Source: Eledone cirrhosa (lineage: Eukaryota). From it: a DNA stretch of 64,000 bases. The DNA is taken from positions 233,182,001-233,246,000 of the forward strand of contig OZ024743.1 of assembly GCA_964016885.1 (NCBI GenBank). The letters run 5' to 3'. The number at the start of each line of letters is the position of its first letter. The stretch's first letter is position 1. Below are positions 1-64,000 of the stretch, piece after piece. The translations under genes and the position numbers were made by a program. The notes under the pieces were generated by a model, which searched no databases, was not told the DNA's origin, and saw nothing but the letters and a program-made list of their open reading frames with translations.

Positions 1-898
1 ATCTTGCGAACAAATATCGTCCCCACCCTGTATATATATATATATATACAACCCTACATATATACATAAACATGCACAGTGTTAAGTCTCTGGTGTACAC
101 AATCTGTGCAGCTATCAATCATGTAGGACACTGCACAGTACACACACAATCTTATAGCTATACATATACACACGCAGCTAAATTTCTGGTGTTCTCAATA
201 TGTGCAGCTATCAATCGTGCATGACACTGCGCTGTACACCCACACACTCAACCGTCATCATCATTGTTCAACGTGCATCTTCCACGCTATCATGGGTTAG
301 ATGGGAATTGTCCCACTTGAGGCAAGATTGATCGGGTGACCGTGTCTCGCTCATATAGGACTGTATCTGGCAGCTTTTCTACAGCTAGATGCCCTTCCTA
401 ACACCAACCACATTTACAGTGTGGACTAGAAGCCTTTTTACCGTGTCTCCAACACGACCACTTTACAGCATGGACCGAGTGCTTTTTTGTCGTGACACCT
501 ACACAACCTCTTTAGACTGGACTGGATGTCCTGTGGTACCAACATAACTTTACAGAGAAAGGGGTGTGTTGGTGGGAGTTGGAGGATGGAGTAGGAGTAG
601 TGGGATATATACATATAAACACTTAAAGTGGTGAAATTCTATGCTGTAAAGCATGGCGTCCGACTCTCTACCGATACTGCCAATCCACCACCCTAATAAT
701 AATGAAATTATTGTGTACTGCTCAGGTGCACTACAACTCATCAAAGGTGCATGTATAGTACATAGAATAATGTACAAATGTCAGGAAAGTGAACAGTGTA
801 TGAGACATGATATACATGTGTGTGTGTGTGTGTGTGTATGGAGGAGGAATATCAGGTATAGTGTTGGCGAATTTCAGGAAGCATGGAGATACACTTAC

Positions 899-1032
899 AG
901 CTAAATCTCTGGTGTTGTCAATATGTGCAGCAATTAATCGTGCATGACATTGTGCTGTACACACAACATTAATAACTTTTGATTTATTGCGATCTTCATC
1001 TCCACTTTCCCAAAATGTTTCTGTTGAACAAT
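899..1032 (-). CDS. MYCBP2: MYCBP2 exon DCSTETFWESGDEDRNKSK...HIDNTRDLA (DOC/APC10-like domain), phase 1-0
   Basis: STETFWESGDED signature; tttcag| and |gtaagt; gene continues beyond position 1. Confidence 0.95.
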
Positions 1033-1851
1033 CTGAAATAAAGAAAACACAGCCAGAGCTAGATTTTGTGGTAATGGTGGTGGTAGTGCTGATGGTTGTG
1101 ATGATGTTCACAACATTGTTCAGCTCTAGGTTAATTTTTTTAATCCTTCCAACAATTTTATATAAGAACATTTATGCGATGTTATAAATAGCACCTGATT
1201 AATGAAATAATAATCTTAGTAAATTCTTCTGAATTCTTCATTATTTAAAAGAAATATTAATTCTCCAACTATCAATCTGTTAATTCCTACCCGAATATCT
1301 GTTTCCATTAGACTTTCTATTGCTGATACTCTCTGCTAGTTCCAACCTTTGAATCAGATACTGCAAAGCATACTATCAGACTCTTAAACAATTCCACCAA
1401 TCCACTGTCCCTGAAGGACACTTCATTTGAATATCCAAATGACCTCAATATTTTCAGCACATATGTAACCAAATATTTATTTTTATCCACAGGCATTCCT
1501 CTGTTCAATACTTAAGTTCATTTTGGCTAATTGGATAAAGGACAAAAGAGGGAACATTGAGGTTTTCCATCATTGTAGACCAAGTAAATGAGGGTGTCTC
1601 TACCTGCTAGAAATGGCAGTTGCAAATTACCTACTACTCTTTAAAAAAGAAGCACTAAGTTACATACTGTAATACATTGTGAGTAGAAAAAAAAGGACAT
1701 GATAGTTATGGCTGGAAAACCTTTGGATCACAGATTTGCTGGGTCAAGGCCTACTTTGGGTTAATCAACAACAGTGTCACAAAGATATAAAAACCAATGT
1801 CCAGATATTTCTCTTAAAATCTAAAATTCAAAAAAGTTAAAGGTTACTCAC

Positions 1852-1942
1852 CTGTTAGACTAGCAATCATACTTTGTCGACTTGAAGCCCTGATGTCAGC
1901 TGAGGCAGTCAGATCTTTCCAGAGGCTTAGCATACTTGTTGA
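1852..1942 (-). CDS. MYCBP2: MYCBP2 exon STSMLSLWKDLTASADIRASSRQSMIASLT, phase 0-1 (DOC domain start)
   Basis: KDLT...SSR-MI-SLTD motif; ttatcag| and CAG|gtgagt. Confidence 0.92.
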
Positions 1943-3042
1943 CTGATAAAGATAAAACACAACTAATTATTTACAGGGAAAAATGGGGTGGTAACAAACT
2001 CTTCACTCTTGGCTGGCTGGGTAGTATATCTCAGCTGCACTCCACTGATGGTAAAAACATTGCCATGAAGAACAGCCAGTGATAACTATGTAGCAGAGCT
2101 ACTTGCTTGGCGTGTATCAATAATCTATCCAGGTGTGATTTGGCTATAGTCAAACCAATCGTAAGCCACGTATGAATATATATCAACTTCCGCCAGCTCA
2201 AAGATTTTCCCATTTCTTTGGTAAAAACTAGCCTCTTGCTACTTTGGACTCTGAAAGGTCAACACGCAATTATGTAACGGTGATATTTTCACTTTGGCCT
2301 GTCGGCCTCCTTCAGCTCGGCACAGCGCCTTTTTTTTTTACTTCTTAAAACTCTTAATTTTGTTTGTTCCTTTCCTTGACTTGTCAACCCAGCTTAACTT
2401 TTGTGGTCGGTTGTAAATAAAGCTTGTAAAATATTATAAAGTCTCATAATTGAAAACACCAGCCTTGGAACCAAGGACAATGGTCTGGGAACCAAGGACA
2501 CCAGAGGTCTCAGTTTACTGATAGTGAAGGATAATTAAAGAATCTCATAGACTTGGTAAATTGTTGGCATGTCACCAGCATGGGATGAACTTTAGAATTA
2601 ATCCTTTAACATTCAAACCAGCCATATCCGGCCAGAATTCTCTCACCTCTTTCTGTTCAAACCAGCCATAACCAGTCACTCATACCAACATTACGGTATT
2701 GTTCTCAAATAACCACGCATTCATACACTAAACAACCTCATATATATACACACACTACACCAAAACTACCACACACTCATACACCAAAAAACTACATATA
2801 TATATACACACACTACACCAAAACTACCATACTCATACACTAAACTTCATACATACACACACTCATACACCAAAACTACCACACACTCATACACCAACTA
2901 CACACACACTACACCAAAACTACCACACACTCATACACCAAATAACTACATACATACACACACTACACCAAAACGACCATACATTCATACACTAAACAAC
3001 CACATACACACTCACACTACACCAAACTATCACAACACAATA

Positions 3043-3147
3043 TACAGGTTGTCCCCCCAAAATGTATACATAATTTGATTACCTGTACAAGCAATATTTA
3101 TTAGAATGCTGTTGAAGTGTGTATGCATTTTTGGGCGACACCTTGTA
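3043..3147. mobile_element. Tc1/mariner-type MITE
   Basis: TA-CAGGTTGTCCCCCCAAAATGTATACA...TGTATGCATTTTTGGGCGACACCTTG-TA imperfect TIRs. Confidence 0.7.
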
Positions 3148-3208
3148 TACATATATAAAGAGGAAGCTGTCAGTAATCTGCTATTGGATGCAGTAAAATA
3201 ATTCAAAC

Positions 3209-3355
3209 CTGAGGATTTTCTGTGTTAACATCTTCTGTGTCTTCATCATCGGACTTGACCAGGATCCTGCTGATGTTACTGAACACATGGCTTTCATGAA
3301 GAAACTGGTGGTCAGCCTGAGTGAAACGTAGGCAGTAACAGCGTACTGCCATTTG
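3209..3355 (-). CDS. MYCBP2: MYCBP2 exon QMAVRCYCLRFTQADHQFLHESHVFSNISRIL...ENPQ, phase 0-0
   Basis: QMA-RC and DHQFLH-S-VF motifs by hand translation; ctccag| and CAG|gtttga. Confidence 0.94.
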
Positions 3356-4501
3356 CTGGAGAGGACAAGGTGAGCAAGGTGGACAGCAACAATAACAGTG
3401 ATGATGACAACGAGGAGGAGAAGCAGAAAAATAAAGAAAGGAAAAATTATTATTATTATTATTATTATTATTATTGGATTAATATTAATATTTATAATAA
3501 TTGTTTCTACTTTAGGCACAAGGCCAGCAATTACCCAATGCATTACTGGTACTTTATTTTATCGACCCCGTAAGGATGAAAGACAAAGTCAACCTCGGCG
3601 GGATTTGAACTCAGATCGTAAAGGGGCGTAACTATGCTGGAAAACATGGCGTCCGACCCTCTACCGATACTGCCAATCCACCGCATATTAATATTTATAA
3701 TAATAATAATAAAATGTAGTTTACTTGAAGCATTGTATATAATATATAATGTGGAAAGTGTAATAAGGCTAAACAATGCAAAATAGATAAGATGAAGGTA
3801 ATGAAAAATTTAGTTACCTGGTAATCATCGGGGGGGGGGGGGTGCTGTTGTTTCTTTTGTCTTAATATTTCGAGACTTAAAATTCCCTTCTTCAGAGTAT
3901 AAGGAACTCAGAGAAAAACCAAAGAGAAGAAACCGAAACAGTTTTCTCCGAGGTACTCATACTCTGAAGAAGAGAATTTTAAGTCCTGAAATATTAAGTG
4001 GTAGTGATAGTATAATGATAAAATGCACCCAGCCAACACTAAAGTGGTAGTGTTGGTGCCATGGAAAAATGAATCCAGCCCACAATATAAAGTGGTATTG
4101 CTGGTATCACAGTAAAATGCACTCAGTGTAGACTGTAAACTAGTAGTGCTGGTGTCACAATAAAATGCATCCAGCTCCCTTTATCAAGTGATAGTGGTGA
4201 TGCTATGATAAAATGTACCCATTCTATCCTGTAAGGTGGTAGTGTTGGTGCCATGATAAAATGTACTCAGCCCACTCTGACAAGTTGTAGGAGTGGTGCC
4301 ACAATAAAATGCACCCAGCAGATGCCATGAAGTGGTTGGTATATAGAAGGGCATCCAGCCATAGAAACCATTCCGAAAAAAACGTATGAGCATGTGATCT
4401 AATGCTAGCATCAGAGCATGACAGCCCATCCAACCAATACAAGCATGGAAAATAAACATGCCATAATAGTGATGGTGATGATGATAGTTTGTACAACATA
4501 C

Positions 4502-4642
4502 CTGGAGACTGGTACCAAGAGGTAGATGCATCATAACATCGGCTACTGTCTGTAAGAGGGTATGGAAGGTGACAGGTAATGGGTGGACAGCTGCTCCAGC
4601 TATAGCAACATCAGCGAGGGGATGATCACAAAGGGGAACATC
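4502..4642 (-). CDS. MYCBP2: MYCBP2 exon DVPLCDHPLADVAIAG...FHTLLQTVADVMMHLPLGTSLQ, phase 0-0
   Basis: C-HPL-D and FH-LLQT motifs; ttgcag| and CAG|gtatgt. Confidence 0.94.
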
Positions 4643-7437
4643 CTGCAAAGAATTGGATATTAACACTTTAACATTCGCATTATATTTACTATTGTATTTT
4701 TGCAGTAAAGGCTTTACCTCACATAATATCGAATCTGAGATTTTGATGTTATTTATTTTGAGAACAATACCTTAACATCAGTATTAGCAGCCTGTTATGG
4801 CTGGTTTGAACACAAAGAGGTGAGAGAATTCTGACCGGATACAGCCAGTTTAAATGCTAAAGTGTTAAAGCTTCATTTTTTTCTTTTTAATTATAAAATA
4901 GAATTTAATTAAGAACAGGAAAATAAAATAACAGTTTAACACTTTCATGACCATATTTCTAATGAACTAAACTATTTCAATTAATTCATGAACAATTTTA
5001 AAGGATTTACTAAAATTTTTATTTCATTACTACAATAGTAGCTTAACATATGGCCTTATATTAAATAATTGTTTCTACTTTTGGTACAAGGCCAGCAATT
5101 TCTCTAGTGCATTACTGGTGCTTTATTTTATCAGCCCCGTAAGATTTGAACTCAGAACGTAAAGGGCTATAAGTATGCTGCAAAGCATGTCTGACACTCT
5201 ACCAATACTGTCAATCCACTGCTCTCTTTTTATCAAATAATATAAGAAAATTACAACCCATTTGAGACTGTATTTCTAATGTATTACACTTTATTTCAAT
5301 TTATTCATAAAGAAGTTTGAGGGATTTATTAAAATTATTAATTATTTCATTACTAAGATAATAACTTAACATATAGTTGTTATATTCATAAAGTAGGAAT
5401 ATTTTAACCTTTTTGTAACCATATTTCTTATGAAATATGGTTACAAAAGGGTTAAAATATGAAATACACTGCTTTATCTACAACATTCAATAATTCATGA
5501 AGAACTATGAAGAGTTTACTAAAATTATTAATTACTTTATTACTAAGATAAAATTATGTTTGAAGATTTTAATCTCAATGCGAAACCAATGTCAGATTTA
5601 GTCAGGTTGATATCAAACAGGCTAAAAAAAATACCTAATCAAGAATTGAATACTCTTAGTCAAATAACACTTTTCCAGTCATCAAGGGAGCCTCTACATG
5701 ATCACCCAACCTTCTAAAAATAGTAGTTAAATATCTCTTTAATACTCTACAAAGTTGAATAACGTAGTACTATATATAATTTTTTCTACTTTTTGCACAT
5801 GGCCAGCAATTATCCCAGTGTATTACTGGTACTTTATTTTATCAACACCGTAAGGATGAAAGGCAAGTTAACCTCGGCGGGATTTGAAATCAGACCATAA
5901 AGGGTCATAACTCTTTGCTGCAAAGCATGGCGTCCGACCCTCTACCGATACTGCCAATCCACCACCCTTCTCTTTAAAAAAAAGGAAGGATAGTCCATAT
6001 TACATTATCCAATATATATTTCTAAAAAGTTTCTTTGTGTGTATGTCCCTTTTATGTAACAATCTTTTTTTAAACCACACCATCTAAACAATGTGTTGAT
6101 TAGCTGCCTCAACTTATAAATAGGGTTTAGATTTTGTACATTTCTCAGACATAACATAGTGGAAGGTCAGCTTATAACCGAGTACATATGGTAACTAACT
6201 TTCTCATTATTAAGCTGGTGTTTGGAATAAAGATTCTTACATAAAATAATTGTTTCTACTTTTGGCACAAGGCCAGCAATTATTCCAGTGTATTACTGGT
6301 ACTTTATTTTATCAACCCGTAAGGATGAAAGGCAAAGTTAACCAGGGCGAGATTTGAACTCATACCATAAAGGGCCGTAACTCTTTGCTGCAAAGCATGG
6401 CGTCCAACCCTCTACTGATACTGATAAAATAATGATGGAAGTTTATTTAAATATATAAGCACTTTAAAATAAACAGTCATGTATTGTAAAACCATGATCA
6501 GTTTCAAACAGTTTGGTTTGAAAAGGGTTAACCTCATATAACAATGATAACTAATAACCCACAGCTATAGGAATACGGCAAATTGACAGTCATTAGAAAG
6601 TTTGGATAGAATGTTTTATGGTATTCGTTCTGGCTCTCTTCTCTCTGGGTTCAAATCCCGCCAACTTTGCCTTTCATCCTTTCGAGGTTGACAAAAAAAG
6701 TATCAGTCTAATACTGGGGTCGATTCTTCCACTCATTGGAAGAAATCTGCTGTACTCAGACCTGGAGAGGCATGGGCTCCGCTAGGCTTTAAAATACCCA
6801 AGAATCGTTGTATGTCAATATCGCGCCTCTACAACTCTATCAGGAGTTATGGGACCATACCATACCATAGGAATATTCCTACAGTTAGATTTAAAATCAG
6901 CTGAGAAAGACAATAAAATATTTGTATATTCTTTTTTCTTATTACAGTGCTACTATTGCTTGATGTAAAGTTAAGTACATTGTAGTACTTATTAACAACT
7001 GGGTGAACTGTACCATATGTAACTCAATGTAATATCAGTGCAAATGACAGGATGTAAATAGCTTATCCCTATAATTTTGACTATCTCCAAGCTGTTTTAC
7101 TTTATCATGGAAAGCAGACATAAAATGACGATGAGGATGATGGAGATTGGAAGCAGTTGATGCAACCACAGATATGTACCAAATGCACAATGAGTTGAAA
7201 AATCCACCATTCCACCACCACCACCATGACCCATCTATAAAATAAAATACAACTAGTTGCACCAAATTCCAGATTCAATATACAATCACAACTTGCAAGG
7301 GAACTGACAGGATTAAGGGACTCAAGACTCAAAAGGGAGAAAAGGCCTCGGCTGGAAAAATGTCAAAGGGGATGGAAATAAAAACCACAAAAGAATGGGG
7401 AAGTTTTGGGGGACCATGAGTGGAAAAATTTGCTTAC

Positions 7438-7602
7438 TTCTTGATCTTTTCTTTCTTTCTTCTCCTTCACTTGCTGCTCAGCTTCTTCCTCCTCCTCTTC
7501 CTCATCATCATCATATGTTGGTGACAATGAGGACACAAAAAACCAGAGCAGGTCATGGATGCAAGTAGCTTGGGTGACTGTCCTGACTAACCAGTTCAAA
7601 CC
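7438..7602 (-). CDS. MYCBP2: MYCBP2 exon GLNWLVRTVTQATCIHDLLWFFVSSL...RKDQE, phase 0-0
   Basis: NWL-VTQ-HDLLW-FV motif; ctatag| and |gtaagc. Confidence 0.94.
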
Positions 7603-7659
7603 CTATAGAAGAAGCAACAAAAAACAATAAATTATTATTTACTAGAAAAGAGTCAAGAA

Positions 7660-8810
7660 GAAGTCAGAAAGGAGTCAAGAAGGAGTTGAGAAACAGTGTT
7701 AAAAGAGTTGAGAAAGAGTGTTGAAAGAGTTGAGAAAGAGTGTTGAAAGAGTTGAGAAAGAGTGTTAAAAGAGTTGAGAAAGAGTGTTAAAAGAGTTGAG
7801 AAAGAGTGTTAAAAGAGTTGAGAAAGAGTGTTAAAAGAGTTGAGAAAGAGTGTTAAAAGAGTTGAGAAAGAGTGTTAAAAGAGTTGAGAAAGAGTGTTAA
7901 AAGAGTTAAGAAAGAGTTGAGAAAGAGTGTTAAAAGAGTTAAGAAAGAGTTGAGAAAGAGTGTTAAAAGAGTGTTAAAAGAGTTGAGAAAGAGTGTTAAA
8001 AGAGTTGAGAAAGAGTGTTAAAAGAGTTGAGAAAGAGTGTTAAAAGAGTTGAGAAAGAGTGTTAAAAGAGTTGAGAAAGAGTGTTAAAAGAGTTGAGAAA
8101 GAGTGTTAAAAGAGTTGAGAAAGAGTGTTAAAAGAGTTGAGAAAGAGTGTTAAAAGAGTTGAGAAAGATGTTAAAAGAGTTGAGAAAGAGTGTTAAAAGA
8201 GTTGAGAAAGAGTGTTAAAAGAGTTGAGAAAGAGTGTTAAAAGAGTTGAGAAAGAGTGTTAAAAGAGTTGAGAAAGAGTGTTAAAAGAGTTGAGAAAGAG
8301 TGTTAAAAGAGTTGAGAGAGAGTGTTAAAAGAGTTGAGAATGAGTGTTAAAAGAGTTGAGAATGAGTTGAGAAAGAGTGTTAAAAGTGTGTTGAAAGAGT
8401 TGGAAAAGAGTTGGGAAAGAGTTGGGAAAGAGTTGGGAAAGAGTTGGGAAAGAGTTGGGAAAGAGTTGGGAAAGAGTTGGGAAAGAGTTGGGAAAGAGTT
8501 GGGAAAGAGTTGGGAAAGAGTTGGGAAAGAGTCGGGAAAGAGTCGGGAAAGAGTCGGGAAAGAGTCGGGAAAGAGTCGGGAAAGAGTCGGGAAAGAGTCA
8601 TGAAAGAGTGGAGAAGGAATGGAAAAGGAGTTGAGGAATGGAGAAGGAGTTGAGGAATGGAGAAGGAGTCGAGGAATGGAGAAGGAGTCGAGGAATGGAG
8701 AAGGAGTCGGAGAGTAGAGAAGGAATGGCGGAAGAGTGACGAGAGAGTGACGAGAGAGTGACGAGAGAGTGACGAGAGAGTGACGAGAGAGTGACGAGAG
8801 AGTCGAGAAA
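7660..8810. repeat. Purine-rich minisatellite: 22-bp unit grading into 11-bp GGGAAAGAGTY, then 19-bp and 11-bp units
   Basis: Direct reading of tandem units. Confidence 0.95.
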
Positions 8811-9386
8811 TAGTCGATTGGACTGAAAACTCTACAGGATTAAAGAAGTGACAGGAGTGAGAAAAGGACAGAGATAAAAATAGAGAGAACTACGAGAGAG
8901 AAATAAGAAAGATCAGCAAAGAGAGATGAAAGAGGAATATAATAATAGGCACCCTTCAGTCACGACTGACCACAGAATTGCACTTAAAAAGTTCCATTCC
9001 ATGGTGGAAAACTAAAAAAGGTGTTTTGTAGAAGACCAGTAGTTGCTCATCCATATCAGTCTTCCCAATTTACACCTCTAATCTCTTCCAAGGAAAAGGC
9101 AAAGGCTGATATAACTTGGAATCGGATTCATAAAATTTTTTATTTTAGCTGAGTGAACTGGAGTGACATAAAATAAAGAGTCTTGCTCAAAGACACAAAA
9201 CGCTGCCTGATTCAGAAATAAAATTCACAAACTTATAATTGTGAACCAAACACCATTAAATACTAAATGATAAGTGAAACAAGAGAGAGAGAGAGAGAAA
9301 TAGTGAAGATATATATGTGTGTGTGTGTGTAGTGATGATAGAGAGAGAGAAAGAGAGAGAGAGACAAAGATTTGTTTTGATCTTAC

Positions 9387-9604
9387 CTGCATTGCAAACA
9401 CTCTACAGATAGCTTTCCTCAATGCATGCCTCATGGCAATCTGTAGATTATCCAAGTCATGACGCTGTACTACAAACGCCATTACAGGACGGTTTAAAGT
9501 CTTTTCATTGTGGCCATTGTCCCGAGAATTTTTAGATTTGTCAACAAGGCTGATCAAACGACTCATCGCTGCTGAAGGGTTCTTCAGTAATGACATCCCT
9601 CCAT
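9387..9604 (-). CDS. MYCBP2: MYCBP2 exon DGGMSLLKNPSAAM...FVVQRHDL...ALRKAICRVFAMQ, phase 1-0
   Basis: Conserved HDL and LRK-CRV motifs; tttcag| and CAG|gtaaga. Confidence 0.94.
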
Positions 9605-10670
9605 CTGAAATGACAAAGACGATAATGCTGATGACAATGATAGAGAAGATGGTGATAATAATGGTGGTGATGATGATTGCAATGAGTGTATTGAAATCCT
9701 GTGTGATGTGTTGTGGTGTGGTGTGGTGTGGTGTGGTGTGGTGCAGTGCATGACACTATAGTGATAATGACAATGATAATGACAATGATAATGACAATGA
9801 TAATGTCATTGGTAACAATAAGGGATTAAGTCCTTTTTAGGCCTTAAACACCTAATGGTTTATGGTGCACCCCGTATATATAAAGTCAGTAAAAAGACTT
9901 TGGAGTGAATGACAAATACATAAAATTTGAATAAAATAGTATACCTCTTCCCTTGAAGTCCTAAACATATTTTCTTAGTTAATCCAGCCCTGGTTTAGTC
10001 CCAGGACAGCTTGACCAAACAGTTCCTAACCTCAAAATATGAAATATTAAAGTAAAAGTGTAAATTTTTGTTTTGTCTTTCTTATTTAACTCTACTCCAG
10101 TTTTTACTCTTATTAGATATCCCTATGAATTTTTGAAAATATTAAAATCTAACATGTACTTTTTCTTGGAGAGCCTCCAAAAAGAAACATTTTGGTACCT
10201 CATTTGTGAAATTTGGATGAATAGTTTAGGAAATATGACAATTTGAACGGTCAGTGATATGTGACCGATATTAATCAACAGTATATGAGAAGAAAGTTCA
10301 CATCCAGAAATTTCAAATGAAAAAAATCTATTTTGACATGAAAATAATCAAGCCAAAGGTCGATTTTTGCATGGTCAAACTGTGCTTTTGTGCCCCTTCT
10401 TGGAGCTCTACTCTGATACCTACTCTTATATTTCTATTTTGCATTGTACTAGTTTTCCCAAAACATTCATAACCACATATCTCACAATGCTTCATATAAA
10501 CCACACACACATAAACACACATTTTTGTATTTGTTTTACAAGATAGTTGTAAAAGTACCAGTTAAGTACAGGGATCGATTTAATCGACTTTCCTCACCCC
10601 CAAAATTGTTGGCCTTGTATATGAATCAGAAATCATTATTAGTCAGGTAATTGGGCGGTAAAGTCAGGTA

Positions 10671-10862
10671 AAGGGTGGTGGATTGGCAGTATCGGTAGAG
10701 GGTCGGACGCCATGCTTTCCAGCATAGTTACGTCCCTTTACGATCTGAGATCAAATCCCGCCGAGGTTGACTTTGCCTTTCATCCTTACAGGGTCGATAA
10801 AATAAAGTACCAGTAATGCACTGGGTAATTGCTGGCCTTGTGCCTAAAGTAGAAACAATTAT
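10671..10862 (+). mobile_element. tRNA-derived SINE (~190 bp), representative + copy; others at ~21161-21351, 26591-26760, 6585-6725
   Basis: A box TGGCAGTATCGG; B box GAGTTCAAATCC in family consensus; central GACTTTGCCTTTCATCC...GTCGATAAAATAAAGTACC block; ATT tail; agtcaggtaa repeated on both flanks. Confidence 0.9.
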
Positions 10863-11728
10863 TAGTCAGGTAACTAATCCATTCCTTGGTTAACTAGGCA
10901 GCTTTACAATTATCAAAATTTGTTTGACACACATTCTGTGATCTTCTCAATAACTATTCTTGCCTCTCTGTGAATCCTCTTCATTTTAATTTTGTTTTCT
11001 TTACTCCATCTTGTCTTTCTTGAGAAGGTCACAGAATGTATGATGAAAGAAAGTTTTGACAAATAATACACTGGTTACTAAAATAACCAAGGAATGGATT
11101 AGTTACTGGAATAATAATATCTCTACTTTTGATACAAAGCCAGCAATTACCCCCAGTGCATTACCGGTGCTTTATTTTATTGACCCCGTCAGGATGAAAG
11201 GCAAAGTTAACCTCGGCAGGATTTGAACTCAGAACGTAAAGGTCCATAACTCTACGCTGCAAAGCATGGTGTCTGACATTTTACCATTACTGCCAAACTA
11301 CCCAACTCATAATAAAACCAAAGTGAAGCACAACTGGTGCTTGTGTTTTTGCTGGCAGAATGACCCTCCCAAAATATTACAGTATATATATATATATTGT
11401 TACATTTGGGGAGGGTCATGTTGTCCTAACATTGCCAAAAAATAGTAAAACATTCATTGTTTGGTTTGGTTTTCGCTTCAGTATATTTCTATATTTATAT
11501 AAATAATTTAGTCAGCAATCAATGTTTATCATTGACTGAATCAACAGTTATAAATATAGATATCATTTCTCAAACAATTTCTGTTTCAACACATGATTTC
11601 ATATCAAAAACCTTGCAAAACAAATACATTGCCACTTTATTTATTTATTTATTTATATATAAGAAACGGAGAATCAGTGGTGCGATGAATAAGATTTATT
11701 AGATATATATATTAGATTCGTAGAATCG

Positions 11729-11825
11729 AGACATATCTGAGGATCTTGCGATTTCAGAGTCAGGTTTGGTCATTGCAACAATCGTGCCTCGAGCTGGTCG
11801 CCAGAGAAACAATTGTAATATGTCT
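11729..11825 (+). ncRNA. Type I hammerhead ribozyme motif
   Basis: Stem I AGACATAT/ATATGTCT (8 bp); CUGAGGA 11737-43; extended stem II (TCT-GCGATT...GGTCGC-AGA); GAAA 11806-09; palindromic stem III ACAATTGT; GUA triplet 11815-17. Confidence 0.7.
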
Positions 11826-12122
11826 AATAAATCTTATTCGTCGCACCACTGATTCTCTGTTTCTTATGTGATATTATACTCTGCTCTGTGAGAGCATCGA
11901 GTGCTCAAACGGCCTACCGCTTACAGACGCTTTAAGCATCCCACACCAATTATATATATATATATATATATATGGTAAAGTATGTGTTAGTTAATCACAG
12001 ACACTACTGTATGCAGAATAAATAAATAACTGGGTGTGTGTGTGTGTATATACACATCAACCAACTAGTGAGGACTCACACATATGAAAGAGAGAGATAG
12101 AATAGTATGTACGAATGTTCAC

Positions 12123-12318
12123 CTGAGACACCACCACTATTATTTCTTCGTCTCATCATGACTCGGTTGTAGTGTTTGTCCCCTTGGTCAATTAGACAAC
12201 TGTCCACCTCTGATATACTACGTTGGAACAGTGTTGTCTTCTGGTCTTGTTCAGCCTCGGGACTAGTGCCGGCACTCTTTGGTAATGGTTTGCTTTCATG
12301 TGCATGCCTCAAAGGATC
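12123..12318 (-). CDS. MYCBP2: MYCBP2 exon DPLRHAHE...FQRSISE...RRRNNSGGVS, phase 0-1
   Basis: tttgacag| and CAG|gtgaac; RRRNNS motif. Confidence 0.9.
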
Positions 12319-13565
12319 CTGTCAAAGAAAGAGAGAATAGAGTCGGTTAAGAAAAACAGAAGGATTGTGATCATAATTATTGTTATTATGAAAAGTAGGG
12401 TAGAGTTGGAAGCGATGCGAGATTGCTGTGACTAAATAGATTTACTTATGGCTGTAAGCTGTCAGCAAAAACTGGAAGAAGAAACTTGCTTATAGTGTAT
12501 CTGAGTAATCCAGTGATCCTTGAATCAACTTATGTGGTGCTCCTTATTTTGCGTTGTTCTATGCCATTAGCTCTGTTCAGCAGCAACCCGGACAATGACA
12601 ACCTGTCTGACTCTTGCTAGCAGGGAAAATAGTTGTTAAATGATAACAATGACATTTCTATTTATAGTTTGAAATATGACAGCTGTCTAAAGAGAAGCAA
12701 AGAAATCTCGGTGAATAGAACCTGCAGAAGAGTTAGACCTAGGACATGGAATGAATTAGTGAAGACGGAGGTTAAATAGCTGAATCTCATGACACAGATG
12801 ATAAAGGACCAGGAGGATTGGCAACATGCAGTACCTGAGAAGACTTGCCAACCAGTATTAGAATGTAAATGTGACTTGACCCTTCCATGTTCCCTCCTCC
12901 TCCATCCCTTCTTAGTGATGGTCCTCACCATCACTGTACCTGCCTCACTCTATCCTTCATCACACCCACATGTTTTTAAATCCCACTATCACACCATCCC
13001 ATCAAAGCTTTTTAGTAACTGTTTACCTCATCACAGCACTCAATACAACACCCCAGATTGTATGATACTCATGTATAAAGTATGATGCTACATGGTAGCA
13101 AGACATGGAATGAATGTGTGTGTATATTTGGTCTGTATATATATTGGCAGAGGATGTAAACATGGCATGAAAATTAAAAATCTGTTAATGATTACAATGA
13201 AATCCCCTGCACTGAGTGACACATGTATGCTATAATCAATTTTGCTATCAGAAATATAGTAAAACAATAACTGACATGTTGGTAACCTATAACCAATAAT
13301 GGTTTTGTTCACTAACTTTGATACCAAATGAATTCTAGAGTTAATTTAATCTATTGTTTCCTTACTTGTACCTCCCTAGTGGCCAATAAAGAAATTATTA
13401 TTGTTTATTATTAATATTAGCATTATTACCATTATATATATATGTGAATATGAAAAAGTGTTCCACACAGCTAACTAAGATCATACAATAATGAATTTTA
13501 AAAATATGCGTGAAGACAACAGAAAAATAGATGAAACACAAGACATTCCCTTCTCATTTGACAAC

Positions 13566-13676
13566 CTCTGGAGGTTCTCGTAATTTTGGTACTTTAAGGT
13601 CAATATCAGTAGCGCCAGTGAATATAGGACAATAACAAATGGATACAAGACAATTACAGGACAATTGGTCTTTCGG
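13566..13676 (-). CDS. MYCBP2: Candidate 111-nt cassette exon PKDQLSCNCLVSICYCPIFTGATDIDLKVPKLREPPE, phase 0-0
   Basis: ttttattttatttgtaaatag| acceptor, GAG|gttgtc donor; 37 open codons. Confidence 0.5.
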
Positions 13677-13945
13677 CTATTTACAAATAAAATAAAATTT
13701 GCTACAAACCAATACACTGCAACTGAAAAGAAGAGATAGAAACAAAACCCAACATATTAGCCAAGAAGAGAAAGTATGCACAGAAGGTGAAGTGAGAAAG
13801 AGAAGGTGGAAAAGACAAAGAATATACAAACATTAATAAAAAAACAAAAAAAAAAAAATACACGAACATACTATAAGAATTAGCTTTTAAATATTTATCA
13901 AGAAGTCTTATCAACAAATCAGAGGAATGTAAAGAATATACTAAC

Positions 13946-15593
13946 CTGAGGACTTGGGGGTGATATGTTTGAAGGAGGACGAAGTTCCTGGCTGAGGGAG
14001 CCAGACCTGGCCAAAGGACTATGCCGTGGTTCAGTAGGTAACCGGGGACGATAGCGCTGCTGTTTCTGAGCCAAACTCAATGACCCCGAACGTACAAACA
14101 CTCGTTCCTCCGTATCGAAGAATATGTCCTCAGCGAACGCAGAGTCGGAAGCTTGAGCACCCTGCTGTGTCAAATATTGGAACGGCGCCATAGGAAAAGG
14201 GTTGAGGTCAGTACCAATGTCCTCACTGACGCTTGGCAGAAACATATCCAAGCGATTAAGGCTATTTGGAGTTCTCTTGTGACTGTGCGAAGGAAGACTA
14301 ATGCCAGCGGCACTTGCCAAGTCCAACAGAAACATTGCATTGTTTTTAAGAATTATATGAGATTCCATAGGAATCAAGTTCGACTGCTGCTTATTGGCAA
14401 AGATTTTTTTCTTATACTTTCGTGATTTCTCTTTGTCCTTCTGTGCTTGTCGACGCTCACGCAAATATTTATCCCTGCACCGATCACAAATTAGGTACCA
14501 GCTGCTGCCTCCAAAACCCCCTTCTCCACAGTTGCCAGCCCATCCGCCACAGAAGTTGCCACCACTGTTGTAGCCTTTGCCTCCAGCATATCGGCCACAG
14601 CCGGGATGCGATCGGCGCATATGGTATGTGACAGGATGTGGGTACATCACACCACATAGTTCGCACATTGTCTCACGTTCTGCACTGGCAGTACCAGCAA
14701 ATAGAACGCCTGCCGCCTCTCCAAACAGGTTGCCCCGTACAATTGGTTTCAAGTCTCGTTTTTTCTTCGTCCGCTTCTCTTTTGTCTTCTCCTTCTCCTT
14801 CTTCTCGACTTTCTTAGTTTTCATGCTGAGTGCAGGACTTGGATAGATCATGTCCTTCGATATCACGTTGAGCATTGTTGATGCCAGTTCTTCCCAGAAT
14901 CCTACCAAATGATACAGAGTTGCTGGAAGTTTTGCATCTTCTCGATCGTAGGCACCATTCTCTGAGTGGACAAGTAATTGATCTTCATGATAATTCACGC
15001 TACCCTCAGATTTGTGTCGTCCAAGAATTGGTTTTGGTTGTTTTAAAGGATCCAGTTTTACAGAATCTATTTTCACTTGATCCAGCTTACCTGAATCAGT
15101 CTGTAAAGTGCCTAATCTGACACTGTCCTGTCTGCTAATTTCAGAATCAGAATCAACACTGTCCTGGTGTTCAATAAAGAACCTAACACGGGTTTCGTTC
15201 AAATTGTCTCCCTTCTTGGACGGTTCCTTCTTGATTTCTTTTGCCGTTTCAGTCGGCTGGCGGACTTTAATTTTCTCAGACTTCCTGTCGTCAACTTGAG
15301 ACATTTCTTTAGATAAATTTGGGTGGAATTTCAAGAAAGACGCACAGGCCATTGCATCATGCACAATTCCTTCATGCCACAGAAAAGCAGCGTAGACAGC
15401 ACGGAGACATTCGGCAACAGACGGTGAGAGAGCTTCCTTCACTGGCTCACGGGTCCTTTCAAAGATCATAGTGGCTGAACCAGAGCGACTCCTATTAATT
15501 GGAGTGGTTTCCCTTGGTGATGGTGATGCTGCTCGTTCTCGTTTGTTTCTCAACTGTCGGCCCCTGTCTTTGCGAATAGCTTTTGGAGATAAT
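13946..15593 (-). CDS. MYCBP2: MYCBP2 large exon (1648 nt): SPSVAECLRAVYAAFLWHEGIVHDAMACASFLKFHP and CELC...HPVTYHM...GGWAGNCG...WYLICDRCR motifs, phase 2-0
   Basis: Diagnostic PHR-family motifs within the 599-aa ORF; ctgtag| and CAG|gttagt. Confidence 0.97.
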
Positions 15594-17149
15594 CTACAGA
15601 GAAAATAAACGTAAAATGTAATCATTAACCATGTAAAAATCAATGTAACAATTTTTTTGTGATAACCATGAAAATAAACTAAAGCAATAACAGTAATGAC
15701 AACAAAGGCAATACCCATTAACCTGTTAATTAATCAATTATTGGTTCGTCAAATGTTTTGACCACAAAAGTGTGCCTTATCAAATGCCCTCCTCCTCCTG
15801 CAAGAAATCATTTTACAAAAGAAATGACATTGAAAAGACCACAGTTTTGTGACAAAAATCTTGGACAAAGCAATCATTAATTAACACTAAAGGAATAAAT
15901 TACAACCAGAGTGGGGTTTTGGGGGCAGAATTAAATTTAAAAAAACTCCCACATGTGATTTCTTAAATGAATGAAAAAATTTGGAAAAAAAATAAAATAA
16001 AATAAAATAATAAAAAAAAAAAAAAAAAAAAAAAAAAATCGAGGAAAAAAGAATAGAATGATCTTTAATAAAAATAATATAAATAATGAATCATTCAATA
16101 AACACGAGAAAATAAAATCAATTATATTTGAACTGACTGGATGTGAAGAACACTTGGAAGATGAAACCTGCTTGGATTTCTACACTGAAGACAGAACTAG
16201 TTTTTTTAATCAAGATGCAAACTGCATAAATGAATAAGGGTACTTTTATTTGAAATATTGTAAAAGAAACTCATAATCTCAGACAAAGAACAGGATGACC
16301 TCAAGAAATAGAACTTCAAGAAGGAGACGATACAGGATTAAGTTGACTGGTGATTTATCCAATTACGAAAGACCACCAGTGCAAGTCTTGCAAGACTAAA
16401 AGTAAATGTATTGAAAAGTTGAAAACTACATGGTGTAGAGAGGTCCCATCAGCTTGCAGTGGATGAGACAATTTCTCTAAGTATTGTGTTAAGTGGTTAA
16501 GTTAACAGAGCCAATATAGGAGAAATGAGTTTCTTCTGTCTTGCCAAGTACATAGCACCCCCATTGTGTTAGTGCCATGATGAAATACACCAAATACATT
16601 CTGTTAAGTGAGAATACCGATGCCATAATAGAATGCATCCATTACCCTCATAAAGTGGTAGTATTGAATTCCATAATAAAATGCACCTAGTACACACTGC
16701 AATGTGGTTGATGTGAGGAAGGGCATCTAGCCATAAAAACCATGCCAAATATGAAACGTAAGACTCAAAATCTGATTCTCTAACCAGTTTAACCTCTAAC
16801 TATAATGATCCATCTAACCCATACCAATATGATGATTATAATGATATATATTCTTGAAATGATTGTCCACCGTTTTTGTTCTGATTGTTCTCTAAACATT
16901 AATGAGACATTCTTTTTACATCTCCACTGATGACAAGATTTTTATATCAAATTATGATGAAATCTTTTAAATTAAATAGATTTTGTTTCATTATAACCAG
17001 AGGCAATTTGGGGGTGGCTTAAACTTTATTTTTTCTATTTTTTAATAAAAAAAAATCAGGGATCCAGATACATGAATATAGGGCATGAGGTTTGCAAGGT
17101 GCTAAGGGACAAGACAGACAGAAAACCTTCAAATCAGAACCTTCCTCAC

Positions 17150-17431
17150 CTGATCGTCTCATCTTTTGGTGAGACTGTGCCAATATTGAATGTGGGTTTG
17201 ATGGCTGTCTCGGATGTGTTTCCTCCAGATGTCACTGCTGCTACTGATGCTGCAATCGGAACAGTATTGACAATAGGAACTCCAACAGGAGGTGAGGCAA
17301 AACCTGACAAAGGCGGACTTGATCCAAGTCCGAGACTAGCAGCCCCGGATTTGTGTTGCTGCTGCTGCTGTTGATGTTGTTGTTGCTGTTGTAGTGTGGG
17401 ACTCAGAGCAGGGCTACTGCTTGGGTCTCGA
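17150..17431 (-). CDS. MYCBP2: MYCBP2 exon SRDPSSSPALSPTLQQQQHQQQQQQHK...PKDETIR, phase 2-2
   Basis: gtcttag| and CAG|gtgagg; 282 nt open with a short polyQ tract. Confidence 0.87.
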
Positions 17432-17529
17432 CTAAGACACAGAAATGTATAACTTTGTGTTAAAAGTGGGGGAAAAAACTTTACAATGCAGCAAAGTTAA
17501 CAACATTCCTTTCCTATTTTTGGACAGTG

Positions 17530-17575
17530 AGTGTGTGTGTGTGTGTGAAAATATACATGTATGTGTGTGCGTGTG

Positions 17576-17647
<72 letters not shown>

Positions 17648-17962
17648 TATATATATACATATATACACACATAACCTCCATGCTTCCCGAGATTCGCCAA
17701 CACTACACCTAATGTTCCCCCTCCATACACATACACACATGTATATCATGACTCATACACTATTCACTTCCCTGACATTTGTATATTATTCTATGTACTA
17801 TACATGCATCTTTGACGAGTTGTAGTGCACCTGAGCACTTTACACAATAATTTCATTATTATTATTATTATTATTTATATATATATATATATGCACACAC
17901 ATATATAAACATATATATACACACACATATATATATATATACATATATATATATACACACAC

Positions 17963-18004
<42 letters not shown>

Positions 18005-18091
18005 CTATATACATATATATATACACACATATCTATATACATATATATATACACACGCATATCTATATACATATATATACACACGCATATC

Positions 18092-18126
<35 letters not shown>

Positions 18127-18135
18127 ACGCATATC

Positions 18136-18178
<43 letters not shown>

Positions 18179-18417
18179 GCATATCTATATATACATATAT
18201 ATATATATATACACGCATATCTATATATACATATATATATATATATACACGCATATCTATATATACATATATATATATATACGCATATCTATATATACAT
18301 ATATATATATACACATATCTATATACATATATATATATATACGCATATCTATATATACATATATATATATACACATATCTATATACATATATATATATAT
18401 ATATATATACACACATC

Positions 18418-18456
<39 letters not shown>

Positions 18457-19075
18457 CTATATACATATATATATATATATATATACACACACATATCTAT
18501 ATACATATATATATATATACACACATCTCTATATATATATATATATACACACATCTATATATATATATATATACACACACATCTATATACATATGTATAT
18601 ATACACACATCTATATACATATATGTGTATATACACACATATATATATATATACACACATATATATACTCATATACATATATATACTCATATATATATAT
18701 ATATACTCATATACATATATACTCATATACATACATATATATACTCATATACATATATACTCATATACATACATATATATATATATACTCATATACATAC
18801 ATATATATATATACTCATATACATACATATATATATATATACTCATATACATATATATATATATATATACTCATATACATATATATATACTCATATATAT
18901 ATATATACTCATATACATACATATATATATATACTCATATACATACATATATATATATACTCATATACATATATATATACTCATATATATATATATACTC
19001 ATATATATATATATACTCATATACATATATATATATATATATACTCATATACATACATATATATATACACACACG
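17530..19075. repeat. Compound (TA)n/(CA)n microsatellite field interrupted by a LINE tail
   Basis: Direct reading. Confidence 0.95.
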
Positions 19076-19605
19076 CATACACATGGATATGTATATTTGT
19101 ATTTGGACACAAGTATACATATACATACACAATTATACCTCTATTATACACATCAACAACCTTGTAAATATGTTGTGCATGTGTATATACAAACACACAT
19201 ACATGCATGTCTAGGAAAATTCAACATCCATTGATTAGAAAATTTTGACATTTGTGCAAGATGTCTTTTATACACTCACACATACACTAACACATACACC
19301 CAAATATGTGTAAATACTCACACATACACACAAATGCAAACACATATACAAATAACCACTAACACACACATTAACACATGCACACACACTAATATACAGC
19401 TTGTGTTGTTATACACACATGCATACACACATTAACACATGCGCACACACACACACAAAGAAATGCATACACACTAACATATTATACACACACACACACG
19501 GGTTGATTTTAGCATTAAGCAGCAAAGCAGGTTCTATTTGAAGCAACGACTGAAGAGTGCCAACAACAGCAATGCAGTAGTAGCAGTGCAGTAGCAGCAG
19601 TTTAC

Positions 19606-19620
19606 AAGAGATTGCACAAT
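19606..19620 (-). CDS. MYCBP2: Candidate 15-nt microexon (R)LCNL, phase 2-2
   Basis: ~55-nt AG-free pyrimidine-rich tract ending ccttgcatctctcag|ATTGTGCAATCTCTT|gtaaac; frame-neutral. Confidence 0.45.
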
Positions 19621-19899
19621 CTGAGAGATGCAAGGAGGAAGGTTGTGGTTGTGGTGGAGGAAGAGGAGAGAGAAAAAAAACATTAAAATATTAATAAATA
19701 AAAAATATTTTGACCATGAATTACTTTTTCCTGATCAAGTGTTCATGTTTTAAATAAGTTCAGTACAGGTGGGGCTTATAAAGTGTTGTGATGTTCATGC
19801 ATGTCTTCCATGGCCATTAATGAAGTGAAATAACCAAACAGTCAATCGTACAAATCTTTTCATGATCAGATGTACTCATTCAACTGTGATTAGTATTAT

Positions 19900-20700
19900 C
19901 AGGTTCAGTGGAGTGGAATTAGTAATATCAAATTCAATGGGATGGAGTTAGTGCTATAAGGCTCAGTGAAGTGTAGCTAGTGATATCAAACTCAACAGAG
20001 TTAGTAATATCAGGCTCAGTGGAGTGTAGCTAGTAAATCAGGCTCAGTGGAGTATGGCTAGTAATATCAGGCTCAGTGGAGTGTAGTTAGTAATATCAGG
20101 ATCAGTGGAGTGTAGCTAGTAATATCAGGCTCAGTGGAGTGTAGCTAGTAATATCAGGCTCAGTGGAGTGGAATGTAGCTAGGGATATCAGGCTCAGTGA
20201 AGTGTAGTTAGTGCTGTGAGGCTCAATGGAGTGGAATTAGTGCTATGAGGCTTAGTGAAGTGTATTTAGTGCTATTAGACTCAGTGAAGTGTATTTAGTG
20301 CTATGAGGCTCAGTGATGTGTAGTTAGTGCTATGAGGCTCAGTGATGTGTAGTTAGTGCTATGGGGCTCAGTGATGTGTAGTTAGTGCTATGGGGCTCAG
20401 TGATGTGTAGTTAGAGCTATGGGGCTCAGTGATGTGTAGTTAGAGCTATGGGGCTCAGTGATGTGTAGTTAGAGCTATGGGGCTCAGTGATGTGTAGTTA
20501 GAGCTATGGGGCTCAGTGATGTGTAGTTAGAGCTATGGGGCTCAGTGATGTGTAGTTAGAGCTATGGGGCTCAGTGATGTGTAGTTAGTGCTATGAGGCT
20601 CAGTGATGTGTAGTTAGTGCTATAAAGCTCAGTGATATGAGACTCAGTGATGTATAGTTAGTGATATGAGACTCAATGGAGAGTGATCAATGTTATCAGG
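19900..20700. repeat. 29-bp minisatellite GGCTCAGTGATGTGTAGTTAGAGCTATGG
   Basis: Tandem units, homogeneous in the centre and degenerate at the edges. Confidence 0.93.
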
Positions 20701-22373
20701 TTCAGGCTCAAGAGAACCAATGTTATCAAGGTTTGAATGATACTGTGTCGTGAGATTCATGCAGTTCTACCAAATGACCATGAATGGAACAAGTAAAATT
20801 AAATGATATAACCCCAACATTTGACCCTATCAAGATGAAAGGGGTTCATCAGTAAGTGATAAGTGCATTAATGTTTAATGTAGATGTCAATGATAGAGTT
20901 GTGATAGTTGATTAAATAGACTTCAATAATTGATTGGTATTATATTTTATCAACTCAAAAATAAAAGAAAAGAATCAAGGGCAAAAAATAAAATAATAAA
21001 AGCAGAATAATAAAAAAAACATAAAATGAGAAAAGATATGTTAAGTAAGAGATAAAAATGAAATATTTTAAAGGATTAGTTGATGTATTGAACAATATGG
21101 GAGGGGTAAAATGAGGACAAAGGTGTGATATGACAAGTTATCCATTATTTTTCATTATAAAGGGCGGTGGATTGGCAGTATCGGTAGAGTGTCGGACGCC
21201 ATGCTTTAACACATTAGTTATAGCCCTTTCCATTCTGAGTTCAAATCCCGCCAAGGTTAACTTTGCCTTTCATCCTTATGGGGTCGATAAAATAAAGTAC
21301 CAGTAATGTACTGGGTAATTGCTGGCCTTGTGCCAAAAGTAGAAACAATTATTTTTCTTTATAAACTGGATTTAGCCTTGTCAATATTAGCCAAACATTA
21401 TTTGTGTATGAGAAGTCAATAAATACTGGAACTGAAGCGGCACAAATTTCCCCCTAACTTACGTACACAGGAAAAAAAAATGAAAAGAGTAGTGGTTTAG
21501 AGTCATAACACGGACTCTAAAAAGTGGGAGAGAAACCCTCACTAACATATGAATTATTTTCATTATTTTCCCTCCAATATTTATCTGAAATATGTTCCAC
21601 CTTCCCTCCCATTATCCCTCCCATACACCTACATTGCTGTAATCATCCCACCCTTGTACCTACTTACCTATTTCCCCATGCACCTAATGTAACTACCTAA
21701 TTATTAAGCTGGCATCAGGAACTTAATTTTTGAACAGAGTTTCTAACAAATGATTACAATGGAAAAATTTTAGATAAATATAAACACTTTAAAATAAACA
21801 GTTTTGTATTATTAAAACCAAGGGCAGATTCAGGCAGTTTGGTATCAGAGGGGTTAGTCTGATGCTGTACCAATTCTTTCACATCCCTGCCAGATATAAC
21901 AAAAACTCCAGTTGGCCTTAATAATGATAATGATGACATTTAATATATCCGAAAAATGCAAGAATGAAAATGGCAAAATGAAATGAAATTAACAGCTCAC
22001 ATCTATGCAGGTTTAAATGGTCTCCTATGATGTTACATCTCATAGAAGGATTCTTGGGTGTTTTAATGATAGAGGACACATGTCTATCATTAAAAGCAAT
22101 GTGAAACAAAGCATCTTGCTCAAAAAACCTGTGCCATCCAGTACAAAAATCAAACCAAAAACCTTATGAACATAAATACAACACCCTAACCACTAGGCCA
22201 CACGCCATGCAGGGATGGACAGAATATTATAGCTGCAAAACAAAGCAATAATAGAGTGCATGCATTGCATCATTGAATACATTCCATGCCAGTGTTACCT
22301 GCAATAAGAGGGGAGAAGTACATAATAAGGTGCAAGGTTGGAGTAAGAAGGTTTGATTAATATCTATTTACAA

Positions 22374-23010
22374 TACAAGGTTTGTCCCAAAAGTAAGAGT
22401 ACTGATATTTTATTTAAATGTACATTAGACGTGCATGAAATTATAAGTTATCTCTTTAAAATATGACACGAGAAATCATACAGTGATTCCAAGGTATTTC
22501 CATTGACTGTAGCAGTACTGGATGTCATTTTTTGTGAGTGTCCTTAGCTCATCGGTTACAATTGTTTGTATGTTTTCCAGTCCCAAAATGATGCCCCTTT
22601 GACTTCAATTTCAACTTAGGGACGAGATAGAAATCACAGAGCTAAATCTGGGCTGTAGGGAGGATGTGAAAAACTGGGAATGTTTATCTTCGCCAGAAAT
22701 TCTCTAATTGAAAGTGTTGTGTCAGCAAGAGTGTTATCATGGTGCAGTACCCAGGCTTTATCTTTTGTTATTACTTTATCAAAGAAATTTAGCTTAGTCT
22801 TTCTAGCAAATCCTGACAAATTTCCAACTGGTTCGCTTTTTGCTCCACAGACAAGCTTTTGAGCACTAGTTTTGCACACATTTTCTACATGTGCAAATGG
22901 TTCGTTAGAATTCTTTGAACTGTATTTTTATCCAAGCCCGTTCCTTATGCAATCATCCTAAAACTTAATCGTCGATCTTTCACTATCACTGCTCGCACTG
23001 TGGTTCCATC
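22374..23010 (-). mobile_element. Degenerate, internally deleted mariner transposon remnant
   Basis: Translation contains WVLHHDN and HPPYSPDLA (mariner DD34D motifs); TA-CAAGG...CCCAAAAGT TIR-like end. Confidence 0.85.
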
Positions 23011-23044
23011 AGAAATTAAGAGTTCAGTGAATGAATGAATGAAT

Positions 23045-23525
23045 ATAGTTTACATACTCAATCACTCAAATAAGACAGTTCTGATACTCAGCTAATGAGT
23101 TGTGATACTCAACCACTCAGCTGATATAGTTTTGATACTCAGCTAATAGTTTTGATACTTACCTAACAGTTTTGATATTCAGCTAACACAGTTTTGATAC
23201 TCAGCAACTCAGCTAACAGAATTTTGATACTCACAAACTCAGATGAAATAGTTTTGATATTCAGCTAATATAGTTTGGAAACTCAGCCACTCAGGCAATA
23301 TAGTTTTGATACTCAGCTATTATAGTTTTGATACTCAATGACTCAACTGACAGTCTTGATACTCAGTTGCACAGCTAATATACTTATAGTACTCAATGTA
23401 GTTTTGACACTCTACTAATATAGTATTGACACTCAGTTAACATAGTTGAGTAGCTGAGTATCCAATCTAACAATTTTTCTACTGAGTCATTCAGCTAATA
23501 AACTTTTGATACTCAGCTATTCAGC
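23045..23525. repeat. Degenerate minisatellite, core AGTTTTGATACTCAGCTAAT
   Basis: Repeated core with variable spacing. Confidence 0.85.
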
Positions 23526-23667
23526 TGACTGTTTTTAAACAGCAAGAAAAAAGAAAGCATCAAATGGAAGATGAAAGAAAGATGAAATAGAAGACGAAGG
23601 AGAAAATTGAAAAGTAAAAGAAGAAATAAGAACAAAAGAAGAAAAAGAAGAAAAAGAGGAAGGTTAC

Positions 23668-23905
23668 CTTGATCTAACTGGTGACAATTGGCGTGAATGG
23701 TCAGAGACAGGACTTTCTGACACTGCTCTTTCCACACTTGGTTCCCGGGGTAAGTTACCCCGCAGAGCTCTCTGCGCAAAAGCGCTTGCTGGCACAGCTG
23801 CTGAGGGCAACTCTTCCTTCATCACCACTACTTTATCCTTGCCCTCTTTTCTATTGTTTTCCTCTTTCTGGGAAGTCCGCAGAGGAGACCCATGCCGTGA
23901 GGACC
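23668..23905 (-). CDS. MYCBP2: MYCBP2 exon GSSRHGSPLRTSQKEE...LSPVRS, phase 1-2
   Basis: tttag| and AAG|gtaacc; 238 nt open by hand translation; GC-rich; phase fits both neighbours. Confidence 0.85.
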
Positions 23906-24128
23906 CTAAATTGTTGAAGGTGGAGAATTAAAACATAATCATACTATACATTACATCTCACTATTTTGTGATTAAAAAAGAAATAAAAAGACATTAATGA
24001 ACAATTAAATGTATTTGTATACAGATATACATGCATATATATATATGTGTGTGTGTAAGCACATATGGATGTATACATGATAGGTGTGTAGTGGTGTGTA
24101 TGGTTGTGCCTGTATGTAAGTATATGTG

Positions 24129-24188
<60 letters not shown>

Positions 24189-24769
24189 TGCAGTTATATA
24201 TTTATGTACATATATGAGTAAGTGGATGTGCAAATAAATGGCAATATGTACAACTAACATTTTTTTTACAATATCTTTACCTTTATTTGTTAAAAATTAA
24301 TTTTTTTAGAACTGTCAACCTTATTTAATTTATTATTACAAGAACCACACTTATTATATTTGCCATTCCCAGTTGTGCTAACAGCAGCAATCTGTGAAAA
24401 TAAGAGTAGCAACAGAGAGAAATGTGAGTAATATATACTCTCGGGTCCTAGATAGGAGGTGGGAGTTGGAATAAGCAGGAGGGGGTGACATTTGCTTAAA
24501 TTCTTATAAGCAGAGGTGGGAGGATAAGTAATTGTATAGTGCACATTCTCACATGAATTGCTTCCTCTAAATCAGAAAGAAAAAAGAAAAAAAAAAGAAA
24601 ACCTTTTCAAATTGATTCAGCACCAGAAATAAACAGGACCCTGGATGCATATCTTTTTTTCATAAAGACTGAAGATTGATGGTGAACGTGAGATTAATCT
24701 GCTACAATTAATTGGGTACCATCAGGAGATTGAGAACCAACCAAAACATATGTTTAGTTGTCATGTATG

Positions 24770-25004
24770 TTAACCCTTTAGTTACCAACCCGGCCAAATC
24801 CAGCTCTGGTTCTATGAAACAACACTACCCATTTTAAAGGTTTCCATTTTAAATTAAAATTTTCCAACATAATTTTATATAAGAACCTTACATTAAGTTA
24901 CTATCTTAGTAATGAAATAATTAATAATTTTAGTAAATCCCTCGAAATTCTTCATAAATTAAAATAGATTGTATTTCATTAGAAATACGGTCATGAAAGG
25001 GTTA
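24770..25004. mobile_element. Second TTAA-CCCTTT MITE family; fragments at ~4936-5630, 6100-6530, 32839-33000
   Basis: TTAACCCTTT...AAAGGGTTAA termini; internal sequence differs from the first family. Confidence 0.65.
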
Positions 25005-25607
25005 AGTAACATTAAAGTACCCCTCTGTTTTACATATTGGGGCTCATTTTTTCGTTATTACAATCCACACTCAGTAAACTATTATTGGCATCTCTATATT
25101 ATATCATCAGATGGTACATAGTTAATGTTGTATGTAAAATAGAAGTACAATTTGTCTACTAGTATGATATTTACATGTACACACAAAGTTTCCCATATTA
25201 GTAAAAAACATTTTTAAAAAGTTTTAATAATTTCATTTAATCATACAATTTTGCTGCCAAACAAATTAAAGACAGGACCCAAAAAGTGTTTAAGAGAGGA
25301 TAAGGCTGAAAAGGATTTGTGGGTTAGTGAGGTGGAATCTAACAATGAAAGCCAGCTCACCCTACTCACAGGGAAACAGGAGGCAGGAGTAAGCAGCAGC
25401 AACATAAAATAAGGAACATAAACTCCACAAAAATCAAAGAGCCAAAATAAATAATATTGGTAAATTGTAACAAATTTATATATTGGTTTAATTTTAAAAA
25501 AATAGGCATGTATTTTTTCTTTTTTTTTTTTTTTGGTAATGATAGTGATAAAAAAAACGAACAAATCAAAATATAAATCAACAAATAAAGCAGTAGGATT
25601 TTTTCAC

Positions 25608-25712
25608 CTGAACTGTGGCAAGAACTGCAGCTACGAGAGGATACTTTCTTGGGAGTGCCTGGTGGTGAGGGGAGAGGTGTTGGACCATTCCCATTAAAGC
25701 GACTTTCGCAGC
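25608..25712 (-). CDS. MYCBP2: MYCBP2 exon GCESRFNGNGPTPLPSPPGTPKK...CHSS, phase 1-1
   Basis: ttcttcag| and CAG|gtgaaa; 105 nt open; the ORF track shows a different frame. Confidence 0.85.
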
Positions 25713-26209
25713 CTGAAGAAATAGGTTTGGCAAATCAGAATTGTTTTTTAGATAAATACGTGTGAGTATCTGTGTGTGCATGCATATTTTTTTTTAATTA
25801 TTATTATTTATTTTTTTTTTAGTTTTTTGGACAATAATTTCTAAAATAGGTACAAGGCCAGAAATTTGGAGAGGAGCTGTGAATTAAATCAGCCTCAGTA
25901 TTTAACAGTTATTTCATTTTATCAACCCTGGAAGGACGAAAGGCAAAAATCAACTTTGTTGGAATTTGTGTTTAGAAAATATAGTCAAGAGAAATATGAC
26001 AAAACATTTTGTCCGACACTAACAATTTTGCCATTCCACTTCCTAGCAAATATAAAAGTATGTGAGAGGAGATAGTCAATTATCTCAACCATAGTACTTT
26101 ACAGCTACTTATTTTATTGACCCCTGAAGGGCGAAAGGCAGTCAAACAGTACAGTTTCTTATGACTTTCAGAAACATTTTTTTATGTTCAGAGTTAATGA
26201 AGCATGAAA

Positions 26210-26450
26210 CAAACTACCTGCATCAGTTGTGAGCTGTCAGGACTCTGCATCCTTCAAAACGTCCCTGCTTCTCAAAATTCGCCATACACCTGATATTCCC
26301 CCTCCATACACACGCATGCACGTGTGTGTATATCATGACACATACACTGTTCAGTTTCCTGACATTTGTATATTATTCTATATACTATACATGCACCTTT
26401 GATGAGTTGTAGATCACCTGAGAACTGTACACAATCATTTTCATTATTAT
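26210..26450 (+). mobile_element. CR1/L2-like LINE 3' end; other tails at ~694-890(-), 17672-17875(+), 39728-39830(+), 47070-47141(-)
   Basis: Encodes LPASVVSCQDSASFKTSL (RT C-terminus-like), then a shared 3' UTR ending in (ATT)n. Confidence 0.65.
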
Positions 26451-26994
26451 AAACTTGGTAGGTGTTGACCTCAGAACATAGACTTGTATCTAAATACAAG
26501 GCATTTTGTCTGGTGTTCTACCAAATCTACCAATCTCAATAGTAATGATTTCTGATACAGCACAAGGTTACATATTTTAGAAGTATTAATTCGGTAGAGG
26601 GTTGGACGCCATGCTTTCCAGCATAGTTACGTCCCTTTACAATCTAAGTTCAAATCCCGCCGAGGTTGACTTTGCCTTTCATCCTTACGGGCTCGATAAA
26701 ATAAAGTACCAGTAATGCACTGGGTAATTGCAGGCCTTGTGCCTAAAGTAGAAACAATTGATTACATGAACACAAATATTTGATTAGTACTCTTTACTGC
26801 CTCAATCATATTTTCTAATGATAACCTCTTATGTTGGCACAAGGTCAAATTTTATAGAAGCATAAGGAATTGAGGAACACTGTATATAACTGGTACTTAT
26901 TTCATTAACACCCAAAAGAATGAAGGGCAATGAAAAGTACTGCAAAGCCTTTAGCCATGACTGCACTCTATTTCAGTCCCTCCATTGCTACAAT

Positions 26995-27184
26995 AATTGT
27001 TTCTACTTCTGGCACAAGGCCAGCAATGACCCAGTGTATTACTGGTACTTTATTTTATCGACCCCATAAGGATGAAAGGCAAAGTTAACCTCGGCGGGAT
27101 TTGAACTCAGATCATAAAGGGACGTAACTCTATGCTTCAAAGCATGGCGTCCGACTCTCTACCAATACTGCCAATCCACCGCCC
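26995..27184 (-). mobile_element. Same SINE, - copy with TSD CCATTGCTACAATAAT; others at ~3499-3684, 5067-5222, 5778-5967, 6247-6425, 11115-11300, 27278-27476, 45852-46050, 47142-47331, 50418-50600, 55497-55681
   Basis: Highly similar dispersed copies; direct repeat on both flanks of this copy. Confidence 0.9.
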
Positions 27185-27475
27185 ATTGCTACAATAATGA
27201 TGGTTTTTAATTCAAAGGATGAAGAGCAAATTCTGCTGTCTATTGCCACTACTATTACTACAATAATAATAATAATAATTGTTTCTACTTTAGGCAATTT
27301 GAAGGGAGGGGAACATCGATTAAATTGACTCAGTGTATTACTGGTGCTTTATTTTATCAACCTTTGTAAGGGTGAAAGGCAAAGTTAACCTCGGCGGGAT
27401 TTGAACTCAGACTGCAAAGGGCCATAACTGAATGCCGCAAAGCATGTCTGACGCTCTACTGACACTGCCAATCCA

Positions 27476-27522
<47 letters not shown>

Positions 27523-28259
27523 AACAAACAAAACAACATTGCATGAAACATTCAACTGAAAACGAAATAATCTTAATAAGCAAAGTGGAATTTGAGGGAC
27601 AAATATGGGAAGCATATGACATTGAAGTCATAAACAACAGAGAACATGTGACATTAAAGTTTACATAATTCCTGACAATAGAAAAACATAATTGACAACA
27701 AATGAAAAGGTGATACGGATATGAAATATAAATAACATTTAATTGTTCATTGTTTTTTATATTAATAATAACAAATACATTGAGAGTAGTGTCATGGATG
27801 GAAGCAGCAGCAGAGGTTATCATACACTGAGAACTGAGACAAATTACATATTTGTATTACATAAATCTGATACCCATCTCATCCACAACACATTTCACAG
27901 AATTTATATCAGCAGGGTTGTTTCACCTGTTGAGTAATTACAACTAATTATCATAGAAAATCACATACTGTTGTCTTTGACAAATAAGAAACAACATATT
28001 AAATACTGTAGTTCAAATGTAGCGGTTCTAAGAAACTCAGGTTACGTTCCTCACATTGAAATCTTAGATTTTCTCAATTCCTCTCTCATTTTGAATTGTC
28101 ATCTAGTCATTTTTCCACCATTATACTTTTACATTGCTAATTATTCAAACAATATATTTAAACAAATTACTTTAAGTGTTTTGTCAACTGTTAATTTGTG
28201 ATCACCCATATAGTAGGGTATATTTTTATTTCATTATATATATATATATATACACACCT

Positions 28260-28433
28260 TGTGGTATCGGTAGACTAAAAAAGACCTGGGCAGAGGTTGT
28301 GAGAGCTGACTTCAAATCACTAATACTCACAGAGGCAATGAGACAGGATCAGGACATGTGGAGAGAAGCTGTGCTGAGAAGGACCTGTCCAACCCATGCT
28401 AGCGTGCAACAGCAGACATAAAAACAATGATGA

Positions 28434-28437
<4 letters not shown>
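28260..28437 (+). mobile_element. RTE-clade LINE 3' end; related pieces at ~12740-12880, 47690-47900, 48500-48900
   Basis: GRLKKTWAEVVRADF...DQDMWR peptide typical of RTE ORF C-termini; (ATG)n tail. Confidence 0.7.
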
Positions 28438-28488
<51 letters not shown>

Positions 28489-29655
28489 CATACACACATT
28501 GTACACTGTTTCTTTCTCAGGTTGTATTCCTCCCCTGACTACAATTACTCCTCAATTCCCCACCTTGGTTGAAATGTTTCCCTGGGAACCAAGTGCCACC
28601 TTTCCCTCTCTGATAACCCCTGTTCAATATACACTATGTCTAAGAGACATGGACTAGAATGGTTACCTCTGGAATCCCTTTCATAATAGATCTGCATGGT
28701 CAAAGCTGCCCTTGGCTTGTAAACAGGCATCATCGTAATTTTAACACCTGATTACATACGGTCTCACATTCTACTAAGTGCATAGAGAAGGTTGTCATAT
28801 CTTTGACACAACTGAGACTGCTCCCAACCCTTTGTTTGGCAATCTTTCTACAGCTGGATGCAAAGAAAAATATTTATTTCTGACTTTGACAAGTATGTTA
28901 ACCTTTTAGCATTTACATTACTCTATATTAACTATTATATTTTCATGGTAAAGGCTTTACCGCATATAATTATCTCACATAATATCGAATTTATGAGATT
29001 TTGATATTATTTATGTTGAGAAAAATACCTTAACATTGGTATGAGTAGCCAGTTACAGCCGATTTGAACAGAAAGAGTTGAGAGAATTCTAGCCTGATAC
29101 AAACAGCTTAAAAGCTAAGTGTACACAAGTGTATAGAATGCTCAGCCACTTGTATGTTAATTTCACAAGCAAGCTGCTCTATTGATGGGACAACTGGAAC
29201 ACTCATCATCAAAACTAACAAAGATCCATTCTATTCCATTAGTTATACAAATAATACTCAAGGACATAATACTTCATTGATTCTTATCTTGTTACCCCTA
29301 AGAAAGATGAGAGGCTAAGTTGACTTAAGAGATGAGTATTTAAATATTCTCAATATCCTACTAATTCTCTCAACCACCAACACTGCCACCACCACCAACA
29401 ACAACAAAAGAAATGCAAAAAAAAGAACATGTAAACATTTCATCCCACATATGTAATATTTCATTAAAATTTATTTATATCATACAAAAGCATATGTATA
29501 TTATCAACGTATACTTAACATAGACATACACTATATATACATATATATATATATACACCCACACACACATACATAAATGTATATACCTATATATAGGTAT
29601 ATACATACATAAATTGATATATTTATATATACATTCATAAATTGATATATTAATC

Positions 29656-29692
<37 letters not shown>

Positions 29693-29848
29693 GAAAGAAA
29701 TTATAGACATCCTACACACACACACACACATATGTATACATAAATTGACATACTATACATATATACACACACACATACATAAATTATTAACATCCAATAT
29801 TATATACAATATATATGTATATTAACACATATGAATTATAGATATACA

Positions 29849-29891
<43 letters not shown>

Positions 29892-31554
29892 ACATGTATA
29901 TTATAGAAACATACATACACTCAAAAATATAAAAATCATCATAAATTTTAAATTTCAGAGTAGATATAAAGAATATAAAAAATAAGATTTCTATGGCTAC
30001 AAGGAAGCCATGCTATATCCATGTGATATCACACTAAATGAGGAACTAGTTACATGCATATAAAAAGATGAAGCAAAAGAAATGTACAACATATATGCAA
30101 TATACACCAAAAGAAATGTCAAATAAATATTTTTTTTTAAATCAACATATATGATTTAATCTTATCTCAAGATCCAAATTATCCAAAGAGCATATTCATT
30201 TTTTAAATTCTTCACTCGGTGATGTAAAATAAATTATAATTCTATTATCATCATTATTCAACAACAGGAACTTCTAGCTGTTTTACAGCTTCCTTTGTTG
30301 CCTATTTTCTTTTTCGTTTTATTAGGCATAATCTACCTTGAATATTTGAAATTTTATTTCTATTTTATTTTATTTTCCATTTTTTTATTTTTATTTATTA
30401 CTTGTCTCACTAGCTTTTTTTGATTACCAATTGTAAGGAGTACTCAAAATTTCCCCTAGTCTGACATGGCTTACTAGCTCTATACGGACGTTTAAATTGA
30501 ATAAATAATTAAATAAATATATTTCTTATTTAATATATTTTAAATATTTTGTAGTTAGCAACATTATTTTTACTATTATTATAAATGTAGGCACAGAAGT
30601 AAAATAGTTCATTTGAAAATTAAAAGAAGAAAAAAAAGAAAACTGTCTTGTGTTACTTTTTAAAAAAAACTTTCACTGTTGGTAGCAAACAGTGTTAGGT
30701 GATATGTATAATACAAGAAATTCATTCCAACAACATAAGAAAAGAATAAAATGATAAAGTCATATCTCAAAATGCTAAGCTTCATAGATGACATAAAAGA
30801 GCAGGGATAATATGTTACATTGTCAAAAAACATCCCCACTCTTGCCAGCATGGAAAAACATGTGTGGGAGCACCTACATGGTCGTTTGACATGTTAGAAA
30901 TGACAACAAAATCAGTTTCAAGTCACATCCTAGCACCTTAACCCTTTAGCATCTAAACCAGCCTTATCCGGCCAGAATTCTCTCAACACTTTCTGTTCAA
31001 AGTGGCTGTAACCAGCTGCTCATACTGATGTTAAGGTATTATCCTCAAAATAAATGATATCAAATTCTCGTAGCTTCGATATTACATGAGATAATTATGT
31101 GAGATAAAGCCTTTACTGCAGAAATACAATAGCAAATATAGAGTAATGTAAATGCTAAAGTGCTAAAGGAAAGGAAACATTAGATAATGTAGTTTTAGAT
31201 AGACTATCCCTGAAAAAAGAAGAGATGTGATGATCATAGATCGATTATCTTTGATTATTAGTTCACCTGAGAATGGACAACAACAAATGTGGATGATAAA
31301 ATAATCTAACTTTGACACAAGGCCAGTGATTTGAGAAGGGGAAAGTCATAATTAAATATTATGAGGTATTTTGTCCAATGATTGACCAATTCTGACAAAC
31401 CACGACATTACTTAGTAATTATATCCAACATTTACTAAATCAATATCTTAGTAGTAAAATTAGTTAAATGGAAGATCCAGCCAGAACAATTTGAGTTGGT
31501 TGCATCAGAGAACAAAATAACTGTCAGTTTTACCTGTATATACAGGATGATTGG

Positions 31555-32243
31555 GGAGGGGAAAGTCGATTAAATCAACCCCAGTGTATTACTGGTGCTT
31601 TATTTTATCAACCCCGTAAGGATAAAAGACAAAACTAACCTCGGCAGGATTTGAACATAGACCATAAAGTGCCATAACTCTATGTCTCTAAGCATGTTGT
31701 CCAACGCCCAATTGATACTGCCAATCCACTGATAATAATATTAATATTAATTGTTTCTACTGTTGGCACAAGGCCAGCAATTATCCCAGTGCATTACTGG
31801 TACTTTATTTTATCAACCCTGTAAAGATGAAAGGCAAAATTAACTTTGGCAGGATTTGAACTCAAACCATTCAAATAGTAATAATTGTTTCTACTTTAGG
31901 CACAAGGCCAGCAGTTACCCAGTGCCTTACTGGTACTTTATTTTATCGACCCCGTAAGGATGAAAGGCAAAGTCAACCTCGTCGGGATTTGAACTCAGAT
32001 CGTTAAGGGACGTAACTATGCTGGGAAGCATGGTGTTCAACCCTCTACCAATACTGCCATTCCACCGCCCTTAGTAATAATAATAATGATCATAATAATA
32101 ATTGTTTCTACTTTTGGCACAAGGCCAGCAATTACCCAGTACATTACTGGTACTTTATTTTATCGACCCCGTAAGGATGAAAGGCAAAGTTAACCTCGGC
32201 GGGATTTGAACTCAGACCGTAAAGAGACGTATCTATGCTGGAA
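31555..32243 (-). mobile_element. Tandem cluster of four same-orientation SINE copies
   Basis: Four successive family matches separated by (AAT)n tails. Confidence 0.88.
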
Positions 32244-33267
32244 AAATAATAATGCCAAAAGTGGTCGCACAATCAGCTAGAAAAAGCCACAATGTTGCTC
32301 TCAACACAGCCAGCATAATAAATAAACAAAATAATAAAGGAAGAGCAATTGCATAGATGTAGTTTTATAGGGACATGGTAGTCATAGCTGGAATGCATGT
32401 GTTCATAATTATGTGACACTTTTATTTGTTTTGGGCCATTTTTATTTGTTTAGTCAGGAAGTAAAAAAAAACCGGGCTCATAACTCTTTTCAGAGAAATG
32501 TGGAAGAGAGGGAAATATACCAAGACTGGAAGCTTGGTCCAAATGCTTGCAACAAAATATACAGACACTCGTATGTACTCACACACACACAACTACGTAC
32601 ACACAATATGCAGTGATGAAAATCAAGAGATGGAACATGAAGTGTTACTTTTAATTTAGAAGTTAATATCATAAAAACAAACTCATTTAATTAATGTAAT
32701 ATCTCTGGAAAGTTGAGTAAAAGTTCTTTTTGTTTTGAAAATAATAAAAATATTAAAATAAATAAATAAGAAAGAGAAGAATAAACCTTGAACAGAAAAA
32801 AGCAACACAACCAAAATCATAATGAAGGATGTGAAACATTAACCCTTTTGATACCAAAAACACTAAAATAGGCCTTGATTTTAAGATATAAAAAAGTATA
32901 TTGTAAAGTGTTTATATTTGTCTAAAATCCTTTCATTATATTTTCATGCAAGAAACATCAGTTTAATAATGAGAAAGTTATATTACTTAATTTCTCAATA
33001 GTTCTATCCATGCTAGCGTTGAAAAAGGTGGGATACAAACTCAGAATGCACAGAGTCGGATCAGATACCACAAACACATTAAATTGTCTTGACTGATACT
33101 TTATCGATCTTCCCCCACCCCACAAAGGATTAAAGATAAAGTTAAACTCAGCAGAATTTGAATTTAGAACACACTGAAACAGAGCATATAAAGCATTTAA
33201 TTTAATGCTCCAACACAGTTTGTGACCTTTGAATACAAAATTATATTTAAATAAGAGGGTAAATACT

Positions 33268-33592
33268 CCCTTCGGTCATAAATAATCATGGGTTTAGCAC
33301 CTGGAAAGTTCCCTTCCGAGGCACAAGCCTGGGCAAGGTATTTTTGAGAAAAACCAGTAGTCACCCATGTATACCAGTCTCCCCACTACACACCACCAAC
33401 GTTCAAGGGAAAGATAATGGCCAATACAGCTTGACACCAGTGACATCGCAACTAATTTCTACAGCTGAATGAACTGGAGCAACATGAAATGAAGTGTCTT
33501 ACTCAAGGACACAACACATTATCTGGTCCAGGAATTAACTCACAACCTCATGATTGTGAATCCAATTCTCTAAACACTAAGCCACACGTCTT
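33268..33592 (-). mobile_element. Second tRNA-derived SINE family; pieces at ~8950-9270, 22085-22205, 38425-38535, 40748-40990, 52680-52925
   Basis: GGCTTAGTG(G)TTAG head and shared GTGTCCTTGAGYAAGACACTT block. Confidence 0.6.
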
Positions 33593-34584
33593 CACTGGAT
33601 ATAGAACAAAAACACAGAAAACCTTAAGAACAATTTAATCCTTTAGTATTTGAACCGGCCATATCCGGACAGAATTCTCTCAGCTCTTTCTATTCAAACC
33701 AGCTGTAACCTGCCACTCATACAGACATTAAGGTTCTCAAAATAAATAATATCAAAATTTCATCTCTTCGATATTATGTGAGATAATTATGTAAGATAAA
33801 GCTTTAACTGCAAAAATACAATAGTAAATATAGAGTAATGTAAATGTTAAAGGGTTAAAGAAAAAACAACAACAATAACAGAATAAATATATAGAAATAG
33901 AATAAGACAAATATGTAAAAAAACAAAAACAGTAACAAAAATATTCACCAATAACAAATCTATAAAAATATATTAATATATGACAAGATTAATTAAACAG
34001 GAAAAATATGAATTATGTCAACATAGACATGCAGTTTCATGCAAATGGAGTGAAAAAAAAATATATTAAGAAGTGAATCACAACACAGTATTTGTTATAG
34101 TCAAATGAAGTGAATATAGCCAGAAAAGCCAGCCAAAAGATAGTATAGTATATATTTTATTTTACTTATTCATTTGCTGGTTTCAATTATTCAACTACAA
34201 ACCTACTGGAATACAAGTTTCAAGGGTTTTAGCCTATCATATGGACAACATTAAATATTTCAGTCAGATATTGTTTTATTGAATAGTGAAGTTAGGTTGT
34301 TTATATATATATATATATATTCAGGGACCATCTGCTATCATTATAACACCAAATTAGCAGGCTGTCCTCGAGTGGAATCAGTTCACTATTTTCTATCTTC
34401 TATCCTATGTTTGGGTTCAATGTAAACTTATTACATAATTCTGCAAATAACACCTGGTGAACTCACCTAGTCTTGCATCATAATCGGATGATAGGACTGT
34501 GTCATTGAAACATGTATAGTACTTTCACAGAATTAAAATTCTAAAGTAAATATTCCAGTCCGGCCTTCTGTTGTTGTTTAAATG

Positions 34585-35990
<1,406 letters not shown>

Positions 35991-36069
35991 TGTAAAAGGT
36001 AAACAGAAATAACAATACAGTATATGGAAAGAATATATTAGGTTAGCGCTTAAAATACCAGGAAGAAGA

Positions 36070-36105
36070 TCTTAACGTTTCGGACGCTAATCCTTCATCA
36101 GAAGA
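36070..36105 (-). ncRNA. Minimal (Penelope-type) hammerhead motif, sense to the MYCBP2 pre-mRNA
   Basis: Minus strand TCTT-CTGATGA-AGGA ttagcg TCC-GAAACGTT-AAGA; 4-bp stem I, palindromic AACGTT. Confidence 0.55.
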
Positions 36106-37066
36106 AAGAATAAGAAATTAGAAAGATTAAAGAGACGTGTGGGGTGGAATTGGAAAAAAAGTTTTTCTCTTGGAAAAAAATATATATGTTTGTATCCCGG
36201 TTCAATCGGGGGTAACCACAGTAAGTAAGGTACTCAATACATAGCAGAATATAAATGTCTAATATAGAAATTGCTTCTACAGAACTAGAACGGTTTCATT
36301 CGAAAGAAATCATCAGAAAGGCTTGCCTGATGATTTCATTTGAATGAAACAGTTCTAGTTTTGTAGAAGACATTTCTATATTAAATATATATCTATATAT
36401 ATATATATATATATATGCATATATATAAAGTTTAATAAGTTAGGAGCTCAACTTTGTTGGGATGTGTCCTGAAGTTTTACAGCTCAATGTGTTTGTATGA
36501 TCCACAAATATAATAAACAAATTCATCCAACATGTAATCAATAGAGTAAAAATCCAAATATTGTACAAGTGTTGGGTCACAAGGCATAAATAGTAATAAT
36601 TCAACCAAGGGTTTAGAGAGATTTTATAACATTTAAGTAGTTTCAGGTATGTTTCAACAACTGAAGAAAAATCTATAGAGATGATTGAAAGAAAATTTTT
36701 ATCATTTAGTCAGATACCAGCATATGGAAGTAAATCCATGTACAAGTAACCACATTAAAAAAAACAAAAAAGAGAAATGAAAATATAATAAAGGGAAAGA
36801 AAGGAAAATATCCCTACATTTTCCATTTCATTGAATCTTCAGAAACATCAAAATGTATAAATCTACATAAAATTGAGGAGAGGAACAATTATGTAGGATA
36901 TGTGTAGATATTATAATGCCATTTTAATATTAATGAATTATTACTAATTTTGAGAAGAATATCTTGTTAATATTTTACTGGCATAAGCATGACAAGATAT
37001 CCTGTGTTGAATCAGTTTCTTGGAATCATTTGATGAAGGACTTTTACCCAGAAATATTAAGGACTA

Positions 37067-37181
37067 TTAACCTTTAACATGCTAATGGCGATATAATGCA
37101 CCATAGAGTAATCTCTCCTTAACAAATAATGCAGTGTCAAGGGAAACAACTCATAAAAATTACTAGCATGCTAAAGGTTAA
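37067..37181. mobile_element. Short TTAA MITE
   Basis: TTAACCTTTAACATGCTA...TAGCATGCTAAAGGTTAA inverted termini. Confidence 0.65.
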
Positions 37182-38062
37182 ACAACACCATGATAAGATT
37201 CCAACATCTTTTTTATCATTTTTAACATTTAATATCCTATTTACATTGCTGTAGCCTTCTTGAAAAATGGTTTATTAAATTTAAATATTCAGACATTAAA
37301 ACAAAGTCAATACTCAACTAACAAGTTTCTCGCGTTTTGGATAATTAATCTGCTAGATAGAGCAAATCTTGTTGGGATAACAGTTTACTGTCTTTAACGA
37401 AAAATGGAAGGAGACGTTAGTTAATGTAGTACTAGCTGAATAAAAGATATAATAGTCACGGAACACAATTATTTCTTTCATTACCCGAGGACCATAAATC
37501 TAAAAAAGGAACAGTGGAAACTGTTAAACCTATCACCATATCTGGTATCTATTTTATTACCCCTATAGAAATATGGCTAAGACAACCACACCAGCTTTTA
37601 ACTCAAAATAAAGAGGGATATATATAATTAGTTACAACAGTGACATATACAGGTACTTAAGCTTTGTTGGGTTATACACCCCAACTCACTCAGTCCTATA
37701 GACTGAGTGCTCTTACCTTTGGATATTTCTACCAAACTTGCACTACATTATATATATATATAAACTGAACACTTCAATAGGAGTCACTTTCTTGTCATTA
37801 AAAGAACTACAACATCTATAGTAGCAGCAGCAACAACATCAACAACAACAACATCGATAGTGACAACAAATATAATCCAACTATCCAGTGTCATGCATGA
37901 GTTTATAAGTGTGTGGGTGGGTGTTTTTCTTATATATATTTAGAGAGAAAGAAAAAATAGAGAGGGGGAGAAATAGAAGGAAAAAAGAGTGACAGATTCT
38001 TAGCTAAAAAAAATACTGAAAAAATCCTAAGGAACAGTGGAGAGCGAGAAAGAAGAGCTTAC

Positions 38063-38212
38063 CTACAATAGATGCTAGCCTATGTGGATTTATACCACAT
38101 GGACCACATGACAACAATGATGAGGATGATGATGACGACTTAGAGCATGTTGAAACTTTCTCCTGCAACTTGTCACGATTTTTACTCGATTCCCGATCCA
38201 TTTTTATCTTGC
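38063..38212 (-). CDS. MYCBP2: Candidate 150-nt cassette exon GKIKMDRESSKNRDK...PHRLASIV, phase 1-1
   Basis: Consensus TACTAAC branch point, ttttcag| acceptor, TAG|gtaagc donor; open in frame. Confidence 0.72.
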
Positions 38213-39009
38213 CTGAAAAGCCCCAGTAGTTGTTAGTATTAACAGAATACACATCACAATAAGGAAACTCTGGCAGTTGTTAGCTCTAGAAAGTACATTA
38301 TTAACACACTGATATATTATATACAAACTACTTCACTCATCATGTTCCAGTCACAGCGTTTCAGCCGATCTACCCTTCAGCTTTTTTTCAAGTATCTGTT
38401 GTATTCAGTAAAGGCATGAAAGCACATAGCCTAGTGGTTAAGGTGTTGGACTTACAATCAGAAGGTCAAGGGTGTAATTACTGGACTGGGCAGTGTGTTG
38501 TGTTCTTGAGCAAGACACTTCAGTTTACATTGCTTTTCATGATAAGACTGGGACCACTATTATTAAATCACCTAAGAAACATCCTTTGAGATACAACCTT
38601 GTAAGAGGCCAACTTAAATCTGCATAAGTGAGGGCTGTAAATTTCATGTATTTTTTTGTTTGTTTTGTTTTGATTTTATATCATTTTAGTTGTATCCAGT
38701 AACCTTCTCAGAATTTTAAACCAAACTATTCAATCTACAATGGTAAATAGTTCTCATTTCATTGTCAATACCAAGAATATTCATGTATTAAATATTCTCC
38801 TAGTCATGATGTTGCTTGCTCATTCTGCTTAAAACACAATATTATAGGTTCTGTTGAAAATTCTAAGTTACAGAATATGACAGGCACTTGAAAAAAGCTG
38901 GCGGGTATAATAGCTGACATGTGAATATAACGACCAAGATGAGGACATTAGTCAGAATAAATCAATGTATAATAATAATTCCTCATCTGAGAAATTCAGA
39001 TGAATATTT

Positions 39010-39385
39010 TAAAATACACATCACATACAAACTCCACCTGTTGTGAGGTCTACAAAACACACATCCCACACAAACTCCGCCAGTTGTTAAGTCTACAAAA
39101 CACATCCCATACAAACTCCACCAGTTGTTAGGTCTACAAATCACATATCCCATACAAACTCCACCAGTTGTTAGGTTTACAAAATACACATCCCACACAA
39201 ACTCCACCAGTTGTTAGGTCTAAAATTCACTACAAATCACGTATCCGATACAAACTTCTCCAGTTGTGAGGTCTACAAAATACACACCCCATACAAGCTC
39301 TATCAGTTGTTAGTTCTACAAAATACACATCCCATATAAACTCCACCAGTTGTTAGGTCTACAAATCACATATCCTATACAAACT
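39010..39385. repeat. ~42-bp minisatellite, core CAAACTCCACCAGTTGTTAGGTCTACAAA
   Basis: About 9 tandem units. Confidence 0.9.
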
Positions 39386-41101
39386 GAAACAATCATTTTT
39401 TTGTTGGTATTTCAAATAGCTCATGTTCTTTAGTCCCCGTATATATCTCTAAATTAGTTTTCAAATTGATTTAGTCAATTGAAATACTATTTCGAAATTA
39501 TTTCTTTAGTTTATTATATTAGTTTCAGTTATTGGACTGTGACCATGTTTGAGTACCATATCCCAGGTTATAAACAGTTACATCTAACCTAGTTCTTGCC
39601 AGGTATTTATTTTATCCATTTCAGAAGGATGAAAGGTATCAATCAAAATCTCATTTGTGTGGGATTTTAATTCAGAATGTAAAAGGAAAATGCTAGAGAT
39701 ATTATTTTACAATGCTTTAAGTATTATTATTCCCCACTTATACACATGTACATTATTCTATGTACTGTACATGCACCTTTGTTGAGTTGTAGTGCACCTG
39801 AGCACTGTACACAATCATTTTCATTATTATTCATTTTTTCTATATTACTCGTACAACAGAAACCAATATTTTTTTTAACTTTATTTATGCTAGGATATAT
39901 AGAAAATTCCAAGAAGACCAATATGCAAATTAGCTGACTTTGTGTGAATCTAATTTCAAAGAGCATAGACCAGAACGTTTTTTTTCTCTGAGAGTTCTTT
40001 ATACTGGGATGAAGGGAAGTTTAAGTCCCAGAATATTAGGATGAAAAAAACAAAGATTACCATGTAACTATCTTTTTCGTTGTTTTCATCATACCATCCA
40101 TTTTGCATTGTTTAGCCTTCTTACATATCACTTTCCACATTATATATCTTATACAACGCTTCAAGCAAACTACAACATTGAATTAAGAAGTATTTCTCTA
40201 ATATCTATTATAGCTTTGACCTATTTCTTTTTGGTATCCCAGTCCCACTGAATATGGACGAGAACTTTTAAAGAACAAAACATTTCCAAACAGTTTCATC
40301 TATTCAATATTTACATGATGTTTTTGAAAACTTGTGGATATACTTTCAACTCTCATTTCACCACAAGACTATATATGTTATAAATATTCTTTGATATAGC
40401 AGTGTGTGTGTGTGTGTGTGGTGTGTGGTGTGTGGTGTGTGGTGTGTAGTGTGTAGTGTGTGTGTGTGTGTGTGTGTGTGCACTTCTTTATACATCAGTA
40501 TGTGGTGCACCAGGACACATCATTAGTGATGATATCTGAGGGTCATCAGATGCTTTTGAGTCTTTCAACACGAGATACCCTCACCCAAGTGGCTCAGCTG
40601 GAGCTGTTTAAGCCTGAACTTGTGTATTACTAACCTTTCTATTTTTCACCTCATCAGATGCAATTCCATTGTGCAGCCCTTTTGTCACCTTTCTTTTAAC
40701 ATAGCTATGAGCAGACCAAAGAGTGTGTGTGTGTGTGTCTGTCTGTCTCAGTAGTTAGGATGTTTAGCTCACAATCATAAGGCCATGAGTTTGATTCCTG
40801 GCAGTATATTGTGTCCTAGAGCCAGGTTATTTCATGCTGCTATTCAAGGTCTATGTTGTCACATTCAAAGTTATACTGAATTTCCTTGAGAACTATGGCA
40901 CACAAATCTATAGAATGTGAAACCACTTACATATTAATTAGCTGTTCCATTAGTCAGACTCCTGGGACACACATTGTCATAAACAATGAAGGTTTAATAC
41001 ATAGGATATACACATCAAGAAGTTTTTTATTCAAAAATACCTAACTTGCTACCTTAACGCTTAGAAATACAGTGAGCCACTGAAAACCGAACTTGTTCCA
41101 C

Positions 41102-41149
41102 CTGGGACATAGATCTTTGTTACTCTAACCATCAGAAGAGCAATGAGCC
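41102..41149 (-). CDS. MYCBP2: Weak candidate 48-nt cassette exon GLIALLMVRVTKIYVP, phase 1-1
   Basis: ttttattttttcaag| acceptor, CAG|gtggaa donor, TGCATG upstream; peptide is unusually hydrophobic. Confidence 0.3.
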
Positions 41150-42517
41150 CTTGAAAAAATAAAACTACCAATGCTATTGTCCATGACATGCACAAGATAA
41201 AATAAATAAACTTAATAACTAAAAAATAAATAAATAAAATAAATTCTTTCATAAATAATTTTTTTCTTTTATGCTCATTTTTCTATACTTTAATACTTTT
41301 CTTTTAAAACTTTTAAAATATTTAAAATGTAGAAAACAAAAGAAAAATATACAAATTGTGAGAAATTTCCATCAATTAAATAATACACTCTTCCAATCAT
41401 CCCTCACTTCATCCTCTTATCACCCACCTAACAAACAAAATTCCTCTGAAAACAGGAAATTAAGAAAACAATATGAAATCACTAAAATAAAAATAAGATA
41501 AATTCCCAGCGATGAAAAAAATAAAAGGATAAAAAAAAATAGGAACAAAATGTGAAAGGGAAAAAAAATATGGCCAAAAACATGTTGGTAATTGATAAAT
41601 TGCAGTCCATGTTGATACCTTTTATAATTATCACACACATATATATATATATATAGGTGAACATGTGATGAAACAAAAGGAAAAGGAATCAATAATCTGA
41701 AGGGATCAAAGAAACTGTTTCCATAAATCTTTCCATCATTGATATTATATGTCCCTCACAACCCCTGGCAGAAAGAAGCAGAATTCGAACTCAGAGCAGA
41801 GAGCTGGATCAGATACTGCAAAACATACTGTCAGACTCTTTAAAAAATTTATCAACCCCGAAAGTAGGAAAGTCAAATTTTAACTGAGAACACAAAGTGT
41901 CAGAACAAATACAAATACCGAATTTAATGTTCCACAGATGATAAACAGTAGCTGAATTAAAAACTCTAGAAATAATAGAGCATGTGTTTATTATTTGGTA
42001 GAATAACAAACATTACTGAAATACAATAACAAGGGGAGGAGGATTGTTTTGTTTTTGTGGGGGTTTTGGGGGGACATCTTTTAAGTGGGTTTTTTTTCTT
42101 TTCTTTTCTTTTTTTTTTTGTCTGTAAAGATCTAAAGACATGAAATTAAGTCCACTGAACCAGAAAATCATTGAACAAGACAAATATACAAAAGGCTTAA
42201 AGGAAATTTAAACCAAAACTGTGCACGTAAAGAGTGAAGAAAAATAATATATATAATTATATATAAATAAATCACTGAAGCTAGTGAATTCTTATAAAAC
42301 AAAATAAATATATTGATCGACTAAACTGCATTTCAGAGCAACTTTTAAAAAATATTTCACATAGAAAAAATACAATAAGCAAAAAATTGCAGCAATGACA
42401 ATAAGAGCAAGTGAGCGAACAAAACTGAACGACTGAATAAATGTGAAAAGTGATAAAGAGAAAGAAAATCAGCAAAGGAAAATGAGAGAAAGTGACAGAG
42501 CGAGAGAGAGTTTTTAC

Positions 42518-42643
42518 CTCCAGAGAGGGTCTTCACATTTGTTAGTAGAGGAGCAGCAGTTAAGCGCTTAGTTTCACCATTTTCTGCTGGGATTTTCACC
42601 AGACAGGCTTGCGGTAAGGTTGAACTTTTAAGAGTTTCTTTCT
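42518..42643 (-). CDS. MYCBP2: Candidate 126-nt cassette exon KETLKSSTLPQACLVKIP...KTLSG, phase 1-1
   Basis: tttttcaag| acceptor, GAG|gtaaaa donor; open in the required frame. Confidence 0.6.
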
Positions 42644-43666
42644 CTTGAAAAATCAGATGGAGAGAATCATGATGAAGGAGAGACATAGAAGAGAAATAAT
42701 TTTTCTGTGAATTTTCTTTACAATGGAACCATGAGAAAATGGAAACTGTGAACAGCATATGGAAACCAGTAGCCATAACCAACATTCCAATGATGACAGG
42801 GATTAAATAGATTGATTTGCATGGAACAAACACACTATATGGAAATGAACCTTTTGGTCATGTCCTAACAACATATTTATTAAGTATTATTATACAGGGT
42901 GGAGTAGGGAACCCAACTTGCCTGCCATTTTCTTCAAAAGTTATGGCAGCAACTAATCAAAATCTATGATAATTATCTCATCACAGACAAGAAAAATAAT
43001 GATTGGAGGAGTGGAAAAAATGGAAAACATTAAAAAGAAATATTAATATAAACGAAAAACAATCAAAAATAAAATCTGAAACAAAGAAGAAAAAAAAAAA
43101 AAAGAAGGAAGGAAAAGAAAGGAAGAAAGGAAGAAAGAATGAATGAAAAGAAGAATAGCAAAATCTCATCTAAACTCAGTAGATATTGCATAAGATACAT
43201 GGATCACAAATATAGTAAATATTCTAACAAAAAGTTTGACCATTTTAGAATAGAAATCCACTTATGTGTCTTTGAGAGTGTGTCTGTGTGAGAACATCTG
43301 TGAAATGAGTATATGACAGGAGCAAGAGGCAGTCACCTGACCTGGCATTGCCCACAACAGGACAACTCGTCTAACCCATGCTAGCATGGAAGAACGGTCG
43401 TAAAACGATGATGAAGATGATGATAGGAGAGATTTAACGCTTTTTAAATCAAACCATCTCTTGTTCTATGAGACAATTCTATTTATTTTGAGGCGTTTTT
43501 ATTTAACTAAAAACCACATACCTTAGTTTTATGTATGAACATTTGTTAAGTTACATTCCAAACACCAACTTAATGAGAACATACCAAATTCTTAATTTTA
43601 AATTATTTGAAAATCATAGGCAGTACTTTTCATTAGAAATATGATGAGGGTAATTGCCTAGTCTGA

Positions 43667-43715
<49 letters not shown>

Positions 43716-43926
43716 CAGCTGTTATCAAAGTTATTATTGTGAAAGAGAAAGAAAAGAAGCTGTTAAAGAAAATACAAGACAAAGCTAGAGGAAGTGAGAT
43801 AGAGTGAGTAAGACAGGGGAGAATAACTCCTGAGCAAACGATGATGAAAGTAAAAAAATAGATACACACAAAGGCAATAATCATTTATCAAAGTGACATA
43901 AGAAAAAGCAAGAGTGTGTGCGTTAC

Positions 43927-43941
43927 TTCTGACAGGACCCT
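43927..43941 (-). CDS. MYCBP2: Candidate 15-nt microexon (E)GPVR, phase 1-1
   Basis: tcctttaacactcctttcag|AGGGTCCTGTCAGAA|gtaacg; branch-like tttaac upstream; frame-neutral. Confidence 0.5.
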
Positions 43942-44719
43942 CTGAAAGGAGTGTTAAAGGACTGCCCCCATGGGTGGACGAAGAAAAAGAAGACACTTTC
44001 ATGTTTCAGTGCTTGGAAGGGGAAAACATATTGTACCTGTAATTCAATGGTCCAGTCGTGTCACACACGCTGAATCTCCCTGAGAACTAAGTTAAGGGTC
44101 TGTATGGCTGTAGAAGCTACATGCACATTAATTTCATGAACAGACTGTTCCTTTAGTCAAATAACTGACACATTTAACAGAACCACCAGAGATCCTACAC
44201 ACACACATTTCTCTCTCTCACACACATATACATATATGTGTGTGAAAAAGAGAGTGGGGCAGGGTGGGGGATCCAGGATACCCAACAACATCCTGTTTGT
44301 TATCAGAGAGATGAAAATACCAAAGAGAGAGAGAGGAAACATTAATACCATATGCAATAGAAAGTAGATTAGCAAACAGAAGATCATTCTCTTGCAATAT
44401 AAACCCAAAACACTGGGGAAGCAAAATTAAGAAAGAAAAAATAAAATAAATCTGCAATAAATTCAAACCCAAACTCTGTTATGTCTCATACAAAAAAAAA
44501 AAAAATATGACATTTTAAAAGAAAATGTTTCTGCCACCAAATTTCTGAACTATATGGAAAAATCAGTAGATAAAACAAAATAAAACAAATTAAATGATAA
44601 AAAAAAAGAAAAGAATTGATGGCATCATACATCTAGATCAAATATAAAAATACATAAACAATATGACTCAATACTATTGAGCATTGTGTTCCTTGATTTT
44701 TCAACTATGAATTTTCTAC

Positions 44720-44761
<42 letters not shown>

Positions 44762-44920
44762 AACAAATTATCGTTATAGGTAATCCAGATAGAGGTTGTG
44801 AATACTCCGTATTGTGGATAGTTTTAGCATACGGTGTTGTTTGACTCAACAAGAGGTTTCCTTAGGTAGCGAGTTTGTGAGTTCTCGGGAGTTCCTATGC
44901 AAGTTAATCTTGGAGTAATA

Positions 44921-45183
44921 ATAGTGAAAGAGTGAAAAATAACATGGTCAACAGTACAAAAAGGGTTTTATTTACAGTATTAACAATTGTTTCATTGATT
45001 AAGTTGTCTAAAAATTACTAATCACATGTGATTAGCAATTTTTGCTAATTCTTGTGATTAGCAATTTTTCTATTTCATGTGATTAGCAATTTTTAGACAA
45101 CTTAATCAATGAAACAATTGTTAATACTGTAAATAAAACCCTTTTTGTACTGTTGACCATGTTATTCTTCACTCTTTCACTAT
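44921..45183. repeat. Near-perfect foldback palindrome, ~108-bp arms
   Basis: 44921-45028 is the reverse complement of 45076-45183 with ~2 mismatches. Confidence 0.93.
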
Positions 45184-45792
45184 ATATATATGTAAAGTAT
45201 TTCCGTAGACAAGGTAAAGGAAAGAAGAGTGCTCTATGTATAGTACAGAGCTATTTAATTATGTAATAAACAACATAATATAATTATTACATTACCCAAG
45301 GTTTCCCAAAGACAGGCAACCCCAACAGAGGCGTCTGAAGTCGTTCATCAGAAGGAAAATTTAATATATATATATATTGGGGTTGCCTATATTTATTAAA
45401 ATAACAGATTAACAAATATTTGCTCTACGGTTCTTATATATTTGATATATATTTATCCTTATCGAGCCCTCTTTGGATTTTAGTCTTCAAATTTATTATT
45501 ATTACTATATATATATATATATGAGAGGAGGACAAACATTCATATAACCCCACCCTGGAGAGATAAAAAGCTGTCAAACATCAATCTGGAAGTAAGATAT
45601 TAAAACAATAGTGAAAATAATATCAATGCTTGTTTCTAATGAATGCACAAGGCCACAAATTTTAGGAGGAGGGTGGAAATTCAGTCTAGACAGGATTTGA
45701 ACTCAGAATGTAAAGAGCCATAACTAAATACTGCAAAGCATCTTGCCCAACATGCCAACTATTCTGCCAATCCACTGCCCTACTGATGATGA

Positions 45793-45850
<58 letters not shown>

Positions 45851-46110
45851 TTAAGCACAAGGCCAGCAATTTGGGGGGAGAGGGAAAGTCGATTAAATCG
45901 ATTCCACTTTGTTACTGGTACTTTATTTTATCGATCCGGAAGGATGAAAGGCAAAGTTAACTTTGGCGGGAATTGAACTCAGAACATAAAGGGCCATAAC
46001 TATATTGCAAAGCATGGTGTCCGATGCTCTACCATTACTGCCAATCCACTGTCGTAATAATAATAACAACAACATAATATTTAAAGAAATAAAATGACAG
46101 CAAGACATAC

Positions 46111-46530
46111 CTAGAGCTTTGACAAGTTCTTTTACAGAGAAACCTTGTAATTCAGAGTTTACATCTGAAGGAGGTGCTTCTTTCTTGGTAGACTTCTGCG
46201 AGCCAGGTGTTGGCATGCTTCCATTCATCTCGGAGGTTTTCACTGACTTTGATCCACCACCCATATTACCGCCACTTCCTTTGTAGCTACCACCACCAGA
46301 ACTTTGTCGGCTGTTCGCGTAGTCATTGTGTTCCTTCATTGCCATGAAAGACAAGCCAGTCTGTTTGGTGTCACCCAAGAATCCATCCGCGCGACACACT
46401 AACGGCCCATTGAAATGGTCGGACGAGTTTCCTCCTCCTCCATACCAACTGGCACCGAAACTGGAACTTCGCTCGTGCGTGTGATGCTGAGGTTTTTGAC
46501 CAAATACTGTGGAATCGTTTCCGGAGAAAC
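46111..46530 (-). CDS. MYCBP2: MYCBP2 exon GFSGNDS...FSVKELVKAL, phase 1-1
   Basis: 420 nt open; ctctag| and |gtatgt; Gly/Ser-rich, ends in ELVKALG. Confidence 0.88.
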
Positions 46531-46924
46531 CTAGAGAAAGAAAAAAAATCAGAAAATATGAGAACACTGCAGCAATAACATTTGTTAATTCTCCCCACCA
46601 CCACCAACACTTCCTCTCACTACAATTTGTACCTGAACAGTTTCTCAGTTCCAACTTGGTATGGTTTTTATAACTTCATGCCCTGCCTGACACCAACCAG
46701 TTTATGGTGTACTGAATTCATTTTATTATGGCGCCATGATTAACACTTTAGAGCACACAGGGCACATTGTAGTGCCAGCACTAACACCTTACAGAGTGTA
46801 CAGGATGCATTTTATTGTGGCACCAGCACTATTTCATAAAATTGTTTTGCTGTTGTAATCACTTTTTCTTCATTAAAATAACTTACAATGTACACAAGAA
46901 GAGCAGAATATAAAGAATATAAAC

Positions 46925-46978
46925 CTGTAGGTCCAAATGAGAACATCCGTGCAGGCCAGCTTGAGCTACGACCAAAAC
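46925..46978 (-). CDS. MYCBP2: 54-nt symmetric exon GFGRSSSWPARMFSFGPT, phase 1-1
   Basis: ttttcctatcag| acceptor, CAG|gtttat donor; open in frame; GC-richer island in an AT-rich intron. Confidence 0.7.
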
Positions 46979-47929
46979 CTGATAGGAAAATGAACAGAAT
47001 ATATATTCTATGAAATATTTAAAGCATACAGTTGTATGTGTGTATGTATATTTTATATAATATATAATATAATGAAAATTATTGTGTACAGTGCTCAGGT
47101 GCACTACAACTCATCAAAGGTGCATGTATAGTGCATAGAATAATTGTTTCTACTTTTGGCACAAGGCCAGCAATTACCCCAGTGCATTACTAGTGCTTTA
47201 TTTTATCGGCCCCATAAGGATGAAAGGCAAAGTCAACCTCGGTGGGATTTGAACACAGACCATAAAGGGCTGTAACTCTATGCTGCAAAGCATGGTGTCC
47301 AACCCTCTACCGATACTGCCAATCCACTGCCAATGAAAATTAATTAATGGATCAGTAATTGTGTAAGAAATATGATATTTAGGTAAAGAAGTTGAAAGTG
47401 ATCTAAGTGGAAAGTAACTCCTGAAGGTGAAGATTGAAGATAACATAGACAGAAATAATGTAAGTTGATCTCAGAATACTGAATATTACAATGGACAACA
47501 GCAGTAGAGTGGTAGAATCATTAGAATGTAAAGATCCTTAACTAAAATCTGTAAAGCAATTTGTTTAAATTCGTACACTTGAAAAGTAAATCTGTCTAAC
47601 GCTTCATTTTTAGATATTCTAACCAAATGTCTGTCATAGCAGAGCTGTGATCTCTCAACAAACTACACACTCCAATGAGTAACATTCCTCCAAAGATCCT
47701 TCAGAAGAACACCATCTGAGCTACTTGTATTTGCAAACAAGACAGTTGGACAACATGTATGAGCTCAGCATGTTTCGCTTGGGCATCCAGCCAGACCAAT
47801 TGGAGGCAGTTGCTTATGACAGGACTCACTGGAAGGCATATTTAAGGACACTGCCCCCACAACCCTCCTATGCAAAGGTGGGCGAAGAAGAAAATAGACA
47901 CTTGAAAAATTAAAAAAACGTTTGGTTAC

Positions 47930-48197
47930 CATCACTTTTCTGGCCAAACATTGGCAATGTGTTGTACTGGGCCATGGAAAAGTCGAATCCTTTAGCAGAA
48001 TTGGTGGGGAAAGTATTGAATGTGAAAGGGTTTCTTCTGCCAAAGCTTTCGTTGAAGGATAAATTGGCTTCATGTTCCAAGTAGACAATGTCGTCGCGAT
48101 CACGAGCCAGAGACCAGGCTTCTCTTTCCGTTAGATGACAATAGTGGGATATGCTGTCAGTGTCCAGCTTTACCCAAGTGCCATCATGGTTTGTGGT
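47930..48197 (-). CDS. MYCBP2: MYCBP2 exon TTNHDGTWVKLD...EAWSLARD...QKSD, phase 0-1
   Basis: GTWV-LD and EAWSL motifs; ttacag| and |gtaacc. Confidence 0.92.
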
Positions 48198-49190
48198 CTG
48201 TAAAATTTTAAACAATAGATAAAGAAATATAATTTATTAATAAAGTTAATAATAACAATAACAATAATAATGATTTCTACATTAGGCACAATGCCTGTAA
48301 TTTTGGGGAAGGGGAAAATGAACCACAGTACATTACTGGTGCTTTATTTCATTGACCCCATAAGGATGAAAGGCAAAGCTAACCTCGGCAGGATTTGTAC
48401 TCAGAATGTAAAGGACCATAACCCTATGCTACAAAGCATAGAGTTATGGCCCTTTATGTTCTCAGTTCAAATCCCACCGAGGCTAGTTTTGCCTTTCATC
48501 CTAATAGAATGGAGGGCGAATTGTATGATGCATGAATGCAAACAGCAAGGCTGCATGGTAGTGGGACCTAGGTGCTATGTGCAGAGGACCTAAGAAGATT
48601 TGAAAGAAATGAAACTTGCATGTTCGATGGATGTGTAATAGTAATATACATGAACAGCAAAGCATAAATGAACTAAGAGAGAAACTGGGCATAACAGGGA
48701 TCAGATGCAGTGTGCAGGAGACATGATACGCATGAAGGATGACAGCTGTATAAAAAGGTGCAGAACACTCAAAATTAATGGAAGTTATGGAAGAGAAAGA
48801 CCTAGTCAAGCTTGGGATGAGGTGATAAAAGCTGACCTCTCAAAGGCGATGACACAGGTTTGAGATTTCTGGCATTATGCAGTAATACAGAAGACCCACC
48901 TTCACATATGCATGGGATGAACGACATCTAGTGGTCTCTAGTAAGCACCACTTATCCCCCACCCCCACCTCTTCCATACTTCTCCCATGTCTTAACACTA
49001 CCCTTCATCAGCTAAGTACCTTAGTATTCGTTTACATTCCAGTATATTGTTTTACAGAATAAACAATAACACCCTTATTCTATTTGTATCCCATAAAAAT
49101 GGCCTTGTCGTTAGTCGAAAAGCACCAGTAGGTTCTTTGAAAAGAATTTAGCTTTCTGCTGTGTCAAGTAATCTTCACCATCTTCTGCCC

Positions 49191-50403
49191 AAGTTGTTTA
49201 AAATGTTCATGTCTGCTTCATCTGTTAGTACTACTTCTACTGTCATCATTTACAAGTGGAATATCCATCCAGGATGTGACAGTTGGAAGGAGAGAGGGCT
49301 AGACCAGTACTGGACTAGTACCTTTTTTTATCAACCCTGAAAGGATGAAAGGCAAAGTTAACCCTGGTGGGATTTGAACTCAGAATGTCAGACAAATTGC
49401 TTTGCAGATTTTAGTTAAGGATCTTTACATTCTAATGATTCTACCACTCTACTGCTGGCATCCATTGTAATATTCAGTATTCTGAGATCAACTTACATTA
49501 TTTCGGTCTATGTTATCTTCAATCTTCCTCATCAGGAGTTACTTTCCACTTCTTTACCTAAATATCATCTTTCATACACAATTACTGATTATTGTCATCA
49601 TTTAATGTCCATTTTCTATGCTAGAATGGATAAGACAGTTTGTCCCATTAGAAGCAAGTTGAGTCAAGGAACAATATCTTGTTTATACAGAACTGTTTCT
49701 GGCTTTGTTTCTATGGCTGGATGCTCTTCCTAATGCCAACCACATTTACCATGTGTGGTAGGTGCTTTTTGTCATGACACCTACACAACCACCTTTACAG
49801 TGCGGGCTGGGTGCTTTTTGTCGTGATACCTAAATGCCCACCTTACAGTGTGGGCTGGGTGCTTTTTGTATGACACCTACATGACCAAATTATAGTGTGA
49901 ACTGGGTGCTTTATGTTGTGACACCTACATGACCACTTTACAGTTAATTTTCATTATTAATTATTACATTATCTATATTATAGTATGCTACTGTTGTAGT
50001 TGTTTTAAAGTACCAATAACACACTGGGTCAATCTAATCGATTTCCCCCACCCCTCAAATTGTTGGCCTTCTGCCTAAATCAGAAAGCACTACTATTATT
50101 AGTGGTAGTAATAATAGTAGTAAAAGGTCAAGCAGTACTTACATCCTCTGTTGCTGTGAGCTGGTTACCTAGAACTAACATTCCTATTGGTGTGGCTTTC
50201 TTACTTGGCCGACATCTAATGTTGTGGCCGGAAGAGCCACATTTGACCACCTGATAGCCACCAGGTCCACCTGAAATAACAATATACAATGTTACAATTA
50301 GTATTCAATGTAATCACCCTCTCACACATTCTTATATATATATATATATATATATACATTTACAGACACACAGAGATAAACACGGATACACACAGAAACC
50401 GAC
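49191..50403 (-). repeat. Inverted duplication arm containing the functional exon 50143-50270
   Basis: Reverse complement of 55875-57285. Confidence 0.92.
50143..50270 (-). CDS. MYCBP2: MYCBP2 exon GGPGGYQVVKCGSSGHNIRCRPSKKATPIGMLVLGNQLTATED, phase 1-0
   Basis: Hand translation matches the MYCBP2 GHNIR...PIGMLVLGN motif; tttcag| and |gtaagt. Confidence 0.93.
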
Positions 50404-51169
50404 TGACACACACATATAATTGTTTCTACTTTTGGCACAAGGCCAGCAATTACCCAGTGTATTACTGGTACTTTATTTTATCGACCCCGTAAGGATGAAA
50501 GGCAAAGTCAACCTCGGCGGGATTTGAACTCAGAATGGCAAGGGCCGTAACTCTATGCGTCAAAGCATGGCGTCCGACCCTCTACCGATACTGCCAATCA
50601 ACCTCCATCAATTTTGACAAGTGTTCTTGGTTTTTCTTTCAATCAATAGAATAGCCTGCTCATGAAATTATTAACATGTAATTGGTAGGGCATTCGATAG
50701 ACTCTCGTACCATTAAACTAATTCTCAAGGAGACCCAGTGTGACAAAGCTAGCACTATGAATTATAGGTACAGTCCATATGACAAGTTTCTAAAGAGTTC
50801 CAGTGAACCCAATTTCACTTAGAAGGTAAGGGTCAACATAACGATTTGGAAAATGTCACTTCCCCACGATGTCCCACAGTGGATTTGAACCCAAGATTTA
50901 ATGATTGTGAAGCCTTTTAACCATTTGGCCATGCTGAGTCCACACACATTATCATACATATATAAACATACAACAACAATATCATCATCATTGTTTTCCA
51001 TGCTGCTTTATGGTTGGAAGGTTTGTTAGACAAGACAGACAACCACATCTTGCTTATACGGTCCATTTTAACATGTCTGCTGTAGCTAGGCACTCTTCTT
51101 AATGCCTACCATTTTACAGCATGTTCTGAGTATATCTTATTGTTGCATCCACACTAATTTTATCATGGT

Positions 51170-51740
51170 ACAATTACTACCACATTACAGAGTGGGTTTG
51201 GTACATTTTACTGTGGTACCAGCACTACCACCTTACAGAGTGGACTGGGTGCATTTTATGTGACAAGCACTACCACCTTACAGAGTTGACTAAGTGCATT
51301 TTACTGTGGTACCAGGACTACCACGTTAGAGAGTGGACTGGGTGCATATTACGTGACAAGCACTACCACCTTACAGAGTTGACTAGGTGTATTTTACTGT
51401 GGTACCAGCACTACTACCTTACAGAGTGGACTTGGGTGCATTTTGTTGTGGCACAAGCACTATCTCCTTACAGAGTGGACTTGGGTGCATTTTGTTGTGG
51501 CACAAGCACTATCTCCTTACAGAATGGACTGGATGCATTTTATTATATGACAAGCACTGCCACCTTACAGAGTAGACTAGGTGCATTTTACTGTGGTACC
51601 AGCACTGCCACCTTACAGAGTGGACTGGGTGCATTTTACTATGGTACCAACACTACCACCATAGAGTGGACTAGGTGCATTTTACTGTGTTACTAGCACT
51701 GCCACCTTACAGAGCAGACTGGGTGCATTTTGATGTGGCA
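51170..51740. repeat. ~47-bp tandem repeat GCACTACCACCTTACAGAGTGGACTGGGTGCATTTT...; related array in opposite orientation at ~4000-4320
   Basis: About 12 units; the unit also occurs inside a dispersed repeat (~250-540, 49590-49945). Confidence 0.85.
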
Positions 51741-51916
51741 CGTATACACATAAAAAGATGCATATATAAATGTACAATACTACTTTGGTAAAGAAAACAC
51801 ATTGGATAATGCAGTCCAGTGTAGAGGAGGGCCCAGCTGAAATGTCTTTGAGCTCCACTTGGATCTAAACAACAACATCAACAAAAATACAGTCAAGAAT
51901 TAAATATGGCAACAAC

Positions 51917-52142
51917 CTTTACGAATTCTGGATTCTTGCACAAATTCTGGTATTTTCCTCAGCAAAGTTTCTTTAATAATTTCATCAAGAATGGATTTTG
52001 GTTCCTCAATGGGAATGAGAAGTGTTTTACCAAGATGTTGGTTGTACTGCAGACACCAAGCTTCTGTAAAGCCATTCACACCACACCATTCTTTAATACT
52101 CTCACCACTAAGTCTCACCCACACACCATCATCATTGTGAAT
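51917..52142 (-). CDS. MYCBP2: MYCBP2 exon IHNDDGVWVRL...EAWCLQYNQHLGKTLL...RIRK, phase 0-1
   Basis: Conserved HNDDGVW and EAWCLQYNQHLGK motifs; ttacag| and |gttgtt. Confidence 0.93.
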
Positions 52143-53039
52143 CTGTAAAATCAAGATGAAAAAATATATTTGGGGAGGGTCATGCTGTCCTAATATTTCC
52201 AAAAAATAGTAAAACATACTCACTGTTTGGTTTGGTTTGGTTTGGATTTTGCTTCAGAATATTTATATAAATAATTTAGCTGGCAATCAATGTTTATCAT
52301 TGATTGACCAACAGTTAAAAATATAGATATAAATGAAGAAAAAATATATATAATTGATAAATTATGATCCTGTATGTGTGTAAATACACAAAGTGAATAA
52401 GTGTGTATAAATTCACTAAGTGTGTGTGTGTGTGTGTGTGTGAATGTGGGTGGATATGCATATGTATATAAAGACACTAAAATGTATATAAATGCACTAA
52501 GGTTGAGTGTATCATTATATACTGTCACGCAATCTGCTAGAAATAGACTATGTATATAAAAGCAAAGACACATTGGATAGTGTGTGTATGTGTGTTGTGT
52601 CTGGGTGTGTGTGTGTGTGTGTGCATGTGCATGCATGCTTGCATATTTTTGTGTATGTTGGACTTTTGTCAGTTCCATGAATTAGTATTCCAGTTGCTGA
52701 AGTCATCACAAAAATGGCAGAGAATTCCACAGACTCACATTCTCTTAAAGTAGTTCTCAGGGGACTCAGCATGACAGTGTCTGACAAGGCTACTAATTTT
52801 TTCCAGATTCTTGGACTAGAGCAACAAGAAATAAAGTGTCTTTTTCAAGGACACAACATGCTGCTAAGAATCAAACACTTAACCTTACATTTGTGTGCAG
52901 GACACCCCTAATTACTAAGCCACATGACATCACATTGAATAATATACTCCTAGATACACTAACTCTATATAAAGCAAAGGATAGTTGCATCTGGAATGTC
53001 TTTTATCAAATGTCTACTCAATGAGGTTCTGACATGAGT

Positions 53040-53265
53040 TTAACCCTTTAGCATTTACATTACTCTATATTTACTTTTATATTTTCAAGGTAAAGGCTTT
53101 ATTTCACATAAATATCTCGCATACTATCGAATCTGTGAGATTTTAATATTTATTTTGAGAACAATACCTTAACATCAGTATGCATGGCCAGTTATGGCCG
53201 GTTTGAACAGAAAGAGGGGTGAGGATTCTGACTGGATACAGTCGGTTTAAATGCTAAAGGGTTAA
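53040..53265. mobile_element. piggyBac-type MITE (~225 bp); other copies at ~4660-4868, 28897-29118, 30938-31167, 33635-33858, partial 2598-2710
   Basis: TTAA-CCCTTTAGCATTTA...TAAATGCTAAAGGG-TTAA terminal inverted repeats; shared internal sequence. Confidence 0.85.
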
Positions 53266-53403
53266 ACTATTATATTCTAAACTGGTTGTCACTGTTAATA
53301 ATTCTCATCATTTGATTTTGTTTGAATTTCTAGGAGGAAGTTTGAGCAATACTAATTGACTTGAAGGAAACTAGAGTAAAAAGCAAATCAAAGAATTCTT
53401 TAC

Positions 53404-53520
53404 CTCATCTACAAAAGAAATGGTTCCATCGGGTCTAATAGTTCCTATTTGCTCACTTTGTAGAGATGGGTTGATACGAATCCGAAGACCAGCACTGTTT
53501 TTCCCAACAAATCGACGCAT
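53404..53520 (-). CDS. MYCBP2: MYCBP2 exon MRRFVGKNSAGLRIRINPSLQSEQIG...FVDE, phase 0-0 (absent from ORF track)
   Basis: Hand translation; SAGLRIR-xx-PSLQSEQIG is a MYCBP2 signature; taacag| and |gtaaag. Confidence 0.93.
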
Positions 53521-54846
53521 CTGTTAGAAAAAAATGAAAAAAAAATATTATTATTATTGTTGGTATTCCTAGGTTTCACTTCAGTGATATCCCCTTTCCT
53601 TTACTTGATGTAAACCCCACTTTGTGTTGTGTTGTCTTTGACCTTGTTTTCTCTCCAATGTCCTAGGCCCCTTGTGGCCAATAAAAGAAATCATCACCAT
53701 CATCACCATCATTTCTTTGACAACTTCATATGAGCTCCTACTACATCATCTCGTACACTTCCTCAAAAATACAAATAGATGGGAGGTGGGGGAGTATATT
53801 CTTCCCCTGTTACTGTACAGACTGCATCATTTTTGTTTTTTTAAAGGGGTTTAGCTTGTTGTTTCTTACATTACACCTACTGCAGAGAAAGTGCACAACA
53901 GCCCTCAATTATTAGCATGCTGTTTCTTACATTACACCTAGTGCAGAGAACAAAGTGTACAACAGCCCTGCATTATTAGCTTCTTGTTTTTTACATTACA
54001 CTTAATGCAGAGAAAGTGCACAACAGTCCTCCATTATTTTTGTTTGTTTTGTACATGCTAAAGAACTACCATACTCAAATAGATCTGGAAATCCCTAATA
54101 TATATCAATATTGCAATAGCATTTTCAGTGATGCCCTGAATATCTTATACTTACATAATCTAAATATGCTGGAGCTATGATACAACTCTGTCAAAGTGTC
54201 AGAATGCATTCAATTTGAATTGCAACATTCAACACGATGTGGACAGGGACTCTGTAATCTATAGCAAAGGCAACCCATATAGGACAGCAGGAATTCTATA
54301 ATACACCCAGTCCCTGCTGTAATGGTGCTAAGAAAGACATCCAGCCAGAAAAAAAAAAAACATGTAAAAACCATGCCTAGCACAAATTTTATTGGGGCAA
54401 CCACAACCCAAACAGGATTCTCTTGGCATCAACAATGACAATCTAAGAAATCTCTCTTGAAATACTTTCAGGACAGGAATTGAGGACTCCAAACAGTCAT
54501 GGTTAAGCAATGATACTGATAACCATTAACCTTTTGTGACTATATTTCTAATAAAAATACACTATTTCAATTCATTAATGAAACATTCCCCTCAGCACCC
54601 CCTGGCTTTCATTTCCTCCCCCACCTATAGCCATGTTTTTCTTAGTCTTCCCCTTCCTTTACTTCCTTCCACATTCATTTCTACATCAATTTTCTCTCCC
54701 GGTCACATTCATACTTCCTCAACACATGACCTAACCATGAAAAGCTTTTGAGAAAATGATAAAAACAGACAAATGGAAAGAAAGAAAGTCCAAATTAAAG
54801 GAAAAAATTGTGTAACAATGAATAAAAGAAAAACCTCAATACCCAC

Positions 54847-54935
54847 CTTATTGGGTTGATGTGATTTCTTGCCTGCCTGTAATGGTGGAGTCACTCCTTG
54901 AGGGGGTTCACGTACATCCACTTTGAAAGATTCTC
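54847..54935 (-). CDS. MYCBP2: MYCBP2 exon (G)ESFKVDVREPPQGVTPP...QPNK, phase 1-0
   Basis: ttctag| and |gtgggt; 89 nt restores frame; V-EPP-G motif. Confidence 0.88.
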
Positions 54936-55019
54936 CTAGAAGTTTCCAGAAACAACAGAAGTGGTGAAGGAAACATAAAGGATGGTAATTAGATTTAGTA
55001 GGTTAGTGATGATCAGAGT

Positions 55020-55385
55020 TGACATGTGGTGAGGAGTGACATGTATAGAGTGACATGTATAGAGTGACATGTAGAGAGGAGTGACATATATAGAGAGGAG
55101 TGACATGTAGAGACATGTAAAGAGGAATGACATGTAGAGAGGAGTGACATGTATAGAGAGGAGTGACATGTAGAGAGAGGAGTGACATGTAGAGAGGAGT
55201 GACATGTATAGAGAGGAGTGACATGTATAGAGAGGAGTGACATGTATAGAGAGGAGTGACATGTAGAGAGAGGAGTGACATGTAGAGAGAGGAGTGACAT
55301 GTAGAGAGGAGTGACATGTAGAGAGTGACATGTAGAGAGGAGTAACATGTAGAGAGTGACATGTAGAGAGTGACATGTAGAGAGG
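55020..55385. repeat. GAGTGACATGTAGAGAG minisatellite (14-21 bp variants)
   Basis: Direct reading. Confidence 0.93.
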
Positions 55386-55874
55386 AATGTAATAATAATA
55401 GATGAGGGTGGTCGATTTGGAAGAGTCGTTTGAGCATTGGGTATTTGTTCTGAGCTAAAATCCTGCAGAGGACAACTTAGATGATAGAATAATTAATAAT
55501 TGTCTCTACTTTTAAAACAAGGCCAGCAATTATACCCCAGTGCATTACTGGTGCTTTATTTTATTGACCCCGTAAGGACAAAGGGCAAAGTTAACTTCAA
55601 TGGAATTTGAACTCAGACCATAAAGGGTCGTAACTCCATACTGCAAAGCATGGTGTCCGATCCTCTACCGATACTGCCAATTAACAATGAAAATTAATTA
55701 ATGAATCAGAAATTGTGTATGAAAGATGATATTTAGGTAAAGAAGTTGAAAGATATCTAAGTGGAAAGTAACTCCTGAAGAGGAAGATTGAAGATAACAT
55801 AGACAGAAATAATGTAAGTTGATCTCAGAATACTGAATATTACAATGGACAACAGCAGTAGAGTGGTAGAATCT

Positions 55875-55992
55875 GTTGGTTTCTGTATGGGTCTGTCTCT
55901 GTGTGTCTGTAAATGTGCATGTGTATGTATATATATAAACATTTGTTCGTACTGCCTCTGTTTTGTTCCCGTTCAATTTTTCACTATATATA

Positions 55993-56037
<45 letters not shown>

Positions 56038-57285
56038 AATGTGTGAGAGGGTGATTACATTGAATATCAATTGTAACATTGTATATTGTTATTTCAGGTG
56101 GACCTGGTGGCTATCAGGTGGTCAAATGTGGCAATTCTGGCCAAAACATTAGATGTCGGCCAAGTAAGAAAGCCACAACCAATAGGAATGTTAGTTCTAG
56201 GTAACCAGCTCACAGCAACAGAGGGTGTAAGTACTGCTTGACCTTTTACTACTATTATTACTACCACTAATAATAGTAGTGCTTTCTGATTTAGGCAGAA
56301 GGCCAACAATTTGAGGGGCGGGGGAATCGATTAGATTGACCCAGTGTGTTATTGGTACTTTAAAACAACTACAACAGTAGCATACTATAATATAGATAAT
56401 GTAATAATTAATAATGAAAATTAACTGTAAAGTGGTCATGTAGGTGTCACAACATAAAGCACCCAGTTCACACTATAATTTGGTCATGTAGGTGTCATAC
56501 AAAAATCACCCAGCCCACACTGTAAGGTGGGCATGTAGGTATCACGACAAAAAGCACCCAGCCCGCACTGTAAAGGTGGTTGTGTAGGTGTCATGACAAA
56601 AAGCACCTACCACACATGGTAAATGTGGTTGGCATTAGGAAGAGCATCCAGCCATAGAAATGAAGCCAGAAACAGTTCTGTATGAACAAGATATTGTTCC
56701 TTGACTCAACTTGCTTCTAATGGGACAAACTGTCTAATCCATTCTAGCATAGAAAATGGACATTAAATGATGACAATAATCAGTAATTGTGTATGAAAGA
56801 TGATATTTAGGTAAAGAAGTGGAAAGTAACTCCTGAAGAGGAAGATTGAAGATAACATAGACAGAAATAATGTAAGTTGATCTCAGAATACTGAATATTA
56901 CAATGGATGCCAGCAGTAGAGTGGTAGAATCATTAGAATGTAAAAATCCATAACTAAAATCTGCAAAGCAATTTGTCTGACATTCTGAGTTCAAATCCCA
57001 CCAGGGTTAACTTTGCCTTTCATCCTTTCAGGGTTGATAAAAAAAGGTACTAGTCCAGTACTGGTCTAGCCCTCTCTCCTTCCAACTGTCACATCCTGGA
57101 TGGATATTCCACTGGATCAAAAAGAGAGAAGATCAAGACAGTGCATCTGTCTACTCATAACTGCATAAGCACCTAAAAGCCTCAGCATAAACATGGTAGA
57201 GACTACCAAATCATACTCACTTGTAAATGATGACAGTAGAAGTAGTACTAACAGATGAAGCAGACATGAACATTTTAAACAACTT
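55875..57285 (+). repeat. Inverted duplication arm, partner of 49191-50403
   Basis: Reverse-complement match read along its length; extra segments at ~55917-55995 and ~57114-57220. Confidence 0.92.
56098..56226 (+). pseudogene. Inverted, frameshifted copy of MYCBP2 exon 50143-50270 with its splice sites
   Basis: atttcag|GTGGACCTGG...GAGGGT|gtaagt on + strand; 1-nt insertion (gccacAacc) and ~5 substitutions versus the real exon. Confidence 0.93.
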
Positions 57286-57518
57286 TCAAACTGCTTTAAG
57301 CTTGATAGTAGGATTTACATGTTTTTAAATAGTATCTACACTCTGTTCTCTTTAAAGTATGGAGCACAAAGTTGAATAATGGTCTTACTAATCTGAATTA
57401 AACTTTTTTTTAGGTATTTTCTGCTAAATCTTACAAGATGTTAAAGAGTTAACATTCACTCCAATTTCAGAGGGTCAGTACATTTTCATTGCTTCACAGC
57501 TGAGTTTGTTAACCATAC

Positions 57519-57690
57519 CTGCATCGAAGCCATCAACAGTAACATAGATGTTGTAAAGACCAACACTTCCTGGGGTCCAGTTACAGTTGTAGGAGCCATC
57601 ATTGCTGGAACGAACTAGCATGTTCTCACTGGGGCGTGGCACAGCAGGGGCTGCGTAACGCAACTCCTCAAACGAATAATTTTCATACAC
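57519..57690 (-). CDS. MYCBP2: MYCBP2 exon VYENYSFEELRY...NWTPGSVGLYNIYVTVDGFDA (RAE1-binding/filamin-like region), phase 0-1
   Basis: YENYSFEELR and WTPG motifs recognised from PHR proteins; tttcag| and |gtatgg sites. Confidence 0.93.
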
Positions 57691-58557
57691 CTGAAACAAT
57701 AACAGGGAAAAACAAAATTACAAACACCTTCACAAACCAAACCTGAAGCTTCTATGTGGTCGTTCAACCAGCTAGAAATAGCAACAAATTCCCTTCACAC
57801 CACACTACAGCCTTTAGAAAAGAAAGACATATTGGATATTGTAGGCTTAGACTATGCCTGAAAATATGAGAGGATGGTCATTGATGGAATACCTCTGATA
57901 ATGTCTATTCAATTAGACAATTATATATCTAAAAAAAAAAAAAAATAGGATGTTGTGACAGTTATACTTTTCATAAGGACATTAGAAATAGAAATAAAAC
58001 CATTTCAATAGAAGATAATTTTCCAAGACACCCAGTAGTAGAGGAATCAAAACTGATACTGTGGAACCCATCATTCAGTCAAAGAAGCACCAGTTGTAGA
58101 GCAATAACATACATTCATACCTTGCTGAAAGGTACTGGCTTCGACAATGTAGTTGAACTGAGGACTGCAATGATGGACAAAGAGGATTAGATATGATAAA
58201 CTGATTTGATGCAAGTGGAAACTGCTCACTTATTCTTGAGAGGGTCGTGATGGCAGAGTCTACAAACACTCCTTCCAGCGGGTCCTGTCAGAATCAACCA
58301 TCTCCAACCGATCCGCCTGGATCCCCAAGCGAGAGCAGTCAAGCTCATGGATGTTATCCAATCATCTTGCTCAGAGTCTACCACTGGGTCTCATGTCGGC
58401 TGGTTTTACCCGTAAAATCTGTCCAGTGATTCTTTCCCCGAGACATTCTAACCACATACCGATAGTATCGGAGCTGTGATCTCTCAATTCGAAAAAGTAG
58501 CAGCTCTACCTAGAGTGACTCTCTGAACAATAAACACCTGCCAAGAAAAAAACCTAC

Positions 58558-58749
58558 CTTCATCATACAGATAGAATGGAAGATGTCCTTTCTGTCTTTT
58601 ACTGTTACTTCATATGGTATATCCAGTGGTGGAGGCATATGTCCACCAAATGTCATATCCCCTTCATCCTGCTTACTTAAGCGCCTCATTTTCTTAAAGT
58701 CTTCTCCACTAGTTTCTTTCAAGTCAATTGGTATTGCTCGAACTTCCAC
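58558..58749 (-). CDS. MYCBP2: MYCBP2 exon (5'-most in window), VEVRAIP...SICMMK, phase 0-0
   Basis: tttctag| acceptor and |gtaggt donor; 192 nt open; joins in frame to the next exon. Confidence 0.85.
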
Positions 58750-59514
58750 CTAGAAATTCAAACAAAATCACATGATGAGAATTATTAACAGTTATTACCA
58801 GTTTAAAATATAGTTTAATAAAGACAGCTCACAACTTATTCACAATGTCTGGCTAATAATCTAAATGTCTTCAAGTGTGGTGTAGTGTCAAAAGATGGGC
58901 TGTGATGATGACAGGTGGTGTATTGTAATGACGTGGTCATGACCTATGTTGTGCTGTGTCATGGTGTGTGGTGGTGACGTGGTTTGTTATGCTGACATGT
59001 GATGTGTTGTGGTACGACATGTGGCATGTTGCAGTGACATGTGATATGCTGTGGTGGTAACATGTCGTGCATTGTCATGGTGACATGCTACAGTGTGGTG
59101 TTAACATGTAGTGTGTTGTCGTATCACATGATGTACAGTGGTGAAATGTGGTGCGGTATGTTGTGATGTCATCGTGTCGTGTCGTGTTGTGTCGTGTTGT
59201 GTTGTGATGTGATGTCATGTGGTGTATAGAGGTGACATGGGGTGTGAAGATTTTGTGGTGACATGGTATTTTGTACTGGTGACATGTGGTATATTGTAAT
59301 TACATGTGGTATGTTGTGTCATTAGCCAAATTTCGGCCCTGATCCAAAGTATTCCACTCTGACGATTCTGTTTTACAGTAGCATATCCGCATAAATATTA
59401 TCTAACATGTCTTCCCTATTTAAGACAGTGATGTTGTTTGATGGTGATTTTGCTGCTCTTTCTAGCGGAGCAGATCAACTAACCACAGTTGCTTAATCAT
59501 TGGCTTCTATCACA

Positions 59515-62500
59515 GTGTGTTGTGATGTACTGTAGCGTGGCATATTGTACAGTAGCGTGGTGTGTTGTACGGTAGGTTGGTGTGTTGTACTGTAGCGTGG
59601 TGTGTTGTACAGTGGTGCGGTGTGTTGTACAGTGGTGCGGTGTGTTGTACAGTAGTGTGGTGTGTTGTACTGTAGCGTGGTGTGTTGTACAGTGGTGCGG
59701 TGTGTTGTACAGTAGCGCGGTGTGTTGTACAGTAGCGCGGTGTGTTGTACAGTAGCGTGGTGTGTTGTACAGTAGCGCGGTGTGTTGTACTGTAGCGTGG
59801 CGTATTCTACTGTAGCGTGGCTTTTTGTACAGTACCGTGGTGTGTTGTACAGTAGCCTGGTGTGTTGTACTGTAGCGTGGTGTGTTCTACTGTAGCTTGG
59901 TACAGTAGCATGGCGTGTTGTACTGTAGTGTGGTGTGTTGTACTGTACTGTAGCGCGGTGTGCTGTACTGTAGTGTGGTGTGTTGTACAGTAGGTTGGTG
60001 TGTTGTACAGTAGTGTGGTGTGTTGTACAGTAGTGTGGTGTGTTGTACAATAGTGTGGTGTGTTGTACTCTAGTGTGGTGTATTGTACAGTAGCATCGCG
60101 TGTTGTAGTGTGGTATGGTGTGTTGTACAGTAGCATGGCATGTTGTACTGTAGTGTGGTGTGTTGTACTGTACTGTAGCGTGGTGTGTTGTACAGTAGCG
60201 CGGTGTGTTGTACAGTAGCGCGGTGTGTTGTACAGTAGCGTGGTGTGTTGTACTGTAGCGCGGTGTGTTGTACTGTAGCGCGGTGTGTTGTACTGTAGCG
60301 TAGCATATTGTACTGTAGCATAGTGTGTTGTACTGTAGCGTGGCGTGTTGTAGAGTAAAGTTGGTGTGTTGTACAGTAGCGTGGCGTGTTGTAGAGTAGA
60401 GTTGGTGTGGTGTACAGTAGCGTGGTGTGTTCTACAGTAGCGCGGCGTGTTGTACAGTAGCGCGGTGTGTTGTACAGTAGCGTGGTGTGTTGTACAGTAG
60501 CGCGGTGTGTTGTACAGTAGCGTTGTGTGTTGTACAGTAGCGTGGTGTGTTGTACAGTAGCGTGGTGTGTTGTACTGTAGCGTGGCATATTGTACAGTGC
60601 GGTGTGTTGTACAGTAGTGCAGTGTGTTGTACAGTAGTGCGGTGTGTTGTACAGTAGTGCGGTGTGTTGTACAGTAGTGCTGTGTGTTGTACAGTAGTGC
60701 TGTGTGTTGTACAGTAGCGTGGTGTGTTGTACAGTAGCGTGGTGTGTTGTACAGTAGCGTGGTGTGTTGTACAGTAGCGTGGTGTGTTGTACAGTAGCGT
60801 GGTGTGTTGTACAGTAGCGTGGTGTGTTGTACAGTAGCGTGGTGTGTTGTACAGTAGCGTGGTGTGTTGTACAGTAGCATGGTGTGTTGTACAGTAGCGT
60901 GGTGTGTTGTACAGTAGCGTGGTGTGTTGTACAGTAGCGTGGTGTGTTGTACAGTAGCGTGGTGTGTTGTACTATAGCGTGGTGTGTTGTACTATAGCGT
61001 GGTATGTTGTACTATAGCGTGGTGTGTTGTACTGTAGCGTGGCATATTGTACAGTGCGGTGTGTTGTACAGTAGCGTGGTGTGTTGTACAGTAGTGTGGT
61101 GTGTTGTACAGTAGCGTGGTGTGTTGTACAGTAGCGTGGTGTGTTGTACAGTAGCGTGGTGTGTTGTACAGTAGCGTGGTGTGTTGTACAGTAGCGTGGT
61201 GTGTTGTACAGTAGCGTGGTGTGTTGTACAGTAGTGTGGTGTGTTGTACTATAGCGTGGCGTGTTGTACTATAGCGTGGTGTGTTGTACTGTAGCGTGGC
61301 ATATTGTACAGTGCGGTGTGTTGTACAGTAGTGCGGTGTGTTGTACAGTAGCACGGTGTGTTGTACAGTAGCGTGGTGTGTTGTACTGTAGCGTGGCATA
61401 TTGTACAGTAGCGTTGTGTGTTGTACAGTAGTGTGTTGTACTGTAGCGTGGCGTGTTGTAGAGTAGACTTGGTGTGTTGTACAGTAGTGTGGTGTGTTGT
61501 AGAGTAGAGTTGGTGTGTTGTACAGTAGCATGGTGTGTTGTACAGTAGCGTGGTGTGTTGTACAGTAGCGTGGTGTGTTGTACAGTGGCGCAGTGTGTTG
61601 TACAGTAGTGCAGTGTGTTGTACAGTAGTGCAGTGTGTTGTACAGTAGTGCAGTGTGTTGTACAGTAGTGCAGTGTGTTGTACAGTTGTGTAGTGTTTTG
61701 TACAGTAACATCGCGTATTGTACAGTAGCGTGGCGTGTTGTACAGTAGTGTGGTGTGTTGTACAGTAGCGCGGTGCGTTGTACTGTAGCGTGGCGTATTC
61801 TACTGTAGCATGGCTTTTTGTACAGTACCATGGTGTGTTGTACAGTAGCCTGGTGGTGTTGTACTGTAGCGTGGTGTGTTCTACTGTAGCGTGGTGTGTT
61901 CTACTGTAGCTTGGTGTGTTCTACTGTAGCTTGGTGTGTTGTACAGTAGCATGGTGTGTTGTACAGTAGCATGGCGTGTTGTACAGTAGCATGGCGTGTT
62001 GTACAGTAGCATGGCGTGTTGTACAGTAGCATGGCGTGTTGTAGCGTGGTCTGCTGTACTGTAGTGTGGTGTGTTGTACAGTAGGTTGGTGTGTTGTACA
62101 GTAGTGTGGTGTGTTGTACAATAGTGTGGTGTGTTGTACAATAGTGTGGTGTGTTGTACAATAGTGTGGTGTGTTGTACAATAGTGTGGTGTGTTGTACA
62201 ATAGTGTGGTGTATTGTAGTGTGGTGTGGTGTGTTGTACTGTAGTGTGGTGTGTTGTACTGTAGTGTGGTGTGTTGTACTGTAGTGTGGTGTGTTGTACT
62301 GTAGTGTGGTGTGTTATACTGTAGTGTGGTGTGTTGTACTGTAGTGTGGTGTGTTGTTCTGTGCTGTAGCGTGGTGTGAGGTATAGTAGCTTGGTGTCTT
62401 GTACAGAACTGTGGCGTATTGTACAGTAGCGTCGCGTTTTGTACTGTAGTGTGGTGTGTTATACTGTAGCGTGGTGTGTTGTACTGTAGCGTGGTGTGTT

Positions 62501-64000
62501 GTACTGTAGCGTGGTGTGTTGTACTGTAGCGTGGTGTGTTGTACTGTAGCGTGGTGTGTTGTACTGTAGCGTGGTGTGTTGTACTGTAGCGTGGTGTGTT
62601 GTACAGTAGCGTGGCGTGTTGTACTGTAGTGTGGTGTGTTGTACTGTAGTGTGGTGTGTTATACTGTAGCGTGGTGTGTTGTACTGTAGCGTGGTGCGTT
62701 GTACAGTAGCGTGGCGTGTTGTACTGTAGTGTGGTGTGTTGTACTGTAGCGTGGCGTATTGTACAGTAGCGTGGCATGTTGTATCTGTAGTGTGGTGTGT
62801 TATACTGTAGCGTGGTGTGTTGTACTGTAGCGTGGTGTGTTGTACAGTAGCCTGGCGTGTTGTACTGTAGTGTGGTGTACTGTAGCGTGGCGTATTGTAC
62901 AGTAGCGTGGCATGTTGTATCTGTAGTGTGGTGTGTTGCACTGTAGTGTGGTGTGTTGTTCTGTGCTGTAGCGTGGTGTGTGGTATAGTAGCTTGGTGTG
63001 TTGTACAGTAGTGTGGCGTATTGTACAGTAGCGTGGTGTGTTGTACAGTAGCCTGGTGGTGTTGTACTGTAGCGTGGTGTGTTCTACTGTAGCGTGGTGT
63101 GTTCTACTGTAGCTTGGTGTGTTCTACTGTAGCTTGGTGTGTTGTACAGTAGCATGGTGTGTTGTACAGTAGCATGGCGTGTTGTACAGTAGCATGGCGT
63201 GTTGTACAGTGCGGTGTGTTGTACAGTAGCGTGGTGTGTTGTACAGTAGTGTGGTGTGTTGTACAGTAGCGTGGTGTGTTGTACAGTAGCGTGGTGTGTT
63301 GTACAGTAGCGTGGTGTGTTGTACAGTAGCGTGGTGTGTTGTACAGTAGCGTGGTGTGTTGTACAGTAGCGTGGTGTGTTGTACAGTAGTGTGGTGTGTT
63401 GTACTATAGCGTGGCGTGTTGTACTATAGCGTGGTGTGTTGTACTGTAGCGTGGCATATTGTACAGTGCGGTGTGTTGTACAGTAGTGCGGTGTGTTGTA
63501 CAGTAGCACGGTGTGTTGTACAGTAGCGTGGTGTGTTGTACTGTAGCGTGGCATATTGTACAGTAGCGTTGTGTGTTGTACAGTAGTGTGTTGTACTGTA
63601 GCGTGGCGTGTTGTAGAGTAGACTTGGTGTGTTGTACAGTAGTGTGGTGTGTTGTAGAGTAGAGTTGGTGTGTTGTACAGTAGCATGGTGTGTTGTACAG
63701 TAGCGTGGTGTGTTGTACAGTAGCGTGGTGTGTTGTACAGTGGCGCGGTGTGTTGTACAGTAGTGCAGTGTGTTGTACAGTAGTGCAGTGTGTTGTACAG
63801 TTGTGTAGTGTTTTGTACAGTAACATCGCGTATTGTACAGTAGCGTGGCGTGTTGTACAGTAGTGTGGTGTGTTGTACAGTAGCGCGGTGCGTTGTACTG
63901 TAGCGTGGCGTATTCTACTGTAGCATGGCTTTTTGTACAGTACCGTGGTGTGTTGTACAGTAGCCTGGTGGTGTTGTACTGTAGCGTGGTGTGTTCTACT
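59515..64000. repeat. 20-bp satellite GTACAGTAGCGTGGTGTGTT with higher-order duplications
   Basis: >4.4 kb of tandem units running off the window end. Confidence 0.97.

What the first reader, a model, noticed from the sequence alone, without database searches (positions are those of the whole stretch)
49191..57285. Intragenic inverted duplication places an antisense copy of a coding exon in the same pre-mRNA
Seen: 49191-50403 (exon 50143-50270, both its splice sites and ~950 bp of downstream intron) is repeated inverted at ~55875-57285, inside an upstream intron, with only scattered substitutions and indels. Established: long intramolecular dsRNA is the ADAR substrate, and coleoids recode neural mRNAs heavily. 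Inference: the pre-mRNA can form a >1 kb duplex covering an entire exon, a one-step origin of an editing-complementary sequence or splice mask for an SH3b-like repeat of this synaptic E3 ligase.
Basis: partly seen in the sequence, partly recalled or inferred. Interest (0 to 1): 0.78.

Follow-up and report, generated by a model that had tools for sequence, protein, structure and literature searches.

The report
Inverted exon copy inside Highwire intron
A nerve-growth gene (MYCBP2/Highwire) carries a real, recent, backwards copy of one of its own coding exons in an upstream intron, so its unspliced RNA could fold into a 1.2-kb double strand, but the copy is decaying, the one spliced transcript seen is normal, and it is likely a harmless by-product of DNA repair.

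Summary
49191-50406 (exon F 50143-50270, both splice sites, 952 bp of downstream intron) is repeated inverted at 55875-57285, 98% identical, in intron B-C of a MYCBP2/Highwire orthologue. Read-derived contigs of one sample carry the distal junction and copy-specific alleles at single-copy depth and shared parts at about twice that, so a misassembly is unlikely. Two related organisms show exon F at single-copy depth with the donor's letters: the copy is lineage-specific and derived (frameshift, invariant His changed). It sits beside a second local fragment, which points to template-switch repair. Among 20 long inverted pairs in 1.66 Mb, it is the only one not made of a dispersed repeat. Function is not supported: the one RNA-like run gives an intact B-C-D-E-F transcript with no extra A-to-G in F; the arms are 5.5 kb and three exons apart; unselective editing would hit invariant residues. 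Low-level editing or minor isoforms could not be tested (contigs only, tissue unknown). Verdict: real, uncommon, probably near-neutral; a good natural test of long-range pairing. Cephalopod identity is not established by any search.

The parts
49191..50406 (-). Donor arm: ~135 bp upstream intron, exon F, 952 bp downstream intron; lacks two blocks that the copy has
50143..50270 (-). Exon F of MYCBP2 (128 nt, phase 1 to 0), first half of the second SH3_3-like repeat; functional copy
   Evidence: tblastn; Pfam weak; in spliced contig; 3 of 3 listed outgroup differences synonymous
55875..57285 (+). Inverted copy of the donor arm in intron B-C; antisense to exon F in the pre-mRNA
   Evidence: read-derived contigs
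56098..56226 (+). Dead copy of exon F: splice sites intact, 5 substitutions, 1-base insertion (frameshift, early stop)
   Evidence: outgroup letters
57114..57217 (.). Block present only in the copy; old dispersed repeat matches across both edges, so ancestral and lost from the donor arm (4-bp microhomology)
55938..55995 (.). Small dispersed repeat within the (TA)n run, present only in the copy; gained by the copy or lost by the donor, not resolved
55686..55873 (+). Second fragment (X55): same-strand copy of 47332-47519, 8 differences in 188
   Evidence: junction allele in contig
55496..55685 (+). SINE-like repeat at the proximal end; 86% to the SINE at 47140; its 3' end is the likely switch point
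47140..47564 (+). SINE-like repeat plus local element X47, template of the second fragment; X47 is itself an older inverted repeat of 49392-49613 around exon G
57519..57690 (-). Exon B (172 nt, phase 0 to 1), upstream of the copy; filamin-like
54847..54935 (-). Exon C (89 nt), in the loop
53404..53520 (-). Exon D (117 nt), in the loop; first SH3_3-like repeat
51917..52142 (-). Exon E (226 nt), in the loop; C+D+E = 432 nt, matching the gap between B and F in the RNA contig
47930..48197 (-). Exon G (268 nt), downstream of F

Best explanation
This is a real, young, lineage-specific inverted copy of exon F and its flanking introns, likely made by template-switching DNA repair and likely a near-neutral passenger that leaves the main MYCBP2 mRNA normal. 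Shown: the copy, its decay, its absence at exon F in two relatives (by depth and letters), and a normally spliced transcript. Inferred origin: a broken end in intron B-C copied ~1.4 kb from 6-8 kb away on the opposite strand and ~0.2 kb (or 0.4 kb with the SINE) from 47.3-47.5 kb on the same strand, joined at short homologies; one event or two is not resolved. Inferred behaviour: intron B-C can be committed to splicing once exon C is made, 4.5 kb before the second arm appears, and exon F is bound by splicing factors as it emerges, so only a minority of nascent transcripts would form the duplex; those would be hyper-edited, mis-spliced or degraded in the nucleus rather than give a tuned recoded protein.
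For: Real: contig 57256-58291 runs from the arm's last 30 bases into intron and exon B at depth 10.6 (X1) and 8.3 (X2); copy-only block 57084-57247 at 11.4 and 9.9; shared parts at 20.4-20.7 and 14.2-14.5 against 7.5-11 for unique flanks. The unbroken contig across 57286 suggests no empty allele in that sample (inference). Derived: X4, X5 and X8 lack the copy's letter at 5 of 5 listed exon differences, at single-copy depth in X5 (18.5 vs 14.3-17.8) and X8 (74.7 vs 69.8-71.3). Decay: frameshift, H16Q at a residue invariant in 67 of 67 homologues; no sign that pairing over the exon is preserved (6/128 vs 14/1018, Fisher p=0.018). Repair signature: introns retained, two local templates, 2-bp homology at the middle junction, the same 7-mer at 55472 and 57279. 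Normal mRNA: X4 contig of 3521 nt with A, B, 432 nt, F. Distance: Alu editability decays with ~800 nt and is weaker across gene segments (PMC4066801, passages); that formula gives 0.003 points above baseline at 5468 nt. Long near-perfect inverted duplications number 54,479 in pre-mRNAs of 49 species (PMC7006430, passages).
Against: The RNA evidence is one run of unknown tissue, as contigs at depth 10; contigs drop rare variants and hyper-edited reads would not assemble; it is not shown that sample S2 carries the copy. The Alu distance rule comes from ~300-nt, imperfect human repeats and may understate a 1.2-kb 98% duplex, in a slower-transcribing ectotherm with (if coleoid) very active ADARs (PMC5625713, PMC9068888, passages). 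X1/X2 are one sample and may be the source of the assembly. The junction contig has 30 letters on the arm side, one short of the tool's 31-letter rule; the proximal junction 55873/55875 lies at a masked repeat and was not seen. My expectation that such locus-specific inversions are common failed: none of the other 19 rows was locus-specific. The excess of changes over the exon could also mean selection against the duplex, i.e. that it does form; 4 of the 6 changes lie within 12 bp and may be one event.
Confidence: 0.68

Rival explanations
1. The copy works as a newly born editing-complementary sequence: the duplex forms often enough in neurons that ADAR recodes exon F at measurable levels in mature mRNA.
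For: Whole exon paired on paper (-442 kcal/mol for exon +/-60 nt against -70 for its own fold). One A faces a C (50144, D43G), a context ADAR favours (recalled). Squid neural recoding is extensive (PMC9068888, passages); octopus has high hyper-editing (PMC5625713, passages).
Against: No majority A-to-G in F in X4. 5.5-kb loop over three exons. That A has a 5' G, a disfavoured neighbour (recalled). Hyper-editing is rare in coding sequence across species (PMC5625713). Editing would change H16, N17, R19, invariant in 67 of 67 homologues. Some squid recoding needs no intron (PMC7192619, passages).
Confidence: 0.13
2. The arms act like an inverted Alu pair around exons C-D-E and drive back-splicing to a 432-nt circle or in-frame skipping B-to-F that deletes the first SH3-like repeat.
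For: C+D+E = 432 nt, no stop in the circle's frame; B+F joins in frame without a stop. Short intronic inverted repeats suffice for circles (PMC4201285, abstract); inverted Alu pairs within 5 kb are enriched around skippable exons (bioRxiv 10.1101/2025.03.07.642063, passages).
Against: X4's contig runs unbroken through B-C-D-E-F. B-to-F skipping needs F's acceptor, which the same duplex would cover. The upstream arm's inner end is 940 nt from C's acceptor and the downstream one 1.5 kb from E's donor, with SINEs and minisatellites competing. C, D and E themselves were not in the laid stretch, so an E-to-C joint could not have been seen.
Confidence: 0.12
3. The copy masks exon F and both its splice sites, causing F skipping, a frameshift and nonsense-mediated decay, lowering MYCBP2 dose.
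For: Both splice sites lie inside the duplex; E+G shifts frame and meets a stop. Decayed transcripts would be invisible in mRNA contigs.
Against: F is included in the assembled transcript; exon F stays under constraint; the copy appears homozygous in S1, which argues against a large cost (inference).
Confidence: 0.05
4. Assembly artefact: a second haplotype or fold-back read placed inverted.
For: 1.4% intron divergence is of the size that alleles can have; proximal junction not seen in reads; laid DNA runs may be the assembly's source sample.
Against: Depth doubles on shared sequence while copy-only sequence has flank depth; distal junction and frameshift allele are in read-derived contigs of two runs; a frameshifted allele of exon F in opposite orientation is not a haplotype.
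Confidence: 0.02

Closest known systems
Long, nearly perfect inverted duplicated sequences (IDS) in pre-mRNA (PMC7006430, passages)
   Same: >300 bp, >96% identical, opposite strands, same pre-mRNA, removed from the mature mRNA by splicing
   Different: Most such structures are repeat-derived; here the arms are unique gene sequence and one arm includes a coding exon with both splice sites
Inverted Alu/SINE pairs (IRAlu): hyper-editing, back-splicing, loop-out skipping (PMC4066801 passages; PMC4201285 abstract; bioRxiv 10.1101/2025.03.07.642063 passages)
   Same: Intramolecular pairing across exons; looped exons are in frame
   Different: Four times longer and far more identical than Alu pairs, single partner, 5.5 kb apart; an exon is in the stem, not only the loop; no editing, circle or skipping shown
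Editing-complementary sequence (e.g. GRIA2 Q/R ECS; search listing PMC7045468 and recall)
   Same: Intronic sequence complementary to a coding exon of a neural gene
   Different: Known ECSs are short, imperfect, conserved and give selected sites; this is kilobase-long, near-perfect, upstream across three exons, lineage-specific and unconserved
Templated insertions by MMBIR/FoSTeS or polymerase-theta joining (PMC8421209, search listing only; mechanism recalled)
   Same: Fragments from nearby templates, one inverted, joined at short homologies, introns retained
   Different: Germline and apparently homozygous; empty site not observed, so junction homologies are inferred; the two fragments may differ in age (p 0.005-0.05)
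Hairpin-RNA / inverted-duplication origin of siRNA and miRNA loci (Drosophila hpRNA, plant MIRNA; recalled)
   Same: Inverted duplication of a gene's own sequence giving a self-targeting hairpin
   Different: Very long loop, nuclear intronic location; endo-siRNA machinery reported lost in Trochozoa (PMC11114477, abstract)

Membership tests
Long nearly perfect pre-mRNA IDS | Inverted match >300 bp and >96% identity | tested here: met
   1109 columns, 98.0%
Long nearly perfect pre-mRNA IDS | Both arms inside one transcription unit | tested here: met
   Exons B and C flank the copy, F is in the other arm; A-B-..-F in one spliced contig
Editing-complementary sequence | Intronic sequence complementary to the exon | tested here: met
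Editing-complementary sequence | A-to-I editing of the paired exon | tested here: inconclusive
   No extra A-to-G in F in one contig of depth 10, tissue unknown; contigs drop minority variants
Editing-complementary sequence | Editing depends on the element | not testable with these tools
   needs minigene or carrier/non-carrier RNA
Editing-complementary sequence | Conserved across species with maintained pairing | tested here: not met
   Single-copy depth and donor letters in X5, X8; more change over exon than intron
Inverted-repeat-driven circRNA / loop-out skipping | Complementary sequences bracket the exons | tested here: met
   C, D, E lie between the arms
Inverted-repeat-driven circRNA / loop-out skipping | Back-splice or skip junction in RNA | tested here: inconclusive
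   Only the inclusion form assembled; C-E not in the laid stretch; joint table cut
Templated insertion (MMBIR/FoSTeS/TMEJ) | Insert copied from nearby DNA with introns, orientation switch | tested here: met
Templated insertion (MMBIR/FoSTeS/TMEJ) | Microhomology at junctions against the empty site | tested here: inconclusive
   2-bp, SINE-end and 7-bp matches; no empty allele seen in any run
Transposon terminal inverted repeat or dispersed repeat pair | Arms occur dispersed in the genome | tested here: not met
   Exon part two copies, X part four copies, all in the window; only short embedded repeats match elsewhere
Processed (retro) copy | Introns absent | tested here: not met
   Both flanking introns copied; A-to-G in gene sense 4 of 18 substitutions counted on either reading, no excess
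hpRNA / endo-siRNA locus | Phased small RNAs from the duplex | not testable with these tools
   no small-RNA run listed

The most novel reading that the evidence does not exclude
A single repair accident gave a conserved neuronal E3 ligase a ready-made, exon-wide antisense partner, and in neurons it already changes the RNA: new A-to-I sites in the second SH3-like repeat and/or an in-frame C-D-E circle or skip, present in this species and absent in sister species. That would be a dated, one-step birth of an editing substrate, with the excess of changes over the exon marking selection tuning the duplex down.
Probability: 0.15. Interest if true: 0.72.

Novelty: new member of a known kind. Interest (0 to 1): 0.38.

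Why it matters
How new editing substrates arise, and over what distance pre-mRNA pairing can beat splicing, are open questions. This locus gives a clean natural test: a 1.2-kb, 98% duplex over a conserved exon, present in one species and apparently absent in two relatives, with diagnostic letters that tell the arms apart and an internal positive control (a 2-kb, 97% transposon pair within one intron of the same gene). A negative result shows that even an ideal antisense exon copy is tolerated at 5.5 kb; a positive one would be a dated origin of recoding or circularisation. Practically, such copies can mis-map RNA reads and fake editing calls in exon F. As it stands no function is shown. Searches found no paper on an antisense copy of a gene's own coding exon as an ECS origin or on MYCBP2 editing, but the library lacks most subscription journals.

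Tried and rejected
No listed run is on record as RNA; X4 is taken as RNA only because its contig is spliced. RAD runs X11-X13 had no cover on unique parts of the stretch, so presence in other individuals is open. The proximal junction lies at a stretch the tool masks (55885-56049). No contig showing an empty site appeared among the listed pieces of X5 or X8; lists were cut. Hypothesis 'locus-specific inverted duplications are common here' was rejected: of 19 other rows in 1.664 Mb, 9 had at least 0.89 dispersed cover in the sample, 9 rows (7 searches) proved dispersed genome-wide, 1 (0.77) was not tested further. My note that one cluster lay at an assembly gap was wrong. Transposon TIR, retrocopy and inversion of the spacer were rejected. 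Whether the SINE at 55496 was copied with X or pre-existed is unresolved. A second homologue search named no cephalopod. The 5' part of the gene beyond 115.5 kb was not found by tblastn with one homologue. PMC5499236 was not held. PMC4384741 passages added nothing on introns. No supplements were read; editing-site tables of cephalopod papers may list MYCBP2 sites. No earlier findings of this scan were returned.
Full report
Observation. Self-comparison of the window finds 49255-50362 inverted at 57113-56006 with 98.0% identity over 1109 columns, extended by 49191-49258 (68/68) and, more loosely, 50335-50406 (76%). The arms are 5468 nt apart. Outside simple repeats they differ at 14 of 1018 intron positions and 6 of 128 exon positions. 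A genome search with the exon and its flank returns two full-length places, both in the window, among 40 scored candidates.

The gene. The long frame at 13922-15733 hits MYCBP2/Highwire proteins (best named: gastropods, 45-54%). Five homologues map exons on the minus strand in order: A 58749-58558, B 57690-57519, C 54935-54847, D 53520-53404, E 52142-51917, F 50270-50143, G 48197-47930 (boundaries). B is filamin-like; D and F give weak SH3_3 matches below Pfam's cut-off. The copy lies in intron B-C; C, D and E are in the loop; F is in the stem. No call names the organism as a cephalopod; that premise is recalled from repeat content only.

Real or artefact. In read-derived contigs of two runs of one sample, a 1036-nt contig starts 30 bases inside the arm's distal end and continues through exon B with no difference (depth 10.6 and 8.3); a copy-only block has depth 11.4 and 9.9; shared parts have 20.4-20.7 and 14.2-14.5; unique flanks 7.5-11; the frameshifted exon allele is present. 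Thirty letters is one short of the tool's bridging rule but is where a 31-mer graph must break at a two-copy stretch (inference). Reading copy number from contig depth is also my inference. The unbroken contig suggests no empty allele, i.e. homozygosity. These runs may be the assembly's source, so they test the assembler, not the population. The proximal junction is masked. Three RAD runs gave no unique cover.

Age and direction. In organisms B (X5) and E (X8) exon F has single-copy depth and lacks the copy's letter at 5 of 5 listed differences; the sixth was not listed. The three X8 differences listed in F are synonymous. So the copy arose after these splits, and the changes (S13N, H16Q, a frameshift, probably D43G) fell on the copy; H16 is invariant in 67 of 67 homologues. 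Intron divergence between arms (1.4%) is well below that to organism B (16 of 125 in one intron piece). The copy also keeps a 104-bp block that an old dispersed repeat spans on both sides, so the donor lost it; a second copy-only block is a small dispersed repeat.

Origin. Next to the arm, 55686-55873 is a same-strand copy of 47332-47519, a local element found four times, all in the window, preceded at both places by a SINE-like repeat (86% identical). Junctions show the shared SINE 3' end, a 2-bp homology, and one 7-mer at both 55472 and 57279 (about 0.005 by chance in 50 positions, chosen after the fact). Introns are retained and the arms are not dispersed, which excludes a retrocopy or transposon ends. 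This fits template-switch repair (MMBIR/FoSTeS or polymerase theta; mechanism recalled; PMC8421209 seen as listing only). The second fragment is more diverged (8 of 188; p 0.005-0.05 against the arm), so two events are possible.

How unusual. In 1.664 Mb (464 kb around the locus and six 200-kb stretches chosen without regard to content) there are 20 inverted pairs of at least 400 bp, 90% and within 20 kb. Long pre-mRNA duplex potential is therefore ordinary, in line with the high dsRNA potential reported for octopus (PMC5625713, passages) and with 54,479 long near-perfect inverted duplications in pre-mRNAs of 49 species (PMC7006430, passages). The same gene has a 2.0-kb, 97.4% pair 2.4 kb apart within one intron. 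Against my expectation, none of the other 19 rows was locus-specific: 18 are dispersed repeats by in-sample cover or genome search, one was not followed up. An inverted copy of unique, exon-bearing sequence is thus uncommon here; a rate cannot be given from one ascertained case.

Function. The arms pair on paper at -2127 kcal/mol. But run X4 (organism A, another sample, spliced) gives one 3521-nt contig at depth 10.1 holding A, B, then 432 nt, then F; 432 is exactly C+D+E; its four differences and one gap against the copy are the donor's letters, with no further A-to-G. This excludes dominant skipping or majority recoding in that sample only; tissue is unknown, rare forms and hyper-edited reads drop out of contigs, and carrier status of S2 is not shown. 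Human Alu editing decays with about 800 nt and is weaker when partners lie in different segments (PMC4066801, passages); that formula gives 0.003 points at this distance, with the caveat that Alus are shorter and less identical. Intron B-C can be defined 4.5 kb before the second arm is transcribed. If the duplex forms, it is a hyper-editing substrate: 25 of 38 exon adenosines recode, three of them at residues invariant in 67 of 67 homologues, and hyper-editing is rare in coding regions (PMC5625713). Squid recoding is largely neural and most sites are low-level (PMC9068888, passages), and some needs no intron (PMC7192619, passages). The exon carries more change than the intron (p=0.018): no sign of selection to keep the pairing, possibly selection against it, possibly one clustered mutation.

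Inverted repeats can drive circles (PMC4201285, abstract) and are enriched around skippable exons (bioRxiv 10.1101/2025.03.07.642063, passages). An siRNA route is unlikely given the reported loss of that pathway in Trochozoa (PMC11114477, abstract).

Verdict. Real, young, uncommon in kind, most likely near-neutral (0.68); measurable editing 0.13, circle or in-frame skip 0.12, masking with decay 0.05, artefact 0.02. It works, at most, like an inverted-repeat pair; it fails the conservation test for an established ECS. Interest 0.38: a well-controlled natural experiment, not a demonstrated mechanism.

Noticed in passing
window coordinates 71103-73106 / 75489-77492 (L019:7103-9106, L020:1489-3492): 2.0-kb, 97.4% inverted pair 2.4 kb apart inside one upstream MYCBP2 intron; dispersed element. 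Likely a better ADAR substrate than the finding and a positive control.
   Followed up: partly
L033:2282 onward (window coordinates 206282-214545): Near-perfect palindrome with ~4-kb arms (99.9%, 353-bp spacer); at least 40 copies 96-100% identical genome-wide, several also as inverted pairs: a very young giant fold-back element.
   Followed up: partly
L052:5038-7218: 2.18-kb arm of a 99.6% inverted pair 9.5 kb apart; 40 of 40 scored genome matches are 100% identical, so a currently or very recently active element with long terminal repeats.
   Followed up: partly
window 47332-47564 / 49392-49613: Older local inverted duplication (88-93%) bracketing exon G; with the new copies this element occurs four times in 10 kb, suggesting repeated template switching at this spot.
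   Followed up: partly
window 44921-45183: Hairpin with 108-bp, 98% arms around a 25-bp tandem loop; dispersed MITE-like element related to ends of longer elements.
   Followed up: yes
window, throughout: 25 SINE-like hits in 64 kb, 19 on + and 6 on -; two full copies face each other at 10677-11302.
   Followed up: partly
window 59517-63999: 4.5-kb array of a 20-bp unit in the intron above exon A, running off the window.
   Followed up: no
window 51917-51924: Exon E has a second possible donor 6 nt upstream in the same phase; the RNA contig length fits the 51917 donor.
   Followed up: partly
beyond window coordinate 115511: No tblastn match to the first ~1200 residues (RCC1-like part) of one homologue within 200 kb upstream; the 5' gene may be distant, fragmented or rearranged.
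   Followed up: no
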